From the sequence record OR670491.1: a stretch of 64,000 bases of DNA; one strand, given 5' to 3'. The notes below the pieces were generated by a model, which saw only the letters and a list, made by a program, of their open reading frames with translations, ran no database searches and had not been told where the DNA came from. The translations under genes were made by a program, and so were the position numbers. Of the stretch, positions 1 to 64,000 are shown one piece after another; position 1 is the first letter of the stretch, and every line of letters starts with the position of its first letter.

Positions 1-525
1 AAAATTACCGAAGATGGATTGATTGCACACAATAGTGGTGTTCATTTTGATAACATCCCAGTTGACCCAATCTCCGGTCTAGCAAGCATTCAATACAAAG
101 AAGCCGAAAGATTGGGATACCAAAAGGTTGATATCCTGTCACAATCGGCTTATATGTACGTGCGTGACAGAAAACATCTAAAGGAACTTATGAATCGTGA
201 ACCAGATTGGAGTCACTTATTAGTACCGGAAATTGTTGACAATCTATCACAAATTAAAAAACACATAACGTTACTTAACGTTTGGAAACCGCAAACTATC
301 GACCAACTAGCTATGTTTATCGCTATGATTCGACCGGGTAAACGCGAATGCCAAAGTATGAACACATGGTCTGAAGTTGAGGCTGTTATTTGGGATTACA
401 GCACTATCGGTACAGATCAGAGTGGGAACAAGCTACGTTACTTCAAAAAGCCACATGCTTATGCATATAGCTTAATGATTGTCGTGCAACTTAATGCACT
501 GGTTGAACATCTTACTTCTTCTTAA
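1..525 (+). CDS. DNA polymerase III alpha (DnaE)-like fragment, palm/fingers part (5' end outside window)
   Basis: Frame is open from base 1. HNSGVHF..P, GYQKVDIL (DnaE GLVKFDFL, third catalytic Asp) and FKKPHAYAY (DnaE FNKSHAAAY) motifs. Confidence 0.75.
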   Translation, partial: KITEDGLIAHNSGVHFDNIPVDPISGLASIQYKEAERLGYQKVDILSQSAYMYVRDRKHLKELMNREPDWSHLLVPEIVDNLSQIKKHITLLNVWKPQTIDQLAMFIAMIRPGKRECQSMNTWSEVEAVIWDYSTIGTDQSGNKLRYFKKPHAYAYSLMIVVQLNALVEHLTSS

Positions 526-865
526 GTGCCACGTTGCGACGTTTAATACGCTTCTGTGGCAAATCACTTAAAGACACAGTTGGGCCACATACGAAATTCA
601 CCGCTGGGGTATCGAATCTCTGTGTGTAAGGCTCAAATTTTTCCATTTCTTCTTGAAAAAATAAACATACTGGGATGTTTCTGTTGCTTTGCCACCACCA
701 GTCATGTGCTATGCTAAGTAATTCGTCTTGCATTGGCTCATTCATATCATCAAAGGAGTAAAGAGTAGTGTACTGTTTACTTTTGATTTTGATAATACCA
801 ATGTAAGTTTTGCCATCACACTGCACAACAGTAATGAATGGTGGAATAGTATTATATTGATTCAT
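512..865 (-). CDS. hypothetical protein
   Basis: ORF with GGAAC before ATG at 865 and a CATAAATA late-promoter-like box on the minus strand at 904-911. Confidence 0.65.
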   Translation of the reverse strand: MNQYNTIPPFITVVQCDGKTYIGIIKIKSKQYTTLYSFDDMNEPMQDELLSIAHDWWWQSNRNIPVCLFFQEEMEKFEPYTQRFDTPAVNFVCGPTVSLSDLPQKRIKRRNVALKKK

Positions 866-923
866 ATGAGTTCCATAAATATTAGTATAAATGTTATACC
901 TATTATTTATGGAAGGAAAAATC

Positions 924-1901
924 ATGGCTCATCACGGTGTCTTTATGTACCCTTATAATCAGGAAGTCTCGTTGGGCAATTTTAATATGCCATATAGCAA
1001 CGAGAAGCTTACTATATATCGAGGTGCAAATAATACTTTATCTTTTACAGTACATAATGCTGATGGAAAATATACTCTTTTAAAAGATAATGAATATCTT
1101 ACTTTTATGATATTCGATGCACGTAATAATACTAAACTAATTGATATAGTACTTGAAAAAGTTAAACCAAGTTGGCTATCAGAAAGTGGTCAAGCACGTC
1201 AAACACTTGGTAATAGTAAGAAAGTTTACTATGGATGTATAGTTCCAGCAGGTGTTATCCAAGATACAAGTCCTGGTTCTAAGTATCGCTGGAGTATTAC
1301 AAAAGTTACAATGGACGGTTCTCTAATTGAACCTACGCAGTACTTGTATACGGGTCATGACTATGAAGCATGTGGTGATTTGATTATATCTGATCAAGCT
1401 GCTCCTGTATTTGTACCAAGTGTTGAAGTGTCAAGAAATAAGAATCCAGCATGGACTTCTATTATGCGTTTGTATCATGAACCGATTGCAATGGGAATGA
1501 CTGGTGAATTTGATATTCTTGCTTCTTCCCCTCTACCTGCACAGATGCAGTACGGATTGGTAGATGGTTTGAGTACTCTCGCTATGTATTTTGATAACTT
1601 CATTGGACGTATCCAATTACAAGGGTGTTTATGTAACAACGTACCTACAGATAATGAAAACTATAAATGGTTTATCATTAAATTGGATGGTAAAGATTAT
1701 ATAGAAAATGGTATTGATGCTAATGGTTTTGCTAAACCACTAGACGACATACAAGCTTTTAACTTTAAAGGTAACTATATGTGGTTGCGTTTGGTTGTAT
1801 GTATACATCCAAAGGTTGAACCTGTCCCTTATGACTATGCAGCAGTTAGAAAGATCTACGATCCTCTATTAACTGTTCCAAAAATTTTGATTCGCAGATG
1901 A
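924..1901 (+). CDS. putative virion structural protein
   Basis: Long beta-rich ORF, GGAAGG RBS, upstream (C/T)ATAAAT boxes; N-terminus YRGANNTLSFTV resembles baseplate/BppU-type domains. Confidence 0.5.
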   Translation: MAHHGVFMYPYNQEVSLGNFNMPYSNEKLTIYRGANNTLSFTVHNADGKYTLLKDNEYLTFMIFDARNNTKLIDIVLEKVKPSWLSESGQARQTLGNSKKVYYGCIVPAGVIQDTSPGSKYRWSITKVTMDGSLIEPTQYLYTGHDYEACGDLIISDQAAPVFVPSVEVSRNKNPAWTSIMRLYHEPIAMGMTGEFDILASSPLPAQMQYGLVDGLSTLAMYFDNFIGRIQLQGCLCNNVPTDNENYKWFIIKLDGKDYIENGIDANGFAKPLDDIQAFNFKGNYMWLRLVVCIHPKVEPVPYDYAAVRKIYDPLLTVPKILIRR

Positions 1902-1956
1902 GACAACACTGATGTTCGTGATATAATCGTTTGTGAATAAGAATGAGGAATATATC

Positions 1957-3006
1957 ATGAACGCAGTACAAAACATAATGGCACAAATCATGAATGACCC
2001 AGTGCCAGGTATTGGTATGTGGACACATCACAATTGTCCAGTGTGTGTGTTCCGTGGTCATTCCCGTCCCGACACAAAGGGTCGTGGTAATCATATGTTC
2101 AACGCTGATGGTTCAGTGTCGTACAACTGCTTCAACTGTAGTTTAAAAACTGGTTGGCAACCAGGAAAATATATGAGCAAAGATATGGAGTCTTTGCTCA
2201 TTTCTTTTGGAGCACAGGATAAAGAAATAGAATTAGCCAAATTCTATATTAAAGAAATGGTTGAAAGTGGTGAGTTTGGTGAAATCGAAACCACAGCAAC
2301 TAAGTTGTACCAAAGGGTAACTGTACGTGATCTTCCTCCAACTGCTAAGAAATTAACAGAGTGGGTCGCAGAAGATAATATCCCAAATGAGTTTTATAGT
2401 GTTCTAAACCATATCAACGAACGTAATCCATATTTGTTAGATTTGGATTTGTATTGGAGTCCTTCAAAGGAACATAAGATGTATGATCGTTTTATCATCC
2501 CTTATGTTATGAATGGTAAAATTGTCGGTTACACAGCTAGACATAAGTTGAAAGACCCAGGAGCAACATATCGTTTTATCAATCAGGTCAGTACTAATAT
2601 TTTATATAACTATGATTTATTACAAGATGACAGAATAAAGACAATTCTAGTTTGTGAAGGTCCATTAGATGCAGCATTAATGGGTGGAGTATCAGCAAAC
2701 AACTTTAAACTATCATCAGTACAGATTGATGTACTCAAAGCTGCACAGGCTAAGGGTAAGAAGATAGTAGTAGTTCCAGACCGTGATAAGGATGGATTGG
2801 TAACAATCGAGCAAGCCCTTGAGAATGAATTTTCAGTATCATTTCCAGATTTTGGAACAGTAAGGGAAGGTAGCAATATCCGTCATATTAAAGATTTCGA
2901 AGAAGCGTGTGCTCGTTTTGGTAGATTATTTTGTTTACAACTGATACATGAAAGTACAGTTGACGAACCTTTCTATATTAAAGCACAAACGGATAAGTGG
3001 ATGTAA
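1957..3006 (+). CDS. DNA primase (T4 gp61/DnaG-like)
   Basis: Zn finger CPVC...CFNC; TOPRIM VCEGPLDA and VPDRDKDG; directly upstream of the helicase. Confidence 0.9.
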   Translation: MNAVQNIMAQIMNDPVPGIGMWTHHNCPVCVFRGHSRPDTKGRGNHMFNADGSVSYNCFNCSLKTGWQPGKYMSKDMESLLISFGAQDKEIELAKFYIKEMVESGEFGEIETTATKLYQRVTVRDLPPTAKKLTEWVAEDNIPNEFYSVLNHINERNPYLLDLDLYWSPSKEHKMYDRFIIPYVMNGKIVGYTARHKLKDPGATYRFINQVSTNILYNYDLLQDDRIKTILVCEGPLDAALMGGVSANNFKLSSVQIDVLKAAQAKGKKIVVVPDRDKDGLVTIEQALENEFSVSFPDFGTVREGSNIRHIKDFEEACARFGRLFCLQLIHESTVDEPFYIKAQTDKWM

Positions 3007-3027
3007 AATGTAAATGAGGGAACATAA

Positions 3028-4545
3028 ATGAACCAAAACACAGTGGACGTGAAACAATATGGGATTAACGCACAACAGTACCTATTGTCGCAGGTTTTCA
3101 GCAATCCAGATTTGTATGTTCGTTGTAAGAACATTCTAAAGCCAGAATACTTTGATAATACATTCCGTGAAAGTATTAAGTTTGTTCACGATTATAGTGC
3201 AAAGTATAGTGCATCACCTACACTAAAAGATATTGAAGTGAAAGGTGGTTATCAGTATGATGTATATGAAGTAACAGAACTTCACAAGCAATCAGTACTG
3301 GATACATGCAGTGAATTTTGCCGTCACAAAGCACTTGCATTAGCAGTTGAAAAAGGTATGGAATTAGTACACCAGAAAAAATATGGTGGTATTGAAGAAC
3401 TAATTCGTGAAGCGATGTTGGTATCAGTACAGAACGAGTTAGGTCTGGATGTATTTGAAAATCCAGAAGATACCATTCGTTCATTGAGTACTATGCAAGG
3501 TTCCTTTAAGAGTGGTTGGGAAACTCTTGATTATAAATTATTTGGTGGTTTTGGTCGTCGTGAACTTGAAATTTTCGCTGCTGCTTCCGGTGGTGGTAAG
3601 TCAGTTGTTCTACAAAACCTAGCAGTAAACTTTGCTAAAGCTGGTTTGAATGGAGCATACATTTCACTAGAACTAGCAGAAGAGTTGGTTGCAGTACGTA
3701 TCTATGGTATGATGACTGAATCTAAACTAAGTAACGTAAAACAAGATGCAACTAACATTGGGTTGCAAGTGCAGGTTGAAGGTAAAAACAGTGGTGTACT
3801 ACGTATCAAGCGTTTACCAGAATCTGTTACAACTACCGATGATATTGAAAGCTATCTTCGTGAACTACAAATTAAGCTTGAGATTAAGCTTGACTATGTT
3901 TGCGTGGACTACCTTGACTTGTTAACATCAAACCGTTTGGGTTCAAATGACCAATCGAACGCATTCGTAAAAGATAAGTTTGTATCTGAAGAATTACGTG
4001 CACTTGCAACTAAACTTGACCTAACTGTATTCACTGCATCACAGTTTAACCGTGGTGGTATTAGTGAAGATAAGAAAAGTCAAAGTCAGATTGCTGGTGG
4101 TATTTCTAAGATCTATACCGCAGATAACGTAATTTACATTGAAGCACGTAAAGAACTAGGTGAGATGTGGTTTGACTTCCAGAAAACACGTAACAGTAGT
4201 GCAGTAGGTTCTCGTTTGCGTATGTCTTATGATATGGACTCACTACGAGTTCTAGATCATGCAACTACAGTACAGCAAATGGAAATGGAAGGAAGCGGCT
4301 TTAAACACAGCGGTAACTGCCGTGTTGGTGGTGGGATGGTGTCACCCCCTAATGCTATGCAAACATTGCGTCATCAGCTTTCTAATGCGTCTAATACTAC
4401 ATCAGAAACTATTCCTGCAACCACAACACTAAATAGTGTTAGTGAGCAAGTTTCCACCAATGTGTCGGAAACTGTGAAACCACAAGAACACTCAGGTAAT
4501 GACCGTGTTAATGCTATGAAGCAATGGTTGAATCAAAGGAAATAA
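3028..4545 (+). CDS. replicative DnaB-family helicase (T4 gp41-like)
   Basis: Walker A AASGGGKS, YISLEL, VDYLDL, TASQFNR and KTRNS motifs; low-complexity C-terminal tail. Confidence 0.92.
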   Translation: MNQNTVDVKQYGINAQQYLLSQVFSNPDLYVRCKNILKPEYFDNTFRESIKFVHDYSAKYSASPTLKDIEVKGGYQYDVYEVTELHKQSVLDTCSEFCRHKALALAVEKGMELVHQKKYGGIEELIREAMLVSVQNELGLDVFENPEDTIRSLSTMQGSFKSGWETLDYKLFGGFGRRELEIFAAASGGGKSVVLQNLAVNFAKAGLNGAYISLELAEELVAVRIYGMMTESKLSNVKQDATNIGLQVQVEGKNSGVLRIKRLPESVTTTDDIESYLRELQIKLEIKLDYVCVDYLDLLTSNRLGSNDQSNAFVKDKFVSEELRALATKLDLTVFTASQFNRGGISEDKKSQSQIAGGISKIYTADNVIYIEARKELGEMWFDFQKTRNSSAVGSRLRMSYDMDSLRVLDHATTVQQMEMEGSGFKHSGNCRVGGGMVSPPNAMQTLRHQLSNASNTTSETIPATTTLNSVSEQVSTNVSETVKPQEHSGNDRVNAMKQWLNQRK

Positions 4546-4820
4546 TGATGGCGAATGAATCCAGTAAAAATAATCTACTTGATAGTATAGTAAACTATAC
4601 ACCAGAGAAGAATACATTACAGAGTTTTGGCAATCGTGCAGATCATGCCATTAACTCTGTCATTCATTTATTGGAAAGTATAGAAAATGAGTTCAACAAT
4701 GCAGATGCCGAAGATCTCAAGAAGCGTTTGTTTCTTAGTATTAAGAATCGTGATTACAAGAAGTTTCAAAAGGGTTTAGAAAACATTGCTCTTGATGAAA
4801 AACGTAATAAAGGTAATTGA
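4545..4820 (+). CDS. hypothetical protein
   Basis: ORF coupled to the helicase stop; phage-typical codon usage. Confidence 0.7.
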   Translation: MMANESSKNNLLDSIVNYTPEKNTLQSFGNRADHAINSVIHLLESIENEFNNADAEDLKKRLFLSIKNRDYKKFQKGLENIALDEKRNKGN

Positions 4821-4821
4821 T

Positions 4822-4986
4822 ATGAAAAAGAAAATTAAAGAGAACGCTTCTGCCGGAGCTACATCTGCTGGTGCTGTTGCATCAGTAAGCACTGGACTTA
4901 ATTATCCATTACTTCGCAGAATGCCACCAACCAACTTCTTTGGATATAAAGAATACAAAGTCAAAAATCAGAAAGGTGATGAATGA
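4822..4986 (+). CDS. small hypothetical protein (possible head-internal peptide)
   Basis: MKKKIKENASAGATSAGAV; IxE followed by a Ser/Ala/Gly run. Confidence 0.6.
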   Translation: MKKKIKENASAGATSAGAVASVSTGLNYPLLRRMPPTNFFGYKEYKVKNQKGDE

Positions 4987-5375
4987 AACCATACACGTTC
5001 TACACAATTAATACAGTTGTAGATATTGGTGATGGTAGCACTCCAACAATCATTGATTCTAAGTTCACTGGAGCTATGAATCTATCAAGGTTGTTGGAGT
5101 GTGTTATGGAGTATGATTATCCTATGATGGTAAGTGTAGTAAAGACTGAAGTGAATCTGTGTGATGAAAACAATTCTTCTTTCTATAACTTACCTTCTAC
5201 ATGGGGAAAATGTATAGTCAGTACTTTTAAATTTGCTATCCCAATGGATGTAGAATTACGTATTAATGGAATACCATTAGTACTTCCAACTGTAGTTAAT
5301 AATAATCGAATTACAAAATTCGCAATTACAGGTAAAGAATCAAATATAAGCATCAGCAAACAGACCTTTTCTTAA
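4983..5375 (+). CDS. hypothetical protein
   Basis: ATGA-coupled ORF. Confidence 0.7.
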   Translation: MKPYTFYTINTVVDIGDGSTPTIIDSKFTGAMNLSRLLECVMEYDYPMMVSVVKTEVNLCDENNSSFYNLPSTWGKCIVSTFKFAIPMDVELRINGIPLVLPTVVNNNRITKFAITGKESNISISKQTFS

Positions 5376-5431
5376 TTGTGATAAATATCATAAAGCAAGA
5401 CAAAGGTCTTTTTATTTTATTTGGAGAAAAC

Positions 5432-6367
5432 ATGAACATTGACCAAACAGCAAGCGAACTTCAGAAATTCGCTGATGCACATAATCTAAATATGGATGTT
5501 TCCGTAGTATTGGATAACATGGATGCAGGTGACTTCATTACACTAAACGCAGCTATTGATAATTCAGATAATCGTGAAATCTTCCAATTGCTTCAGAAAT
5601 ACAAAGCACAAATGAGTGAAAGCTACAAACTATTCAGTACTCGTAACATTTCTCGTCATATCAATGAAAGCAGCGAAACTGTAGCTAAAGTTGAAAACAT
5701 GACAGCTAAAGAATTAAATGAAGCATATGCTAAACAATATACTTATGCCGATACTACTAAACTTAGCCTACAAGAACTAAAAACTATTGTATATGAAGAT
5801 ATTACTCAAATGCAATCTAATCAACTTGCTAAGATGAATGTATCCCAACAACAGCAACAAGTTAACCCACAAACCCAAGCGAAACTTAAACAAGCAGAAC
5901 TTCAACGTAATGCTAATAACATGAAAGTAAGTGTTCCTGGGAATCAAAGCGGTACAGATGCTATTGAACCAGTTGTTGGTGTAGACCCAGGCCAGAACCC
6001 ACAACAATCATTAGTTATTACTAAGAGTTCTTCTAAACCTAATGAACTAAACGTTTTCCCAATTGATGACGTAAATCCTGTAGATTCACAGAATCAAGGT
6101 ACTATTCGTGAAGATATTTCTCCACAAGAACAGAATAGTGAAATCATGGGTGATGAAGGTATGGAAACTGCTGGTGATCCAGATTGCCGTTCTCCACTTA
6201 GTGATGTACAGCCTGGTATGGGTGAGTTAATCCAATCTATTTCTCATATTGAAAAAGAAGATGATCTTTATGGTGATGATAGTGTAATGGGTAACAAGGC
6301 ACAAAAAGAAAATGAAGACATGGTAGATCAAATTATTGACTTCTGTAATCGTATGCGAGGCCGTTGA
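5432..6367 (+). CDS. hypothetical protein (possible head-internal protein)
   Basis: GGAG RBS, GATAAATA box at 5380-5387, Gln-rich, MSES/INES motifs. Confidence 0.7.
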   Translation: MNIDQTASELQKFADAHNLNMDVSVVLDNMDAGDFITLNAAIDNSDNREIFQLLQKYKAQMSESYKLFSTRNISRHINESSETVAKVENMTAKELNEAYAKQYTYADTTKLSLQELKTIVYEDITQMQSNQLAKMNVSQQQQQVNPQTQAKLKQAELQRNANNMKVSVPGNQSGTDAIEPVVGVDPGQNPQQSLVITKSSSKPNELNVFPIDDVNPVDSQNQGTIREDISPQEQNSEIMGDEGMETAGDPDCRSPLSDVQPGMGELIQSISHIEKEDDLYGDDSVMGNKAQKENEDMVDQIIDFCNRMRGR

Positions 6368-6585
6368 TGAGAACCGTTCAAAATGTACATGGTCACAACA
6401 CTATGGTATCCAATGAAGAGTACTCCGTATATTTGAAAATCAAAGCAAGTGGTTCCGTTCAGGCCGAACGTCTAAACGAATACTATCAGGAAATGGCTGA
6501 TAAAATGGTATCTCGTGGAGTTCTAAATAAAGAAGAGAAAGATGACGGTACTGAAGTGTATACAACAGTTAGGAGTACTAAATGA
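6364..6585 (+). CDS. hypothetical protein
   Basis: Overlap-coupled ORF in the operon. Confidence 0.65.
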   Translation: MMRTVQNVHGHNTMVSNEEYSVYLKIKASGSVQAERLNEYYQEMADKMVSRGVLNKEEKDDGTEVYTTVRSTK

Positions 6586-7256
6586 ATTACGAACATGATC
6601 CCAAAACAGTTAATATGATGGCTGACTTGTTGAGTGGTCTAAATGATATTGAAAGTGGTGAAGAAGTTACCATTAATGGTGTACCTCAACGTCCTGGTGG
6701 TGATGTGGGTGCAATGCATGATATACTGTCTTCATTGAACGAAGCTGGTATGGCGTATGGCGAACCACTACCATCAGTACAACAACCTGTACAACAGATG
6801 ACTAGTTACAATTCACCATACCAAACCACTCCACAACAAGCACCAGTGCCACAACGACAAGTAAAACCAAAAACTAATTGGAGTTTAGTTGAAGAAGTAG
6901 TTGCTGGAACTAAATCCACAAAAGTATATAGTGTAAAATGTAATTACAGTTCACAGGTAATTATGAACAACATTATGATGTACGAAGCTGCATTAACATT
7001 AGTAAACTTACTAAATGAAGGACGTATGTTGACTGATGCTAAAGTTCTTGGTATTATAAGTTCCGGCTTACAGTTCACTGCTGTCATGACTGAAGCGTTA
7101 AAAGCTGCACAGAAACGACACAAGGTACTGAATGAATCTCGATATGATGATGCAAAAGAACTTGACATTATCATTGCTGAGAAGAAGGCAGAGGCATACA
7201 AACTCAAGGAACGAGTACTAAACTTTCTAAAGTCAGAAGGTTATATAAGTAAATAA
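6582..7256 (+). CDS. hypothetical protein
   Basis: ORF with GGAG RBS; P/Q-rich linker; LNEG/LNES motifs. Confidence 0.7.
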   Translation: MNYEHDPKTVNMMADLLSGLNDIESGEEVTINGVPQRPGGDVGAMHDILSSLNEAGMAYGEPLPSVQQPVQQMTSYNSPYQTTPQQAPVPQRQVKPKTNWSLVEEVVAGTKSTKVYSVKCNYSSQVIMNNIMMYEAALTLVNLLNEGRMLTDAKVLGIISSGLQFTAVMTEALKAAQKRHKVLNESRYDDAKELDIIIAEKKAEAYKLKERVLNFLKSEGYISK

Positions 7257-7285
7257 ATTTAGTGATATTTTATAAGGAAATACAA

Positions 7286-7918
7286 ATGTCTAAATACAAG
7301 AAACTAATGGAATCCGCTTCTCGTGCAGAAGCAATGAAATTCATTCAATTGAATGAATCCAACATCGAAAAAGCTGAAATCGTTCTTTCCGTTAAAGGTG
7401 AGATTGTTGACAAGCTACAACGTCAATCCGAAGTAATCAACAACATGGGTGTTGACGTACTAGGTCCACTACTTGACCGTATCAAAGCGGAACAAGGTCT
7501 TGACGCAGCACAAAATTTCAGTGATAATGTTCGTCACCTATTACAACACGCTGTACAAACTCTAATGGATGTTAAAGACAAAATCAGTACTGAAACTCTA
7601 AAACTAACTGGTGACATTACTGATGCTCCAGCAGTTTCTGATATCGGTAGTGAAGATGTTGATATTGACATTGCAGCAGACACACCAACTTTCGACATGG
7701 ACGCTGATGCGGATTTTGAAGAAGATATTATTTCTGAACCAATCCCAACTGAGCGTGAAATGAAAGAATCCGTTAAACCAACTAAAATTGGTGTAACAAT
7801 GGAAAGTGTTAAGGGTACAGTCGGTACTAAATATTTCAGCAGCAAAAAAGAAATGTCACAATGGCTAACCGAAAACGAGAAGAAAGTTAAACGTGTTTTG
7901 GGATACACCAAAAAATAA
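7286..7918 (+). CDS. hypothetical protein (possible scaffold/head-internal protein)
   Basis: AAGGA RBS; LMES, LNES, MKES and TMES motifs; acidic linker. Confidence 0.7.
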   Translation: MSKYKKLMESASRAEAMKFIQLNESNIEKAEIVLSVKGEIVDKLQRQSEVINNMGVDVLGPLLDRIKAEQGLDAAQNFSDNVRHLLQHAVQTLMDVKDKISTETLKLTGDITDAPAVSDIGSEDVDIDIAADTPTFDMDADADFEEDIISEPIPTEREMKESVKPTKIGVTMESVKGTVGTKYFSSKKEMSQWLTENEKKVKRVLGYTKK

Positions 7919-7930
7919 GGATATAATGGA

Positions 7931-8263
7931 ATGAGATTCAGTGATTTAACTGAAGAAGCTCCAGGAAAAGACATACGCAATATGATTACTACTATTGCGT
8001 TGTCTTTAGTATCTTCGGGTAGAGAAGAAGTTAACGTTCAGTCTTTAGTTTCTGAAATTAAAAAGAGAACCAACATTGACGTTCCTTACAACGTTTTGAT
8101 GGATATCTTAAACTCTCTACCATTTGTTCAGGATGCAAATTCTGATGTTGTTACCTTCGCAGGTAATGACTCACAGACTTCCGGTGATATGGAACAAAAT
8201 TCCGATGAACAAGTTGAAGACTGGGCTACTAAAGCTGCTGTGTCAGCTAACAAGCAAAAATAA
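7931..8263 (+). CDS. hypothetical protein
   Basis: ORF with RBS; winged-helix-like size and pattern (not confirmed). Confidence 0.65.
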   Translation: MRFSDLTEEAPGKDIRNMITTIALSLVSSGREEVNVQSLVSEIKKRTNIDVPYNVLMDILNSLPFVQDANSDVVTFAGNDSQTSGDMEQNSDEQVEDWATKAAVSANKQK

Positions 8264-8306
8264 TTTAGACAAACGAAAATACGATGCTATAATTAGGAGT
8301 ACATGG

Positions 8307-9026
8307 ATGTACATACCACCAATTGTTAGCAGATATACATATTTGGATTACAAGCGAATTGAAGGCGGCCCAGAAGGTCGCCTTTATTCAACTCCAACTG
8401 GGAATCTGCCGTCAGTAACAACAATCTTGAGTGCGACCTCTGATAACGAGGGTCTTAAAAAATGGCGAGAGTTTGTTGGAGAAGAGAAAGCTAATGAAAT
8501 AACATTAGAAGCATGTACTGTTGGAACATTCATGCATGAAAACTTAGAATTCCGTTTAGACGGTAAACCAGACCACCAAGGTGGAATGCCGATACGTGTA
8601 CTGGCTCGACGAATGGCAGATAAGATTCAGGAAGAAGCATGGCCTAAAATCAATGAAGTGTGGGGACAAGAAGTACCACTATTTTATGAAGGTTTGTGGG
8701 CTGGGACAACAGACTTAGTGGGGGTACATGACGGTATACCAACTATCATGGACTATAAGAATTCCCGTAAAATGAAAACATGGGAACATATTGAAAATTA
8801 TCGAATGCAGATTGCAGCTTATGCTCTTTCTCATAACCAAATGTTCGGGACTAATATCGAACGTGGTGTGATTTTCATCTGTGTAAGGAACGATCCTGCT
8901 AACCTTAAATATCAAGAGTTCGTTATTGAAGGACAAGACTTCAAAGACGCAGTTGATATGTGGATTGGTAGAGTTGAACAATATTATATTTTACGTGGAG
9001 AGATTGAATCAAATGGAACAGCATAA
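8307..9026 (+). CDS. PD-(D/E)XK exonuclease
   Basis: LPSVTTIL, GTFMHENLE, LWAGTTDL and MDYKNS motifs; AGGAG RBS 7 nt before ATG 8307. Confidence 0.85.
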   Translation: MYIPPIVSRYTYLDYKRIEGGPEGRLYSTPTGNLPSVTTILSATSDNEGLKKWREFVGEEKANEITLEACTVGTFMHENLEFRLDGKPDHQGGMPIRVLARRMADKIQEEAWPKINEVWGQEVPLFYEGLWAGTTDLVGVHDGIPTIMDYKNSRKMKTWEHIENYRMQIAAYALSHNQMFGTNIERGVIFICVRNDPANLKYQEFVIEGQDFKDAVDMWIGRVEQYYILRGEIESNGTA

Positions 9027-9570
9027 AGAAATGAAACAAGACCTATATACAATTCGTGCACTAGAAAGCAAAGGCTACAAACTTGATGACGTAGTAAACC
9101 TAACTGATGAACAAATCGATGGTTTACAACTATCTCAAAAACTAATCACTAATATCAAATCCTATAAACAACGTGGTGCTAAACCTGTTGAAGCAATTAA
9201 AGTTCAGATTGCTGATGATATTAGTATTGATGAAGAATCCCGTAATGTTGCACCAGAAGTTATTGAAACCTACGTAGAAAATACACCAGAACATATCGAA
9301 GTTGCTAAAGAAGTAGAACGTGTAGCTGAAGAACTAGCACCGACTATCGAAGAAGAAGACGTAGTTGTAGTTGAACACGTTGAAGCGGCGAAAGAAGATC
9401 TAGATATTATTACCGCAGCACTTCAAGAAAAAGAACTTAAAACTGTAGCAAACTACATCAAACATCTCAAATCTTCCGTACCAGAAGCAATTCTTGTATC
9501 TGTTGAGAGTTCTGTTGTATCTCGTCTAATCAACGAGCGTATTGCTGAAGTTAAAGAAAACGCTAAATAA
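9013..9570 (+). CDS. hypothetical acidic protein
   Basis: GGAG RBS, highly expressed codon usage, Glu-rich. Confidence 0.7.
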   Translation: MEQHKEMKQDLYTIRALESKGYKLDDVVNLTDEQIDGLQLSQKLITNIKSYKQRGAKPVEAIKVQIADDISIDEESRNVAPEVIETYVENTPEHIEVAKEVERVAEELAPTIEEEDVVVVEHVEAAKEDLDIITAALQEKELKTVANYIKHLKSSVPEAILVSVESSVVSRLINERIAEVKENAK

Positions 9571-9598
9571 TCCTATAATACTATAGGAGTGAGTTATT

Positions 9599-10180
9599 AT
9601 GGCACAACAACAAGTCGCGTTACAGCAAGTACGCACAGGAAAGCAACGTGATTTACCAGATGCCTTAGAAAAAGGACAAATCGGATTCAGTACTGATGTA
9701 GGTCGTGTATTCATAGGTTTACCGTCTACATCAGACCCAGCAAGTTTAGTTGCTGGGCGTACTTGGGTAACTAATCCAAATTCTGGTAAAGAAAACGTAG
9801 AAATTATTACAGAATTTTCACCGTGGCAAACAGTATCAGGGATTGTAAACAGACCATTCGCAGTAGAATTACTTCAGGGTCAACAATCTATTGATGTATT
9901 CATTGATAGTCAGAGTCGAGTATTCTTAGACTACATTGCATATAATACCAATGGCACAGTGTTAGAATCAGGTACAGTACAAATGGTAGCAGTTGGTACT
10001 AATACCTTGATTTCACAATTTAACAACACGAGCCGAAGTGATGCAGTACTTTCAATACTATTTTCTAATCCAGTTTATAATACATCAACTGGAAGTATGC
10101 AATTTAGTATAGAGAATACTGATTACGTTAACTCCGGTTATAACATAGAATTTGTATATCGTGGGTGGGACAAACCTTAA
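9599..10180 (+). CDS. putative virion/tail-associated protein
   Basis: N-terminal LEKGQIGFSTDVGRVFIG resembles the Mtd/hyaluronidase-type N-terminal motif of tail proteins. Confidence 0.55.
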   Translation: MAQQQVALQQVRTGKQRDLPDALEKGQIGFSTDVGRVFIGLPSTSDPASLVAGRTWVTNPNSGKENVEIITEFSPWQTVSGIVNRPFAVELLQGQQSIDVFIDSQSRVFLDYIAYNTNGTVLESGTVQMVAVGTNTLISQFNNTSRSDAVLSILFSNPVYNTSTGSMQFSIENTDYVNSGYNIEFVYRGWDKP

Positions 10181-10200
10181 AGGCGTCCCGCCTTTTTCTT
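10179..10200 (+). terminator. intrinsic terminator
   Basis: AAGGCG-TCC-CGCCTT followed by a T-run. Confidence 0.75.
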
Positions 10201-10245
10201 CCACTAAATTTAACGAAATTAAAAAACATAAGAAAAGGATGACAC

Positions 10246-12564
10246 ATGATCAACGTAACCAAGCGTAATGGAACAAAAGAACCATTAGATTTGGATAAAA
10301 TCCATCAGATTTTATTTTTTGCTGCTGAAGGTCTTAGCGGTATTTCTGTATCAGAAATTGAAATTCGTGCACAGCTTCAATTCTACGAAGGAATCGAAAC
10401 TAAAGAAATCCATGACATTTTGATTAAATCAGCTTCTGAGCTAATTACTGAGGAAACTCCAAACTACCAATATGTTGCTGGTCGCCTGTTGAACTATAGC
10501 ATCCGTAAGCAAGTGTATGGTGATTACGAGCCAATCAAATATTCAGCACATGTTCAGGAAATGGTTGACATTGAAATCTATGATGCTGAGATTCTAGAAA
10601 AGTATACTCTTCAAGAAATTGAAGAACTTGGTAAGTACATCAAACATAAGCGTGATGATAAATTCACTTATGTTGCAATGCGTCAATGGGAAGGGAAATA
10701 CCTTTACAAAAACCGTGTAACCAAAAAAATCTACGAAACTCCACAGATGGCATATATGACTATTGCAGCAATCATCTTTATGGAGTATGATCGTTCAATT
10801 CGTATGTCTTACGTTAAGAAGTTCTATGATGCAGTAAGTAACTTTGACCTAAGCCTACCAACTCCAATCATGGCAGGACTACGCACAAATACGCGTCAGT
10901 TTAGCTCATGTGTAGTACTGAACGTTGGTGATAGCCTAGACAGCATTGGTTCCTCTAACCATGCCATTCTTCGTTATATCTCCCGTAAAGCAGGTCTAGG
11001 TGTCAACATGGGTCGTATCCGTGCACTTGACTCTGAGATCCGTGGTGGTGATGCAGTGCATACTGGTTTGATTCCATTCATTGCTGGTGTTGCTAAAACA
11101 GTTAAAAGCTGTTCACAAGGTGGTGTTCGTGGTGGTGCAGCAACTGTACACTTCCCGTTATGGCATCTTGAATTTGATAGCCTAATTGTACTGAAGAACA
11201 ACAAAGGTACTGAGTTCAACCGTGTGCGTCAATTGGACTATTGTTTCCAAGTGAATAAAACACTATATCAACGTTTAGTTGATGGTAAGAACATCACCTT
11301 CTTTAGTCCTAATGAAGTTCCAGGGCTATATGAAGCATTCTGTTCTAACCAAAAAGAATTCGAACGTCTATACAAAAAATACGAAGCTGACCCAGCAATT
11401 CGTAAAATCAGTAAACCAGCAGTTGAAGTGTTCTCTACACTAATGACTGAACGTTCTGAAACTGGTCGCATTTATATTCAAAACATCGATCATGCAAACA
11501 CTCACTCAACATTCGATGAGAGTATTGCACCAATCGAACAATCCAACCTTTGTCAAGAAATCGCATTGCCATCTGTGCCATTCGATGACATTAACACTGG
11601 TGACGGACTGATTAGCCTATGTACACTAAGTGCAATTAACTGGGGTAACTTTGATAAGCCAGAAGATATGGAAACTGCATGTGATCTATCCATCCGTGCT
11701 CTTGACTCCTTGTTGGATTACCAAGACTATCCAGTAGTACATGCTGACCGTGCTACCAATCTATATCGCCCACTAGGTGTAGGTATCATTAACTTCGCAT
11801 ACTTCCTAGCTAAACGTGGATTGAAGTACAATGAGCAAGCACTTGAAACTGTAAACACTTGGGCTGAAGCATGGTCTTATTACTTGCTTAAATCCTCTGT
11901 TCAGTTAGCAAAAGAAAAAGGTCGTTGTGAAGGGTTTGAAAACCTAAAATATGCTAAAGGTATTCTACCAATCGATACATATAAATCAGATATTGATGAA
12001 CTAGTAGGTACTGAATTAAAACAAGATTGGGAATCTCTACGTGCTGATATCAAAACTTACGGTATCCGTAACGCTACAACTATGGCACTAATGCCAGCAG
12101 AAACCAGTGCACAGATTAGTAACAGTACTAACGGTATTGAGAAACCTCGTTCACTAGTATCTACTAAACTATCTAAAGATGGTATCTTGCGTCAAGTAGT
12201 TCCAGAGATTCATAAGTTGAAAAACAAATATGATTTACTATGGGATCAAAAAGATAACATTGGTTATCTACAAATTTGTGGTGTACTACAAAAATACATT
12301 GACCAAAGTATTAGTGTGAATACCAGCTACAACCCAGCACATAGTCCTGATGGTAAAATCTCTATGACTACACTTCTAACTGAAGTCATGTATGCATATA
12401 AAGTTGGTTTGAAAAACTTGTATTATCACAATACAAATGATGGTTCAGATGAAATTGATGTTGATAAAGCACTAAAAGATGCATCAACTAAAGAGAACAA
12501 CGGTCTAGTACTTCCTGACCTATCAGGTGAAGACCTAGATGGTTGTGATAGCTGCAAGATCTAA
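10246..12564 (+). CDS. nrdA: class Ia ribonucleotide reductase alpha subunit
   Basis: N-terminal ATP cone (VTKRNG), FSSC, SNLCQEI, LCTLSA, C-terminal CDSCKI. Confidence 0.97.
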   Translation: MINVTKRNGTKEPLDLDKIHQILFFAAEGLSGISVSEIEIRAQLQFYEGIETKEIHDILIKSASELITEETPNYQYVAGRLLNYSIRKQVYGDYEPIKYSAHVQEMVDIEIYDAEILEKYTLQEIEELGKYIKHKRDDKFTYVAMRQWEGKYLYKNRVTKKIYETPQMAYMTIAAIIFMEYDRSIRMSYVKKFYDAVSNFDLSLPTPIMAGLRTNTRQFSSCVVLNVGDSLDSIGSSNHAILRYISRKAGLGVNMGRIRALDSEIRGGDAVHTGLIPFIAGVAKTVKSCSQGGVRGGAATVHFPLWHLEFDSLIVLKNNKGTEFNRVRQLDYCFQVNKTLYQRLVDGKNITFFSPNEVPGLYEAFCSNQKEFERLYKKYEADPAIRKISKPAVEVFSTLMTERSETGRIYIQNIDHANTHSTFDESIAPIEQSNLCQEIALPSVPFDDINTGDGLISLCTLSAINWGNFDKPEDMETACDLSIRALDSLLDYQDYPVVHADRATNLYRPLGVGIINFAYFLAKRGLKYNEQALETVNTWAEAWSYYLLKSSVQLAKEKGRCEGFENLKYAKGILPIDTYKSDIDELVGTELKQDWESLRADIKTYGIRNATTMALMPAETSAQISNSTNGIEKPRSLVSTKLSKDGILRQVVPEIHKLKNKYDLLWDQKDNIGYLQICGVLQKYIDQSISVNTSYNPAHSPDGKISMTTLLTEVMYAYKVGLKNLYYHNTNDGSDEIDVDKALKDASTKENNGLVLPDLSGEDLDGCDSCKI

Positions 12565-12575
12565 TAATTATAATT

Positions 12576-12600
12576 AATCCCACTTCGGTGGGATTTTTCT
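12576..12600 (+). terminator. intrinsic terminator
   Basis: AATCCCAC-TTCG-GTGGGATT-TTT. Confidence 0.85.
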
Positions 12601-12615
12601 TAAAGTGGAGATATA

Positions 12616-13389
12616 ATGAAAATTGATTATCACAATCCAATCCCATTAGATTTCATTGAGGAATTTTGGGACGAGCTTGACATAGATCTTATTGCAAGGT
12701 ATCAAAAATTACCGGAAGATTTCATAAAGAAACATTTTGATAAAATGAATCCTAATATGTTAGTTCGATATCAAACAATGACTACCGATTTTATTAAAGA
12801 AAAATGGGAATGGTTTGATAAAAACGTAATTGCAACGTATGTGGTTATGCCATTGGAATTGATAATGGAAAAGTGGGATGATTTTAAAGGTAATTTTCTT
12901 GATACCGTTGCGAAATATCAAACAATGACTGTGGATTTCATTAAAGAAAAATGGAATGACCTTACTGAATTTTCCGATGGTGTAATGTCAGAAATATCCA
13001 GATATCAAAAATTAACTCTTGACTTCATACAAGAAAAATGGGATTATATTGATAAAAATTATATCTCTTATTATCAAACACTAACAGTTGATTTTATAAA
13101 AGAAAATTTAGCTGCATTAAATGTCGCTGCCGTATCCGCATTCCAAATTATGGAAGACGATGTTCGAGCTATGCTAGGATTAAATTCACCTGCTGAAACG
13201 ATCACAGGAAAACAAATTCTTGCTTTTGATCCGTGTGCTGATGGGATGGCACGATATCATGCACATACGCCAGATGACAACACTGTACTGACGTGGAATG
13301 AACTTTTAGAAAAACATTTAGGTACACAAGCTGGCATCAGTGACATTCACTGGTTGTCGTATAAATTGGGTCATAAAATTAATACATAA
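12616..13389 (+). CDS. tryptophan-repeat (YQxL/MxxDFIxEKW) protein
   Basis: About 7 imperfect 23-29-aa repeats plus a C-terminal FDPCADG domain; inserted between nrdA and nrdB. Confidence 0.7.
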   Translation: MKIDYHNPIPLDFIEEFWDELDIDLIARYQKLPEDFIKKHFDKMNPNMLVRYQTMTTDFIKEKWEWFDKNVIATYVVMPLELIMEKWDDFKGNFLDTVAKYQTMTVDFIKEKWNDLTEFSDGVMSEISRYQKLTLDFIQEKWDYIDKNYISYYQTLTVDFIKENLAALNVAAVSAFQIMEDDVRAMLGLNSPAETITGKQILAFDPCADGMARYHAHTPDDNTVLTWNELLEKHLGTQAGISDIHWLSYKLGHKINT

Positions 13390-13398
13390 GGAAATGTA

Positions 13399-14523
13399 AT
13401 GTCCGTATTTAAAATTAACGAAAAATCGCATCTAGAAAAAAATATGTTCTTTGATGAAAGTGTTGACATTCAACGCTTTGAGAGTGTAAAGTACTCTGCA
13501 CTTGAAAAACTCACTGAGCAACAGAAAAGCTTTTTCTGGACTCCAGGTGAAGTAGACGTTTCGAAAGATAAGATTGACTTTGCATCTCTTTCTGTAGCTG
13601 AGAAGCATATCTTTACATCTAACCTAAAACGTCAAATCCTTCTAGATTCAGTACAAGGACGTGGCCCGAATCTAATGCTACTTCCATATGCGTCACTGCC
13701 TGAACTAGAAAACTTTATTGAGACTTGGGCTTTCTTTGAAGGTGCAATTCACAGTAAATCATATACACATATTATTCGTAACATCTATCCTAATCCTTCT
13801 GAAGTATTTGATACTATGTTGGACATTCCAGAGATTACTTCATGTGCTGCTGATGTATCTAAGTATTATGATTCTCTAGATGAACTAGGAACTCTATACA
13901 AATTGTTAGGTGAAGGTACACATACTATCAATGGTAAAGAAGTTATTGTTGATATGTACGAACTTAAAAAGCGTATGTGGTTGTGCCTGAACAGTATCAA
14001 CATCCTTGAGGGTGTACGATTCTATGCGAGCTTTGCATGTTCATGGGCGTTTGCTGAAAATAAACTAATGGAAGGTAATGCTAAAATCATCCGTCTAATC
14101 TGTCGTGATGAGAACCTTCACTTAGCAGCAACACAAATGATCTTGCGTTTGCTCAAGAAAGAAGATCCAGATTTTGCTAAACTTGCAGAAGAATGTGCAG
14201 ATGAAGTTCAAGACATGTTTATGCAAGCAATCAAACAAGAAGAAGAGTGGGCTGACTTCCTATTCAAAGATGGCTCCATTATCGGTTTGAACGCAGAAAT
14301 CCTTAAACAGTATGTACGTTATATCGGTGCTAAACGTATGAATGCGTTAGGTATTAAACCTCCATTCACTGTATCTAAACATAACCCTATCCCTTGGACT
14401 GAACACTGGGTTAGTGGTGGTTCTGTACAGGTAGCTCCACAAGAAACTGAAATCAGTTCTTACATCATCGGTGGTATTGTGAATGATGTAACTGAAGGTG
14501 CATTTGCACCATTCAAACTATAA
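13399..14523 (+). CDS. nrdB: class Ia ribonucleotide reductase beta subunit
   Basis: FFWTPGEV, LLDSVQGRGP, EGAIHSKSY, EGVRFYASF and RDENLH di-iron motifs. Confidence 0.97.
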   Translation: MSVFKINEKSHLEKNMFFDESVDIQRFESVKYSALEKLTEQQKSFFWTPGEVDVSKDKIDFASLSVAEKHIFTSNLKRQILLDSVQGRGPNLMLLPYASLPELENFIETWAFFEGAIHSKSYTHIIRNIYPNPSEVFDTMLDIPEITSCAADVSKYYDSLDELGTLYKLLGEGTHTINGKEVIVDMYELKKRMWLCLNSINILEGVRFYASFACSWAFAENKLMEGNAKIIRLICRDENLHLAATQMILRLLKKEDPDFAKLAEECADEVQDMFMQAIKQEEEWADFLFKDGSIIGLNAEILKQYVRYIGAKRMNALGIKPPFTVSKHNPIPWTEHWVSGGSVQVAPQETEISSYIIGGIVNDVTEGAFAPFKL

Positions 14524-14531
14524 GATTAAAC

Positions 14532-14555
14532 GAGGGATTCACATGAATCCCTTTA
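14532..14555 (+). terminator. intrinsic terminator
   Basis: AGGGATTC-ACAT-GAATCCCT-TT. Confidence 0.7.
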
Positions 14556-14570
14556 CTATGGATTAAGAAT

Positions 14571-14756
14571 ATGAAAGATATTTTCACGATAGATCCTGGC
14601 GTTGTCTATGACTTCTATCTCGTTGGTGGACTTAAGGTTTCTGGTCCAGTTATCCAAGCTGCCCCAAATGGTCTAGTACTGATTGATGGCACACACATTG
14701 TTCAAGAGCACATCATTATGTTTAAACCGCAATATGATGAAAATTCTGGACAATAA
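14571..14756 (+). CDS. small Sm/Hfq-like protein (putative)
   Basis: YLVGGLKVSG aligns with Hfq YLVNGIKLQG; QEHIIMFKP aligns with YKHAISTVVP. Confidence 0.45.
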   Translation: MKDIFTIDPGVVYDFYLVGGLKVSGPVIQAAPNGLVLIDGTHIVQEHIIMFKPQYDENSGQ

Positions 14757-14784
14757 CAAGCACTGTGATATAATTATTTTGTAA

Positions 14785-15036
<252 letters not shown>

Positions 15037-15048
15037 GAGGATATAATA

Positions 15049-16172
<1,124 letters not shown>

Positions 16173-16173
16173 T

Positions 16174-16206
16174 AAAAAAAGGGAGCAACATAAGTTTGCT
16201 CCCTTT
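16174..16206. terminator. bidirectional intrinsic terminator
   Basis: A-run/GGGAGCAA-loop-TTGCTCCC/T-run between convergent genes. Confidence 0.85.
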
Positions 16207-16211
16207 ATAGT

Positions 16212-16883
<672 letters not shown>

Positions 16884-16890
16884 TTATTAA

Positions 16891-17562
<672 letters not shown>

Positions 17563-17564
17563 TT

Positions 17565-17615
<51 letters not shown>

Positions 17616-17703
17616 TTGTTAATCTCCAATCTTATTGTTATTTTTATAAAGTATTTACCTAAATTTATTAAATTTTGATAGTTAATAGGAGGCGAAGTAT
17701 TAT

Positions 17704-19022
<1,319 letters not shown>

Positions 19023-19044
19023 CACATAATCAGTTGAGGGAACA

Positions 19045-20385
19045 ATGACTAAACTTAAGCTTACGGATAAGCAACAATCAATTTTTGATCACTTTATAGA
19101 TCGTGTACACAACTTCCCAGGAAAAACCGAAGCAGTACTAGCTGCTCCAGCAGGGACAGGTAAAACGTTCACGACTGCGGAGATTGTTAAGGCTTTATGT
19201 AAGAATTACAATATCGCTGTAACATCTCCAACACATAAAGCCAACGCTGTAATTAGAGAAATGCTAATTAACAATGCTGGTCTAACCAAAGAAGATGCAC
19301 AGGTCAGTACTATTCACTCTTTTCTAGGATTGAAACTAGTCTATGAAAAGAACCGTCAAGTACTGAAACATGACCCACAAAGTAAAGTAAGTAATACTAA
19401 CGTTGATATTCTAATTGTTGACGAATGTAGTATGATTTCTGAAGAACTATTTCAGCATATCAAAGATCAGTTGTGGCGTGTTCGTAGGGCTGTTTTGTTC
19501 ATTGGGGATAGATGCCAGTTGCCACCAGTTGAAGCTGAGGGTACGCTAGGAGAAACAAAACTATCACCGTCCTTTGATGTTAGTACACAATACGAATTGA
19601 CAGAAGTTCTTCGTCAAGCATTGGATAACCCGATTCTTGCAATTGCTACTTCTATTCGTGAATGCATCGGAACTTCTAAGAACCCGTTTGATATTATGCA
19701 TCAAACCTACGGTCTTAGTACTATCACTCCAATTGAAGATGAAGACTTATTTCTTGAAGTCTATCGTGAATTCATTATGGAGAACAAAGGTTCTGCGAAG
19801 AAAATCTTTGAGTTCGTGAATGATAACAAAATCTTGGCATACACTAACTACAGAGTAAACCTTGCTAATATCTTCATTCGCAGCCAACTATTTGAAGTAC
19901 CAGAAGAATTCACCAAAGGTGAACCGATTGTATTTGAGAGTATTACAGAGAACAGTCCATACGTTGTCCAGCAGATCATTCAATGTCCTGAAGTGAAGCC
20001 TGAGAGTTTTATGGGTATTGAATGCTGGCAATTCAGACTCCCTAATGGTAGTTACATTTTGGGTGTTGGACCAGAGACACGTATTGCAATGGAAGCAAAA
20101 CTTGATGAGTTAGTGAAAAACATCGAGAAGAAAGAAAAAAATCCATTGACGCAGAAACCATACATGTGGCAAGATTACTATGTAATTAAAAACAAATTAC
20201 ATATTATCAACTATCCATATGCAACAACTGTTCATAAGTCTCAAGGAAGTACGTTTGATAACATTTGGTTTGATCCTGACTTCATTGAACGTATTGGAAG
20301 TAATGACACTAAGTGTCGTATCCTTTACACTGCAATGACCAGACCACGTTACAACGTTATGCTAAGACAAAACGCTAGATTCTAA
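19045..20385 (+). CDS. dda: Dda/RecD-like SF1B helicase
   Basis: APAGTGKT, VDECSM, GDRCQLPPV, LTEVLRQ, YATTVHKSQGSTF and LYTAMTR motifs. Confidence 0.92.
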   Translation: MTKLKLTDKQQSIFDHFIDRVHNFPGKTEAVLAAPAGTGKTFTTAEIVKALCKNYNIAVTSPTHKANAVIREMLINNAGLTKEDAQVSTIHSFLGLKLVYEKNRQVLKHDPQSKVSNTNVDILIVDECSMISEELFQHIKDQLWRVRRAVLFIGDRCQLPPVEAEGTLGETKLSPSFDVSTQYELTEVLRQALDNPILAIATSIRECIGTSKNPFDIMHQTYGLSTITPIEDEDLFLEVYREFIMENKGSAKKIFEFVNDNKILAYTNYRVNLANIFIRSQLFEVPEEFTKGEPIVFESITENSPYVVQQIIQCPEVKPESFMGIECWQFRLPNGSYILGVGPETRIAMEAKLDELVKNIEKKEKNPLTQKPYMWQDYYVIKNKLHIINYPYATTVHKSQGSTFDNIWFDPDFIERIGSNDTKCRILYTAMTRPRYNVMLRQNARF

Positions 20386-20466
20386 TCACACAATTTATAT
20401 ACACAAATAAATTTGATTTTTAATAATAAATAATCAAAAGTGTTTTGTATTATGGAGAAATATACA

Positions 20467-21033
20467 ATGAACAATTTACTACACATGTTCCAGATTGACG
20501 TAGCAGGTACGAACCTAGACAACATCCCTTACTACAAGTATGAGGACTATGATTCATCTTCCCCTACTACTGCACCAACCGACCAACAAACTATTGATAA
20601 GTCCGTGGCACTACTACGTTACTTACAAGTAACACGTTTGCTATCCACCTATTCTGTACCAGTTTACTACACAATTGAGTTTGCAACCCCAGGAACTGCA
20701 AAGACAATTCCTACTGGTGCAACCCTAAAAGTTGGTTACATTAGCTATGAGCCATTCCTAAGCACTCTAAGTGAAGAAGAATTAGATGCTCTAAACACCG
20801 AAGATCTTAAAACTGCAAAAGCAGCCGAGATCATCAAGGAACTAATCAACAATTCACTAAAAGGTGACGGTACTAATTCTATTGAGAATGAACAAATCAC
20901 TGTACAAAAAACCATCCAACGTGTTAACAACGCACTGGATCGTACCAATGTTGATTTCATTGAACTAGAAAACGTGTACCTAAACGTACCTTCTGTTGCT
21001 GATGCAAGTACTGTAGCTTACATCAAACTATAA
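20467..21033 (+). CDS. hypothetical protein (late, possibly structural)
   Basis: GGAG RBS, AATAAATA box, highly expressed codon usage. Confidence 0.7.
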   Translation: MNNLLHMFQIDVAGTNLDNIPYYKYEDYDSSSPTTAPTDQQTIDKSVALLRYLQVTRLLSTYSVPVYYTIEFATPGTAKTIPTGATLKVGYISYEPFLSTLSEEELDALNTEDLKTAKAAEIIKELINNSLKGDGTNSIENEQITVQKTIQRVNNALDRTNVDFIELENVYLNVPSVADASTVAYIKL

Positions 21034-21055
21034 TTTTTTACATGGAGTTCTTGAC

Positions 21056-21250
21056 ATGACTGACAAAACCTTTTATGATCGTATTATTGAAGACAAGGGT
21101 GTGTTTGATAAAGTAATCTATGATTTGGAACTAATGATCAAAGATTCCCCTAACCCACGAATGCGTACACAGGCTGAGTTTGCAAAAACTTACTTAGTTC
21201 AAGTTCAAGCAATTTGTGAAGCGATTAAAAAACATAACGATGGTGCTTGA
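21056..21250 (+). CDS. hypothetical protein
   Basis: GGAG RBS. Confidence 0.65.
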   Translation: MTDKTFYDRIIEDKGVFDKVIYDLELMIKDSPNPRMRTQAEFAKTYLVQVQAICEAIKKHNDGA

Positions 21251-21275
21251 CATTACCACCATCAAAATATATAAT
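21247..21275 (+). promoter_or_regulatory. sigma70-like promoter
   Basis: TTGACA-17 nt-TATAAT. Confidence 0.8.
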
Positions 21276-21319
21276 TATTACCGTAACGAACATTATAAAA
21301 CATTGGAGCTTTTTATTAC

Positions 21320-22379
<1,060 letters not shown>

Positions 22380-22392
22380 AAAATAATTTACT

Positions 22393-24559
<2,167 letters not shown>

Positions 24560-24560
<1 letters not shown>

Positions 24561-25348
24561 TGCCAAGTAAGAGCAAAAGTCAAGCTAAATTCATGGCGGC
24601 GGCCGCCCACAATCCTGAGTTTGCAAAGAAAGCTGGGATTTCCCAGGATGCAGCAAAGGAGTGGAACAATGCTGACGAGAAAGAAGGTAATTTGAAGAAA
24701 GGTTCCAAGTTGCCTAACAAGGTAAAAGAATCCAGTATGCGTGGTTTGGTTGATATCATTCAAGATGCAGAAATTTCTCAAGACATTGAAGAAACATGTG
24801 ATACAATGGTTGAACCTGAAGATAAAGAAACACTAGAAGAAATGCCACAACGTTTTGATAGTTTCCAAGGACAAGACCGTGATGAGTTCGTTGATAAAAC
24901 TGCTGAACTCACTGGTAAACACAACATGGTTCCATTTGCAAAGCATAAAGATTTTGATGTTATGATGAGTAAAAACGGAACGGGCTTTATTGCTTATGAT
25001 AAGAAAGGTAAGCAGTTGGGTATTGTCAGTGGTCATCTATCTAATGATGCAGTGGTTGGTGTTCGACAAGTGTTTGAGATTGCAGCAACAGCATCTAAAA
25101 CAGGAACAAAAGGTATCATCTACAATATCTTTATGGATATGGTAGCAAATGGTATCGCAGTACTAAGCGACAGCTTACATACTGATGACGCAATTAAATT
25201 CTGGACACGACTAATCGGGTCACATCAGGTTTATATTGTGGGTGGTGGCGAAGTTCTCGCCAAAGCAACTCCAGAGAAAGTACACAAGTACTGGAGTGAT
25301 GATGAAAACAGCCCAAGTGCTGAACTACAATTACTATTAGTAAAATAA
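24560..25348 (+). CDS. putative virion protein with MPSKS leader and GNAT-like C-terminus
   Basis: MPSKSKSQAKFMAAAAHNPEFAKKAGI motif; VLSDSLHTDDAIKFW pattern. Confidence 0.55.
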
Positions 25349-25351
25349 ATT

Positions 25352-25385
25352 ATATCGGGGCATTATATGCCTCGATATTTTTTTG
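25352..25385 (+). terminator. intrinsic terminator
   Basis: ATATCGGGGCAT-TAT-ATGCCTCGATAT-TTTTT. Confidence 0.75.
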
Positions 25386-25449
25386 GAACAACAAAAACGT
25401 CAATGATATAATTTGATGAGACAAAGAGACATTGAAAAAAGGAATTATA

Positions 25450-27414
25450 ATGGCTAAGAAAGAAAGTGCAGTTCTTCAAGAACATGACGTACAACGATTG
25501 AATGACTACCAACATGCTCGACTACGTACAGAGATGTATCTTGGCTCTCGCTCTATCCACGAAAGTCAAGTACTGATTTTTGGTGAAAACGGATATGCTG
25601 TTAAAAATGTAGAATGGGTTCCGGCTATTCTTACTGCAACCCGTGAAATCATTGATAATAGCCTTGACGAATTCAAGAAAGCTGGTACTAAAGAACCAGT
25701 TCTTCGTGTCGAGTTTGATGAAGAAAACCTGTCATTCGAAATTAGTGATAATGGTCGTGGTATTCCTATTGACTACGTTCCTGAGTATCAGAAAAACCTT
25801 TGCACAATGGTAATGACTGAAACTAAAACTGGTCGTAACTTTGACGATTCTAAACGTGATGAAACTATCGGACAGAACGGTCTAGGTGGTTCAGTAGCGA
25901 TGATTGTTAGTTCTAAAGCTGAACTGGAAATTCATCGTCAGGGTCGCCCTTATAAAACACAGACCAGCAATGACCAATATGATGGTTTCTATAAGTACAA
26001 CCAGAAGTTTGAAGAAGGAACTATTATGTTCCCTGAGCTTCATGTACATGAACCAACCATTCGTAAGGTACAAACTGACAAAACTGGTACTACTATTCGA
26101 TTCACTCTAAGTACTGAAGTATTCCCGAATCGTGTATTACCAACAGAATTACTTTTTAGTATTCTAAAAGAAATGGCAGCAGCGAACCCTACGTACAAGA
26201 TTTTCCTTAATGGTAAACGTATGACTATCAAGGGTAGTACTGAAAAAGCACTGTTCAATGCATCTAAGCTGATGACCCTTAATGTTAAGGATGAGTCATT
26301 CAACTTTAACAGTACTTTCTACATTGTACCGAATGCTGTTTCCGACATGAACACAAACTTCCATATGCATGGTCTTGTGAACAACGCCCCTGCATTTGAT
26401 GGTGGTACACATCTTGACACGTTCAAGAAGTTCTTCTCGTTGGGTGTTGGTTCTGCTCTGGAGAAAGAAGCCAAGAAGCGTCGTATGAAGCCTAACCGTT
26501 CTGACATTGAAGAAGGTTTGCTAATCTATAACGTAACAACAATGAAAGCACCATCATTCAACTCACAGATTAAATCTAAACTAACAAACGAAAACGTTAT
26601 TCGTCCAATTCAACAAGCGATGAGTACTGAATGGTTTGATGAATTAGTTAAGAAGAACAAAGAATGGGTTGATGAAATCTTTGAACGTTGTGCAGCACGT
26701 ACCAACAAGAAAGATGCAGAAGAAGATCGCCGTCTTGCCAAAAAACTACTAAAAGGTAAAGTTGCAAAACTACTGGATAGTACTGGTGTTGACCGTAGTA
26801 ACTGTATTCTGTTGATTGCTGAGGGTGATTCTGCTATTTCAAACATGGCAAGTGCTCGTGATCCTAAAGTTCATGGTATTCTACCTTTACGTGGTAAAAT
26901 CATGAACGTAAGTGGTTCTGAGAAAACAAAAGAACTTATGGATTCTATGGCATTGCATGATATAATGGCGAGCATCAACTTGATCCCTGGTGTGAAAGCT
27001 GAACGTGCAGACCTTAACTACGGTAAGCTTTATATCTGTGCGGACGAAGATGAGGATGGTAAAAACATTGGTGCATTGGTTTGTAACTTCCTATACAAGT
27101 TCTGGCCTGAACTGTTCCAAGATCCAGAGAACCCATTTGTTTATGTGTTCAAAACACCATTCATCATTCTAGAGAAAGGTAAAGAATCCAAGTACTTCTA
27201 TGGTCATGATGTTGACCAGTACAATCCAGATGACTGGAAAGGCTGGAAAGCAACGCGTGCGAAAGGTCTTGGTACACTAGAGAAAGCAAACTTCCGTGAT
27301 GCTTTCACAAACAGTGTTGCAGTAGCAATCACCGATGATGGACGCTTAGGTGAAACACTGGATTTGATTTTCAACAAGAAACGTGCAGACGACCGCAAAG
27401 CTTGGATGGAATAA
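25450..27414 (+). CDS. type II DNA topoisomerase ATPase/TOPRIM subunit (GyrB/ParE; T4 gp39+60-like)
   Basis: EIIDNSLDE, DNGRGIP, GQNGLGGS, AEGDSA, PLRGKIMN, DEDEDG and KGLG motifs. Confidence 0.95.
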   Translation: MAKKESAVLQEHDVQRLNDYQHARLRTEMYLGSRSIHESQVLIFGENGYAVKNVEWVPAILTATREIIDNSLDEFKKAGTKEPVLRVEFDEENLSFEISDNGRGIPIDYVPEYQKNLCTMVMTETKTGRNFDDSKRDETIGQNGLGGSVAMIVSSKAELEIHRQGRPYKTQTSNDQYDGFYKYNQKFEEGTIMFPELHVHEPTIRKVQTDKTGTTIRFTLSTEVFPNRVLPTELLFSILKEMAAANPTYKIFLNGKRMTIKGSTEKALFNASKLMTLNVKDESFNFNSTFYIVPNAVSDMNTNFHMHGLVNNAPAFDGGTHLDTFKKFFSLGVGSALEKEAKKRRMKPNRSDIEEGLLIYNVTTMKAPSFNSQIKSKLTNENVIRPIQQAMSTEWFDELVKKNKEWVDEIFERCAARTNKKDAEEDRRLAKKLLKGKVAKLLDSTGVDRSNCILLIAEGDSAISNMASARDPKVHGILPLRGKIMNVSGSEKTKELMDSMALHDIMASINLIPGVKAERADLNYGKLYICADEDEDGKNIGALVCNFLYKFWPELFQDPENPFVYVFKTPFIILEKGKESKYFYGHDVDQYNPDDWKGWKATRAKGLGTLEKANFRDAFTNSVAVAITDDGRLGETLDLIFNKKRADDRKAWME

Positions 27415-27467
27415 TATAGATTTTAGGGAGTGCAGGGTGTACTCCCTCATTACAAAGAGACAATGGA

Positions 27468-28880
27468 ATGGCTAAAAGTAAAAAGACAGACGATCAACAA
27501 ATTGTAAACACTAATCTAACACTACTAGACTATAATAGTTCAGACTATGTAAACACTACATCTCTTGAGTACTCAATGTACACATTAGACCGTGCAATCC
27601 CTGGTATTGATGGCCTTAAAAGTTCTCAACGTAAAGCAATCTTTACTTTATCTAAGGTCAGTGGTGAAATCAAAACCGTATCTTGTGCTGGTAAGATGAT
27701 TAGTGATGGTATCTATCTACATGGTGATATGTCCGCATCTGGTACATTACAGAACCTAGCATCACCTGTAGCAAACAACTACCCTCTCATTGGTAAACGT
27801 GGTGGCTTCGGTACTCAAGTTAACAGTACTCCAGCATCTGCTCGTTATACCTATGTGAAAAAGAATAAAAGTACTGAAATGCTTGTTCTCCGTGATATGG
27901 ATATTATTCCTATGAAAGAGAACTATGACGGTACAACAATGGAACCTATGTATTTCCTACCAATCATCCCACTATCTTTATTTGGTAACGATAGTATGTC
28001 AGTAGGTTATAAGAGTACAATTATGCCTCATAAGATTGAGGATGTAATTGATAACTGTATCCGTGCTATTGAGAAGAAGAAACTTAAAGAGATGACTCCT
28101 TATTATGTTTCTTGCGGAGCAAGTGATATCGTAACTAAGCTAGATGAGAACAAATATGAGTTCTACGGGAAAGCTGAAATCATTGATGCAAGCACTGTAA
28201 AAGTAACAGGTCTACCACCAAACTACGGAATTGAGAAGTTCATTGAGAAACTAATCAAGATGAGCGATGATGGTGATATCCGTGATTATGACAATGACAG
28301 TACTGATGTTATTGACATTACAATCAAGCTACCTCGTGGTACATCACAGAAGTGGGTTGAAAAGGATGCTATTGAGTATTTCGGCTTGCACAAGAAACTA
28401 ACCCAGCACTTAACCGTACTAGGTGAAAATGGTAAAGTTAAGGTGTATGATGATACATTGGAGTTGATTAAAGACTTCGTAAACTTCCGTTTCCAGTACT
28501 ACATTAAGCGTTATGAACGTAAACTACAGGAATGTGATGCTGAAGTTCGTTATAAAATCCTTATCAAAGAGTGTTTTGATAATGATATGATTGGTAAAGT
28601 TAAATCCTTTGCTAACCGCACCGAGATGGTAAACTTTGTTACATCAATGAATGGTGAAATTGAAGCAACTCCTGAAAACATTCAGAGTATTGTGAACTTC
28701 CCATCATATCGTTGGACACAGGACAACTACGCAGCAGTACTGGATGATATCCAAACCAATCTAGATCTCATGGATAAGTACAATGCTCTATTGGCTAACC
28801 ATGATTCAATATGGGATATCTATAAAGAAGAGTTAAAAGAACTACGTAAAGTCGATTTCACTCCTAAATCAGACGGTTAA
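27468..28880 (+). CDS. type II DNA topoisomerase DNA-cleavage subunit (GyrA/ParC; T4 gp52-like)
   Basis: DRAIPGIDGLKSSQRK, YLHGD, GGFGT and ASARY (catalytic Tyr) motifs. Confidence 0.95.
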   Translation: MAKSKKTDDQQIVNTNLTLLDYNSSDYVNTTSLEYSMYTLDRAIPGIDGLKSSQRKAIFTLSKVSGEIKTVSCAGKMISDGIYLHGDMSASGTLQNLASPVANNYPLIGKRGGFGTQVNSTPASARYTYVKKNKSTEMLVLRDMDIIPMKENYDGTTMEPMYFLPIIPLSLFGNDSMSVGYKSTIMPHKIEDVIDNCIRAIEKKKLKEMTPYYVSCGASDIVTKLDENKYEFYGKAEIIDASTVKVTGLPPNYGIEKFIEKLIKMSDDGDIRDYDNDSTDVIDITIKLPRGTSQKWVEKDAIEYFGLHKKLTQHLTVLGENGKVKVYDDTLELIKDFVNFRFQYYIKRYERKLQECDAEVRYKILIKECFDNDMIGKVKSFANRTEMVNFVTSMNGEIEATPENIQSIVNFPSYRWTQDNYAAVLDDIQTNLDLMDKYNALLANHDSIWDIYKEELKELRKVDFTPKSDG

Positions 28881-28891
28881 CATATAATAGC

Positions 28892-28920
28892 GAGAAGACC
28901 TTATGGGTCTTCTTGTTTCT
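28892..28920 (+). terminator. intrinsic terminator
   Basis: AGAAGACC-TTAT-GGGTCTTCT-TGTTTC. Confidence 0.7.
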
Positions 28921-28923
28921 TTA

Positions 28924-28931
28924 TATAAATA
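28924..28931 (+). promoter_or_regulatory. T4-type late promoter
   Basis: Exact TATAAATA upstream of a large structural-type gene. Confidence 0.65.
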
Positions 28932-28968
28932 ATCTATAGATAATCGTAGCGAGCTATGGAGAAATGAA

Positions 28969-31362
28969 ATGGCAATTTTTACCCCTCAATGGGATATAAA
29001 AGCTGATGCACGATACATACAAGAAGGACAGGATATTCTTGTACGCCTAAGTATCAATAAAGAAAGCACAACTAATGATAGCTATACTCTAAATGCTGAT
29101 GAATACTTAGAAATGATTCTGAATATTCAATGCTTAGATAGTTCAGGTGCAGTATTTTCAGCGGAATCACATTATACTATTAATGTTGGTGATGATTTAA
29201 ACAATTTACAACCTTTATCAACTGGTATCACAGGGAACAAACTAATCAATGGTAAACATAAATGTAAGATTACCAAGACTAGTTTTGAACTATCCAGTAC
29301 AGAACAATCACAAGACGTATATTACATAAAACTACACTGTATTGATGATGGTACATTTAACAGTACTGAACAAATAAACTTCTTTTTACAAGCAGTGAAT
29401 GTAATGTATTTTGGTAATATTTCACCTAGTGGTGAATTGCGTAATACTGAAGTGACAGTTACATATGATAGTCAAGAAGTATGGGTAACACCAGGTGTAG
29501 AGATTGGTGATGACAAGCAGCTATATTGCATTGGGGATGTTGAATACGGCTCTAACAGTACTTTATTCGTTCAGGGCTTTGGTCGCCGCAGACCGTTTAT
29601 TATCGGAACTGACACCAGTGATGACATTACCCCTAGAGTATTTTTTCCTGCATATCGTTTATTGGATATGGATATTTCTGAAGTGCCATCAAGACACATC
29701 ACTAATGATTATGCTATACTGCGACCATTGCCTGCCACATGGCCTTTGAATGGTATCAATAAAGAAGTTAAAGTTAATATCGAAGACAAGCAACGTAATG
29801 TTACAAACACTGGGCTGGTCTTTAACCCGAATGGTCAATTCCTGCAAACTTTCTTGTATGAATCTGATGCATGTGACTTGTACTTTAAAGTTGAAATAGT
29901 AGATATTCTTTCTATGTACACTGATGATAGTGAACGATTTGCAATTAACCAACGTTATAAAGCCTATCAGATGTGGGTATGTCCAGAAGACATTGATGGT
30001 ATATATGCAACTTCTGATAAACCATTACCGAATCATTTGTATCAATTAAAAGATAACGTAGTTTATCCATACGTAATCGTCGGTGAATATGACCTTGGTG
30101 AAACTAAACCAGTCTTTAATAGTTCCGACTGGAATGACTTAGGGTACTATGATGCAACGTTAGGTGAAAATATTATTGGTGAAACCAAAATGTTCAGAGT
30201 ACTAATGAACGCAGAAGAAGGAAGTACGATTAACTTCATTACTGATAGTGATTTAGGTACAGTTCACGTTGGCGAATACTTCGGTCATACAAACGTTGCA
30301 CAAATTCAAACTAACAGTACTAATCAGGTGTCTTATGTACTTGATGGTGGTGATAGTATTCAGAAGTATGGATTATATCTAACTCCTGATGGTTATATCG
30401 CAGGTACAGCTTATGCTAAAAGTATGGATTTTAGTGCAAATGATGATATAAAATTAGAATTCAAAGTGAAAGCATATGACACCACTGGTGCATCAGCTAC
30501 ACAAACATTCAAGCTGTCAATCGTTCGTGGATTTGGTCAGAACTATATAAGTGCACATATTGTTCCTTCAGTATCTTTGGAACGAGATTGGTTTAAATGT
30601 ATCAGTACTGCATCGTTTACTAACCAAGCATACCATCGTCAATCGGATGATAGATATGGATTACAGAAAGTTCCTCGTATGCTATTGAAAGAAAACTTCT
30701 TAAACCAGAACTATATCTATACAACACTAGGTAATCTGAAGAAAGTTCTAAGAGATAATATTGTAAATCCTGATGGTTCAACTATCCCTGATGGGAAGTT
30801 CAAGATGGTTTTAGGTAACTACAAAATCATGTCAGCACTTGACAACCAAGGTAACTTACAGTATGATTTATTATATCGTGAAGTGTTACCAGAAGGTTCA
30901 TTAGTTTCTGTGTCTAGAAAGCCACGCACCTACACCGATATACCTAACGGTTCCTTGGGTGAGTTGTTTGGATTGAGACAGAACATATATGATGTTATTG
31001 GTGAAGATACTACAAACTTACTGAAAGACCCAACGGATCTCCAAAACCGTGGTTTGTATGTAGATGCTATATCTGGGTTAAGTGAAGAAATGCTGGATAC
31101 TGTTCCAAGATTCATGAACCACCCATACCAAGAAGATGGTATTGTTAAACGCTTTATGCCTATAATTCCGGTTGCGTACTGTGCACCTGGGAAGGCAGAA
31201 GCATTCTTTAACACTTTACTTATGAACAATGAACATGCTAACATGGTCGGTGTGGAATTTGAAATTACCTCTGTTGAGTTCGGATACTGGACTAATGACG
31301 ACAATAATTATCTACATGATACATTCTTGATATCATTACAAAACAACAACTTAGGAGGATAA
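28969..31362 (+). CDS. large virion structural protein (Ig/cadherin-like repeat)
   Basis: YGLYLTPDGYIAGT...FKVKAYDTTGASATQTFKLSI resembles He_PIG/cadherin-like domains; preceded by a late promoter. Confidence 0.6.
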   Translation: MAIFTPQWDIKADARYIQEGQDILVRLSINKESTTNDSYTLNADEYLEMILNIQCLDSSGAVFSAESHYTINVGDDLNNLQPLSTGITGNKLINGKHKCKITKTSFELSSTEQSQDVYYIKLHCIDDGTFNSTEQINFFLQAVNVMYFGNISPSGELRNTEVTVTYDSQEVWVTPGVEIGDDKQLYCIGDVEYGSNSTLFVQGFGRRRPFIIGTDTSDDITPRVFFPAYRLLDMDISEVPSRHITNDYAILRPLPATWPLNGINKEVKVNIEDKQRNVTNTGLVFNPNGQFLQTFLYESDACDLYFKVEIVDILSMYTDDSERFAINQRYKAYQMWVCPEDIDGIYATSDKPLPNHLYQLKDNVVYPYVIVGEYDLGETKPVFNSSDWNDLGYYDATLGENIIGETKMFRVLMNAEEGSTINFITDSDLGTVHVGEYFGHTNVAQIQTNSTNQVSYVLDGGDSIQKYGLYLTPDGYIAGTAYAKSMDFSANDDIKLEFKVKAYDTTGASATQTFKLSIVRGFGQNYISAHIVPSVSLERDWFKCISTASFTNQAYHRQSDDRYGLQKVPRMLLKENFLNQNYIYTTLGNLKKVLRDNIVNPDGSTIPDGKFKMVLGNYKIMSALDNQGNLQYDLLYREVLPEGSLVSVSRKPRTYTDIPNGSLGELFGLRQNIYDVIGEDTTNLLKDPTDLQNRGLYVDAISGLSEEMLDTVPRFMNHPYQEDGIVKRFMPIIPVAYCAPGKAEAFFNTLLMNNEHANMVGVEFEITSVEFGYWTNDDNNYLHDTFLISLQNNNLGG

Positions 31363-31363
31363 T

Positions 31364-31675
31364 ATGTTCAATCCATTTTTTGACCCATCAACCTTTACTG
31401 ACAAAGAACTTCAGTTGAAGATTAACGAACAATCTATGCGTATTGCATCAGCCAGAGCAGCAGGGATGGGTGATGCTATTGTATCTAACATGCAAGTAGT
31501 ACTAAATCAGTGCTATGATGAAATTGAACTACGTCAAGGTACTAAAGAGAAAAGTACCTATGATGACGCAGATCCTTGTGTGTTTGATATGGAATCGTAC
31601 TTAACTGATAACGATGAGGATAGTAAGAAGAAAAATGAAAGTTCAAGGAAACAGATTTATAAGTCCCAATGGTGA
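31364..31675 (+). CDS. hypothetical protein
   Basis: GGAGG RBS. Confidence 0.7.
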   Translation: MFNPFFDPSTFTDKELQLKINEQSMRIASARAAGMGDAIVSNMQVVLNQCYDEIELRQGTKEKSTYDDADPCVFDMESYLTDNDEDSKKKNESSRKQIYKSQW

Positions 31676-32153
31676 TGTAAAATGTAACCTGAACTCTGTT
31701 GTGTATGCAATCAACTGTGGTGCTGATATTCAGTACTTGCAGTTGGTTGACATTGATGAACCAGAACGACAGAAATTCAATGATAACTGTAGAAAATTCG
31801 GGTTAGAGCAGCGTATGCTGGATTACGAAATTGAGCATGATAAAAATCATGAACTTTGGCGTTATGATGCGGTATACGATAAGATTAACCTACGTGATTT
31901 TTTCCTGGAAAAATGTACATCTGACGCAGCACGTGAACGTGTTATGTATGAAATTGATTTATTCGAACACTACAATATGACCAAATTATTGCGTTGTATG
32001 ATTTGGCTAGTGGACTACATGGAAGACCATGAAATCTTCTGGGGCTTAGGTCGTGGTAGTTCAGTAGCTTCATATTGTTTGTTCCTGATTGATTTGCACA
32101 TGGTTGACTCACTGAAGTATAACCTAGATGTGAATGAATTTTTGAAATGGTAG
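31635..32153 (+). CDS. DNA polymerase III alpha (DnaE)-like fragment, GRGS region
   Basis: ERVMYEIDLF, WGLGRGSSVASYCLFLIDLHMVDSLKYNLDVNEFL corresponds to DnaE [34 protein letters not shown]. Confidence 0.8.
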   Translation: MKVQGNRFISPNGDVKCNLNSVVYAINCGADIQYLQLVDIDEPERQKFNDNCRKFGLEQRMLDYEIEHDKNHELWRYDAVYDKINLRDFFLEKCTSDAARERVMYEIDLFEHYNMTKLLRCMIWLVDYMEDHEIFWGLGRGSSVASYCLFLIDLHMVDSLKYNLDVNEFLKW

Positions 32154-32212
32154 AGAAACACGTGATATAATGTTCGATGTGATGTTATATCTCAATTAAA
32201 AAGGATTTTTAT

Positions 32213-32557
32213 ATGTCTAAACATACAACTTATCGCGGTACTATTATTGATATGGATATGCTTAAGTATCAGAACCAACATCAAGTTGCATTAGGTAATG
32301 CAAACCTAAATGCTCGCGGTGATAAAATCGGTTCCGGTGGTACTGTGATTAAAACACGTGAAGAACTCATTCAAGAGAAAGAACGTGAAATGCAAATTCC
32401 TGACTTTGTTCCTGAGCACCAACTTCACAGTACTGAAATCGGTACAGACGATGGTTGGGATGATTCTAGCTTTGAAGTAGAACCATTCGAACAGGTAGAA
32501 CAAGTTTCTGAAGAGAAAAAAGCACCACGTCGTGCAAAAACTAAAGATCAGGAGTAA
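32213..32557 (+). CDS. hypothetical protein
   Basis: AAGGA RBS; TATAAT upstream. Confidence 0.7.
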   Translation: MSKHTTYRGTIIDMDMLKYQNQHQVALGNANLNARGDKIGSGGTVIKTREELIQEKEREMQIPDFVPEHQLHSTEIGTDDGWDDSSFEVEPFEQVEQVSEEKKAPRRAKTKDQE

Positions 32558-32560
32558 TCA

Positions 32561-32887
32561 ATGGCTGATAAAGTTATGGTAGCATGTAAAGGTAAAGTAC
32601 TGGTTACTGAGCTTGAGCATGGTGAACGTAAAACTGCTGGTGGCATTGTACTAACCAGTGATGATGGTAAAATTCGTGGCATTCGTTGTCGTTGGGCGAA
32701 AGTCTATTCTGTTGGTGAAGACATTACTGACATTAAAGAAGGTCAATGGATTCTAATTGACCACGGTCGTTGGTCACGTACAATTGAGATTGATGGTATT
32801 CAACTAAACCTAGTTGATTATCCCGCAGCAGTAAGCCTGGTATCTGATGAAGACCCACGTATCAAAGCACAAACCTTTGGTCGTTAA
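32561..32887 (+). CDS. groES: GroES-like co-chaperonin
   Basis: KVLVTELE..ERKTAGGIVL, AKVYSVGE, IKEGQWIL motifs. Confidence 0.85.
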   Translation: MADKVMVACKGKVLVTELEHGERKTAGGIVLTSDDGKIRGIRCRWAKVYSVGEDITDIKEGQWILIDHGRWSRTIEIDGIQLNLVDYPAAVSLVSDEDPRIKAQTFGR

Positions 32888-32901
32888 TACAATATAAAGA
32901 T

Positions 32902-32928
32902 AGCTCTGAACTATGTTCAGGGCTTTTT
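32902..32928 (+). terminator. intrinsic terminator
   Basis: AGCTCTGAAC-TAT-GTTCAGGGCT-TTTT. Confidence 0.8.
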
Positions 32929-32943
32929 ATTTGAGGTGTAAAA

Positions 32944-33213
32944 ATGATAACAGATGATGATAAATTCAGTTTCTGTGATGTGCAGTTAGTATCCAAAACT
33001 GGGCGATTTATGTTCGAAGACCGAAAGAACAATAAGTATGTTTATGAAGTTTCGCATGATATGTTTCGTGCATTATTAGTGATTGCAGCAAATTCACAAG
33101 CTACTGGACACAAGACCAAATACAATTCGTTTGATTTTCTTTTTAATCAACTAGAAATAACTGAAGATTTGTTTACTGCCCTTCTTTATGACCATAAAGA
33201 TTGGGTTCAATAA
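32944..33213 (+). CDS. hypothetical protein
   Basis: GAGG RBS. Confidence 0.6.
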   Translation: MITDDDKFSFCDVQLVSKTGRFMFEDRKNNKYVYEVSHDMFRALLVIAANSQATGHKTKYNSFDFLFNQLEITEDLFTALLYDHKDWVQ

Positions 33214-33242
33214 CCTGTTTATATACAAAAAGGAAAAACACT

Positions 33243-34196
33243 ATGACTACATTATGGACTGAAAAATACCGCCCAGCTACAATGGAAGATTACGTATCCA
33301 AGAATGATGCTCTACGTCAAAAACTAGAAGAGTGGATTCGCACTGGTGATATTCCACACATTGGGTTCTTTGGTCCCGCTGGTACTGGTAAAACCTCTGC
33401 TATTAAGGTTCTACTAAATGGTCTAGAAGCAAATGGTCATCTTGATCCAAGTGACGTTACTATCCTGAACATGTCCGATGAAGGTATCGATGCAGTTCGT
33501 GATAAAATCGATGCAGCAGCAAAACTGTCATGTTTCGGTCGTTACCGTATCTTCGTATTAGAAGAAATGGAGCAGATGAACCACAAAGCACAAGGTAGCT
33601 TGAAACGTGTAATGGAAGATTATCATGAGAATGCTCGCTTTATTCTTACTTCCAATGAACCCCATAAAATTCAAAAACCTATCATTTCTCGTGTACAGGT
33701 AATTACCATTGAGAAACATGATATGGAACAGTTCATGACTCGTATCATCAATATTTTGCTTGCTGAAGGTGTTGACCTAAGTTCCGAAGAAAGTATTGAC
33801 CAAGTTCAACAGTACATCAACGCTTCATATCCAGACTTCCGTAAAACACTAAACGTATTGCAGAGTTCGGTAGTTGATGGTAAACTTGTAAAACTTGAAG
33901 ACAGTATTGAAAACTCTGCTGGTTATCGTACTGCAATTGTAGATGCACTAAAAGCTGGTAACATTCGTCAGATGCGTGAACAAATCGTTCAGAACATCCC
34001 TGATGATGATATGGATGCGTTTTTCTCTTATCTATATCGTAATGCAGAAATGTTCAGTACTGATGAAATTACCCTGATGAAAATCAAGGTTAAGATTCGT
34101 GATGCAGTAGTTAAGCAAGCAACCGTATCTGACCGTGAGATGAACCTTAGTGCATTGCTGTGTGAAATTGACCTAATCTGTTCAGGGAACATGTAA
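33243..34196 (+). CDS. sliding-clamp loader ATPase subunit (RFC/T4 gp44-like)
   Basis: LWTEKYRP, GPAGTGKT, NMSDE, LEEMEQM, SRV and YPDFRK motifs. Confidence 0.93.
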   Translation: MTTLWTEKYRPATMEDYVSKNDALRQKLEEWIRTGDIPHIGFFGPAGTGKTSAIKVLLNGLEANGHLDPSDVTILNMSDEGIDAVRDKIDAAAKLSCFGRYRIFVLEEMEQMNHKAQGSLKRVMEDYHENARFILTSNEPHKIQKPIISRVQVITIEKHDMEQFMTRIINILLAEGVDLSSEESIDQVQQYINASYPDFRKTLNVLQSSVVDGKLVKLEDSIENSAGYRTAIVDALKAGNIRQMREQIVQNIPDDDMDAFFSYLYRNAEMFSTDEITLMKIKVKIRDAVVKQATVSDREMNLSALLCEIDLICSGNM

Positions 34197-34813
34197 TGAA
34201 AAAGAAATGTGCCGTTTGGGATTGTGACGAAGTATTACTTGACCATATCGGTGGGTTGTATTGGTTTGTTAAAGACCATTATGATATTCACCCAACTTCA
34301 CAATATCCAGTGAGTTACGATTTGCGTGCGTGGTTAGGTGGTATTACCTCCGTTGAAGTACAAGAGATTATCAAACACTTCAATCAAAACTCATATGAGT
34401 TTGGACTGCTTGAACCGTTAGAGCACAATACGGTTCAAATTATGCAAGAATTACGTGATAAGTTTCCTGATGTTCATTTTGCAGTACTGACAAAATCGGG
34501 AACACGTGGTCATGGTGAGGTTCTCCGCAAAGTAAACCTAATGAATGCCTTTGGTAGTTTGTTTGATGATATTATCATCGTTGAAATGCAAGAATCCAAG
34601 AAAGCTGCTTTACAGAAACTACAGAACCAGTACGATGTAAAATTCTTTGTGGATGATTACATTAAGAATATTGAAACTGCGATGGATTTGGATATTCCTG
34701 CTGTTATGATGCGTTCAAGTCATAACTTGGATTATAAAAACAACCACGAAGGATTCAAATATTGCAATAACTGGGCTGACTTACGTCTAGAAATTTATTC
34801 AATGATGAAGTAA
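34196..34813 (+). CDS. HAD-family 5'(3')-nucleotidase-like protein
   Basis: WDCDEVLLD (DxD), LTKSG and FVDDYIKN motifs. Confidence 0.8.
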   Translation: MKKKCAVWDCDEVLLDHIGGLYWFVKDHYDIHPTSQYPVSYDLRAWLGGITSVEVQEIIKHFNQNSYEFGLLEPLEHNTVQIMQELRDKFPDVHFAVLTKSGTRGHGEVLRKVNLMNAFGSLFDDIIIVEMQESKKAALQKLQNQYDVKFFVDDYIKNIETAMDLDIPAVMMRSSHNLDYKNNHEGFKYCNNWADLRLEIYSMMK

Positions 34814-34818
34814 AAATA

Positions 34819-34840
34819 AGGGGAACATAGTTCCCCTTTC
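34819..34840 (+). terminator. intrinsic terminator
   Basis: AGGGGAAC-ATA-GTTCCCCT-TT. Confidence 0.8.
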
Positions 34841-34900
34841 ATTGTTTTTTAAAGTAGTAAATAGTATTATATGTGCTAGTTTTTAAGGATAATATAAAAC

Positions 34901-35476
34901 ATGGATGATTTAAATTATACAGATAATGCAATCCAACAGCTATATGATAACAGTGGTATGTTAGATATACTATTGGCTGTAGAGAAATACTTTGATGATA
35001 ATGATTTGTATGCATATCATGGAATCATTGAAGGTGAATTAGTTGAGGGTCCAATTGTAAGTAAGTACTGGTGTACTGTTACTTTCAAATATTACAGAGA
35101 GAATTTCCCTGATCCAACAGCTTTCTCAATTTTGGAAAAGCACGGAACAAAAGTCTACGTTAAAGCAGACTATGAAATCACTCCTATTAAAGCACCCAAC
35201 CGTCAACAAGATATGGAAAGTGTACCTACACAATCTGGTAGTGTTCGTATTCCAAAGAACGAAAGAATTCCTGTACTATTAGTTCGTGTACAAATTCCAC
35301 GTAACCTAATAAATCCAGAAAGTTTTGATGAATATAAATTGATGGCTGCTGAATTCAATAGCAATCCAATGAATGCACCAGAGCCGGATGTTACTGCTGA
35401 TGGTGGTGAAGACATTGATTTAGATGTTGATGTACAAGAGCAGGAACAGCCAAATCAACAAGAGGGTAATATGTAA
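34901..35476 (+). CDS. hypothetical protein
   Basis: AAGGA RBS. Confidence 0.7.
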   Translation: MDDLNYTDNAIQQLYDNSGMLDILLAVEKYFDDNDLYAYHGIIEGELVEGPIVSKYWCTVTFKYYRENFPDPTAFSILEKHGTKVYVKADYEITPIKAPNRQQDMESVPTQSGSVRIPKNERIPVLLVRVQIPRNLINPESFDEYKLMAAEFNSNPMNAPEPDVTADGGEDIDLDVDVQEQEQPNQQEGNM

Positions 35477-36156
35477 TGAAAAAGAAACTAAATGAACAGG
35501 GACTACGCCCTAAAGTACTTAAAGACTTAATTCATCCTATTATCAGTGTTGATGAGTATACACCTAAGATTGAAGATGCAAACATTGTTGTTATGTTTCA
35601 AGTACTGAATAACTTCGATGCTGCATATGATTTATCTTCCTTTATTGAGAAGTCACCAATCGACGCAGTGGATACTGAAGCTTCCGAAACTCCAAACCTT
35701 GATGGTCGTTATCAGGTGTTTGTTGAGATGGAACGCAGTGGTGAGTTTCCAGAAAAACTTCTAACATTAATTAAGACAATTGAAAACATTTGTCCAGACC
35801 CAGGCTGGAAGATTCAATTATACGGTGTGAACGATCCTATTGATGTAGACTTTGATGAAGTTCAGGAACGTATTGATTTGGGTATGCCCGAAAAGATTAG
35901 CGAGTTCTTAGACTTTGCTGGTGTATCAGTAATCAAAGAAGGTTCGATGATAACACTACAAACCGCGTATGGTGATTTACATTACAGTACTGGTAGTGGT
36001 TTCGTAAGTGAATCTTATGTACAATCAAAACTAGCTCAAGACACTAAAGTTGATACATCCCGTCTAAGTTCTATCTTAGGTGAAAGCTACAGTGTTCTTC
36101 GTAGCGGTAATCAATACATTGTTGGTAAAGAAGGGAAATACTTGGTGCTGCGATGA
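35476..36156 (+). CDS. hypothetical protein
   Basis: Stop/start-coupled ORF; KLNE at N-terminus. Confidence 0.7.
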   Translation: MKKKLNEQGLRPKVLKDLIHPIISVDEYTPKIEDANIVVMFQVLNNFDAAYDLSSFIEKSPIDAVDTEASETPNLDGRYQVFVEMERSGEFPEKLLTLIKTIENICPDPGWKIQLYGVNDPIDVDFDEVQERIDLGMPEKISEFLDFAGVSVIKEGSMITLQTAYGDLHYSTGSGFVSESYVQSKLAQDTKVDTSRLSSILGESYSVLRSGNQYIVGKEGKYLVLR

Positions 36157-36971
36157 GAATTTTAAACATGTTAAAATCTCTTCACGAAAGTACCAAACTT
36201 CACCAGGATGAGAAGTACAGAAGAAGTACTACAAAAGATTTAGCATGTAGGATGTATATGCGTAGATTTGAAATATCCAGAATTGGGAAGGGATGGGATG
36301 ACATAAAACGTGAAGACATAGATCCAGATGCCATATTCAAAGCTTATATGGCACGAAAGGTTTTCATAAACGAAAAGACATTTTATATTGACAGTGATAA
36401 AGAACTTGAGATAAAATTCACTAAAGGGCTATGGAAGATTTGGAGTTTGGAGACATTTGGGGAATTGCTCCCTGAACCACCAATCCCTGAAACTTACAGA
36501 GAACTGAAAAATATATTTGACAATGGGCACATTCATAGTACATACTCTCTATATGACACAGTTTCTGAAGCTGTGTTTCATGGAGAGTTGAATGGACATA
36601 ACCAGTACTTTAAGAGTATGGTTGAATTTGATTTGTTCTGTCACTTGCCAGGTATCTCTAGTTGGACTTCTGACCAGTACAGAGCCAGTAAAATAGACAA
36701 GCGTAAGTTCTCTGCACAGCGTTTTATGCAAGCTGCAATGGGTATGTACAAGCTAGACTATTTGGGCTGTAGTGAGCCATACAAGCACTTCTGGAAGGAA
36801 CGTGCACAACAGTGTTTGAACTATTGTATAGTACGACTCATGGATGCTTACATCCTTAAGTTCAGAAACGCAACAGTGTATGACATGTCTGAGCCACCAA
36901 AGAACGAAAAGTACCCTCCTGTGAAGAATTTCGCATGGTACAAGGAAAAGAGTAACAAAAGGACGCACTAA
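36153..36971 (+). CDS. hypothetical protein
   Basis: ATGA-coupled ORF. Confidence 0.65.
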   Translation: MRILNMLKSLHESTKLHQDEKYRRSTTKDLACRMYMRRFEISRIGKGWDDIKREDIDPDAIFKAYMARKVFINEKTFYIDSDKELEIKFTKGLWKIWSLETFGELLPEPPIPETYRELKNIFDNGHIHSTYSLYDTVSEAVFHGELNGHNQYFKSMVEFDLFCHLPGISSWTSDQYRASKIDKRKFSAQRFMQAAMGMYKLDYLGCSEPYKHFWKERAQQCLNYCIVRLMDAYILKFRNATVYDMSEPPKNEKYPPVKNFAWYKEKSNKRTH

Positions 36972-36988
36972 TGTGCGTCTTTTTTTTC
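36959..36988 (+). terminator. intrinsic terminator
   Basis: GGACGCAC-TAAT-GTGCGTCT-T-run. Confidence 0.85.
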
Positions 36989-36997
36989 ATTTCAGTG

Positions 36998-37026
36998 TTG
37001 ACAGACAAATGAGTAGTCTGTATACT
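36998..37026 (+). promoter_or_regulatory. sigma70-like promoter
   Basis: TTGACA-17 nt-TATACT. Confidence 0.75.
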
Positions 37027-37067
37027 CTTTTATATCGCAAAACATTTAATCTATAAGAGGTCTGGTG

Positions 37068-38189
37068 ATGAAAGGTAAATTCTTCTTCATTGAAAATGGC
37101 AGAGAAATTGAGATTCAAGAGTTTGATTATGACTATGTTCTGAATAGCTTACTTGCAAATTACAAATGGTCAGGTACTAATACTTACACCTATAATGTAA
37201 TTGTAAGTCGTACCTATGATTCATTGGGTAATCCACATTATGATACAAGGAATCTCCCGTTAAATCAGATTTACTTTAACAATCGCAATCTATCTATTTT
37301 TGATATTATGCGAGATGAAATTCATTTCAAAAAACTTACAATTCGCAATCTCCCTTTACCGCCACTAGAGAAAGAATATCGTGAGTGGAAAGAAGGTCGT
37401 ATTGTAAGGAAAAAAGTTGATAACACTCAAGTGGCTGTACCTGCACCTGTAGTGTTACAGAAAAAGAAATTAGATCCTGCTGACCCACGCCTTGCGGATA
37501 TTGATTCTTGGATTAACTATCCAGATTCAGTGAAGCCGGATTCTACCAAAGTACTGGACTGGTTTGTAAACCTACCAGTGTGTGCACAAGAAGTTGGTAC
37601 AAAGATTCAAAAACTGTCAGAACGCCAGATGGATTTGAACTCTGCATTGCATCAGCACAGTGATTATATTCGTTTACTCATGAATAACCTCACTACTGCA
37701 CTGGAGAAGTTGTTCCCATTGAAGCCGTCTTTCACCCAAAAGCTTTTTGGTAAAACGGATATCAAAGTATCATCTGACGATCTACCAAAAGTTATGAAAG
37801 CACTAAACGAAGCAGTGAAGTACGATACTAATAAGTTTAGTGGTTTAGAAAAGCTGTTCGAAGAAATTAAAACTGAAGCAGCAAGTGTTAAAGAAGATCT
37901 TGAATATGGTAAACTCGGATGTGAGTATGCTTTGCGTCGTGTGGATGACCCATTCGAGTATGAATTAACACAAGAACGAATCATGAAGATGAGCATCATC
38001 TCGTCTATGACAGAAACGAGTATCCTTACTGATAGTAAACAATATCAGATTGATATGAACCGTATGATTGATATTCAAACGACTACAATTCCTTTGATTA
38101 TCATGCGTTTACGTTCACAGTTAGGCAAAGCAGTAGATGAGAATACTGCTGATATTATTCGTAACTTAGCTTACGGTAATAAAGAATAA
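37068..38189 (+). CDS. protein with divergent TelA-like C-terminal coiled-coil domain
   Basis: SFTQKLFGK...IQTTTIPLIIMRL parallels the TelA pattern; adjacent to a clearer TelA. Confidence 0.45.
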   Translation: MKGKFFFIENGREIEIQEFDYDYVLNSLLANYKWSGTNTYTYNVIVSRTYDSLGNPHYDTRNLPLNQIYFNNRNLSIFDIMRDEIHFKKLTIRNLPLPPLEKEYREWKEGRIVRKKVDNTQVAVPAPVVLQKKKLDPADPRLADIDSWINYPDSVKPDSTKVLDWFVNLPVCAQEVGTKIQKLSERQMDLNSALHQHSDYIRLLMNNLTTALEKLFPLKPSFTQKLFGKTDIKVSSDDLPKVMKALNEAVKYDTNKFSGLEKLFEEIKTEAASVKEDLEYGKLGCEYALRRVDDPFEYELTQERIMKMSIISSMTETSILTDSKQYQIDMNRMIDIQTTTIPLIIMRLRSQLGKAVDENTADIIRNLAYGNKE

Positions 38190-38197
38190 AATAACTG

Positions 38198-38226
38198 TTG
38201 ACAACCCTAGGTGCTGTGCGTATAAT
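38198..38226 (+). promoter_or_regulatory. sigma70-like promoter
   Basis: TTGACA-17 nt-TATAAT. Confidence 0.8.
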
Positions 38227-38273
38227 GTTTATCACTGAGCAGCACTTATCTTAACTTAAATGAGGAACACATA

Positions 38274-39407
38274 ATGTCCGAGAAAGAAATCAACCCTAAA
38301 AAATCAACTGCTAAAGCCGCTAAAACTGTACGTCGCACGACCAAAGCAAAAGGTAATACTTTTGATTCGAGTGATATCTTTGAACAGACAACTAAATCTC
38401 TACCAGTACTGAAAGATGCCAAAGGCAACAGCATGTCTCTTACCGTTGAGAACATCAATACCATCGGTACTTCTGCTGGTGCTAACGTTGGTCGCCTGGC
38501 AGACCAGATTATGTCTAAAGTGAACGTAACTGATGACAACTCTGAGTTTGGTCAGTCCATCACTACTATTCTGTCTCTGACCCGTGCTGTTGATATTGAC
38601 AGTCTTCAGGATGATAAGTCCATCGTTGGTTGGGTACGTAAACTCTTTGTTAATGCTAAACAGAAAGTTGGCGACCAGTACAAAAACAGTAAAGAGCAGA
38701 TTGATGAAATCATGAACACTCTCCAGACTGGCATTAACCGTCAACATGGTGAATGTGAGTGGCTTGATACTGCTTACAATGAAAACAAAAACTACCTTTT
38801 CGAACTGCGTGATACCTTAGCAGAACTGGAAGTAGTAACCAAGTCACAAGATGAACGTCTAACTGAAATGCAAGCAGATAGCGAAACTGATACCTTCGCA
38901 ATCCAAGAGCAGAAGATGATCTGTGAAGCCCTGTCTAAGCAGGAAGATAAGATTCGTCGTCTGATTATCATGTGTGAGCTAAGTGCTCCACGTCTGATGA
39001 GCATGAAGAAAGTAAACCTGAACACTGTTTCTAAGTTTGAAGATCTGAAATCTGTTGTTATTCCAGCATGGAAATCCCAACTGGCAGAGCAGTTGATTTC
39101 TGAACGTCAACGTAAAGACAATGAATTGGGTAATTTGATTGATAACGAAACTAACCGTTTGTTGGAAGTCAACTCTAAGATGGTAGCAACTAACATGCTA
39201 GATGCTGCTAAAGCAAATAACCGTGGTATTGTGGATATCAAAACATTGCGTAACGTACATAAAACTACAATCGACGGCATCGAAGCTGTACTGATTGAAG
39301 AGAAGAAAGGCAAAGAAGAACGTGAGCGTGCTAAAGTTGAGCTACTACAGCTTTCTCATGACCTCGAAAACACTCTGCGTGAAATTGCAGATAAATCTAA
39401 CAAATAA
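38274..39407 (+). CDS. telA: toxic anion resistance protein TelA family
   Basis: Coiled-coil with IGT.AG, VRKLF..AKQ..DQY, QIDEI, NLNTVSKF..L...VIPAWK and N.LL..NSKMV motifs. Confidence 0.8.
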   Translation: MSEKEINPKKSTAKAAKTVRRTTKAKGNTFDSSDIFEQTTKSLPVLKDAKGNSMSLTVENINTIGTSAGANVGRLADQIMSKVNVTDDNSEFGQSITTILSLTRAVDIDSLQDDKSIVGWVRKLFVNAKQKVGDQYKNSKEQIDEIMNTLQTGINRQHGECEWLDTAYNENKNYLFELRDTLAELEVVTKSQDERLTEMQADSETDTFAIQEQKMICEALSKQEDKIRRLIIMCELSAPRLMSMKKVNLNTVSKFEDLKSVVIPAWKSQLAEQLISERQRKDNELGNLIDNETNRLLEVNSKMVATNMLDAAKANNRGIVDIKTLRNVHKTTIDGIEAVLIEEKKGKEERERAKVELLQLSHDLENTLREIADKSNK

Positions 39408-39410
39408 TAG

Positions 39411-39466
39411 TTGACACTAAGGTGCGTTTCAAATATAATACTCTTATTGAAACGCACCTTCTTTTT
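39411..39466 (+). promoter_or_regulatory. sigma70-like promoter overlapped by a 14-bp inverted repeat/terminator
   Basis: TTGACA-17-TATAAT; AAGGTGCGTTTCAA (39419-32) / TTGAAACGCACCTT (39447-60) followed by a T-run. Confidence 0.8.
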
Positions 39467-39489
39467 TAAATTAATGAAAGGATAAAATA

Positions 39490-40176
39490 ATGAAACGTCG
39501 TCATGTTGCAGTTGATATCGAATGTTTGGGTACACCAGAAAACTCCGGTTATGACATTATTATTCCTAACTATGCAGTTGTTATGGTTCCATCCAAACCA
39601 ACTCACAACATCACTAATTTTTTCTATGTTAAACAGCCTTACCAAGCACAGGTAAATGCTGGTTTGAAATCCGATGCTTCCGCTATGAGCTTTTGGATGA
39701 ACAAATGTGCTAAAGAGTATCCAGGTGCTTATGAAGAAGTAGCCAGTACTATGGATTTGGCAACTGCTGAAATCTACACCTCAAATGGTAAAGCGAAGAA
39801 AATCTTCCCAAATGACTTGATTGCAGAATTTTGGGATGAATTGCGTTATCATTATGGTGAAGAAGTTCCACATTCGGTATGGGGTAATGGTTGCCACTTC
39901 GATTGTAGTATCCTTGAAGCTAACCATCGCAAACTTTACGGCAAAACCGGAATGTGGAGTTACGATGCACCAGATAATGCTCGCACTATCAAACGCTTAC
40001 TGAATGATGCAGCACGCCAGGAAATGGATGAAATTGTGGCAGTACAGTTACCTAAATTTGTACAGTTCGCAGAATCCTGTGATGTTAAGGGTTTAGAGCT
40101 ACATCACCCACTGTTTGATGCTGCACGTGAAGCAATTCAGATTTCTTACTGTCTCAATAAATTGAAATTGGATTAA
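39490..40176 (+). CDS. DEDDh 3'-5' exonuclease (DexA/RNase AS-like)
   Basis: VDIECLG, WGNGCHFDCSIL and HHPLFDA motifs. Confidence 0.85.
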   Translation: MKRRHVAVDIECLGTPENSGYDIIIPNYAVVMVPSKPTHNITNFFYVKQPYQAQVNAGLKSDASAMSFWMNKCAKEYPGAYEEVASTMDLATAEIYTSNGKAKKIFPNDLIAEFWDELRYHYGEEVPHSVWGNGCHFDCSILEANHRKLYGKTGMWSYDAPDNARTIKRLLNDAARQEMDEIVAVQLPKFVQFAESCDVKGLELHHPLFDAAREAIQISYCLNKLKLD

Positions 40177-40177
40177 T

Positions 40178-41275
40178 ATGATGAATTTTGTTATCTTACT
40201 TATTCCGTCTTTGATTGTTGTTCTGGTTATGAAGTACATGTACGACCACACTATCAGTACTAAAGAGTTTTTCATTCATCTTTGTTCTTGTGTCGTGGGT
40301 GCATTATTGGTTCTTTGTGTTTCATATGCAATTAACTACAGTCAGCTTCATGATGTTGAAATCCTTAATGGACATGTAACATCAAAATACAACCACACTG
40401 AGTTCTGCACACCGAGTAGTTCATGTAAGCACTATACTTGGCATAAGAAGTGTCATACCAGTTATGATAGTAAGGGTAGAACACATCGTGAGTGTGAATC
40501 ATATAAGGTCTTTGATTATTCATACGAAGTTGATTGGTACGTTGACAGTACTGTAGGTAAGTTCGAAATTGAACGAGTGAATCGTCAAGGAACAATGACT
40601 CCACCAAGATGGAGTGTAGTTAAGATTGGTGATTATGCCGCCGCAGAGCATAACTATATCAACTATCTATTTGCTGATGAGCATTCATTGTTTAGTGAAA
40701 AACAAATCACTGAAGTATACGATCCTGAATACTTAGAACGTATTCCGACTTATCCATCGATTAGTAATTATTATAAAACATACCATGTTATTAATAAAAC
40801 TAATTATGATGTATCTGGTTTGAATGAGTATTTGATTGAAGAACTAAAAACAATGGGGGAACGTAAACAAGTAAACATTCAAGTACTTGTGTATCCTTAC
40901 CTTGATGTGAACTTTGTTGATGCTACATTAGCTGCATGGCGTGGTGGTAAGAAGAACGATGTGATTATGTTCTTTGGTATTGATGGTGATGGTACAGTGA
41001 AGAAATTCGATAGTACTTCATTCGCTAAAGGTATGAATAACGAAGATCTGCATTCTCAAATGCGTATGGATTCGTTAAATGAGAAATTATCGCTTGACTT
41101 GTTGAAGGTTCAGGTGCATAATATTGATACAAAGTTCCAGAGACTATCCAATCAAGAATTTGAATATCTCTCTGTTAAAATGGAACCACGTAAGGATGTT
41201 ATGATTATCGCTTCATTCATCCTAATGCTACTGTCAATCGTAATTGGTAATTACATGAGGAAAGTTGATTTATGA
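40178..41275 (+). CDS. membrane protein with extracytoplasmic, TPM-like domain
   Basis: Two N-terminal TMs, one C-terminal TM, Cys-rich loop, WRGGKKNDV motif. Confidence 0.65.
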   Translation: MMNFVILLIPSLIVVLVMKYMYDHTISTKEFFIHLCSCVVGALLVLCVSYAINYSQLHDVEILNGHVTSKYNHTEFCTPSSSCKHYTWHKKCHTSYDSKGRTHRECESYKVFDYSYEVDWYVDSTVGKFEIERVNRQGTMTPPRWSVVKIGDYAAAEHNYINYLFADEHSLFSEKQITEVYDPEYLERIPTYPSISNYYKTYHVINKTNYDVSGLNEYLIEELKTMGERKQVNIQVLVYPYLDVNFVDATLAAWRGGKKNDVIMFFGIDGDGTVKKFDSTSFAKGMNNEDLHSQMRMDSLNEKLSLDLLKVQVHNIDTKFQRLSNQEFEYLSVKMEPRKDVMIIASFILMLLSIVIGNYMRKVDL

Positions 41276-41826
41276 ATACTAAAGTAATGGTACTACTGGG
41301 CTTCTTGGTTGTTGTTATGATTGGTTGTTTTGGCGTAGTAAGTATGTTTACTGGTGCTCATGACCGTGCAGTAGAGTTTGAAGGAAATATTAAGAAGTAC
41401 TATGATGCTTCCGAAAGTCAACTAAGTAATTACACACTGAAAATCCAAGAGAAAAACCAAATAGCTGATAAGTACAAAGACGCACTAAAAGATACTATTG
41501 AAGCATATTTCCGTGGACGTGAAGGTGTTGACCAGAAATTTGTAATGTCACAGATTCAGCAACAGATTCCAAATCTTGATCCTAAGATTTATCAAGAAAT
41601 GATGGTTACAATTGATGCGGGTCGTGATAAATTCAACAACCTCCAGAAAATGAAAATTGACCAGTGTACCGATTATGAAAAATTCCGTAAAGGGTTCTGG
41701 AACTCCAAACTTCTAGATACCGCCGTGTTCCCTGGTAAAGACATTGAGCATCTATGTACTGTAGTTTCTGATGTACGAACTAAGAAAGCAATGCAAACTG
41801 GTATTCAAGAAGTAATTAAACTGTAA
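41272..41826 (+). CDS. membrane-anchored LemA-like protein
   Basis: N-terminal TM plus helical domain (QIPNLDPKIYQEMMVTIDAGRDKF); adjacent to the TPM-like gene. Confidence 0.55.
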   Translation: MNTKVMVLLGFLVVVMIGCFGVVSMFTGAHDRAVEFEGNIKKYYDASESQLSNYTLKIQEKNQIADKYKDALKDTIEAYFRGREGVDQKFVMSQIQQQIPNLDPKIYQEMMVTIDAGRDKFNNLQKMKIDQCTDYEKFRKGFWNSKLLDTAVFPGKDIEHLCTVVSDVRTKKAMQTGIQEVIKL

Positions 41827-41873
41827 CTAATGTTGGGAGTTCATTGTGAACTCCCTTTACTATAGGTGAATGT

Positions 41874-42476
41874 ATGTTTTTTAAAGAAACTCTAGAAGTG
41901 TTTGATATTGTCAAAGCATTGTATTACAGTAATAATATGGTAGAATGTATCTTACCATATGAATATAGTAATGATGCTGGACACAGTTTACGCATTGAAT
42001 CGGTTAATGGTTTTCACGGATACTATCAGTTTACCAAAAAACTTTCAGTACCGGAACATACCGTTCAATCCGTTCAAAAGCCACTAGGCCAGCATGTACA
42101 CTCTATTCCCAATCCAATTACCAATACCAATAACATATCAATATCAGGTGGCATCGCGTTTAATACAGTGACTACACCACAACGCTATACTATTAAAGTT
42201 AAAGTGGATAGAAATTTACGTACTTTATTAAGTGTTGATTGGTATGAATTAAAAGGTACTGGTTATTATATTAATAGTAATGGAACGGCTGTTGCAACTG
42301 ATGGGAACTTAATCGCATCTGCATTATATCTAGGTGAATCAACTATAGTTGATGGTGTATTATATGGAAATGATTCAGCCGAAGCATTTTTGAAAGATGT
42401 AGCCAGTGATGATAAAATAAGTATTCTTTCACTTATTAATCTACGTAAGGATGCAGATGAAATATTTAAAAAATGA
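41874..42476 (+). CDS. hypothetical protein
   Basis: AT-rich ORF; similar layout to the next ORF. Confidence 0.6.
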   Translation: MFFKETLEVFDIVKALYYSNNMVECILPYEYSNDAGHSLRIESVNGFHGYYQFTKKLSVPEHTVQSVQKPLGQHVHSIPNPITNTNNISISGGIAFNTVTTPQRYTIKVKVDRNLRTLLSVDWYELKGTGYYINSNGTAVATDGNLIASALYLGESTIVDGVLYGNDSAEAFLKDVASDDKISILSLINLRKDADEIFKK

Positions 42477-43056
42477 TTATAAGCACCAAGAAATACTAAA
42501 AACCGTAGAACAACAAGTTAATGCGGATTTAATGAAACTTAGTAATTTTGATCTTACTATATTTCATTATCTTGAATTGGAAAACCAGTTCGATTCATTT
42601 AATATTACCGTACATCCTAATAAGATCGTTGCAAAAAGTAAATTATATTACCCAGTAAAAGTTACTGAACTGCAATATAATAGTCCTTATATTAATCATA
42701 TAAGTGCTATTGCTAATGCAAAATCTTATAATAATAATTCTTGGATATCAAACACAATACAACAATCGATGCAATCTAAAAACCAACAGACTTTCGATAC
42801 AACTGTAAAAATAAAATACGAATACATTTTTGATACAGATGGTGTTTTTATGGGGTATAGTGTATTTGAAAATCTCAATGAGATGATACACCAGGTCGTA
42901 CTTGGTAAACATAAAGTTTTCGTAGATGCAGAGTGGTATCAGTACGAGGATTTTCGAGCAGTTGCATTTCAGAAAACATTAGTACAAGATGAAGCATTCT
43001 CTCTATTATTTGTTTGTGATATTATTTCCACACTAAGAGGTGACTTATGTATTTGA
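42451..43056 (+). CDS. hypothetical protein
   Basis: AT-rich ORF. Confidence 0.6.
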   Translation: MQMKYLKNDYKHQEILKTVEQQVNADLMKLSNFDLTIFHYLELENQFDSFNITVHPNKIVAKSKLYYPVKVTELQYNSPYINHISAIANAKSYNNNSWISNTIQQSMQSKNQQTFDTTVKIKYEYIFDTDGVFMGYSVFENLNEMIHQVVLGKHKVFVDAEWYQYEDFRAVAFQKTLVQDEAFSLLFVCDIISTLRGDLCI

Positions 43057-43394
43057 TTGTTGTAGGAATTTTTTTAGTACTTTCTATCATTGCAGTTAAA
43101 TTGGCTGCTGTAGTTCGTTCTAAGTTAGTTGTAGGTGAAGATGGTTCAGTACTGGATTTTGTTATGGACTATCCAAAAACGTGTGCTATAATTGTACTTG
43201 TATTCCAGTTGTTTGGTGCATTTACAGTACGCCATCATCTGTACAATTTATATGATTGTAGTGTTCGCTCTGCATCACAAGGTGTAGAAACAGATTACAG
43301 TTGGTACTATGAGAAGTGCCGATTCAAAAACCAACATGGTATTTGGGTTGACTTTGATAAATTACGAGGAACACCATCTGGTGAAGAAGAATAA
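43047..43394 (+). CDS. hypothetical membrane protein
   Basis: Two TM segments; GAGG RBS. Confidence 0.65.
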   Translation: MYLIVVGIFLVLSIIAVKLAAVVRSKLVVGEDGSVLDFVMDYPKTCAIIVLVFQLFGAFTVRHHLYNLYDCSVRSASQGVETDYSWYYEKCRFKNQHGIWVDFDKLRGTPSGEEE

Positions 43395-43876
43395 TGTTTG
43401 AATTCCCTGAAGAAGAAAAGAATTACATCGATGCTACTGATGATGGTTATCGTCACATTAACATCTATAGTAAAGCAAAAACTAAACTTGGAAGGGATCT
43501 ATCAAACTTTTCTAATCATAGCTTTAGACTAGAACCTTATGGTTGGTTCCCGTCAGTAGAGACATTCTACTTCTGGTTCTTAACAGGACAGAAGCATGAT
43601 GATCTACGTAAAGTATCAGGGGCAGCGGCGAAAGCTGCTGCTAACAAGTACATGCATGACCGTATTGAGATGACAGATGAATGTATATCTATCATCCAGG
43701 ATGCTATTTGTGCAAAGATAATGCAAAATCCAGAATTAGCTGAACGCTTACGTAAGAGTAAATTACCATTTTGTCATTACTATGTGTACGCTGGGAAAGT
43801 TGTAGATGTTTCTGGTGAGCACTCATGGTTTGTTCAGACGTTCGAAGACATTAGAACAGCATTGAGGGAATTATGA
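43394..43876 (+). CDS. NADAR-like protein (T4 gp30.3-type)
   Basis: HINIYSK...LGRDLSNF....F.....FPSVETFY...LSG.AAK pattern. Confidence 0.65.
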   Translation: MFEFPEEEKNYIDATDDGYRHINIYSKAKTKLGRDLSNFSNHSFRLEPYGWFPSVETFYFWFLTGQKHDDLRKVSGAAAKAAANKYMHDRIEMTDECISIIQDAICAKIMQNPELAERLRKSKLPFCHYYVYAGKVVDVSGEHSWFVQTFEDIRTALREL

Positions 43877-44166
43877 GTAAATTATTCAGTACAGAAGGAT
43901 GTTGGTGCTGTTTTTCGAAAAATGTAAACTACGATATGGTAATGGAGATTGTTGGTAGAAATTATATTATAAGCGATTACTCTTATAATTATGATACTCT
44001 ATCAATAGTGACGTATCAATGTATATGTAATAATTGTTGGGCTAACGGAATATATGACAAATTAGCATGTTCTACAAACGAATGGATAGTATTATGTTTT
44101 AGTGAATATGTTTCAAACAACAAAGAGTTCTTTGAAAGGAGAGTTGATGCCAGAAAAAATGTTTAA
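43873..44166 (+). CDS. Cys-rich hypothetical protein
   Basis: CWCC and CICNNC motifs. Confidence 0.55.
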   Translation: MSKLFSTEGCWCCFSKNVNYDMVMEIVGRNYIISDYSYNYDTLSIVTYQCICNNCWANGIYDKLACSTNEWIVLCFSEYVSNNKEFFERRVDARKNV

Positions 44167-44386
44167 TTCTTACAATATGGATTCACTGCTTATTCCAAGT
44201 AATGACAGTACTGTTAAGATGAACATGTATTGGATTGTTAAAAATGGAAAAGTATTTCAGCACAAGATTACCAAAGTATGGCAATGTAATTCCAATAAAA
44301 TTATTGTACAATGCATTTCTAATGAATTCCCAGATACTGAAGTGGTTTTCATGCCGTATGCATATGTGCCAAAGGAAAAATTATGA
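44147..44386 (+). CDS. hypothetical protein
   Basis: AAGGAG RBS before ATG 44147. Confidence 0.6.
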   Translation: MPEKMFNSYNMDSLLIPSNDSTVKMNMYWIVKNGKVFQHKITKVWQCNSNKIIVQCISNEFPDTEVVFMPYAYVPKEKL

Positions 44387-44394
44387 AAACGATG

Positions 44395-44423
44395 TTGACA
44401 TTATTCTTAGTACCACTTATAAT
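44395..44423 (+). promoter_or_regulatory. sigma70-like promoter
   Basis: TTGACA-17 nt-TATAAT. Confidence 0.7.
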
Positions 44424-44540
44424 GATTGTATTGTCTATTGGTGTTCCACAAACGTATGTGGTACAATTAAATATAATTGAGATTATATTGTTCGTGGTGC
44501 ATTGTTTATTATGCCGTAGTTATGTCAAGAAGAGGACTTA

Positions 44541-44963
44541 ATGAAATACTTTAAAACACAATTGGTTGTCAGTTCTGGTAAATCGCCGTGGGAGTTCTAT
44601 GAAGTTCCAGACGATTGGGACGAAGAATATTTAAAAGATTATGTACTTGAAGTAAATCAATGGGTTTACAACGCTGAATGTTTCACGTATAATGCAGTTG
44701 AAATCACAGAAACAGATTATCGTTTCGGTGTACAGGCAGTACAGTACTACGCATCTGATAGCAAGATGCTACAAGAGAACGTATTTCCTGTAAGAGAATG
44801 GGCGATTCTGCTTGCAAATCCGAATAAACCTGTTAGAATAGGTTATCCAAATATGCATCAGGTATATCGTATGAATGACAAACGTGAATTAAGTTATCAG
44901 TACGATTACAATGCTGCTAAATTTGGAATTCTTAAACAATTTCTAAAGGCATACCCAGTATGA
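44541..44963 (+). CDS. hypothetical protein
   Basis: GAGGA RBS. Confidence 0.65.
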   Translation: MKYFKTQLVVSSGKSPWEFYEVPDDWDEEYLKDYVLEVNQWVYNAECFTYNAVEITETDYRFGVQAVQYYASDSKMLQENVFPVREWAILLANPNKPVRIGYPNMHQVYRMNDKRELSYQYDYNAAKFGILKQFLKAYPV

Positions 44964-45298
44964 AAGAAGTAGAAAGTAAAGAGTGGATTGTTCGTTGCCA
45001 CTGCCATGACAAATCTGACCATGTTATTCATATTGCACAATATGACTTGACAGATGAGCACGGTGATGATAAAATGGGTCAATGTGTTATCACAACTCGT
45101 TTAGACCCACGAGCAGGATTATTTAAAAGAGCATGGATTGCGTTGAAGTATATGTTTGGTGTTGGGTGTTATCAGTACGTTGAAACAATAATTGATGTTG
45201 ACATTCTGAAAGAAGTCGTGTTACAATTAGAAGATAAACGAACTGATGACGAAAAAAAGGATGACCGCAGTTGTCGAACTGAAGTGAAAGTTTTATGA
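44960..45298 (+). CDS. hypothetical protein
   Basis: ATGA-coupled; CHCH motif. Confidence 0.65.
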   Translation: MKEVESKEWIVRCHCHDKSDHVIHIAQYDLTDEHGDDKMGQCVITTRLDPRAGLFKRAWIALKYMFGVGCYQYVETIIDVDILKEVVLQLEDKRTDDEKKDDRSCRTEVKVL

Positions 45299-45489
45299 GT
45301 ACTGAACTTTATGAAAAAAAGTACTGTACAAGTTGTCTAACAGAGTATACAATACAAGGTATGGTGATTTGCACAAAGTGTCAGTCATCAAAATCATCAA
45401 CGTTTTTAGTCGATGACCGATTTAGTGATTTGAAACAGTTCAAAGCAAATCGTGTTCTTCGTGAATTTAGCAAACTAAATAAGGAATAA
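45295..45489 (+). CDS. small Zn-ribbon protein
   Basis: CTSC...CTKC. Confidence 0.6.
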   Translation: MSTELYEKKYCTSCLTEYTIQGMVICTKCQSSKSSTFLVDDRFSDLKQFKANRVLREFSKLNKE

Positions 45490-45492
45490 TCA

Positions 45493-45921
45493 ATGAATAT
45501 CGAACAAGTAATCCGCTCTAACGCTTTCTTCTCTGCTGAATCTGGTCGTGTTATCGAAGATATCAAAATCGAAGAACTGATGATCAACGTTAAGTACAAA
45601 GAACAGAACGAAGAAATGTCCAGCAGCATCTGTGCTCTACGTGCTCCATTCCGTAGTGAAAAAGCTAAGAAGCCAGCATATGTTCTAGCGATTGCTCTTG
45701 GTTGTGTAGTGAAGAAAGCAATTGACTCCAACCAACTAAATATCAAAGTTGCTCCAATGAACGATGAAGAGAACATCAACCTGGACTTCGACGGTCAACT
45801 GTCTGAAGAAGAATTCTTCCAGCTTTCTCTGATTCATGACTTCCGTAGCATCAACTTTGACCACATTCACTTCATCGACGAAATGGTTGAATTGGTTTCT
45901 CAGTACGAAGCTGAACTGTAA
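45493..45921 (+). CDS. EExxFQxS-motif family protein
   Basis: LSEEEFFQLSLIHD near the C-terminus; highly expressed codon usage. Confidence 0.75.
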   Translation: MNIEQVIRSNAFFSAESGRVIEDIKIEELMINVKYKEQNEEMSSSICALRAPFRSEKAKKPAYVLAIALGCVVKKAIDSNQLNIKVAPMNDEENINLDFDGQLSEEEFFQLSLIHDFRSINFDHIHFIDEMVELVSQYEAEL

Positions 45922-45975
45922 TAAGTAATAAAACAAGCCTCCTTGAAAGGGGGCTTTTGTCATAAGGATATGTAA

Positions 45976-46533
45976 ATGAAGTTAATAGAACAAATTCAAA
46001 CCCTATCAAATCAGATTGCAGAGTTCTTGTCTGATAAAGAAGGATTTAAAGTAGAAATCACACACCACGGTGTAGGTATTGTTGTAACTTATCCAAGTGG
46101 TGATACAATGGATTATGATGTGTATGAGCTATTGCTATACACCCTAGCAGTGCGTAAGCTCGGTAGTGATATCGAACTTAAAATCAACAAAGATGAAAAT
46201 GGTAATGAAGTTTTTGCAGTAAACACTGATGCTAAACTTGACATTCCTGCTGGATTCACTAAAATCAATGAATCATTTATTGGTTTTAAACATGATTCTA
46301 TTCAGAGTGTTTTTATTGGTCGTCAAATTGCAAACACCCAATTCCCATACACTGTTATGACATTGTATAAAAACGGCAACTGGATGCGTCAGGATTTGGT
46401 AATGGCTGAAGTACTGTATGCACTAACCCATGACCTAAGCCTTGAACTCGTTGATAGTGCATTCTGCTTTAAACGTATTCGCAAACTATCTGCTGACATT
46501 CAAGCGGAACTAAAAGAACTAAATGATAAATAA
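45976..46533 (+). CDS. hypothetical protein
   Basis: AAGGA RBS. Confidence 0.7.
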   Translation: MKLIEQIQTLSNQIAEFLSDKEGFKVEITHHGVGIVVTYPSGDTMDYDVYELLLYTLAVRKLGSDIELKINKDENGNEVFAVNTDAKLDIPAGFTKINESFIGFKHDSIQSVFIGRQIANTQFPYTVMTLYKNGNWMRQDLVMAEVLYALTHDLSLELVDSAFCFKRIRKLSADIQAELKELNDK

Positions 46534-46690
46534 ATGTACCAGAAATGGTTAACATAATCATGTTACTTTCCTCCCTTATACAATAATGATTTGTTATTCC
46601 ACATTTTATTTTTTCATTTCTCTTTTTTCGTACAAATTCTTTTTCGTACTGCCCCTACTTAGGGGCATTTTTATTGCCTAAAATAAAGTT

Positions 46691-46718
46691 TTGACATTTG
46701 GTGATTAGGTGATATAAT
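46691..46718 (+). promoter_or_regulatory. sigma70-like promoter
   Basis: TTGACA-16 nt-TATAAT. Confidence 0.7.
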
Positions 46719-46745
46719 ATTCATATACATCTTAGAGGATACATT

Positions 46746-47174
46746 ATGATTTTCGATTTGCATTCATTTTTTAATAAATTCAACGAAGCTGATATCCCTA
46801 CGTGGGACGTAAAAATCAATCACACTAATAAATCATTGTGGCTACATAAAGGTAATGAATCGATCCAGATGATGATTAATGATGATTATGATATCACCCG
46901 CTTCTACCACATGGAAGAAAACAAAACCTTCGTTAAGGTTGCTTTCGACATATCTGATGATAATCTGTTCATCAACGTTCTGTCAGCCGGTTCTCATGTC
47001 CTGGTTGATGCTAAAATCAAAGAGATTAGTACTATCAAAAGTGAGGAAGGATTGTTTCAACGATCTGTTATTGAAGACCTGTACAATGTAGAATACTCTG
47101 ATATTGTGAAGCTGAAGGCAATCGTGGATAGTCTTAAAGCAAAAGCAAAAGAACTCATCAAAGAGGTATACTAA
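46746..47174 (+). CDS. EExxFQxS-motif family protein
   Basis: KSEEGLFQRSVIED. Confidence 0.75.
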   Translation: MIFDLHSFFNKFNEADIPTWDVKINHTNKSLWLHKGNESIQMMINDDYDITRFYHMEENKTFVKVAFDISDDNLFINVLSAGSHVLVDAKIKEISTIKSEEGLFQRSVIEDLYNVEYSDIVKLKAIVDSLKAKAKELIKEVY

Positions 47175-47641
47175 TGAAAAGCATTCTCCAAAACTGGAAT
47201 CCAGACACAATTAGTACTGAAACTAAATCGTCTTTTGCGTTCTCTATTATTAACATTGACGTTATAGATTATCTATCTATTGATTCGATGGACGCAAAGG
47301 AATGCACACATCGTGTGTGGTATGATTATGACCAAGGCGTAGAACTGACACTTACGTATAACACAGAAGATTTGGTTCAAAGTGAACAATACAGTGTGTG
47401 CCTTGATGGTACTATTGGTATTCGAAAGCATTACTTGAATGATGATGGGAAAGTTATTTCCGAAACAATCAATATCACAGATCATGGTTTTAATGAAGAA
47501 TCTTTCTTCATGGAAAGTACTATGCAGAATTTTGGCACAATGACTTTTGAAGATTATGTACATCTTAAAATTCTATATCGCAAAGTACTGGAAGTTGTTG
47601 CCGAACTGGAAAAGGTGAACAAACATGATCAACATTCATAA
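47174..47641 (+). CDS. EExxFQxS-motif family protein
   Basis: FNEESFFMESTMQN. Confidence 0.75.
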   Translation: MKSILQNWNPDTISTETKSSFAFSIINIDVIDYLSIDSMDAKECTHRVWYDYDQGVELTLTYNTEDLVQSEQYSVCLDGTIGIRKHYLNDDGKVISETINITDHGFNEESFFMESTMQNFGTMTFEDYVHLKILYRKVLEVVAELEKVNKHDQHS

Positions 47642-48002
47642 AGAATTGGCATTATTAAAAAAAGATTTCGATGAAAATACATTAACACTATCATTAAATG
47701 CTGGTGTAATTAAAGTTGGTGTTTCCACGTCATACCTTGTTTACCGTAAGAACAGTAAAGAGGTCTTATATCATAATGAATCTGGTATAATTTGGGTGTA
47801 TGATATGGAAAAGAATGTCATCAATTACGTTACTGATTTTTATGCACATAAAACAGTTAATTTTGATGTTACTGAAGAGGAACTATTCCAACAATCTCTG
47901 ATAGAAGCTGATGTATTAATGCCAGAGGAAATTAAAATAATCACAGATGCGGTGCAGTATGTATTTGATAGTGTTCAAGAACATGAAGGTACTGAAGGAT
48001 AG
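47625..48002 (+). CDS. EExxFQxS-motif family protein
   Basis: VTEEELFQQSLIEAD. Confidence 0.75.
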   Translation: MINIHKELALLKKDFDENTLTLSLNAGVIKVGVSTSYLVYRKNSKEVLYHNESGIIWVYDMEKNVINYVTDFYAHKTVNFDVTEEELFQQSLIEADVLMPEEIKIITDAVQYVFDSVQEHEGTEG

Positions 48003-48005
48003 TCC

Positions 48006-48461
48006 ATGAATAAATTACAGGTTTTTGAATATCTAACACGTACATCAATGATGGATTTACCAGAAGTAACATGTAAGAACCCAAAAGAATTAATACGAAT
48101 CTATCATATTGTTGAGGATTTACAATACAGAATCAATACTGAATATGATTATGTTACTGTGTCTGTACAAAACTTAAACTGGAGTGGTTCAGCAGCGGAA
48201 ATGTTCAACATTTCATACGATACAGCTAATGATTGTTTAAGGGTATTCATTCGAGAAAGTTCTTATTCCCATATGGATTTTACTGAAGTTCGTGAGGTTA
48301 GTAATTGCCTAACGGAAGAAGGGTTTTTCCAAGAATCATTGGTACAGAATTTAGTGTTCACTCAAGATGAATTAAAATCTGTTATTGATATTTTGGAGTA
48401 TATACAGCTAAAAGCCAGAGCGAAATACAAAATAACAGAACAGATTCCGCGAGGTATATAA
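48006..48461 (+). CDS. EExxFQxS-motif family protein
   Basis: LTEEGFFQESLVQN. Confidence 0.75.
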   Translation: MNKLQVFEYLTRTSMMDLPEVTCKNPKELIRIYHIVEDLQYRINTEYDYVTVSVQNLNWSGSAAEMFNISYDTANDCLRVFIRESSYSHMDFTEVREVSNCLTEEGFFQESLVQNLVFTQDELKSVIDILEYIQLKARAKYKITEQIPRGI

Positions 48462-48908
48462 ATGTTTTTTAATCCAGTACCTTTTTTTAATTTGTTAGGT
48501 GTAACATCAATCCCAGATTTAAAGATTGGTGAAGATTATTCTAATAATTACATACTTGCCCTGGAAATTGAATCGGATGATTTCAACTGCTATGTAACAT
48601 ACGATGCAAATGAAAATTCAGTAGCGGAACTGGTATTTGTATACATATATAACGTTTATAGCGGTGATGGCACTGGGGTTAAATCAGTTGAGGTTGAATC
48701 ATATGGCATCAAAGGTTCATTGATATTGAATGAAAACAACGTCGAATTCAATCTGGATGATTACAGTACTGAAGAAGCATTGTTTCAACTTAGTACTATC
48801 CAAGATTGCTGCTTAACTTTGAAAGATATAAAAGAATTCAAAGAACAGGTTGACAGTGTATATGAGATGTTATACAATGCTTATCCTGAATTTGAGATTA
48901 GAAGATAA
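48462..48908 (+). CDS. EExxFQxS-motif family protein
   Basis: STEEALFQLSTIQD. Confidence 0.75.
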   Translation: MFFNPVPFFNLLGVTSIPDLKIGEDYSNNYILALEIESDDFNCYVTYDANENSVAELVFVYIYNVYSGDGTGVKSVEVESYGIKGSLILNENNVEFNLDDYSTEEALFQLSTIQDCCLTLKDIKEFKEQVDSVYEMLYNAYPEFEIRR

Positions 48909-48917
48909 GGTATAAAA

Positions 48918-49178
48918 ATGACTAAAGTAGTTCGCAAACGCCACATGATGAACATGGATGAATTCCGTACTTTTGACAAATATCGTACAATGTTCCGTAT
49001 GCTGTCTAAGGGCCACCCTATTGTTATTGTAACTGAAAGTTACATGTCACCAGAGATGATGTTTGGAAACTATGAAAAGGTCTTTATGCTTTATGTGAAG
49101 CGTGAACTTCTAACTATTAAAACATTAGCAGAAGCCACTGATGAAGATATGGATGGTGATAATACATTCACCATGTGA
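48918..49178 (+). CDS. hypothetical protein
   Basis: AAGG RBS. Confidence 0.65.
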   Translation: MTKVVRKRHMMNMDEFRTFDKYRTMFRMLSKGHPIVIVTESYMSPEMMFGNYEKVFMLYVKRELLTIKTLAEATDEDMDGDNTFTM

Positions 49179-49513
49179 GGATGTTATGCAAGATAAACCG
49201 AAAGAACCACTTGACCGTGACGATGATTTCTATGATGAACGATACGGAGAGAAAGATGAATGAGCATAATGCAGTACTGAAAAAGATTATGTCAGAACTT
49301 GGCAGTGAGCTTGCTGTAACTGAAGAAGAATACCAATCATGGAAGAAAGATTTCGAACAACTTCCTGAACATGATAAAGTGTTTAATCTTCTTGGCGTAA
49401 TCAGCCAGTACTTACTAAGTGCAGGTGAAAGTAAAGCAGCATCTTCAATCCTTGCATCTGCAATCATTTGTACTTCACGTTGGTGTGACGAAAAATCTCT
49501 GGATGATTTCTAA
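49175..49513 (+). CDS. hypothetical protein (start uncertain)
   Basis: ORF in the operon. Confidence 0.55.
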   Translation: MRMLCKINRKNHLTVTMISMMNDTERKMNEHNAVLKKIMSELGSELAVTEEEYQSWKKDFEQLPEHDKVFNLLGVISQYLLSAGESKAASSILASAIICTSRWCDEKSLDDF

Positions 49514-49565
49514 ATACTGTGCTATAATGAATTTATAGTACAACAATATAAAAAAAGGATTTTAT

Positions 49566-51455
49566 ATGAAACCAATCAGAGTACTGTCACTTTTTAATGG
49601 AATGAGTGTGGGATACATGGCACTTCAAGATGCTGGTATCCCAGTTGAAACGTATTACTCTTCCGAAATTGATAAGTATGCTATTGCTGAATCCCAAGAG
49701 AATTTCCCTGATATTATCCAACTAGGTGACGTTACCAAGTGGAAGGATTGGGATATTGAATGGGATAAGATTGACCTCCTTATGGGAGGGTTCCCGTGTT
49801 TCCCTGAAGGAACAATGATAATGACCGACAAAGGTCACAAAGATATTAAAGACATTCAAATTGGTGACATGGTACTAACTCATACTGGTCAATATCATCC
49901 AGTATTGAGTACAGGTGTTAAAAAAGCCCCTACGCGTATTATTTCAGGGCAAGGACATTTACCTATTGAATGTACTGATAATCACCCATTTTATTCTAGA
50001 AAAATGTCGTCTAGCTGGAATAACAGCATTAGACAATATGAACGTTCCTTCACTGAACCTGAGTGGATTGAGGCACACGAATTAACATCTGAACATTTTC
50101 TTTGTAATGTTAAATCAATTGAATCAGGTAAATCAACAAAAGATGAAAAATTCTGGTATTTTATGGGCCGCTTTATGGGTGATGGATGGACTTATAAAGT
50201 AAAGCGAAATAATAGAAAGAATAGTTACCAGTATAGAGTTTTCATCTGTTGTGCACATGATGAATTTGATGAATTGATTTCATGTTTTGAAGGTATGAAC
50301 ATGAAATATAATTATGTCAAAGAAAGAACATCATATAAATTTTATATATGTTCAAAAGAACTAGTTGAATTCTGTGAACAGATGGGTAAAGGTGCATCTA
50401 ATAAGAAAGTTCATCCTAATTTATTCAATGAATGTGTACAGAACCAGAAAGCATTCATTGATGGATATTTTGACGCAGATGGTCATGTTGATAGTAATTG
50501 TTATAAATTCACAACAACATCAATAGACTGCGTATTAGGTGTCCAACAATTAATAATGAATGTTTACGGAAGACATTCCAACATAAGCCTTACAGAACCA
50601 GAAAAAACTAAAGTTATTGAAGGACGAATTGTAAACCAAAAACCGTATTATGTTTTATCATATAAAAAAGACCAACCTAAAAAAGAGGAAGCTTTTTATG
50701 AAGAAAATTATTCATGGGTTAAAGGTGTAAAAACGAGTATTTCTACTGGTGAATGGAAAACTGTATATAATTTTGAAGTTGCCGTTGACAATACTTATAC
50801 CGCAAATAACATAGTTGTTCACAATTGTCAAGCCTGGTCGGTTGCAGGTAAACAGGGTGGAATAAATGATCCAAGAGGAATGTTGTTCCATACAATGGTT
50901 GATATTTACGAGCACATCAAAAGTCTCAATCCAGACTTGAAAGTACTGTTCGAGAATGTTAAAATGAAAGACGATTTCAAGCAATACATCAACAGTATTC
51001 TTGATATGACACCAGTACTGATAAATTCCCATAATTACACGCCTCACTTCAGACAACGTTATTATTGGTACAGTTCTGATAAATTACTAACTCCACCTGC
51101 ATTAATGAATGCACCTGTGCTTCAGGACATTCTGGATGATGGTTGGTATACTGACCGTACCGCTTCGTACTGTATAGATGCCAACTACTTTAAGGGTGGT
51201 GATTGTAATCAATACTTCAATAAGTCCAGGCGACAATTGGTGTTCAAGAACCCTGATATCAATCGTCAGTACTTACTTGAGAATGGTAAAAGAAACATTG
51301 ACTACCGTCACTTAAGTGTAGTAGAATGTTGTAAATTGCAAGGTGTACCAACTGATTATTTCAAGTTATCTAGTAATACACAGGCATATAAAATGCTAGG
51401 GAACGGTTGGACAATGCCAGTCATTTCACATTTGCTTAAAGAGATATTCTTTTAA
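49566..51455 (+). CDS. DNA (cytosine-5)-methyltransferase containing an intein
   Basis: Motif I VLSLFNG, SSEID, GDV, motif IV GGFP|CQ, motif VI FENV, RQRYYW, motif X YKMLGNGW. Confidence 0.92.
   Translation: MKPIRVLSLFNGMSVGYMALQDAGIPVETYYSSEIDKYAIAESQENFPDIIQLGDVTKWKDWDIEWDKIDLLMGGFPCFPEGTMIMTDKGHKDIKDIQIGDMVLTHTGQYHPVLSTGVKKAPTRIISGQGHLPIECTDNHPFYSRKMSSSWNNSIRQYERSFTEPEWIEAHELTSEHFLCNVKSIESGKSTKDEKFWYFMGRFMGDGWTYKVKRNNRKNSYQYRVFICCAHDEFDELISCFEGMNMKYNYVKERTSYKFYICSKELVEFCEQMGKGASNKKVHPNLFNECVQNQKAFIDGYFDADGHVDSNCYKFTTTSIDCVLGVQQLIMNVYGRHSNISLTEPEKTKVIEGRIVNQKPYYVLSYKKDQPKKEEAFYEENYSWVKGVKTSISTGEWKTVYNFEVAVDNTYTANNIVVHNCQAWSVAGKQGGINDPRGMLFHTMVDIYEHIKSLNPDLKVLFENVKMKDDFKQYINSILDMTPVLINSHNYTPHFRQRYYWYSSDKLLTPPALMNAPVLQDILDDGWYTDRTASYCIDANYFKGGDCNQYFNKSRRQLVFKNPDINRQYLLENGKRNIDYRHLSVVECCKLQGVPTDYFKLSSNTQAYKMLGNGWTMPVISHLLKEIFF
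49797..50825 (+). mobile_element. intein (343 aa) with LAGLIDADG homing endonuclease
   Basis: Starts CFPEGT, block B CTDNHPF, LAGLIDADG blocks MGRFMGDGW and IDGYFDADGH, ends YTANNIVVHN followed by Cys+1. Confidence 0.95.
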
Positions 51456-51456
51456 T

Positions 51457-51936
51457 ATGAACTATTTCCAAGACCGTAATAAAATACAAATTGCTCGTAA
51501 TCACAGAGCGAAGAAGGAGACTTTACGTTTCAATACACATTACCCTTTCGTCGGTGACACAGTACTGTATGAATGTTATACAAAAAAGAAAGTGTTTGTT
51601 GGCTCTGGTATTGGTACGGTCTTGGATATTAAACAATATTATTCGGATAAGATGCGTGTCAAATACACCGTACAGGATAATACAACAAACGAAGTATACG
51701 AGGTTATGTACAACGTCCATGTTTATCCATTGGATACGGTTGTTCTACTTACAAGAAGAGAAAAAACTATGTTTTACAGTGGCTATGATAAACTAACTAA
51801 TCAAATTATTCCTAATACTTTAGGTAAATTTAAAACTGACACAGAACAAGCACTCGTTAGTAAACTGGGTGTGGACTGGAAAAAAGAAAATTCTTTTATT
51901 GAAATTCGTCTAGTTGAAGTTACACTAAAAGACTGA
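51457..51936 (+). CDS. hypothetical protein
   Basis: ORF directly after the MTase. Confidence 0.65.
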   Translation: MNYFQDRNKIQIARNHRAKKETLRFNTHYPFVGDTVLYECYTKKKVFVGSGIGTVLDIKQYYSDKMRVKYTVQDNTTNEVYEVMYNVHVYPLDTVVLLTRREKTMFYSGYDKLTNQIIPNTLGKFKTDTEQALVSKLGVDWKKENSFIEIRLVEVTLKD

Positions 51937-51999
51937 TATAATACTATCCACGTATACAATGCGTGGATTTTTTATACCCCCAAAAAAAGGTCAAATTAA

Positions 52000-52452
52000 A
52001 TGAAAATTGATGAGTTGGTGCATTTGCTTCCAAATGTTTACAAGAATGTTTTATTCACTAAAGAACTACATAAGCAAGGTTTCTCTGTTCGCCCAGCATT
52101 ACTTGCATCATCGTATCGATATGTAACAACATATGGAACGGTAGAATTCATTTCATATGACTATGAAGTAGACCCCGATTGTTATACATTATCTATTAGT
52201 ATATACAGTGAAGAGGAAGATTCTGGTCGTGAGATTAAAAATATTTCATATGATACTGATGGACAGTTTAGTCTTGAGTACTGTGATGATAGTATAGAAG
52301 AATTCTATTTAGAAGATGTAAATCGTTTGTGTGATGATGATTTTGTGTTCCAACAATCAACACTAACACCATTGGGTAATACTAATGGTAAAACATGGGA
52401 AACCTGTTTGTATTATCTGCAAGCAATTTGCACAGCTTTTAAGGGGGTTTAA
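52000..52452 (+). CDS. EExxFQxS-motif family protein (divergent)
   Basis: LCDDDFVFQQSTLT. Confidence 0.7.
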   Translation: MKIDELVHLLPNVYKNVLFTKELHKQGFSVRPALLASSYRYVTTYGTVEFISYDYEVDPDCYTLSISIYSEEEDSGREIKNISYDTDGQFSLEYCDDSIEEFYLEDVNRLCDDDFVFQQSTLTPLGNTNGKTWETCLYYLQAICTAFKGV

Positions 52453-52854
52453 ATGAGTAAGTATACAATAAAAGTAATCTATGAGACTGGTGATACCAGC
52501 AGTAGTAGCATTATCGAAGAAAACATTGACTTACAATGGGAAACCATTGAAGGTGCACGTAATGCATTGCAGGTTCTTAAAGAACACTGGGAATACACTA
52601 TTAGACGAGATAAGTGCCGTACTCGTGATGAAGTCACTGGCCTTGATAGTGAGATGCATACCAAGACTTGGTACTCACCAAGTGGAGGTGAATATCTTTT
52701 TCGAGTGGATGTGGATGGTACAATGTGTTCATGTCATGCACCCTGGGTTGGGTACTTTGAAGTATTGAATAGTGCTGAAGTGGTTCCGGTCGTTGAAGAA
52801 GTAGAGAATCCTGATAAGATCAATTTTGATGCTCTGCGTTGGAATATAAAATGA
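52453..52854 (+). CDS. hypothetical protein
   Basis: GGGG RBS; YETGD...W.GYFE.L pattern. Confidence 0.7.
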   Translation: MSKYTIKVIYETGDTSSSSIIEENIDLQWETIEGARNALQVLKEHWEYTIRRDKCRTRDEVTGLDSEMHTKTWYSPSGGEYLFRVDVDGTMCSCHAPWVGYFEVLNSAEVVPVVEEVENPDKINFDALRWNIK

Positions 52855-53279
52855 CAGTACTGAAAAATCTTGCTAAGATAAAGCACCCTGTTGTCTATGG
52901 ATTGTGGAAAAAAGTAGCAACTGATGTTCCAGACAAAACTTGGCGTGGATTAAGTCGTGTTTTAAGTAATGTTAATGACATGACATATTCAACAAAAGAT
53001 GAACTAGTCATTGACATGCGTTTCCACCCAAAACCCAAACTGAGAATCAAGTACATAATCAAGATTCGTGCAACTTCGTTTGACATTAGTATTGAAAAGT
53101 ATTATGATGGCAATTGGTGGGATGACCCAGTTACAGTAATGTCTATGCTTGAAATGAAGTATGAAAATTTCGAAGAAATGATATTTCAGCACTTGACAAC
53201 GCAACAATATATGGGTATGATAGGTACTCAAGAGTTAGAGATGATTAACGAAATTCGTGACATTTACTTCAAGGAGTAA
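52851..53279 (+). CDS. EExxFQxS-motif family protein (divergent)
   Basis: NFEEMIFQHLTTQQ; ATGA-coupled start. Confidence 0.7.
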   Translation: MTVLKNLAKIKHPVVYGLWKKVATDVPDKTWRGLSRVLSNVNDMTYSTKDELVIDMRFHPKPKLRIKYIIKIRATSFDISIEKYYDGNWWDDPVTVMSMLEMKYENFEEMIFQHLTTQQYMGMIGTQELEMINEIRDIYFKE

Positions 53280-53608
53280 TAATGCCAATACGTAACAGTA
53301 CTTCACGATTTACACTACAACAGAAAGCAGATCTTCTTAATATGGTAAACAAAGAACCGGACTATCATTATCTGGTAATTGGTGGACGTGTTGAGAAGAT
53401 CAATCTTAAAGAATGTTTAAAGTAAGGGGTTAACAATGAGCTTGTCTGAATCATGGAATCAATTTAAAGAAGAAATCGGTTATTCACCAGTTAAGATTGA
53501 AGAAATCAATCGTACTGAAAGTATCAAAGCAAGTACTAATGGTACTACGTATGACCGTTATGACCCAAAATATGGTCTTCATGAAGAAATCACCAAGGAC
53601 AAAAACTA

Positions 53609-53752
53609 ATGGTTTACACTAACATCTTTAGTGGTTTAAAACGTAAATTCGAAAATGGTGTTGGTTATGCTTCAAGTGATGGTGGTGTAACCTGGGTTAA
53701 GAACAATACACCTGAAGGTCTGATTAAGAATCTTCCTTACTATAAAGCTTGA
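53609..53752 (+). CDS. 47-aa protein with a single Asp-box
   Basis: Hand-translated MVYTNIF...ASSDGGVTWVK...; below the ORF-track size cutoff. Confidence 0.5.
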   Translation: MVYTNIFSGLKRKFENGVGYASSDGGVTWVKNNTPEGLIKNLPYYKA

Positions 53753-53783
53753 CATGTAAATCGGGAGTACGTATAATACTCCC
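53749..53783 (+). promoter_or_regulatory. sigma70-like promoter with inverted repeat around -10
   Basis: TTGACA-17-TATAAT; GGGAGTA/TACTCCC. Confidence 0.75.
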
Positions 53784-53810
53784 ATATTAATCCAAAATGA
53801 GGTATGCAGA

Positions 53811-54368
53811 ATGGCTGGTATCGATAAAATTTGTGAATTCAGTGGTGATTATGAACCAATGGGAATGTACGAAGCAAAGCGTAACCATATTCAAGTACTG
53901 TCAAAGTACCGTAAAGAATTTCGTGGAGCAGAAGCTACTCTGTACATTTTTGAAGGTGATTTACATGAGGTAAGTCCAGGAGGTTCATATTGGAAAGCTG
54001 AACTGGATGCTATCGTTTCACAACCAACCGAAGAGGATTGGAATAGTGGCAACGGATACCGTTATGGTCTTTATGAATATGGTCGCCGTAACATTTATCA
54101 GGTATTCTTCGATAACTTAGCTGGCTATAAGAAATTTGCTAAAAAACAACGCAATTTGCGTGTTATCCCAGAATACACATATGTTCTATCCGTTCCGTCA
54201 GTCCCTGGTAAAGTGGGTGGTATTTATATTAACAATACCTTTGCAATTAGCGATGTTAAACGCCGAATGAAACGCTTAATCGGTAAAAATTTGAAGATTA
54301 AAAAAGTACAAGGTGATGCATACGATTATGCACGTAACTATCTCCAACATGTTATGGTAACAGAATGA
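53811..54368 (+). CDS. hypothetical protein
   Basis: GAGG RBS after the promoter. Confidence 0.75.
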   Translation: MAGIDKICEFSGDYEPMGMYEAKRNHIQVLSKYRKEFRGAEATLYIFEGDLHEVSPGGSYWKAELDAIVSQPTEEDWNSGNGYRYGLYEYGRRNIYQVFFDNLAGYKKFAKKQRNLRVIPEYTYVLSVPSVPGKVGGIYINNTFAISDVKRRMKRLIGKNLKIKKVQGDAYDYARNYLQHVMVTE

Positions 54369-54559
54369 ATACACTAATCTTTATTAAAGATGTAGTACTT
54401 GCATTTTTGTTAACAATCGGTCTAGTTTTGATTGGTCTTATCCCACTGATTATATATCTATTAATGGGTGGTACAGATCCAGACGCGGATTATTGTTTAC
54501 GAATTTTGGGATTTGTTATCGTTGTTTTATTGATGGGTTACGTGTGTAACAGGAAATAA
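54365..54559 (+). CDS. small membrane protein
   Basis: Two TM segments. Confidence 0.6.
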   Translation: MNTLIFIKDVVLAFLLTIGLVLIGLIPLIIYLLMGGTDPDADYCLRILGFVIVVLLMGYVCNRK

Positions 54560-54560
54560 T

Positions 54561-55367
54561 ATGGATATAGAAGAACTAGTTCTCAGTGAGTTCCGAAAAT
54601 ACATTGCATCTTGTGACCGAAGTGTGATTCGTTCATTCAACGAATACTTATTAAAATACAATGTATTAATGTTTGTTCCTATGTTTTTAGATGACAAAAG
54701 TACAGAGGAAGATGTTCCAAAGACTTTGTATATAGCCTTCTGTCATCGTAAATTGAATATGGATGAGTACGAGCACGCCGACATATGGACGGAAACAGAT
54801 GCGAACGAAACGAATACATTTTATTTGTATTCACCTTTAGCTAATGTTGTATACACTACTGAAACTAAGGCACTCTTTATCGAATCGTCTAAGATAGAAC
54901 CCATTTATCTTGAGCCAGTACCATTCAGTACTGTTGATAAGTTTCCTAAAGTTGGTGAATCACCAGACGGCTTAATGGAGTATCTAGTACTGGATTATAT
55001 GGAGTGCGATAGGATAACTTCAGAAGTAGAGGAACTAATTACATCTACCATTAATGTATTAATGACTAAATCATTAGAAGTGTATGATATATATCAAGAT
55101 ATTCATGTAACATCAAAATGTATACCTACTGGTGAATGTACATCGGTGATTAAGTTCAATGCAGAGATCTTAGGATTCGTTCGTTGTAAAGGTTATGATT
55201 TGTACAATCGTGAAATCTATGTCTTTGATAAGACTAAATGGAATGATTTGATGCAATTAATTGTAGACAACAGTGGTGTACGTGATATAATTCATTCATC
55301 AGTTCATGTGATTGATGTTACTAAAGACTGCGATGTATATTTCAAAATACCACTTTCAAAGAAATAG
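54561..55367 (+). CDS. hypothetical protein
   Basis: AGGA RBS. Confidence 0.7.
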   Translation: MDIEELVLSEFRKYIASCDRSVIRSFNEYLLKYNVLMFVPMFLDDKSTEEDVPKTLYIAFCHRKLNMDEYEHADIWTETDANETNTFYLYSPLANVVYTTETKALFIESSKIEPIYLEPVPFSTVDKFPKVGESPDGLMEYLVLDYMECDRITSEVEELITSTINVLMTKSLEVYDIYQDIHVTSKCIPTGECTSVIKFNAEILGFVRCKGYDLYNREIYVFDKTKWNDLMQLIVDNSGVRDIIHSSVHVIDVTKDCDVYFKIPLSKK

Positions 55368-55375
55368 GTAAACAT

Positions 55376-55648
55376 ATGAAGATTCTTGAAGTTTTACATA
55401 CTTACATGGCACAGAGTACTCTTTACATTGGTAATGAGTTCAGTCCAGATCCACTTGACATGTTAGAACGTGTTAAAGCGATTTACCCTCAACTCGCGTC
55501 AAAAGAAGCGTTCGAACGTGAGATTGTACTGAATACTGACAATAAAGTACTCGATGACCAAGTTCAACAAGATGTAATTAATCTCTTGACAAAGAACGGA
55601 TATGTAGAGTATAATCCTTGTACTGTAATCATTGACTGTGAGTTATAA
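55376..55648 (+). CDS. hypothetical protein
   Basis: C-terminal VINLLTKNGY is shared with 55916..56212. Confidence 0.7.
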   Translation: MKILEVLHTYMAQSTLYIGNEFSPDPLDMLERVKAIYPQLASKEAFEREIVLNTDNKVLDDQVQQDVINLLTKNGYVEYNPCTVIIDCEL

Positions 55649-55649
55649 T

Positions 55650-55916
55650 ATGAGTACTAAAGCTGAAATGAAAGAACGTTTGGTTCTTCTAAAAGAAGAA
55701 CGTCGTATTGTACGTCTGGATTGGGATATTCTCAATGCTAAAGATGATCAGTCCTATGCAACATGGAGCAATGAGAAGGTTCGTAACGAGCGTTCTAAAG
55801 AAGATAACAAACAGTTCATGGCATTGTCCAAACGTCTATCTTCATTGAACAGTGAGATTCGTGGCCTTCAGCGTAACATCACTGATATTCTTCTAGATGA
55901 AATGAAGGATCTCTAA
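55650..55916 (+). CDS. coiled-coil hypothetical protein
   Basis: Heptad pattern. Confidence 0.7.
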   Translation: MSTKAEMKERLVLLKEERRIVRLDWDILNAKDDQSYATWSNEKVRNERSKEDNKQFMALSKRLSSLNSEIRGLQRNITDILLDEMKDL

Positions 55917-56212
55917 TGAATAAACATGAAGTATTAGTTCTGGATGGGACATTCTTTGTCCCTACCGAAGATGCACTGAATTGTTATGACCTAATCAATA
56001 AAGTTATGGCAGCAACTAAAACATGTTGCCGTCAGACACCAGGTGAATACGAGTTCAGTCAGATGAATGGCTTTATTCGTTACCAAGAAAAAGATCATTT
56101 TGAAGTTGATAAGCAAAAAGTTATTGACATTCTGAAAAAGAACGGATATAATGAATGTATAAATAACGATACGGATTTACCAGTTGTTCGAGTTCTTTTG
56201 AAAAATACATAA
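55916..56212 (+). CDS. hypothetical protein
   Basis: C-terminal VIDILKKNGY. Confidence 0.7.
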   Translation: MNKHEVLVLDGTFFVPTEDALNCYDLINKVMAATKTCCRQTPGEYEFSQMNGFIRYQEKDHFEVDKQKVIDILKKNGYNECINNDTDLPVVRVLLKNT

Positions 56213-56219
56213 AAAACTC

Positions 56220-56247
56220 TGGACAAAACCTGAAGTACTGATATAAT
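56220..56247 (+). promoter_or_regulatory. sigma70-like promoter with AGTACTG next to -10
   Basis: TGGACA...GAAGTACTGA-TATAAT. Confidence 0.65.
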
Positions 56248-56331
56248 GTATGTCATCGGCAGATACAAAAATGCAATCCATTCCTCAATGATGAGGACTT
56301 TCATAAAAAAGAAATAAAAGGGTATTATAAA

Positions 56332-56535
56332 ATGGCTAAAGAAACTAACGCACAAGTACTAGACGTAACCGACTTCGACCGCACTGTGAACTACATCAAG
56401 TTCCAGATTTCTCAAGCTGAAGAAGCTCTGGCTGAATTCCACGGTACTGGTGCAAGGCCAATCCGCTTTGCTCATCTAATCTCTTGGAAAAAATCTCTCC
56501 AAGAAGAACTAAAACGCCTAACTCACGGCGAATAA
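56332..56535 (+). CDS. small highly expressed hypothetical protein
   Basis: Strongly biased codons; own promoter and terminator (GCCCTGTCA-TA-TGACGGGGC-TTTT). Confidence 0.75.
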   Translation: MAKETNAQVLDVTDFDRTVNYIKFQISQAEEALAEFHGTGARPIRFAHLISWKKSLQEELKRLTHGE

Positions 56536-56603
56536 GTATTAACCGTCGCCCTGTCATATGACGGGGCTTTTTAATCACAATCAAATCCTAAAGGTAAAAA
56601 TCA

Positions 56604-57080
56604 ATGGGTATCGAATATATGTTTCTCTTCTTCTGCTTAGGTACACTGGCAGTGATTACATCAGGGTTAGTACTGAACACTTTAATCAGTGGTTCGAAGT
56701 ACTTTGTTACATTCCAATTGCTCATGTCTGCGACTCAATATAACAAAACATCTGAAGAAACTATTTCTTTACTACTCGAAAAGGTTTCAGCAAATTTAGT
56801 GGTTGCGAGTTTGTCATCGACTGAATCCAGAATTGAGTTTATGGATATAAATACAAACGAAGTAGTTGCAGAGATTTTTATTGGTAACAAATATTATTTC
56901 TATGGTACATTACAAAAATACTATGGAAAAACAATGACTGAATTATCAAGAAAACGCCCAGCAATCAAAACACTGAAACGTATTATCAAGTTGGAAAAAC
57001 AACTACTAGGTGACCGCACCGAAAATAAAGAACCACCAGTACAAAATAATAAAAAGAAAAATGTTGTGGAGCTACAATAA
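56604..57080 (+). CDS. membrane-anchored hypothetical protein
   Basis: N-terminal TM. Confidence 0.65.
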   Translation: MGIEYMFLFFCLGTLAVITSGLVLNTLISGSKYFVTFQLLMSATQYNKTSEETISLLLEKVSANLVVASLSSTESRIEFMDINTNEVVAEIFIGNKYYFYGTLQKYYGKTMTELSRKRPAIKTLKRIIKLEKQLLGDRTENKEPPVQNNKKKNVVELQ

Positions 57081-57373
57081 TGACACCAGAAGAATCCAAA
57101 CGAATATTGATTGATGTTCAAGAAGGTCTACTCAATATTATGGGATTAGTAAAAGATTTACCTCAAGGTTATCAGTTTAAAGTTCGTGAAATGTTATCAT
57201 GTGCAGAGACAGTAGTTTCAATGTATAATGATATTCAGCATGGTACTATCCCTGATATCCTAACTGAAAAATCAGAGAAGATTGAAGTTTTAGAAGTACC
57301 ACCTGAAGTTAAACAAGAACCACTTCCACCACGAACTGTATTAAAAATCGAAGACTTCGATTTAGACGACTAA
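57080..57373 (+). CDS. hypothetical protein
   Basis: GGAG RBS. Confidence 0.65.
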   Translation: MTPEESKRILIDVQEGLLNIMGLVKDLPQGYQFKVREMLSCAETVVSMYNDIQHGTIPDILTEKSEKIEVLEVPPEVKQEPLPPRTVLKIEDFDLDD

Positions 57374-57583
57374 CAGGAGAAATAATGAGTAATCAAACGT
57401 GTGATTTAGTACAAAAACTTTTAGAGATTCAAGCACAAGGAAAGCAGCTTGACGAAAAACGAGCCAAGATGATTGATGACCTATGTGCTTCTATCCTAGC
57501 AGTATTTGCTGATAGCAAGAAAGATTAATCATTATTTTAAATAGCCCAGTCTTAGTACTGGGTATTTTTTTAGGTAAATTATC

Positions 57584-57970
57584 ATGAACAAAGAAGAGAT
57601 CACGAACCTTATTAAATCAATATATGAAGAGGTCCAGGACGCAAAGAATATTTGTCAACACAGAACAGGTTACTCAACCGTAGGTGAAGTAGAAACTTTG
57701 AAGCTTGCGTTATGGACACCTGACCATCTTAACTACGTGGATTGTATAATCCATCGACAAGACACAGGTGGTTATTACTTTATATCCAATTATAACGCAG
57801 ACAAACAATCTCATTTTTATGTGGAGTTTTATCCACATGCGTTTCATCTAGTACAATCCGAAGAGGATGAATTTCAAAAACTCACCACTATAGGAACTGA
57901 TGAGAAATGCATTCCCTTTGAACTCTATGAAAAGATGCAGTACATTACTAGTGTTATGATGGCATATTGA
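57584..57970 (+). CDS. EExxFQxS-motif family protein
   Basis: QSEEDEFQKLTTIG. Confidence 0.7.
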   Translation: MNKEEITNLIKSIYEEVQDAKNICQHRTGYSTVGEVETLKLALWTPDHLNYVDCIIHRQDTGGYYFISNYNADKQSHFYVEFYPHAFHLVQSEEDEFQKLTTIGTDEKCIPFELYEKMQYITSVMMAY

Positions 57971-58020
57971 CTAGTACTGAAAACTGTGCTATTCTTGTGT
58001 TTTAAATAGGAGATATTTTT

Positions 58021-58524
58021 ATGCTCATTACACATGTACCTGAAAGCATTACTGAAATTCTAAACAAAGTTAATGTTAATGAATTTGAACGAACTGTAAG
58101 AAAACATGATACTTACCACTATAAGCACAAAGATGGCGAACACCAAATAAACATAGATCTTAGTTATCAAACACTAACAATTAAAATGGTAACACGTTGG
58201 AACTTTGTTCGCAAAGACAGTATTATGCTTAATTTGGATAAAGGTATTATTAGAAAATTCTTCTCTGAATCAAATGGTATCTATCCAAACAATAATAGAA
58301 TTTTAACATATCAGTACTTAACTGATGAAGCTGTACATTTCCAGGAGAGCTTAATTTGTGATAACAAGTACTTTCCTAGTATGTCTGATGTTTTGAAATT
58401 AAAAGAACTATATGACTATTACTATAATGATACTAACCTTTGGGATGAAGAAATGGAAAAACGTCAAAGGGAACGTAACAAAAATAAAGTCTGGACTGGT
58501 TCACATTGGATGACACGAAAATGA
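58021..58524 (+). CDS. EExxFQxS-motif family protein
   Basis: LTDEAVHFQESLICD. Confidence 0.7.
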   Translation: MLITHVPESITEILNKVNVNEFERTVRKHDTYHYKHKDGEHQINIDLSYQTLTIKMVTRWNFVRKDSIMLNLDKGIIRKFFSESNGIYPNNNRILTYQYLTDEAVHFQESLICDNKYFPSMSDVLKLKELYDYYYNDTNLWDEEMEKRQRERNKNKVWTGSHWMTRK

Positions 58525-58934
58525 ATCAATGCTACGAAATTAATGTAACAAAACCTGAAACAAGCACTTTGGAAGCGTTGGAAGACACATTAACAGTACT
58601 ACAATCTCCTGACAAAGAAACATCATTAGTAACCATTGAATACAAGGATTGTACGGTTGATGCTGGGAAACATCCAGAGTGGAAAGCACACCAATATTAC
58701 TCAATATACATTCGCTATGAAAATTTCATAACTGATATGGCCTACGCAGAGGACTATCTGTTACTGGAGAATCATTTTGTATTCAAACAAAAAGAATACA
58801 TGTATTGTACTCCTGAATATCTCGAAGAAGAAGAATTTCAGTATTCTTTGGTGCAGGATGAAGTTGAGTACAACAAAGTATTAGTACTGTCAAAAATACA
58901 TAAAATACTAAAGGATAAATATGTCACACAGTGA
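58521..58934 (+). CDS. EExxFQxS-motif family protein
   Basis: YLEEEEFQYSLVQD; ATGA-coupled start. Confidence 0.7.
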   Translation: MNQCYEINVTKPETSTLEALEDTLTVLQSPDKETSLVTIEYKDCTVDAGKHPEWKAHQYYSIYIRYENFITDMAYAEDYLLLENHFVFKQKEYMYCTPEYLEEEEFQYSLVQDEVEYNKVLVLSKIHKILKDKYVTQ

Positions 58935-59091
58935 ATGGATGTACTTTATGAAACAAAAATATGCACCGCCTTTAAACGAAAGTATTAGCTACATTCACTG
59001 GAATGTAATCAAAAACCCTTCGTTATATAAACGATATTTCGTAGAACCAAATACTGGTTGGTTTTTAATGGAACTTATTTTTAGGGATTAA
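58921..59091 (+). CDS. MTHEEW-family micro-protein (56 aa)
   Basis: Hand-translated MSHSEWMYFMKQKY...WFLMELIFRD. Confidence 0.65.
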   Translation: MSHSEWMYFMKQKYAPPLNESISYIHWNVIKNPSLYKRYFVEPNTGWFLMELIFRD

Positions 59092-59093
59092 TC

Positions 59094-59255
59094 ATGACAC
59101 ATGAAATTTGGTTAAACTTAATGGCACACGATTTAAAACGAAGTATTAAACACTGGGATCTATATCTGATGATGACTATCAATTCACCTGTGTACTATAA
59201 ATCTGTACTAGATGCTTCGGCCCTTACTTTCATTGCAATTTCTATGAGTAGATAA
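59094..59255 (+). CDS. MTHEEW-family micro-protein (53 aa)
   Basis: MTHEIWLNLM...FIAISMSR. Confidence 0.65.
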   Translation: MTHEIWLNLMAHDLKRSIKHWDLYLMMTINSPVYYKSVLDASALTFIAISMSR

Positions 59256-59256
59256 T

Positions 59257-59421
59257 ATGTCATACGATGAATGGTTTGGTATGTGTCTCAAGAGATATTA
59301 CGGAGACATATACTATTTTGAGAATTTCATTTATAATTGTTTACGAAATAAAGATGAATACTATTCTAATATAGTTGTAAATGACGATTTCAGTACTTAC
59401 ATAGGTATATGTTTATCATGA
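59257..59421 (+). CDS. MTHEEW-family micro-protein (54 aa)
   Basis: MSYDEWFGM...YIGICLS. Confidence 0.65.
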   Translation: MSYDEWFGMCLKRYYGDIYYFENFIYNCLRNKDEYYSNIVVNDDFSTYIGICLS

Positions 59422-59429
59422 GGTAACTA

Positions 59430-59615
59430 ATGACATATCAAGACTGGATTGAACGAATGGACAGAATCTTTGCCAATGACGTTTTTTATTTCAGAACAGG
59501 GGGTCTGGATAAAAGCATCAAAGACGATACTCTGTTTACCAGATGTATCATTGACTATCTGGATTGTTATGGTACAATGTATGGTATTGCCCGTACTACG
59601 GATAAAGATGAATGA
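59430..59615 (+). CDS. MTHEEW-family micro-protein (61 aa)
   Basis: MTYQDWIERM; GAGG RBS. Confidence 0.7.
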   Translation: MTYQDWIERMDRIFANDVFYFRTGGLDKSIKDDTLFTRCIIDYLDCYGTMYGIARTTDKDE

Positions 59616-59785
59616 CACATAAAGAATGGTTGGTACAAACTAAACACTCGGTTATACCAGGTATGAAATTTTGGAATGAACAGTTGATGCACTTCGTAAG
59701 TAATAAAGTGTATTACGATGCATTCTTTGGAAAACATGCTACAATTGAGGTTCATGTGTATTATGCTATTGCATTTAGTGATTAA
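59612..59785 (+). CDS. MTHEEW-family micro-protein (57 aa)
   Basis: MTHKEWLVQ; ATGA overlap. Confidence 0.65.
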   Translation: MTHKEWLVQTKHSVIPGMKFWNEQLMHFVSNKVYYDAFFGKHATIEVHVYYAIAFSD

Positions 59786-59788
59786 TTT

Positions 59789-59953
59789 ATGAAATATGAC
59801 CATTTAAAATACTATGCTGATAGAATAAATTATTATCCCTTTTATATAAGAAGCTTAGATGCATTAATATCAAAAAAAGTTGTATATAAACGATCTCAAG
59901 CTGATCTAACCAATATAGCATTCATTCTTGCAGTACTGTCTAAAATGGGATAA
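59789..59953 (+). CDS. divergent micro-protein (54 aa), probably the same family
   Basis: MKYDHL...VY...IAFILAVLSKMG; same length and position in the array but lacks Trp6. Confidence 0.5.
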   Translation: MKYDHLKYYADRINYYPFYIRSLDALISKKVVYKRSQADLTNIAFILAVLSKMG

Positions 59954-59978
59954 TGTTAAATTAGGATGAATACAAAAT

Positions 59979-60170
59979 ATGACACATGAACAATGGATGA
60001 AACAATTCAGTGAGGATTATAAAGCTGCCATATCCTTTTATGGAAAAAGATTCAACTATCTTTTTTGTAGTGAATATCATTATAGAAATATAGTTCTTTA
60101 TGAACAAACAGAAGGTGAAAAAGCTGCCGACCATTGGGTTGTAATGTACATCCTTGCTATGTCAAAATAA
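59979..60170 (+). CDS. MTHEEW-family micro-protein (63 aa)
   Basis: MTHEQWMKQF...YILAMSK. Confidence 0.7.
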   Translation: MTHEQWMKQFSEDYKAAISFYGKRFNYLFCSEYHYRNIVLYEQTEGEKAADHWVVMYILAMSK

Positions 60171-60281
60171 CACAAAAAATATTTTAATAAATATATAGAC
60201 AATAGCGTTATATGAGATATAATGTTTGTCGTGAAGGAGAAAAGCATGATCGATGAATTCGACGGCTTTTAAATAATACAT

Positions 60282-60455
<174 letters not shown>

Positions 60456-60459
60456 TTTT

Positions 60460-60849
60460 ATGCATAGTACTGATGTGATATTACACGGAGTGAGATGTAC
60501 AAATTTACTTTTGGTATCATATATACCAGCACGTGTAAATCGCCAAGACATGGTATATCCAACTTCTAATACAGCAGTGCTAAAAGATGATACACAACTC
60601 GCCTACCGTTATACATTCGCTTATTCACCATATAGTGCTTTGCATGTTATCTTCAAAGAAGATGGTACAGTACAAGTGAAATATGTTGATAATGATCAGT
60701 TTAACGATGCTATCATCTCCAACTTCACTATACATGATACTGAAGAAGAGTTATTCATGAAAAGTACTATACAAAATGATTTTGGTATAGGCACTAAAGA
60801 AATTGAAACATTTCGCTTGATCTGGGATGAGTATTTTGGTACAATTTAG
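60460..60849 (+). CDS. EExxFQxS-motif family protein
   Basis: DTEEELFMKSTIQND. Confidence 0.75.
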   Translation: MHSTDVILHGVRCTNLLLVSYIPARVNRQDMVYPTSNTAVLKDDTQLAYRYTFAYSPYSALHVIFKEDGTVQVKYVDNDQFNDAIISNFTIHDTEEELFMKSTIQNDFGIGTKEIETFRLIWDEYFGTI

Positions 60850-60881
60850 TACTGATAAATATTAATGAAAGGTATAGAGAA

Positions 60882-61079
60882 ATGACTAAATCCGAACTTC
60901 TGGCTTTATTAGAAAATTATCCAGATGATGCATGTATTGAAGTAGTTCACACTGCACAACATTTTGACATTGAAGATGTTGTACGATACAATGACAAAGG
61001 TGTGATGATTATGGAACTATGTATCGGTGCTTTGAAAACTGTGCCAGAATCAACTAAACGAAAATCCCAAAAGGAATAA
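60882..61079 (+). CDS. hypothetical protein
   Basis: MTKSELLALLENYPDDA.. common phage small-protein pattern. Confidence 0.65.
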   Translation: MTKSELLALLENYPDDACIEVVHTAQHFDIEDVVRYNDKGVMIMELCIGALKTVPESTKRKSQKE

Positions 61080-61085
61080 AATATT

Positions 61086-61319
61086 ATGGAAACTAATACA
61101 ATTTTAGATGTAGTAAACAGTGTTAATACTGGTGACTTTGTTCACATTCTTTTATCCAACATCCGCGTTAAGGGTATTGTTGAAAGTGTTGATTCTGAAG
61201 TTCTAACTATTGTTGAAGTTGATCCATACGACAATAATAAATCAGTTCGTCTGTGCATTGATGTTTCCAAAATTGTAGCACTCGGTACAGAAATTATTAC
61301 TGAAGAAACTAATCTATAA
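61086..61319 (+). CDS. small Sm-like-fold protein (putative)
   Basis: VHILLSNIRVKGIVESVDSEVLTI...CIDVSKIVAL Sm1/Sm2-like pattern. Confidence 0.45.
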   Translation: METNTILDVVNSVNTGDFVHILLSNIRVKGIVESVDSEVLTIVEVDPYDNNKSVRLCIDVSKIVALGTEIITEETNL

Positions 61320-61330
61320 AACGACAATAA

Positions 61331-61407
<77 letters not shown>

Positions 61408-61460
61408 CTTAAGAGGATTTAATATGTTTAAAGATGAACGTCCAGATTTGTAAATAATCA

Positions 61461-61489
61461 TTGACTAAATAATCCAGTACTGATAAAAT
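61461..61489 (+). promoter_or_regulatory. sigma70-like extended -10 promoter
   Basis: TTGACT-17-TAAAAT with CAGTACTGA immediately upstream of -10. Confidence 0.8.
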
Positions 61490-61495
61490 AAATTT

Positions 61496-61585
<90 letters not shown>

Positions 61586-61589
61586 ATAT

Positions 61590-61671
<82 letters not shown>

Positions 61672-61692
61672 ATTTTAATTTAAGGTGTATCC

Positions 61693-61857
61693 ATGACGCA
61701 TGAAGAATGGATGAATGATATTAATTTTAGATATTCGGGTATCGGTAGTTGGCGAAAATATCATTGGGAAATTATATCAGACCCAGCAGAATACGATAAA
61801 CTTATAAACCATGAAGTATATCCGTGGTTCTTTATTGAAATAATGGTACGAATATGA
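61693..61857 (+). CDS. MTHEEW-family micro-protein (54 aa)
   Basis: MTHEEWMNDINFRYSGIGSW...FFIEIMVRI; AAGGTG RBS. Confidence 0.7.
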   Translation: MTHEEWMNDINFRYSGIGSWRKYHWEIISDPAEYDKLINHEVYPWFFIEIMVRI

Positions 61858-62018
61858 CGCATGAAGAATGGATGAATGACATTAATTTTAGATATTCGGG
61901 TTTCGGTAAATGGCTAAAGTATCATTGGGAATTTATTACTGATCCTCAAATGTACGATAAACTTATAAATGATCAAGCATATGAAATTTACTTATTTGAA
62001 ATACTGGTCAGAACATGA
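61854..62018 (+). CDS. MTHEEW-family micro-protein (54 aa), near-duplicate of the previous
   Basis: MTHEEWMNDINFRYSGFGKW...YLFEILVRT. Confidence 0.7.
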   Translation: MTHEEWMNDINFRYSGFGKWLKYHWEFITDPQMYDKLINDQAYEIYLFEILVRT

Positions 62019-62179
62019 CGCATGAAGAATGGATGAGAAAACAAAAGCTAACATGGAATCCTTATTGTTACCAGTTAGACCCAAGAATGTGGGATGTGAT
62101 ACGTATTAAATGTATGTACAAATCATTTCTTGGTGATATAATGGATGTTGAAGTACTGATGAATTTAGTACATCGATAA
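62015..62179 (+). CDS. MTHEEW-family micro-protein (54 aa)
   Basis: MTHEEWMRKQKLTW...VLMNLVHR. Confidence 0.7.
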   Translation: MTHEEWMRKQKLTWNPYCYQLDPRMWDVIRIKCMYKSFLGDIMDVEVLMNLVHR

Positions 62180-62209
62180 TAAAAATCTTATTTAAATGGG
62201 ATTGATATC

Positions 62210-62571
<362 letters not shown>

Positions 62572-62575
<4 letters not shown>

Positions 62576-62600
62576 CTAAATAGTTCAGTACTGATAAAAT
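62572..62600 (+). promoter_or_regulatory. sigma70-like extended -10 promoter
   Basis: TTGACTAAATAGTTCAGTACTGA-TAAAAT. Confidence 0.8.
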
Positions 62601-62603
62601 GGT

Positions 62604-62740
62604 AAGGCGTGGAAATATGTTTACAGTAGTTACATAGTAGCCTGTACGCCCCACGTCAAGGTAGCCGAAAGGCAAGTTAAAAAGGGTGGTTATAAAGCTG
62701 AATTAACAGCGGCGTTTAAAAGCGTCACCATCCATTTTTT
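62604..62740 (+). ncRNA. putative structured non-coding RNA
   Basis: Follows a consensus promoter, locally GC-rich; GGCGT/ACGCC, GCC-GAAA-GGC, GGGTGG/CCATCC, GCTG/CAGC stems; ends in a T-run; no ORF with RBS. Confidence 0.5.
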
Positions 62741-62757
62741 TAATTAAAGTTGGTGAT

Positions 62758-63259
<502 letters not shown>

Positions 63260-63264
63260 AAATC

Positions 63265-63354
63265 GGTCCCGTTGCCTAGCGTCCGAAGGCAGCCGACTCA
63301 TAATCGGTCACAGTTAATGACACGCCACTGGTTAGAATCCAGTCGGGACCACCA
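63265..63354 (+). tRNA. tRNA with CAT anticodon (Met/Ile2) and long variable region
   Basis: GGTCCCG/CGGGACC acceptor, GCCGA-CTCATAA-TCGGT, T-loop TTAGAAT, ACCA end. Confidence 0.8.
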
Positions 63355-63358
63355 ATTA

Positions 63359-63431
63359 GACTCTGTAGTTCAGTTGGTAGAACGCTTCACTCATAATGAA
63401 GAAGTCGCTGGTTCAATCCCAGTACTGACCA
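63359..63431 (+). pseudogene. tRNA(CAT) pseudogene/chimera
   Basis: Intact D, anticodon (CTTCA-CTCATAA-TGAAG) and T arms; acceptor strands GACTCTG and ACTGACC do not pair. Confidence 0.6.
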
Positions 63432-63439
63432 CAAAAAAA

Positions 63440-64000
<561 letters not shown>

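Follow-up and report, generated by a model that had tools for sequence, protein, structure and literature searches.

Head-to-tail arrays of micro-protein genes in Asteriusvirus jumbo coliphages: a family turning over unit by unit and possibly encoding small binding proteins

The internal-protein locus of T4-type phages encodes packaged proteins that have a common N-terminal capsid-targeting peptide, which the prohead protease removes at a defined cleavage motif, and variable bodies. In T-even phages, small anti-defence genes and tRNA loci are amplified segmentally, as described for tifA against ToxIN (PMC9391042) and for SegB-driven amplification (PMC13096335), and the hyperplastic regions of T4-type phages undergo modular shuffling mediated by PeSLs (PMC2839356, PMC4122927). 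For large DNA viruses, multigene families and "genomic accordions" have been reviewed (PMC13359090), and tandem duplication in jumbo phages has been noted for phAPEC6 and 121Q (PMC7247149).

The arrays described here, which run head to tail in giant E. coli phages in 5 to ~20 copies, resemble each of these systems in part. As in the T-even amplifications, short accessory genes follow one another in an early region that is associated with tRNA genes and has many homing endonucleases, and their copy number varies among close relatives. However, the T-even amplifications consist of nearly identical, recently arisen repeats whose effect is a higher dosage, whereas the units here are old paralogues (identity at most 33%), each of them individually conserved. 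The mosaic blocks bounded by short conserved motifs that flank small accessory genes recall the PeSL-mediated shuffling, but PeSLs are intergenic cassettes of a promoter and a stem-loop, whereas the junction motifs in these arrays are the genes' own coding 5' and 3' ends. With genomic accordions the locus shares lineage-specific paralogue arrays that grow and shrink in large viral genomes; it differs from them in that the units are micro-proteins of ~55 aa.

The window analysed is a 64-kb stretch of DNA, positions 186001-250000 of record OR670491.1, from Escherichia phage vB_EcoM_JNE01 (JNE01; Asteriusvirus, genome of 355 kb). Seven ATG ORFs of 53-63 aa (m1 to m7) occupy positions 58921-60170 of its + strand, and three further members (m8 to m10, MTHEEWM, 54 aa) are located at 61693-62179, past three tRNA genes. 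The features of the locus, in window coordinates, are as follows.

57544..57563, + strand: terminator-like hairpin with a T-run, 20 nt 5' of the ORF beginning at 57584
57584..58934, + strand: three upstream ORFs (128, 167 and 137-142 aa), the third of which shares 14 nt with m1
58921..59091, + strand: m1, 56 aa, MSHSEW, subfamily A; annotated as WOL22911.1
59094..59255, + strand: m2, 53 aa, MTHEIW, subfamily A
59257..59421, + strand: m3, 54 aa, MSYDEW, subfamily B (DIYYF...DFSTY type)
59430..59615, + strand: m4, 61 aa, MTYQDW, aligns within subfamily B
59612..59785, + strand: m5, 57 aa, MTHKEW; 4-nt ATGA overlap with the m4 stop
59789..59953, + strand: m6, 54 aa, MKYDHL, without Trp6, subfamily C
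59979..60170, + strand: m7, 63 aa, MTHEQW; final gene 5' of tRNA-Leu
60196..60223, + strand: sigma-70-like promoter (11/12) between the array end and tRNA-Leu
60282..60366, + strand: tRNA-Leu(UAA), 3' of the array
61693..61857, + strand: m8, 54 aa, MTHEEWM
61854..62018, + strand: m9, 54 aa, 69% identical to m8; ATGA overlap with m8
62015..62179, + strand: m10, 54 aa; first seven codons as in m8 and m9, body ~20% identical

The starts of m1 to m7 are 173, 163, 173, 182, 177 and 190 nt apart, in this order, and the successive junctions measure +2, +1, +8, -4, +3 and +25 nt (gaps positive, overlaps negative). These coordinates bear out the sequence-only reading of this DNA, which had described seven tightly packed ORFs with starts 163-190 nt apart; the sizes of 54-63 aa given there are right at the upper end, while the lower end is 53 aa. 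Six of the seven ORFs open with M-[TS]-[HY]-x-x-W, and Trp6 is absent solely from the divergent member, as had also been claimed. The count of seven was too low, since m8-m10 bring the members in the window to at least ten. When both strands of the window were scanned, M[TS][HY]xxW was found only in m1-m5, in m7 and in the ORFs at 61693, 61854 and 62015, and a degenerate 18-nt start pattern gave 5 matches where 0.07 were expected. The census of ten members in JNE01 spans record positions 186001-300000, i.e. 114 kb of the 355 kb. The head-to-tail array proposed earlier holds as a gene order and not as a tandem repeat of the DNA: near-identical tandem copies of the kind left by a recent accordion were not found, and TRF recognised only the m8/m9 pair (period 161). 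The ORF list behind the sequence-only reading had missed most of the array on account of length, because only two of the seven ORFs reach the lister's default cut-off of 60 aa. In GenBank, OR670491.1 already lists six of the seven as hypothetical proteins, and m6 (59789-59953) alone is unannotated.

Comparison with related phages demonstrated that the seven array ORFs and the three at 61693-62179 are genuine protein-coding genes. All seven frames are open in Turkey5 and in 8 metagenome contigs (9/9), with pN/pS values of 0-0.27 (m2, 0.26; m4, 0.26 from 5 variants; m7, 0.27), and the nucleotide sequence of m6 is unchanged across 10 sequences. The earlier expectation that the frames would be conserved in relatives was thereby upheld, the m5 homologue of 121Q carrying one stop. 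Over ten genes, pN/pS was 0.16 between JNE01 and Turkey5, and it was 0.3-0.5 for orthologues from 8 genomes. In addition, the Shine-Dalgarno pairing upstream of the starts exceeds that at random ATGs (p = 2.6e-10), the best match in the array being the GAGG upstream of m4. Neither ARAGORN nor Rfam revealed RNA genes inside 58921-60170, and the tRNA annotated beneath m6 in Turkey5 was ruled out, as no tRNA or Rfam match was obtained there.

Despite paralogue identities of at most 33% (m8/m9, at 69%, excepted), profile comparisons connect the members. In leave-one-out HMM searches seven of the ten were recovered with E-values of 1e-6 to 1e-17 (m1, 2.8e-8; m2, 1.6e-8; m5, 3.9e-8; m7, 8.2e-7), and the result was weaker for m3, m4 and m6 (0.006-0.05). 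The sole matching library families were phrog_10970 and phrog_31562, which are separate PHROGs with no assigned function. The former matched m1 (3e-12), m8 (2.4e-27), m9 (8e-25) and m10 (4e-19), and the latter m3 (1.7e-11); the matches of m4, m5 and m7 to these two families were weak and below threshold (0.04-0.2), and m2 and m6 matched neither in the profile-HMM search. In hhalign comparisons subfamily B (m3, m4) was linked to subfamily A with a probability of 97.4% (E = 1.3e-11), and subfamily C (m6) with one of just 75% (E = 2.5e-5), so that the membership of m6 leans partly on its array position in five lineages. Taken with that position, the profile-profile comparisons indicate that the ten ORFs form a single superfamily, homology being moderate for the Trp-less m6 and strong for the other nine. 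Orthologues of m6 are 98% (121Q gp117), 96% (L010), 81% (L012) and 49% (L008) identical to it. At the same time, m3 is 44% identical to a 61-aa gene of PBECO4, and for most JNE01 members the nearest PBECO4-type orthologue is no closer than ~40%.

The family was found in 36 phage records, all of Asteriusvirus type, and the identity to m8 was 85-100% in 34 of them and 70-72% in the remaining two. An exhaustive search of 1.84 billion representatives returned only 20 small proteins; three long proteins were discarded as spurious, being repeat proteins that match one helix. The word-indexed search with the 48-member alignment yielded 9 proteins. In IMG/VR the m8 query had 121Q as its one match, and the degenerate 18-nt start pattern gave scattered single, chance matches among the matches listed. 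As far as these searches reach, the family occurs only in Asteriusvirus jumbo coliphages and in a small number of relatives from metagenomes. PBECO4-type phages carry 6 members, JNE01 and Turkey5 carry 10, and the metagenomic relatives carry 14-20.

The content of the arrays differs between relatives by whole units. The upstream array has 7 units in some and 4 in others; m8 and m9 are both present in JNE01 and 121Q, only an m8-like unit occurs in PBECO4 and SD-15, and only an m9-like unit in ELP-22. The m5 homologue of 121Q has decayed, with 1 internal stop. Moreover, JNE01 shares with 121Q a block of 94% identity that opens at the m5 start and closes where the m7 start motif ends, compared with 58% and 36% in the flanks. 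The block shared with L010, of 91% identity, takes in the last 24 nt of m5 and continues up to the m7 start motif, compared with 38% and 45% in the flanks. The right end of both shared blocks is the 18-nt m7 start motif. Because the blocks stop exactly at unit termini, a finding that is based on two independent comparisons, the conserved termini probably supply the homology for exchange, duplication and loss. The arrays evolve through birth-and-death of whole units, and only m8 and m9 look like a young duplication. The comparison of related phages suggested earlier thus recovered gain, loss, decay and unit exchange; positive selection was not demonstrated. The notion of an "expanding" library did not survive, since the paralogues are old and their orthologues are under purifying selection.

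AlphaFold2 predicted four helices for both m5 (pLDDT 84.9) and m8 (pLDDT 71.5), with the confidence highest in the N-terminal helix. With Foldseek no fold relative at E < 2 came up for either model in the PDB or, for the one model compared there, in BFVD, a sequence-profile search of the PDB gave nothing below E 0.5, and Pfam and NCBIfam contained no relative of the family. In the 48-member alignment M1 is invariant, and T2 and W6 are conserved at 75% and 81%. The conserved columns are hydrophobic or aromatic and are spread over the full length, across all four predicted helices, while the non-core positions and the net charge vary widely (pI 4.2-9.6, aromatic content 18%, GRAVY mostly negative). 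Of the earlier picture of a conserved start followed by a hypervariable middle, the variation outside the core stands, and the restriction of conservation to the start does not. The members are predicted to be soluble all-alpha proteins of ~55 residues with a conserved hydrophobic core, and the helix pattern suggests that their variable positions are surface-exposed. Membrane peptides were considered and dismissed, as no predicted helix is longer than 16 residues and most GRAVY values are negative.

The array sits in a long co-directional block, downstream of replication genes that share its strand. On the + strand 27 sigma-70 matches of 11/12 or better were counted and on the - strand 0, against about 2 expected. 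Between the hairpin at 57544 and m1 there is no promoter of at least 11/12, the nearest candidates being 10/12 or weaker, and no promoter-like or terminator-like sites were detected between array units. The three ORFs at 57584..58934, which belong to a second paralogous family, are probably in the transcription unit of the array, and the hairpin at 57544..57563 would bound this probable unit upstream. Similarly, m8-m10 are probably on a common transcript with tRNA-Ser. In four lineages (JNE01, L008, L010 and L012) the arrays are followed by tRNA-Leu(UAA), tRNA genes accompany the arrays in all lineages seen, and homing endonuclease genes lie near the arrays in JNE01, JP4 and L008. In nine neighbouring ORFs no Pfam domain was found, that of an aca-like helix-turn-helix regulator included. 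In the literature we found no account of the family and no transcriptome for any Asteriusvirus.

The reading we prefer, with a probability of about one half, is that of a family of small binding proteins which is encoded in the early region and evolves by birth and death, with host takeover or anti-defence as a possible role. The host RNA polymerase would transcribe the genes early, and translation would be coupled from one unit of the array to the next. Each product would be a small, self-contained binding module with a partner of its own, recognised through the variable surface; most likely the partners would be host proteins, possibly with defence proteins among them. If each unit binds a different partner, the array is a repertoire and not a dosage device. 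Units would be swapped, duplicated or lost at the conserved 5' start motif and 3' end. An anti-defence role is plausible in this genomic context. No homology to a characterised anti-defence protein was found in Pfam, NCBIfam, PHROGs, PADLOC, PDB sequences and folds, or BFVD folds, a PADLOC match of m7 (0.01) being taken as noise. The invariance of m6 and the high conservation of m8 mean that a fixed housekeeping partner fits as well as an arms race does.

Housekeeping of the phage is the alternative that survives best, and we regard it as fairly unlikely. The micro-proteins would then be small subunits or regulators that act, perhaps as hetero-oligomers, on the transcription, translation or tRNA handling of the phage or the host, and the variation in copy number would be mostly neutral. 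The constant proximity to tRNA genes and the probable co-transcription of m8-m10 with tRNA-Ser agree with such a role, as do purifying selection and the high conservation of certain members. However, copy numbers that range from 6 to ~20, the lack for most JNE01 members of a PBECO4-type orthologue closer than ~40% and the decay seen in 121Q would be unexpected for essential machinery, and no nucleic-acid-binding or enzymatic signature was found.

The preferred reading, that of small binding proteins, also has a stronger and more speculative form, which we put forward as unlikely in its entirety: a cassette repertoire in which each four-helix unit neutralises a different host factor or defence protein, and in which the coding termini double as recombination sites that let co-infecting jumbo phages swap, add and drop units. 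The same termini could instead serve the units themselves. Selfish or near-neutral cassettes, spread and kept by their readily recombining ends in a hyperplastic region and of little benefit to the phage, would account for exchanged blocks that stop at unit termini, for the homing endonuclease genes nearby and for the highly variable content of the arrays. This appears improbable, as pN/pS is far below 1 in every comparison, the frames are open in all nine further sequences, and the hydrophobic core and predicted fold are retained at the low identity of the paralogues.

Still less probable is the proposal of the sequence-only reading that the conserved N-terminus is a common address or docking helix. 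Such a peptide would take variable cargo to a single place, for instance the capsid, as in packaged internal proteins that enter the cell together with the injected DNA, or a docking site common to them in the host. It is true that the best-conserved stretch is the first 6-7 residues, and that m8-m10 share their first seven codons even though the body of m10 has diverged from that of m8. The likeness to the T4 internal proteins is also apparent, in that divergent small proteins with a short conserved N-terminus lie side by side and their content varies among relatives. But the hydrophobic conservation runs on through four helices, and the conserved start falls within the predicted fold, in its most confident helix. 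The pattern M-[ST]-x-x-[ED]-W corresponds to a textbook helix N-cap box with a hydrophobic staple, from which we infer that the start is a structural helix cap with a core tryptophan and not a targeting tag. The m6 subfamily lacks the motif and still retains its place in the array. Unlike the T4 internal-protein locus, the arrays lie in the replication/tRNA region and not beside head genes. None of the six phAPEC6 homologues (gp094c-096c and gp099c-101c) is among the 62 virion proteins identified by mass spectrometry, a method that small proteins can escape and that did detect a 4.7 kDa protein; packaged internal proteins were rejected because the homologues are missing from this proteome. Finally, chance open frames in AT-rich DNA, or frames covering a non-coding RNA, which the shortness of the ORFs and the unannotated m6 with its weak Shine-Dalgarno sequence and the 119-nt "tRNA-Leu" annotation over it in Turkey5 might suggest, are already refuted by comparative evidence, namely the family statistics, frame conservation and pN/pS, together with the Shine-Dalgarno enrichment, the confident fold prediction and the ARAGORN and Rfam results.

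Micro-protein ORFs of fewer than 60 residues often go unannotated, and only a minority of jumbo-phage genes have a known function; here a run of such ORFs was validated from sequence alone. Two orphan PHROGs and several singletons are united in one family, whose fold is predicted with confidence and is without a known relative. The turnover of the family is documented unit by unit, the junctions falling where the genes themselves begin or end. Provided that the members are target-specific binders, the arrays would form a natural inhibitor library in compact form, of 5 to ~20 units, and a clear example of accessory gene diversification in large phages; otherwise they would be another lineage-specific paralogue family. 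Should the units prove to be a cassette repertoire, they would represent the phage's equivalent of a diversified family of immune-evasion genes, with the smallest stand-alone domains as its building blocks.

The window is identical (100%) to Escherichia phage vB_EcoM_JNE01 (OR670491.1, genus Asteriusvirus, 355,583 bp), record base 186001 being window base 1. The seven ORFs claimed by the sequence-only reading (m1-m7) were all present at exactly the positions it gave, and three ORFs of 54 aa missing from its list (m8-m10) lie downstream:

58921-59091 (+), m1
59094-59255 (+), m2
59257-59421 (+), m3
59430-59615 (+), m4
59612-59785 (+), m5
59789-59953 (+), m6
59979-60170 (+), m7
61693-61857 (+), m8
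61854-62018 (+), m9
62015-62179 (+), m10

The m1-m7 products are 53-63 aa long, with start-to-start distances of 163-190 nt and inter-ORF gaps of -4 to +25 nt; m1 overlaps the preceding ORF of 137-142 aa by 14 nt. When both strands of the window were searched, ORFs starting with M[TS][HY]xxW were found only among these genes (six of the seven array ORFs, and m8, m9 and m10), and a degenerate 18-nt start pattern gave 5 matches vs 0.07 expected. In OR670491.1, six of the seven ORFs are annotated as hypothetical proteins and only m6 lacks an annotation. All but two of the seven fall short of 60 aa, which is why few of them appear on a default ORF track.

Several profile comparisons united these ORFs. 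m1, m8, m9 and m10 matched phrog_10970 (E 3e-12 to 2e-27) and m3 matched phrog_31562 (E 1.7e-11), both PHROGs of unknown function. When leave-one-out profiles were run against the full set of 187 small window ORFs, m1, m2, m5, m7, m8, m9 and m10 were recovered with E values of 1e-6 to 1e-17, and m3, m4 and m6 weakly (E 0.006-0.05). Once relatives were added, three subfamilies emerged: A (m1, m2, m5, m7-m10), B (m3 and m4, with the signature DIYYF...DFSTY) and C (m6, which lacks Trp6). In hhalign, subfamily B aligned to A over its full length (97.4% probability, E 1.3e-11) and C aligned to A over 32 columns (75% probability, E 2.5e-5). Because of the latter values m6 is rated a probable rather than a proven homologue; its fixed position within the arrays of five lineages and its orthologues (121Q gp117, 98%; metagenomic contigs L010, 96%, L012, 81%, and L008, 49%) also count toward homology.

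The accumulation of stop codons in relatives, which the sequence-only reading had named as an argument against itself, was not observed: the seven frames were intact in nine sequences, phage Turkey5 plus eight independently sampled metagenome contigs (pN/pS 0-0.27), and the m6 nucleotide sequence was identical in 10 of 10 sequences. Between JNE01 and Turkey5 the ten genes differed at 15 synonymous and 11 non-synonymous positions (pN/pS 0.16), and in the orthologue groups of eight genomes pN/pS was 0.3-0.5. Moreover, the sequences ahead of 44 family starts paired more strongly than those at random ATG triplets with what we take to be the anti-Shine-Dalgarno sequence (9 nt) of the E. coli 16S rRNA (p = 2.6e-10). 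The translation of m6 may depend on re-initiation, because such pairing is almost absent there and the m5 stop lies 3 nt before its start. No RNA genes were detected inside the array by ARAGORN or Rfam. The Turkey5 record (PQ471516.1) annotates a 119-nt tRNA-Leu inside the m6 ORF (3331-3449 of the Turkey5 locus, window 59830-59948); the identical window sequence gave no ARAGORN or Rfam tRNA, and this unsupported annotation is probably an error masking a conserved gene.

The content of the arrays differed between phages. There are seven plus three members in JNE01 and Turkey5, seven intact ones in 121Q, and four upstream plus two downstream in PBECO4, ELP-22, JP4 and SD-15. In 121Q the m5 homologue (4016-4189 of the 121Q locus, recorded as two tiny ORFs, genes 115 and 116) is interrupted by a single internal stop without any frameshift; the m6 homologue next to it lacks one in-frame codon and is otherwise intact. 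Larger arrays occur in three metagenomic contigs: about 20 contiguous units in L008, 15 in L012 and 14 in L010. The L008 flank is syntenic with window 55376-58524, and L008 comes from a more distant relative, since the amino-acid identity of this flank is 28-70%. In all compared phages and contigs the main array ends at a tRNA-Leu(UAA). The diversity of the family is old, because the closest counterpart of most JNE01 members in other arrays has at most about 30-45% identity and paralogues within JNE01, m8/m9 excepted, at most 33%. Within the family, m8/m9 is the most recent duplication, and its presence varies: both genes occur in JNE01 and 121Q, only an m8-like gene in PBECO4 and SD-15, and only an m9-like gene in ELP-22. 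At the DNA level the region has a single tandem repeat, window 61692-62036, which covers m8/m9 (period 161, 81% matches).

Two independent comparisons located the junctions of shared blocks. Between the first base of m5 and the end of the 18-nt m7 start motif, JNE01 and 121Q are 94% similar, vs 58% over the 50 nt before and 36% over the 44 nt after. For JNE01 and L010 the similarity is 91% across a block that opens with the final 24 nt of m5, its conserved C-terminal coding end, and runs to the same start motif, vs 38% and 45% in the flanks. Thus, the shared blocks end at the conserved termini of the family. The start motif is near-identical among units owing to protein conservation combined with AT-rich codon choice, and conserved termini of this kind could provide the homology for exchange, duplication and loss of units.

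The family is narrowly distributed. Used as a tblastn query, m8 hit 36 phage records, each from an Asteriusvirus-type coliphage or Salmonella phage. Among 1.84 billion representative proteins, an exhaustive profile search returned 23 hits, 20 of them 43-64-aa proteins with the same start; the other three were repeat proteins and spurious. Record positions 186001-300000 of JNE01 hold only the ten members.

AlphaFold2, given family alignments as input, predicted four helices for both m5 (residues 3-13, 15-30, 32-39 and 47-55; mean pLDDT 84.9) and m8 (3-13, 22-28, 31-38 and 43-52; pLDDT 71.5). The sequence-only reading had described a conserved start followed by a hypervariable body. The variable positions were borne out by a 48-member alignment, in which residues between conserved columns are highly variable; the confinement of conservation to the start was not, as low-entropy hydrophobic or aromatic columns run over the full length (W6, the next residue, an aromatic at ~14, I/V at ~18, W/F/Y at ~21, I at ~30, Y at ~35 and a C-terminal hydrophobic-Ala-hydrophobic run). 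A better description of the proteins is a conserved core and non-core positions that vary. M-[ST]-x-x-[ED]-W has the look of a helix N-cap box with a hydrophobic staple, and the conserved start would then have an ordinary structural reason, helix capping. Members are mostly hydrophilic overall, with pI values of 4.2 to 9.6 and on average 18% aromatic residues, and searches of Pfam, NCBIfam, PADLOC, PDB sequences, PDB folds and BFVD folds yielded no relatives.

Upstream of the array, on the same strand, lie genes for primase, ribonucleotide reductase, RNase H, helicase and gyrase B, and downstream about 100 more small genes. The latter are consecutive + strand genes at record 252383-293668 (2383-43668 of locus L137, the record beyond the window), past the tRNA region, mostly of 60-170 aa and nearly all hypothetical; the similar size of many (~140-150 aa) suggests further paralogue families. 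With the sigma-70 hexamer consensus supplied by the scan tool, the window's + strand gave 27 matches of at least 11/12 (eight perfect) and its - strand gave none, about 2 being expected by chance. Examples of near-consensus + strand promoters are at 21247, 38198, 39411, 44395, 46691, 53749, 55586 and 56124. Such a + strand-only excess of predicted promoters is a signature of host-polymerase, early-type transcription, and the whole window looks like a block read early by this polymerase. Around the array we noted:

56124 and 56220 (+), sigma-70-like promoters (at least 11/12) upstream of the array
56548 and 57544, terminator-like hairpins between these promoters and the array
60196 (+), sigma-70-like promoter (at least 11/12) just past m7

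Because the hairpins intervene and only matches of at most 10/12 occur from 57564 to m1, we can only infer that m1-m7 are expressed early. The literature search returned no transcriptome for any Asteriusvirus member. The phAPEC6 homologues gp094c-096c and gp099c-101c were absent among 62 virion proteins identified by mass spectrometry (PMC7247149). In the tRNA region, window 61590-61668 (+), directly after tRNA-Ser(UGA), has a tRNA-like Rfam match (33.3 bits vs a gathering score of 29) and no ARAGORN call, and may be a degenerate or unusual tRNA; ARAGORN also called a tRNA-Ser with the uncommon anticodon ACT (ACU in RNA) at 63165-63256 (+), present in 121Q, L010 and L012 as well.

In addition, members of a second paralogous family, mostly of ~120-140 aa (one has 167 aa), are interspersed among the micro-protein arrays:

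45493-45921, 47625-48002, 57584-57970 and 58021-58524, second-family members
58521-58934, 60460-60849, 62210-62575 and 62758-63129, second-family members, continued

Its C-terminal motif, acidic-x-F-Q/M-x-S/L-T/L-V/I, lies near residues 86-107. It matched solely PHROGs of unknown function and no Pfam domains. Further upstream, some pairs are significantly similar (46746/48006, E 2e-8).

We consider it highly probable (about 0.9) that the array represents a genuine multigene family, that its micro-proteins have four helices, and that it turns over by birth and death in a tRNA-associated region of early type. Databases already list these proteins as hypothetical and under two PHROGs, and tandem paralogue families are a known phenomenon in jumbo phages (PMC7247149, PMC13359090); we found no paper on this family, its unity, fold, variable arrays or junction pattern. 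In T-even phages, small anti-defence genes and tRNA loci change copy number with the aid of homing endonucleases (PMC13096335, PMC9391042). The region studied here is comparable. Three lineages have HNH homing-endonuclease genes no more than a few kb from their arrays and tRNA genes, which recalls the SegB-tRNA association reported for T-even phages:

JNE01, 1560-2084 of L137 (record 251560-252084), 1.6 kb past the window end
JP4, 7935-8459 of its locus (L006)
L008, 9935-10534

However, the units here are ancient, individually conserved paralogues, whereas those of the T-even precedents are fresh identical copies. Unlike in PeSL shuffling, where intergenic promoter and stem-loop cassettes are involved (PMC2839356, PMC4122927), the junction motifs are coding termini. 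The main rival explanation, a housekeeping or regulatory role tied to the tRNA region, seems unlikely to us. By analogy and context, we tentatively favour a repertoire of small binding modules that would be directed against different host proteins, possibly defence proteins.
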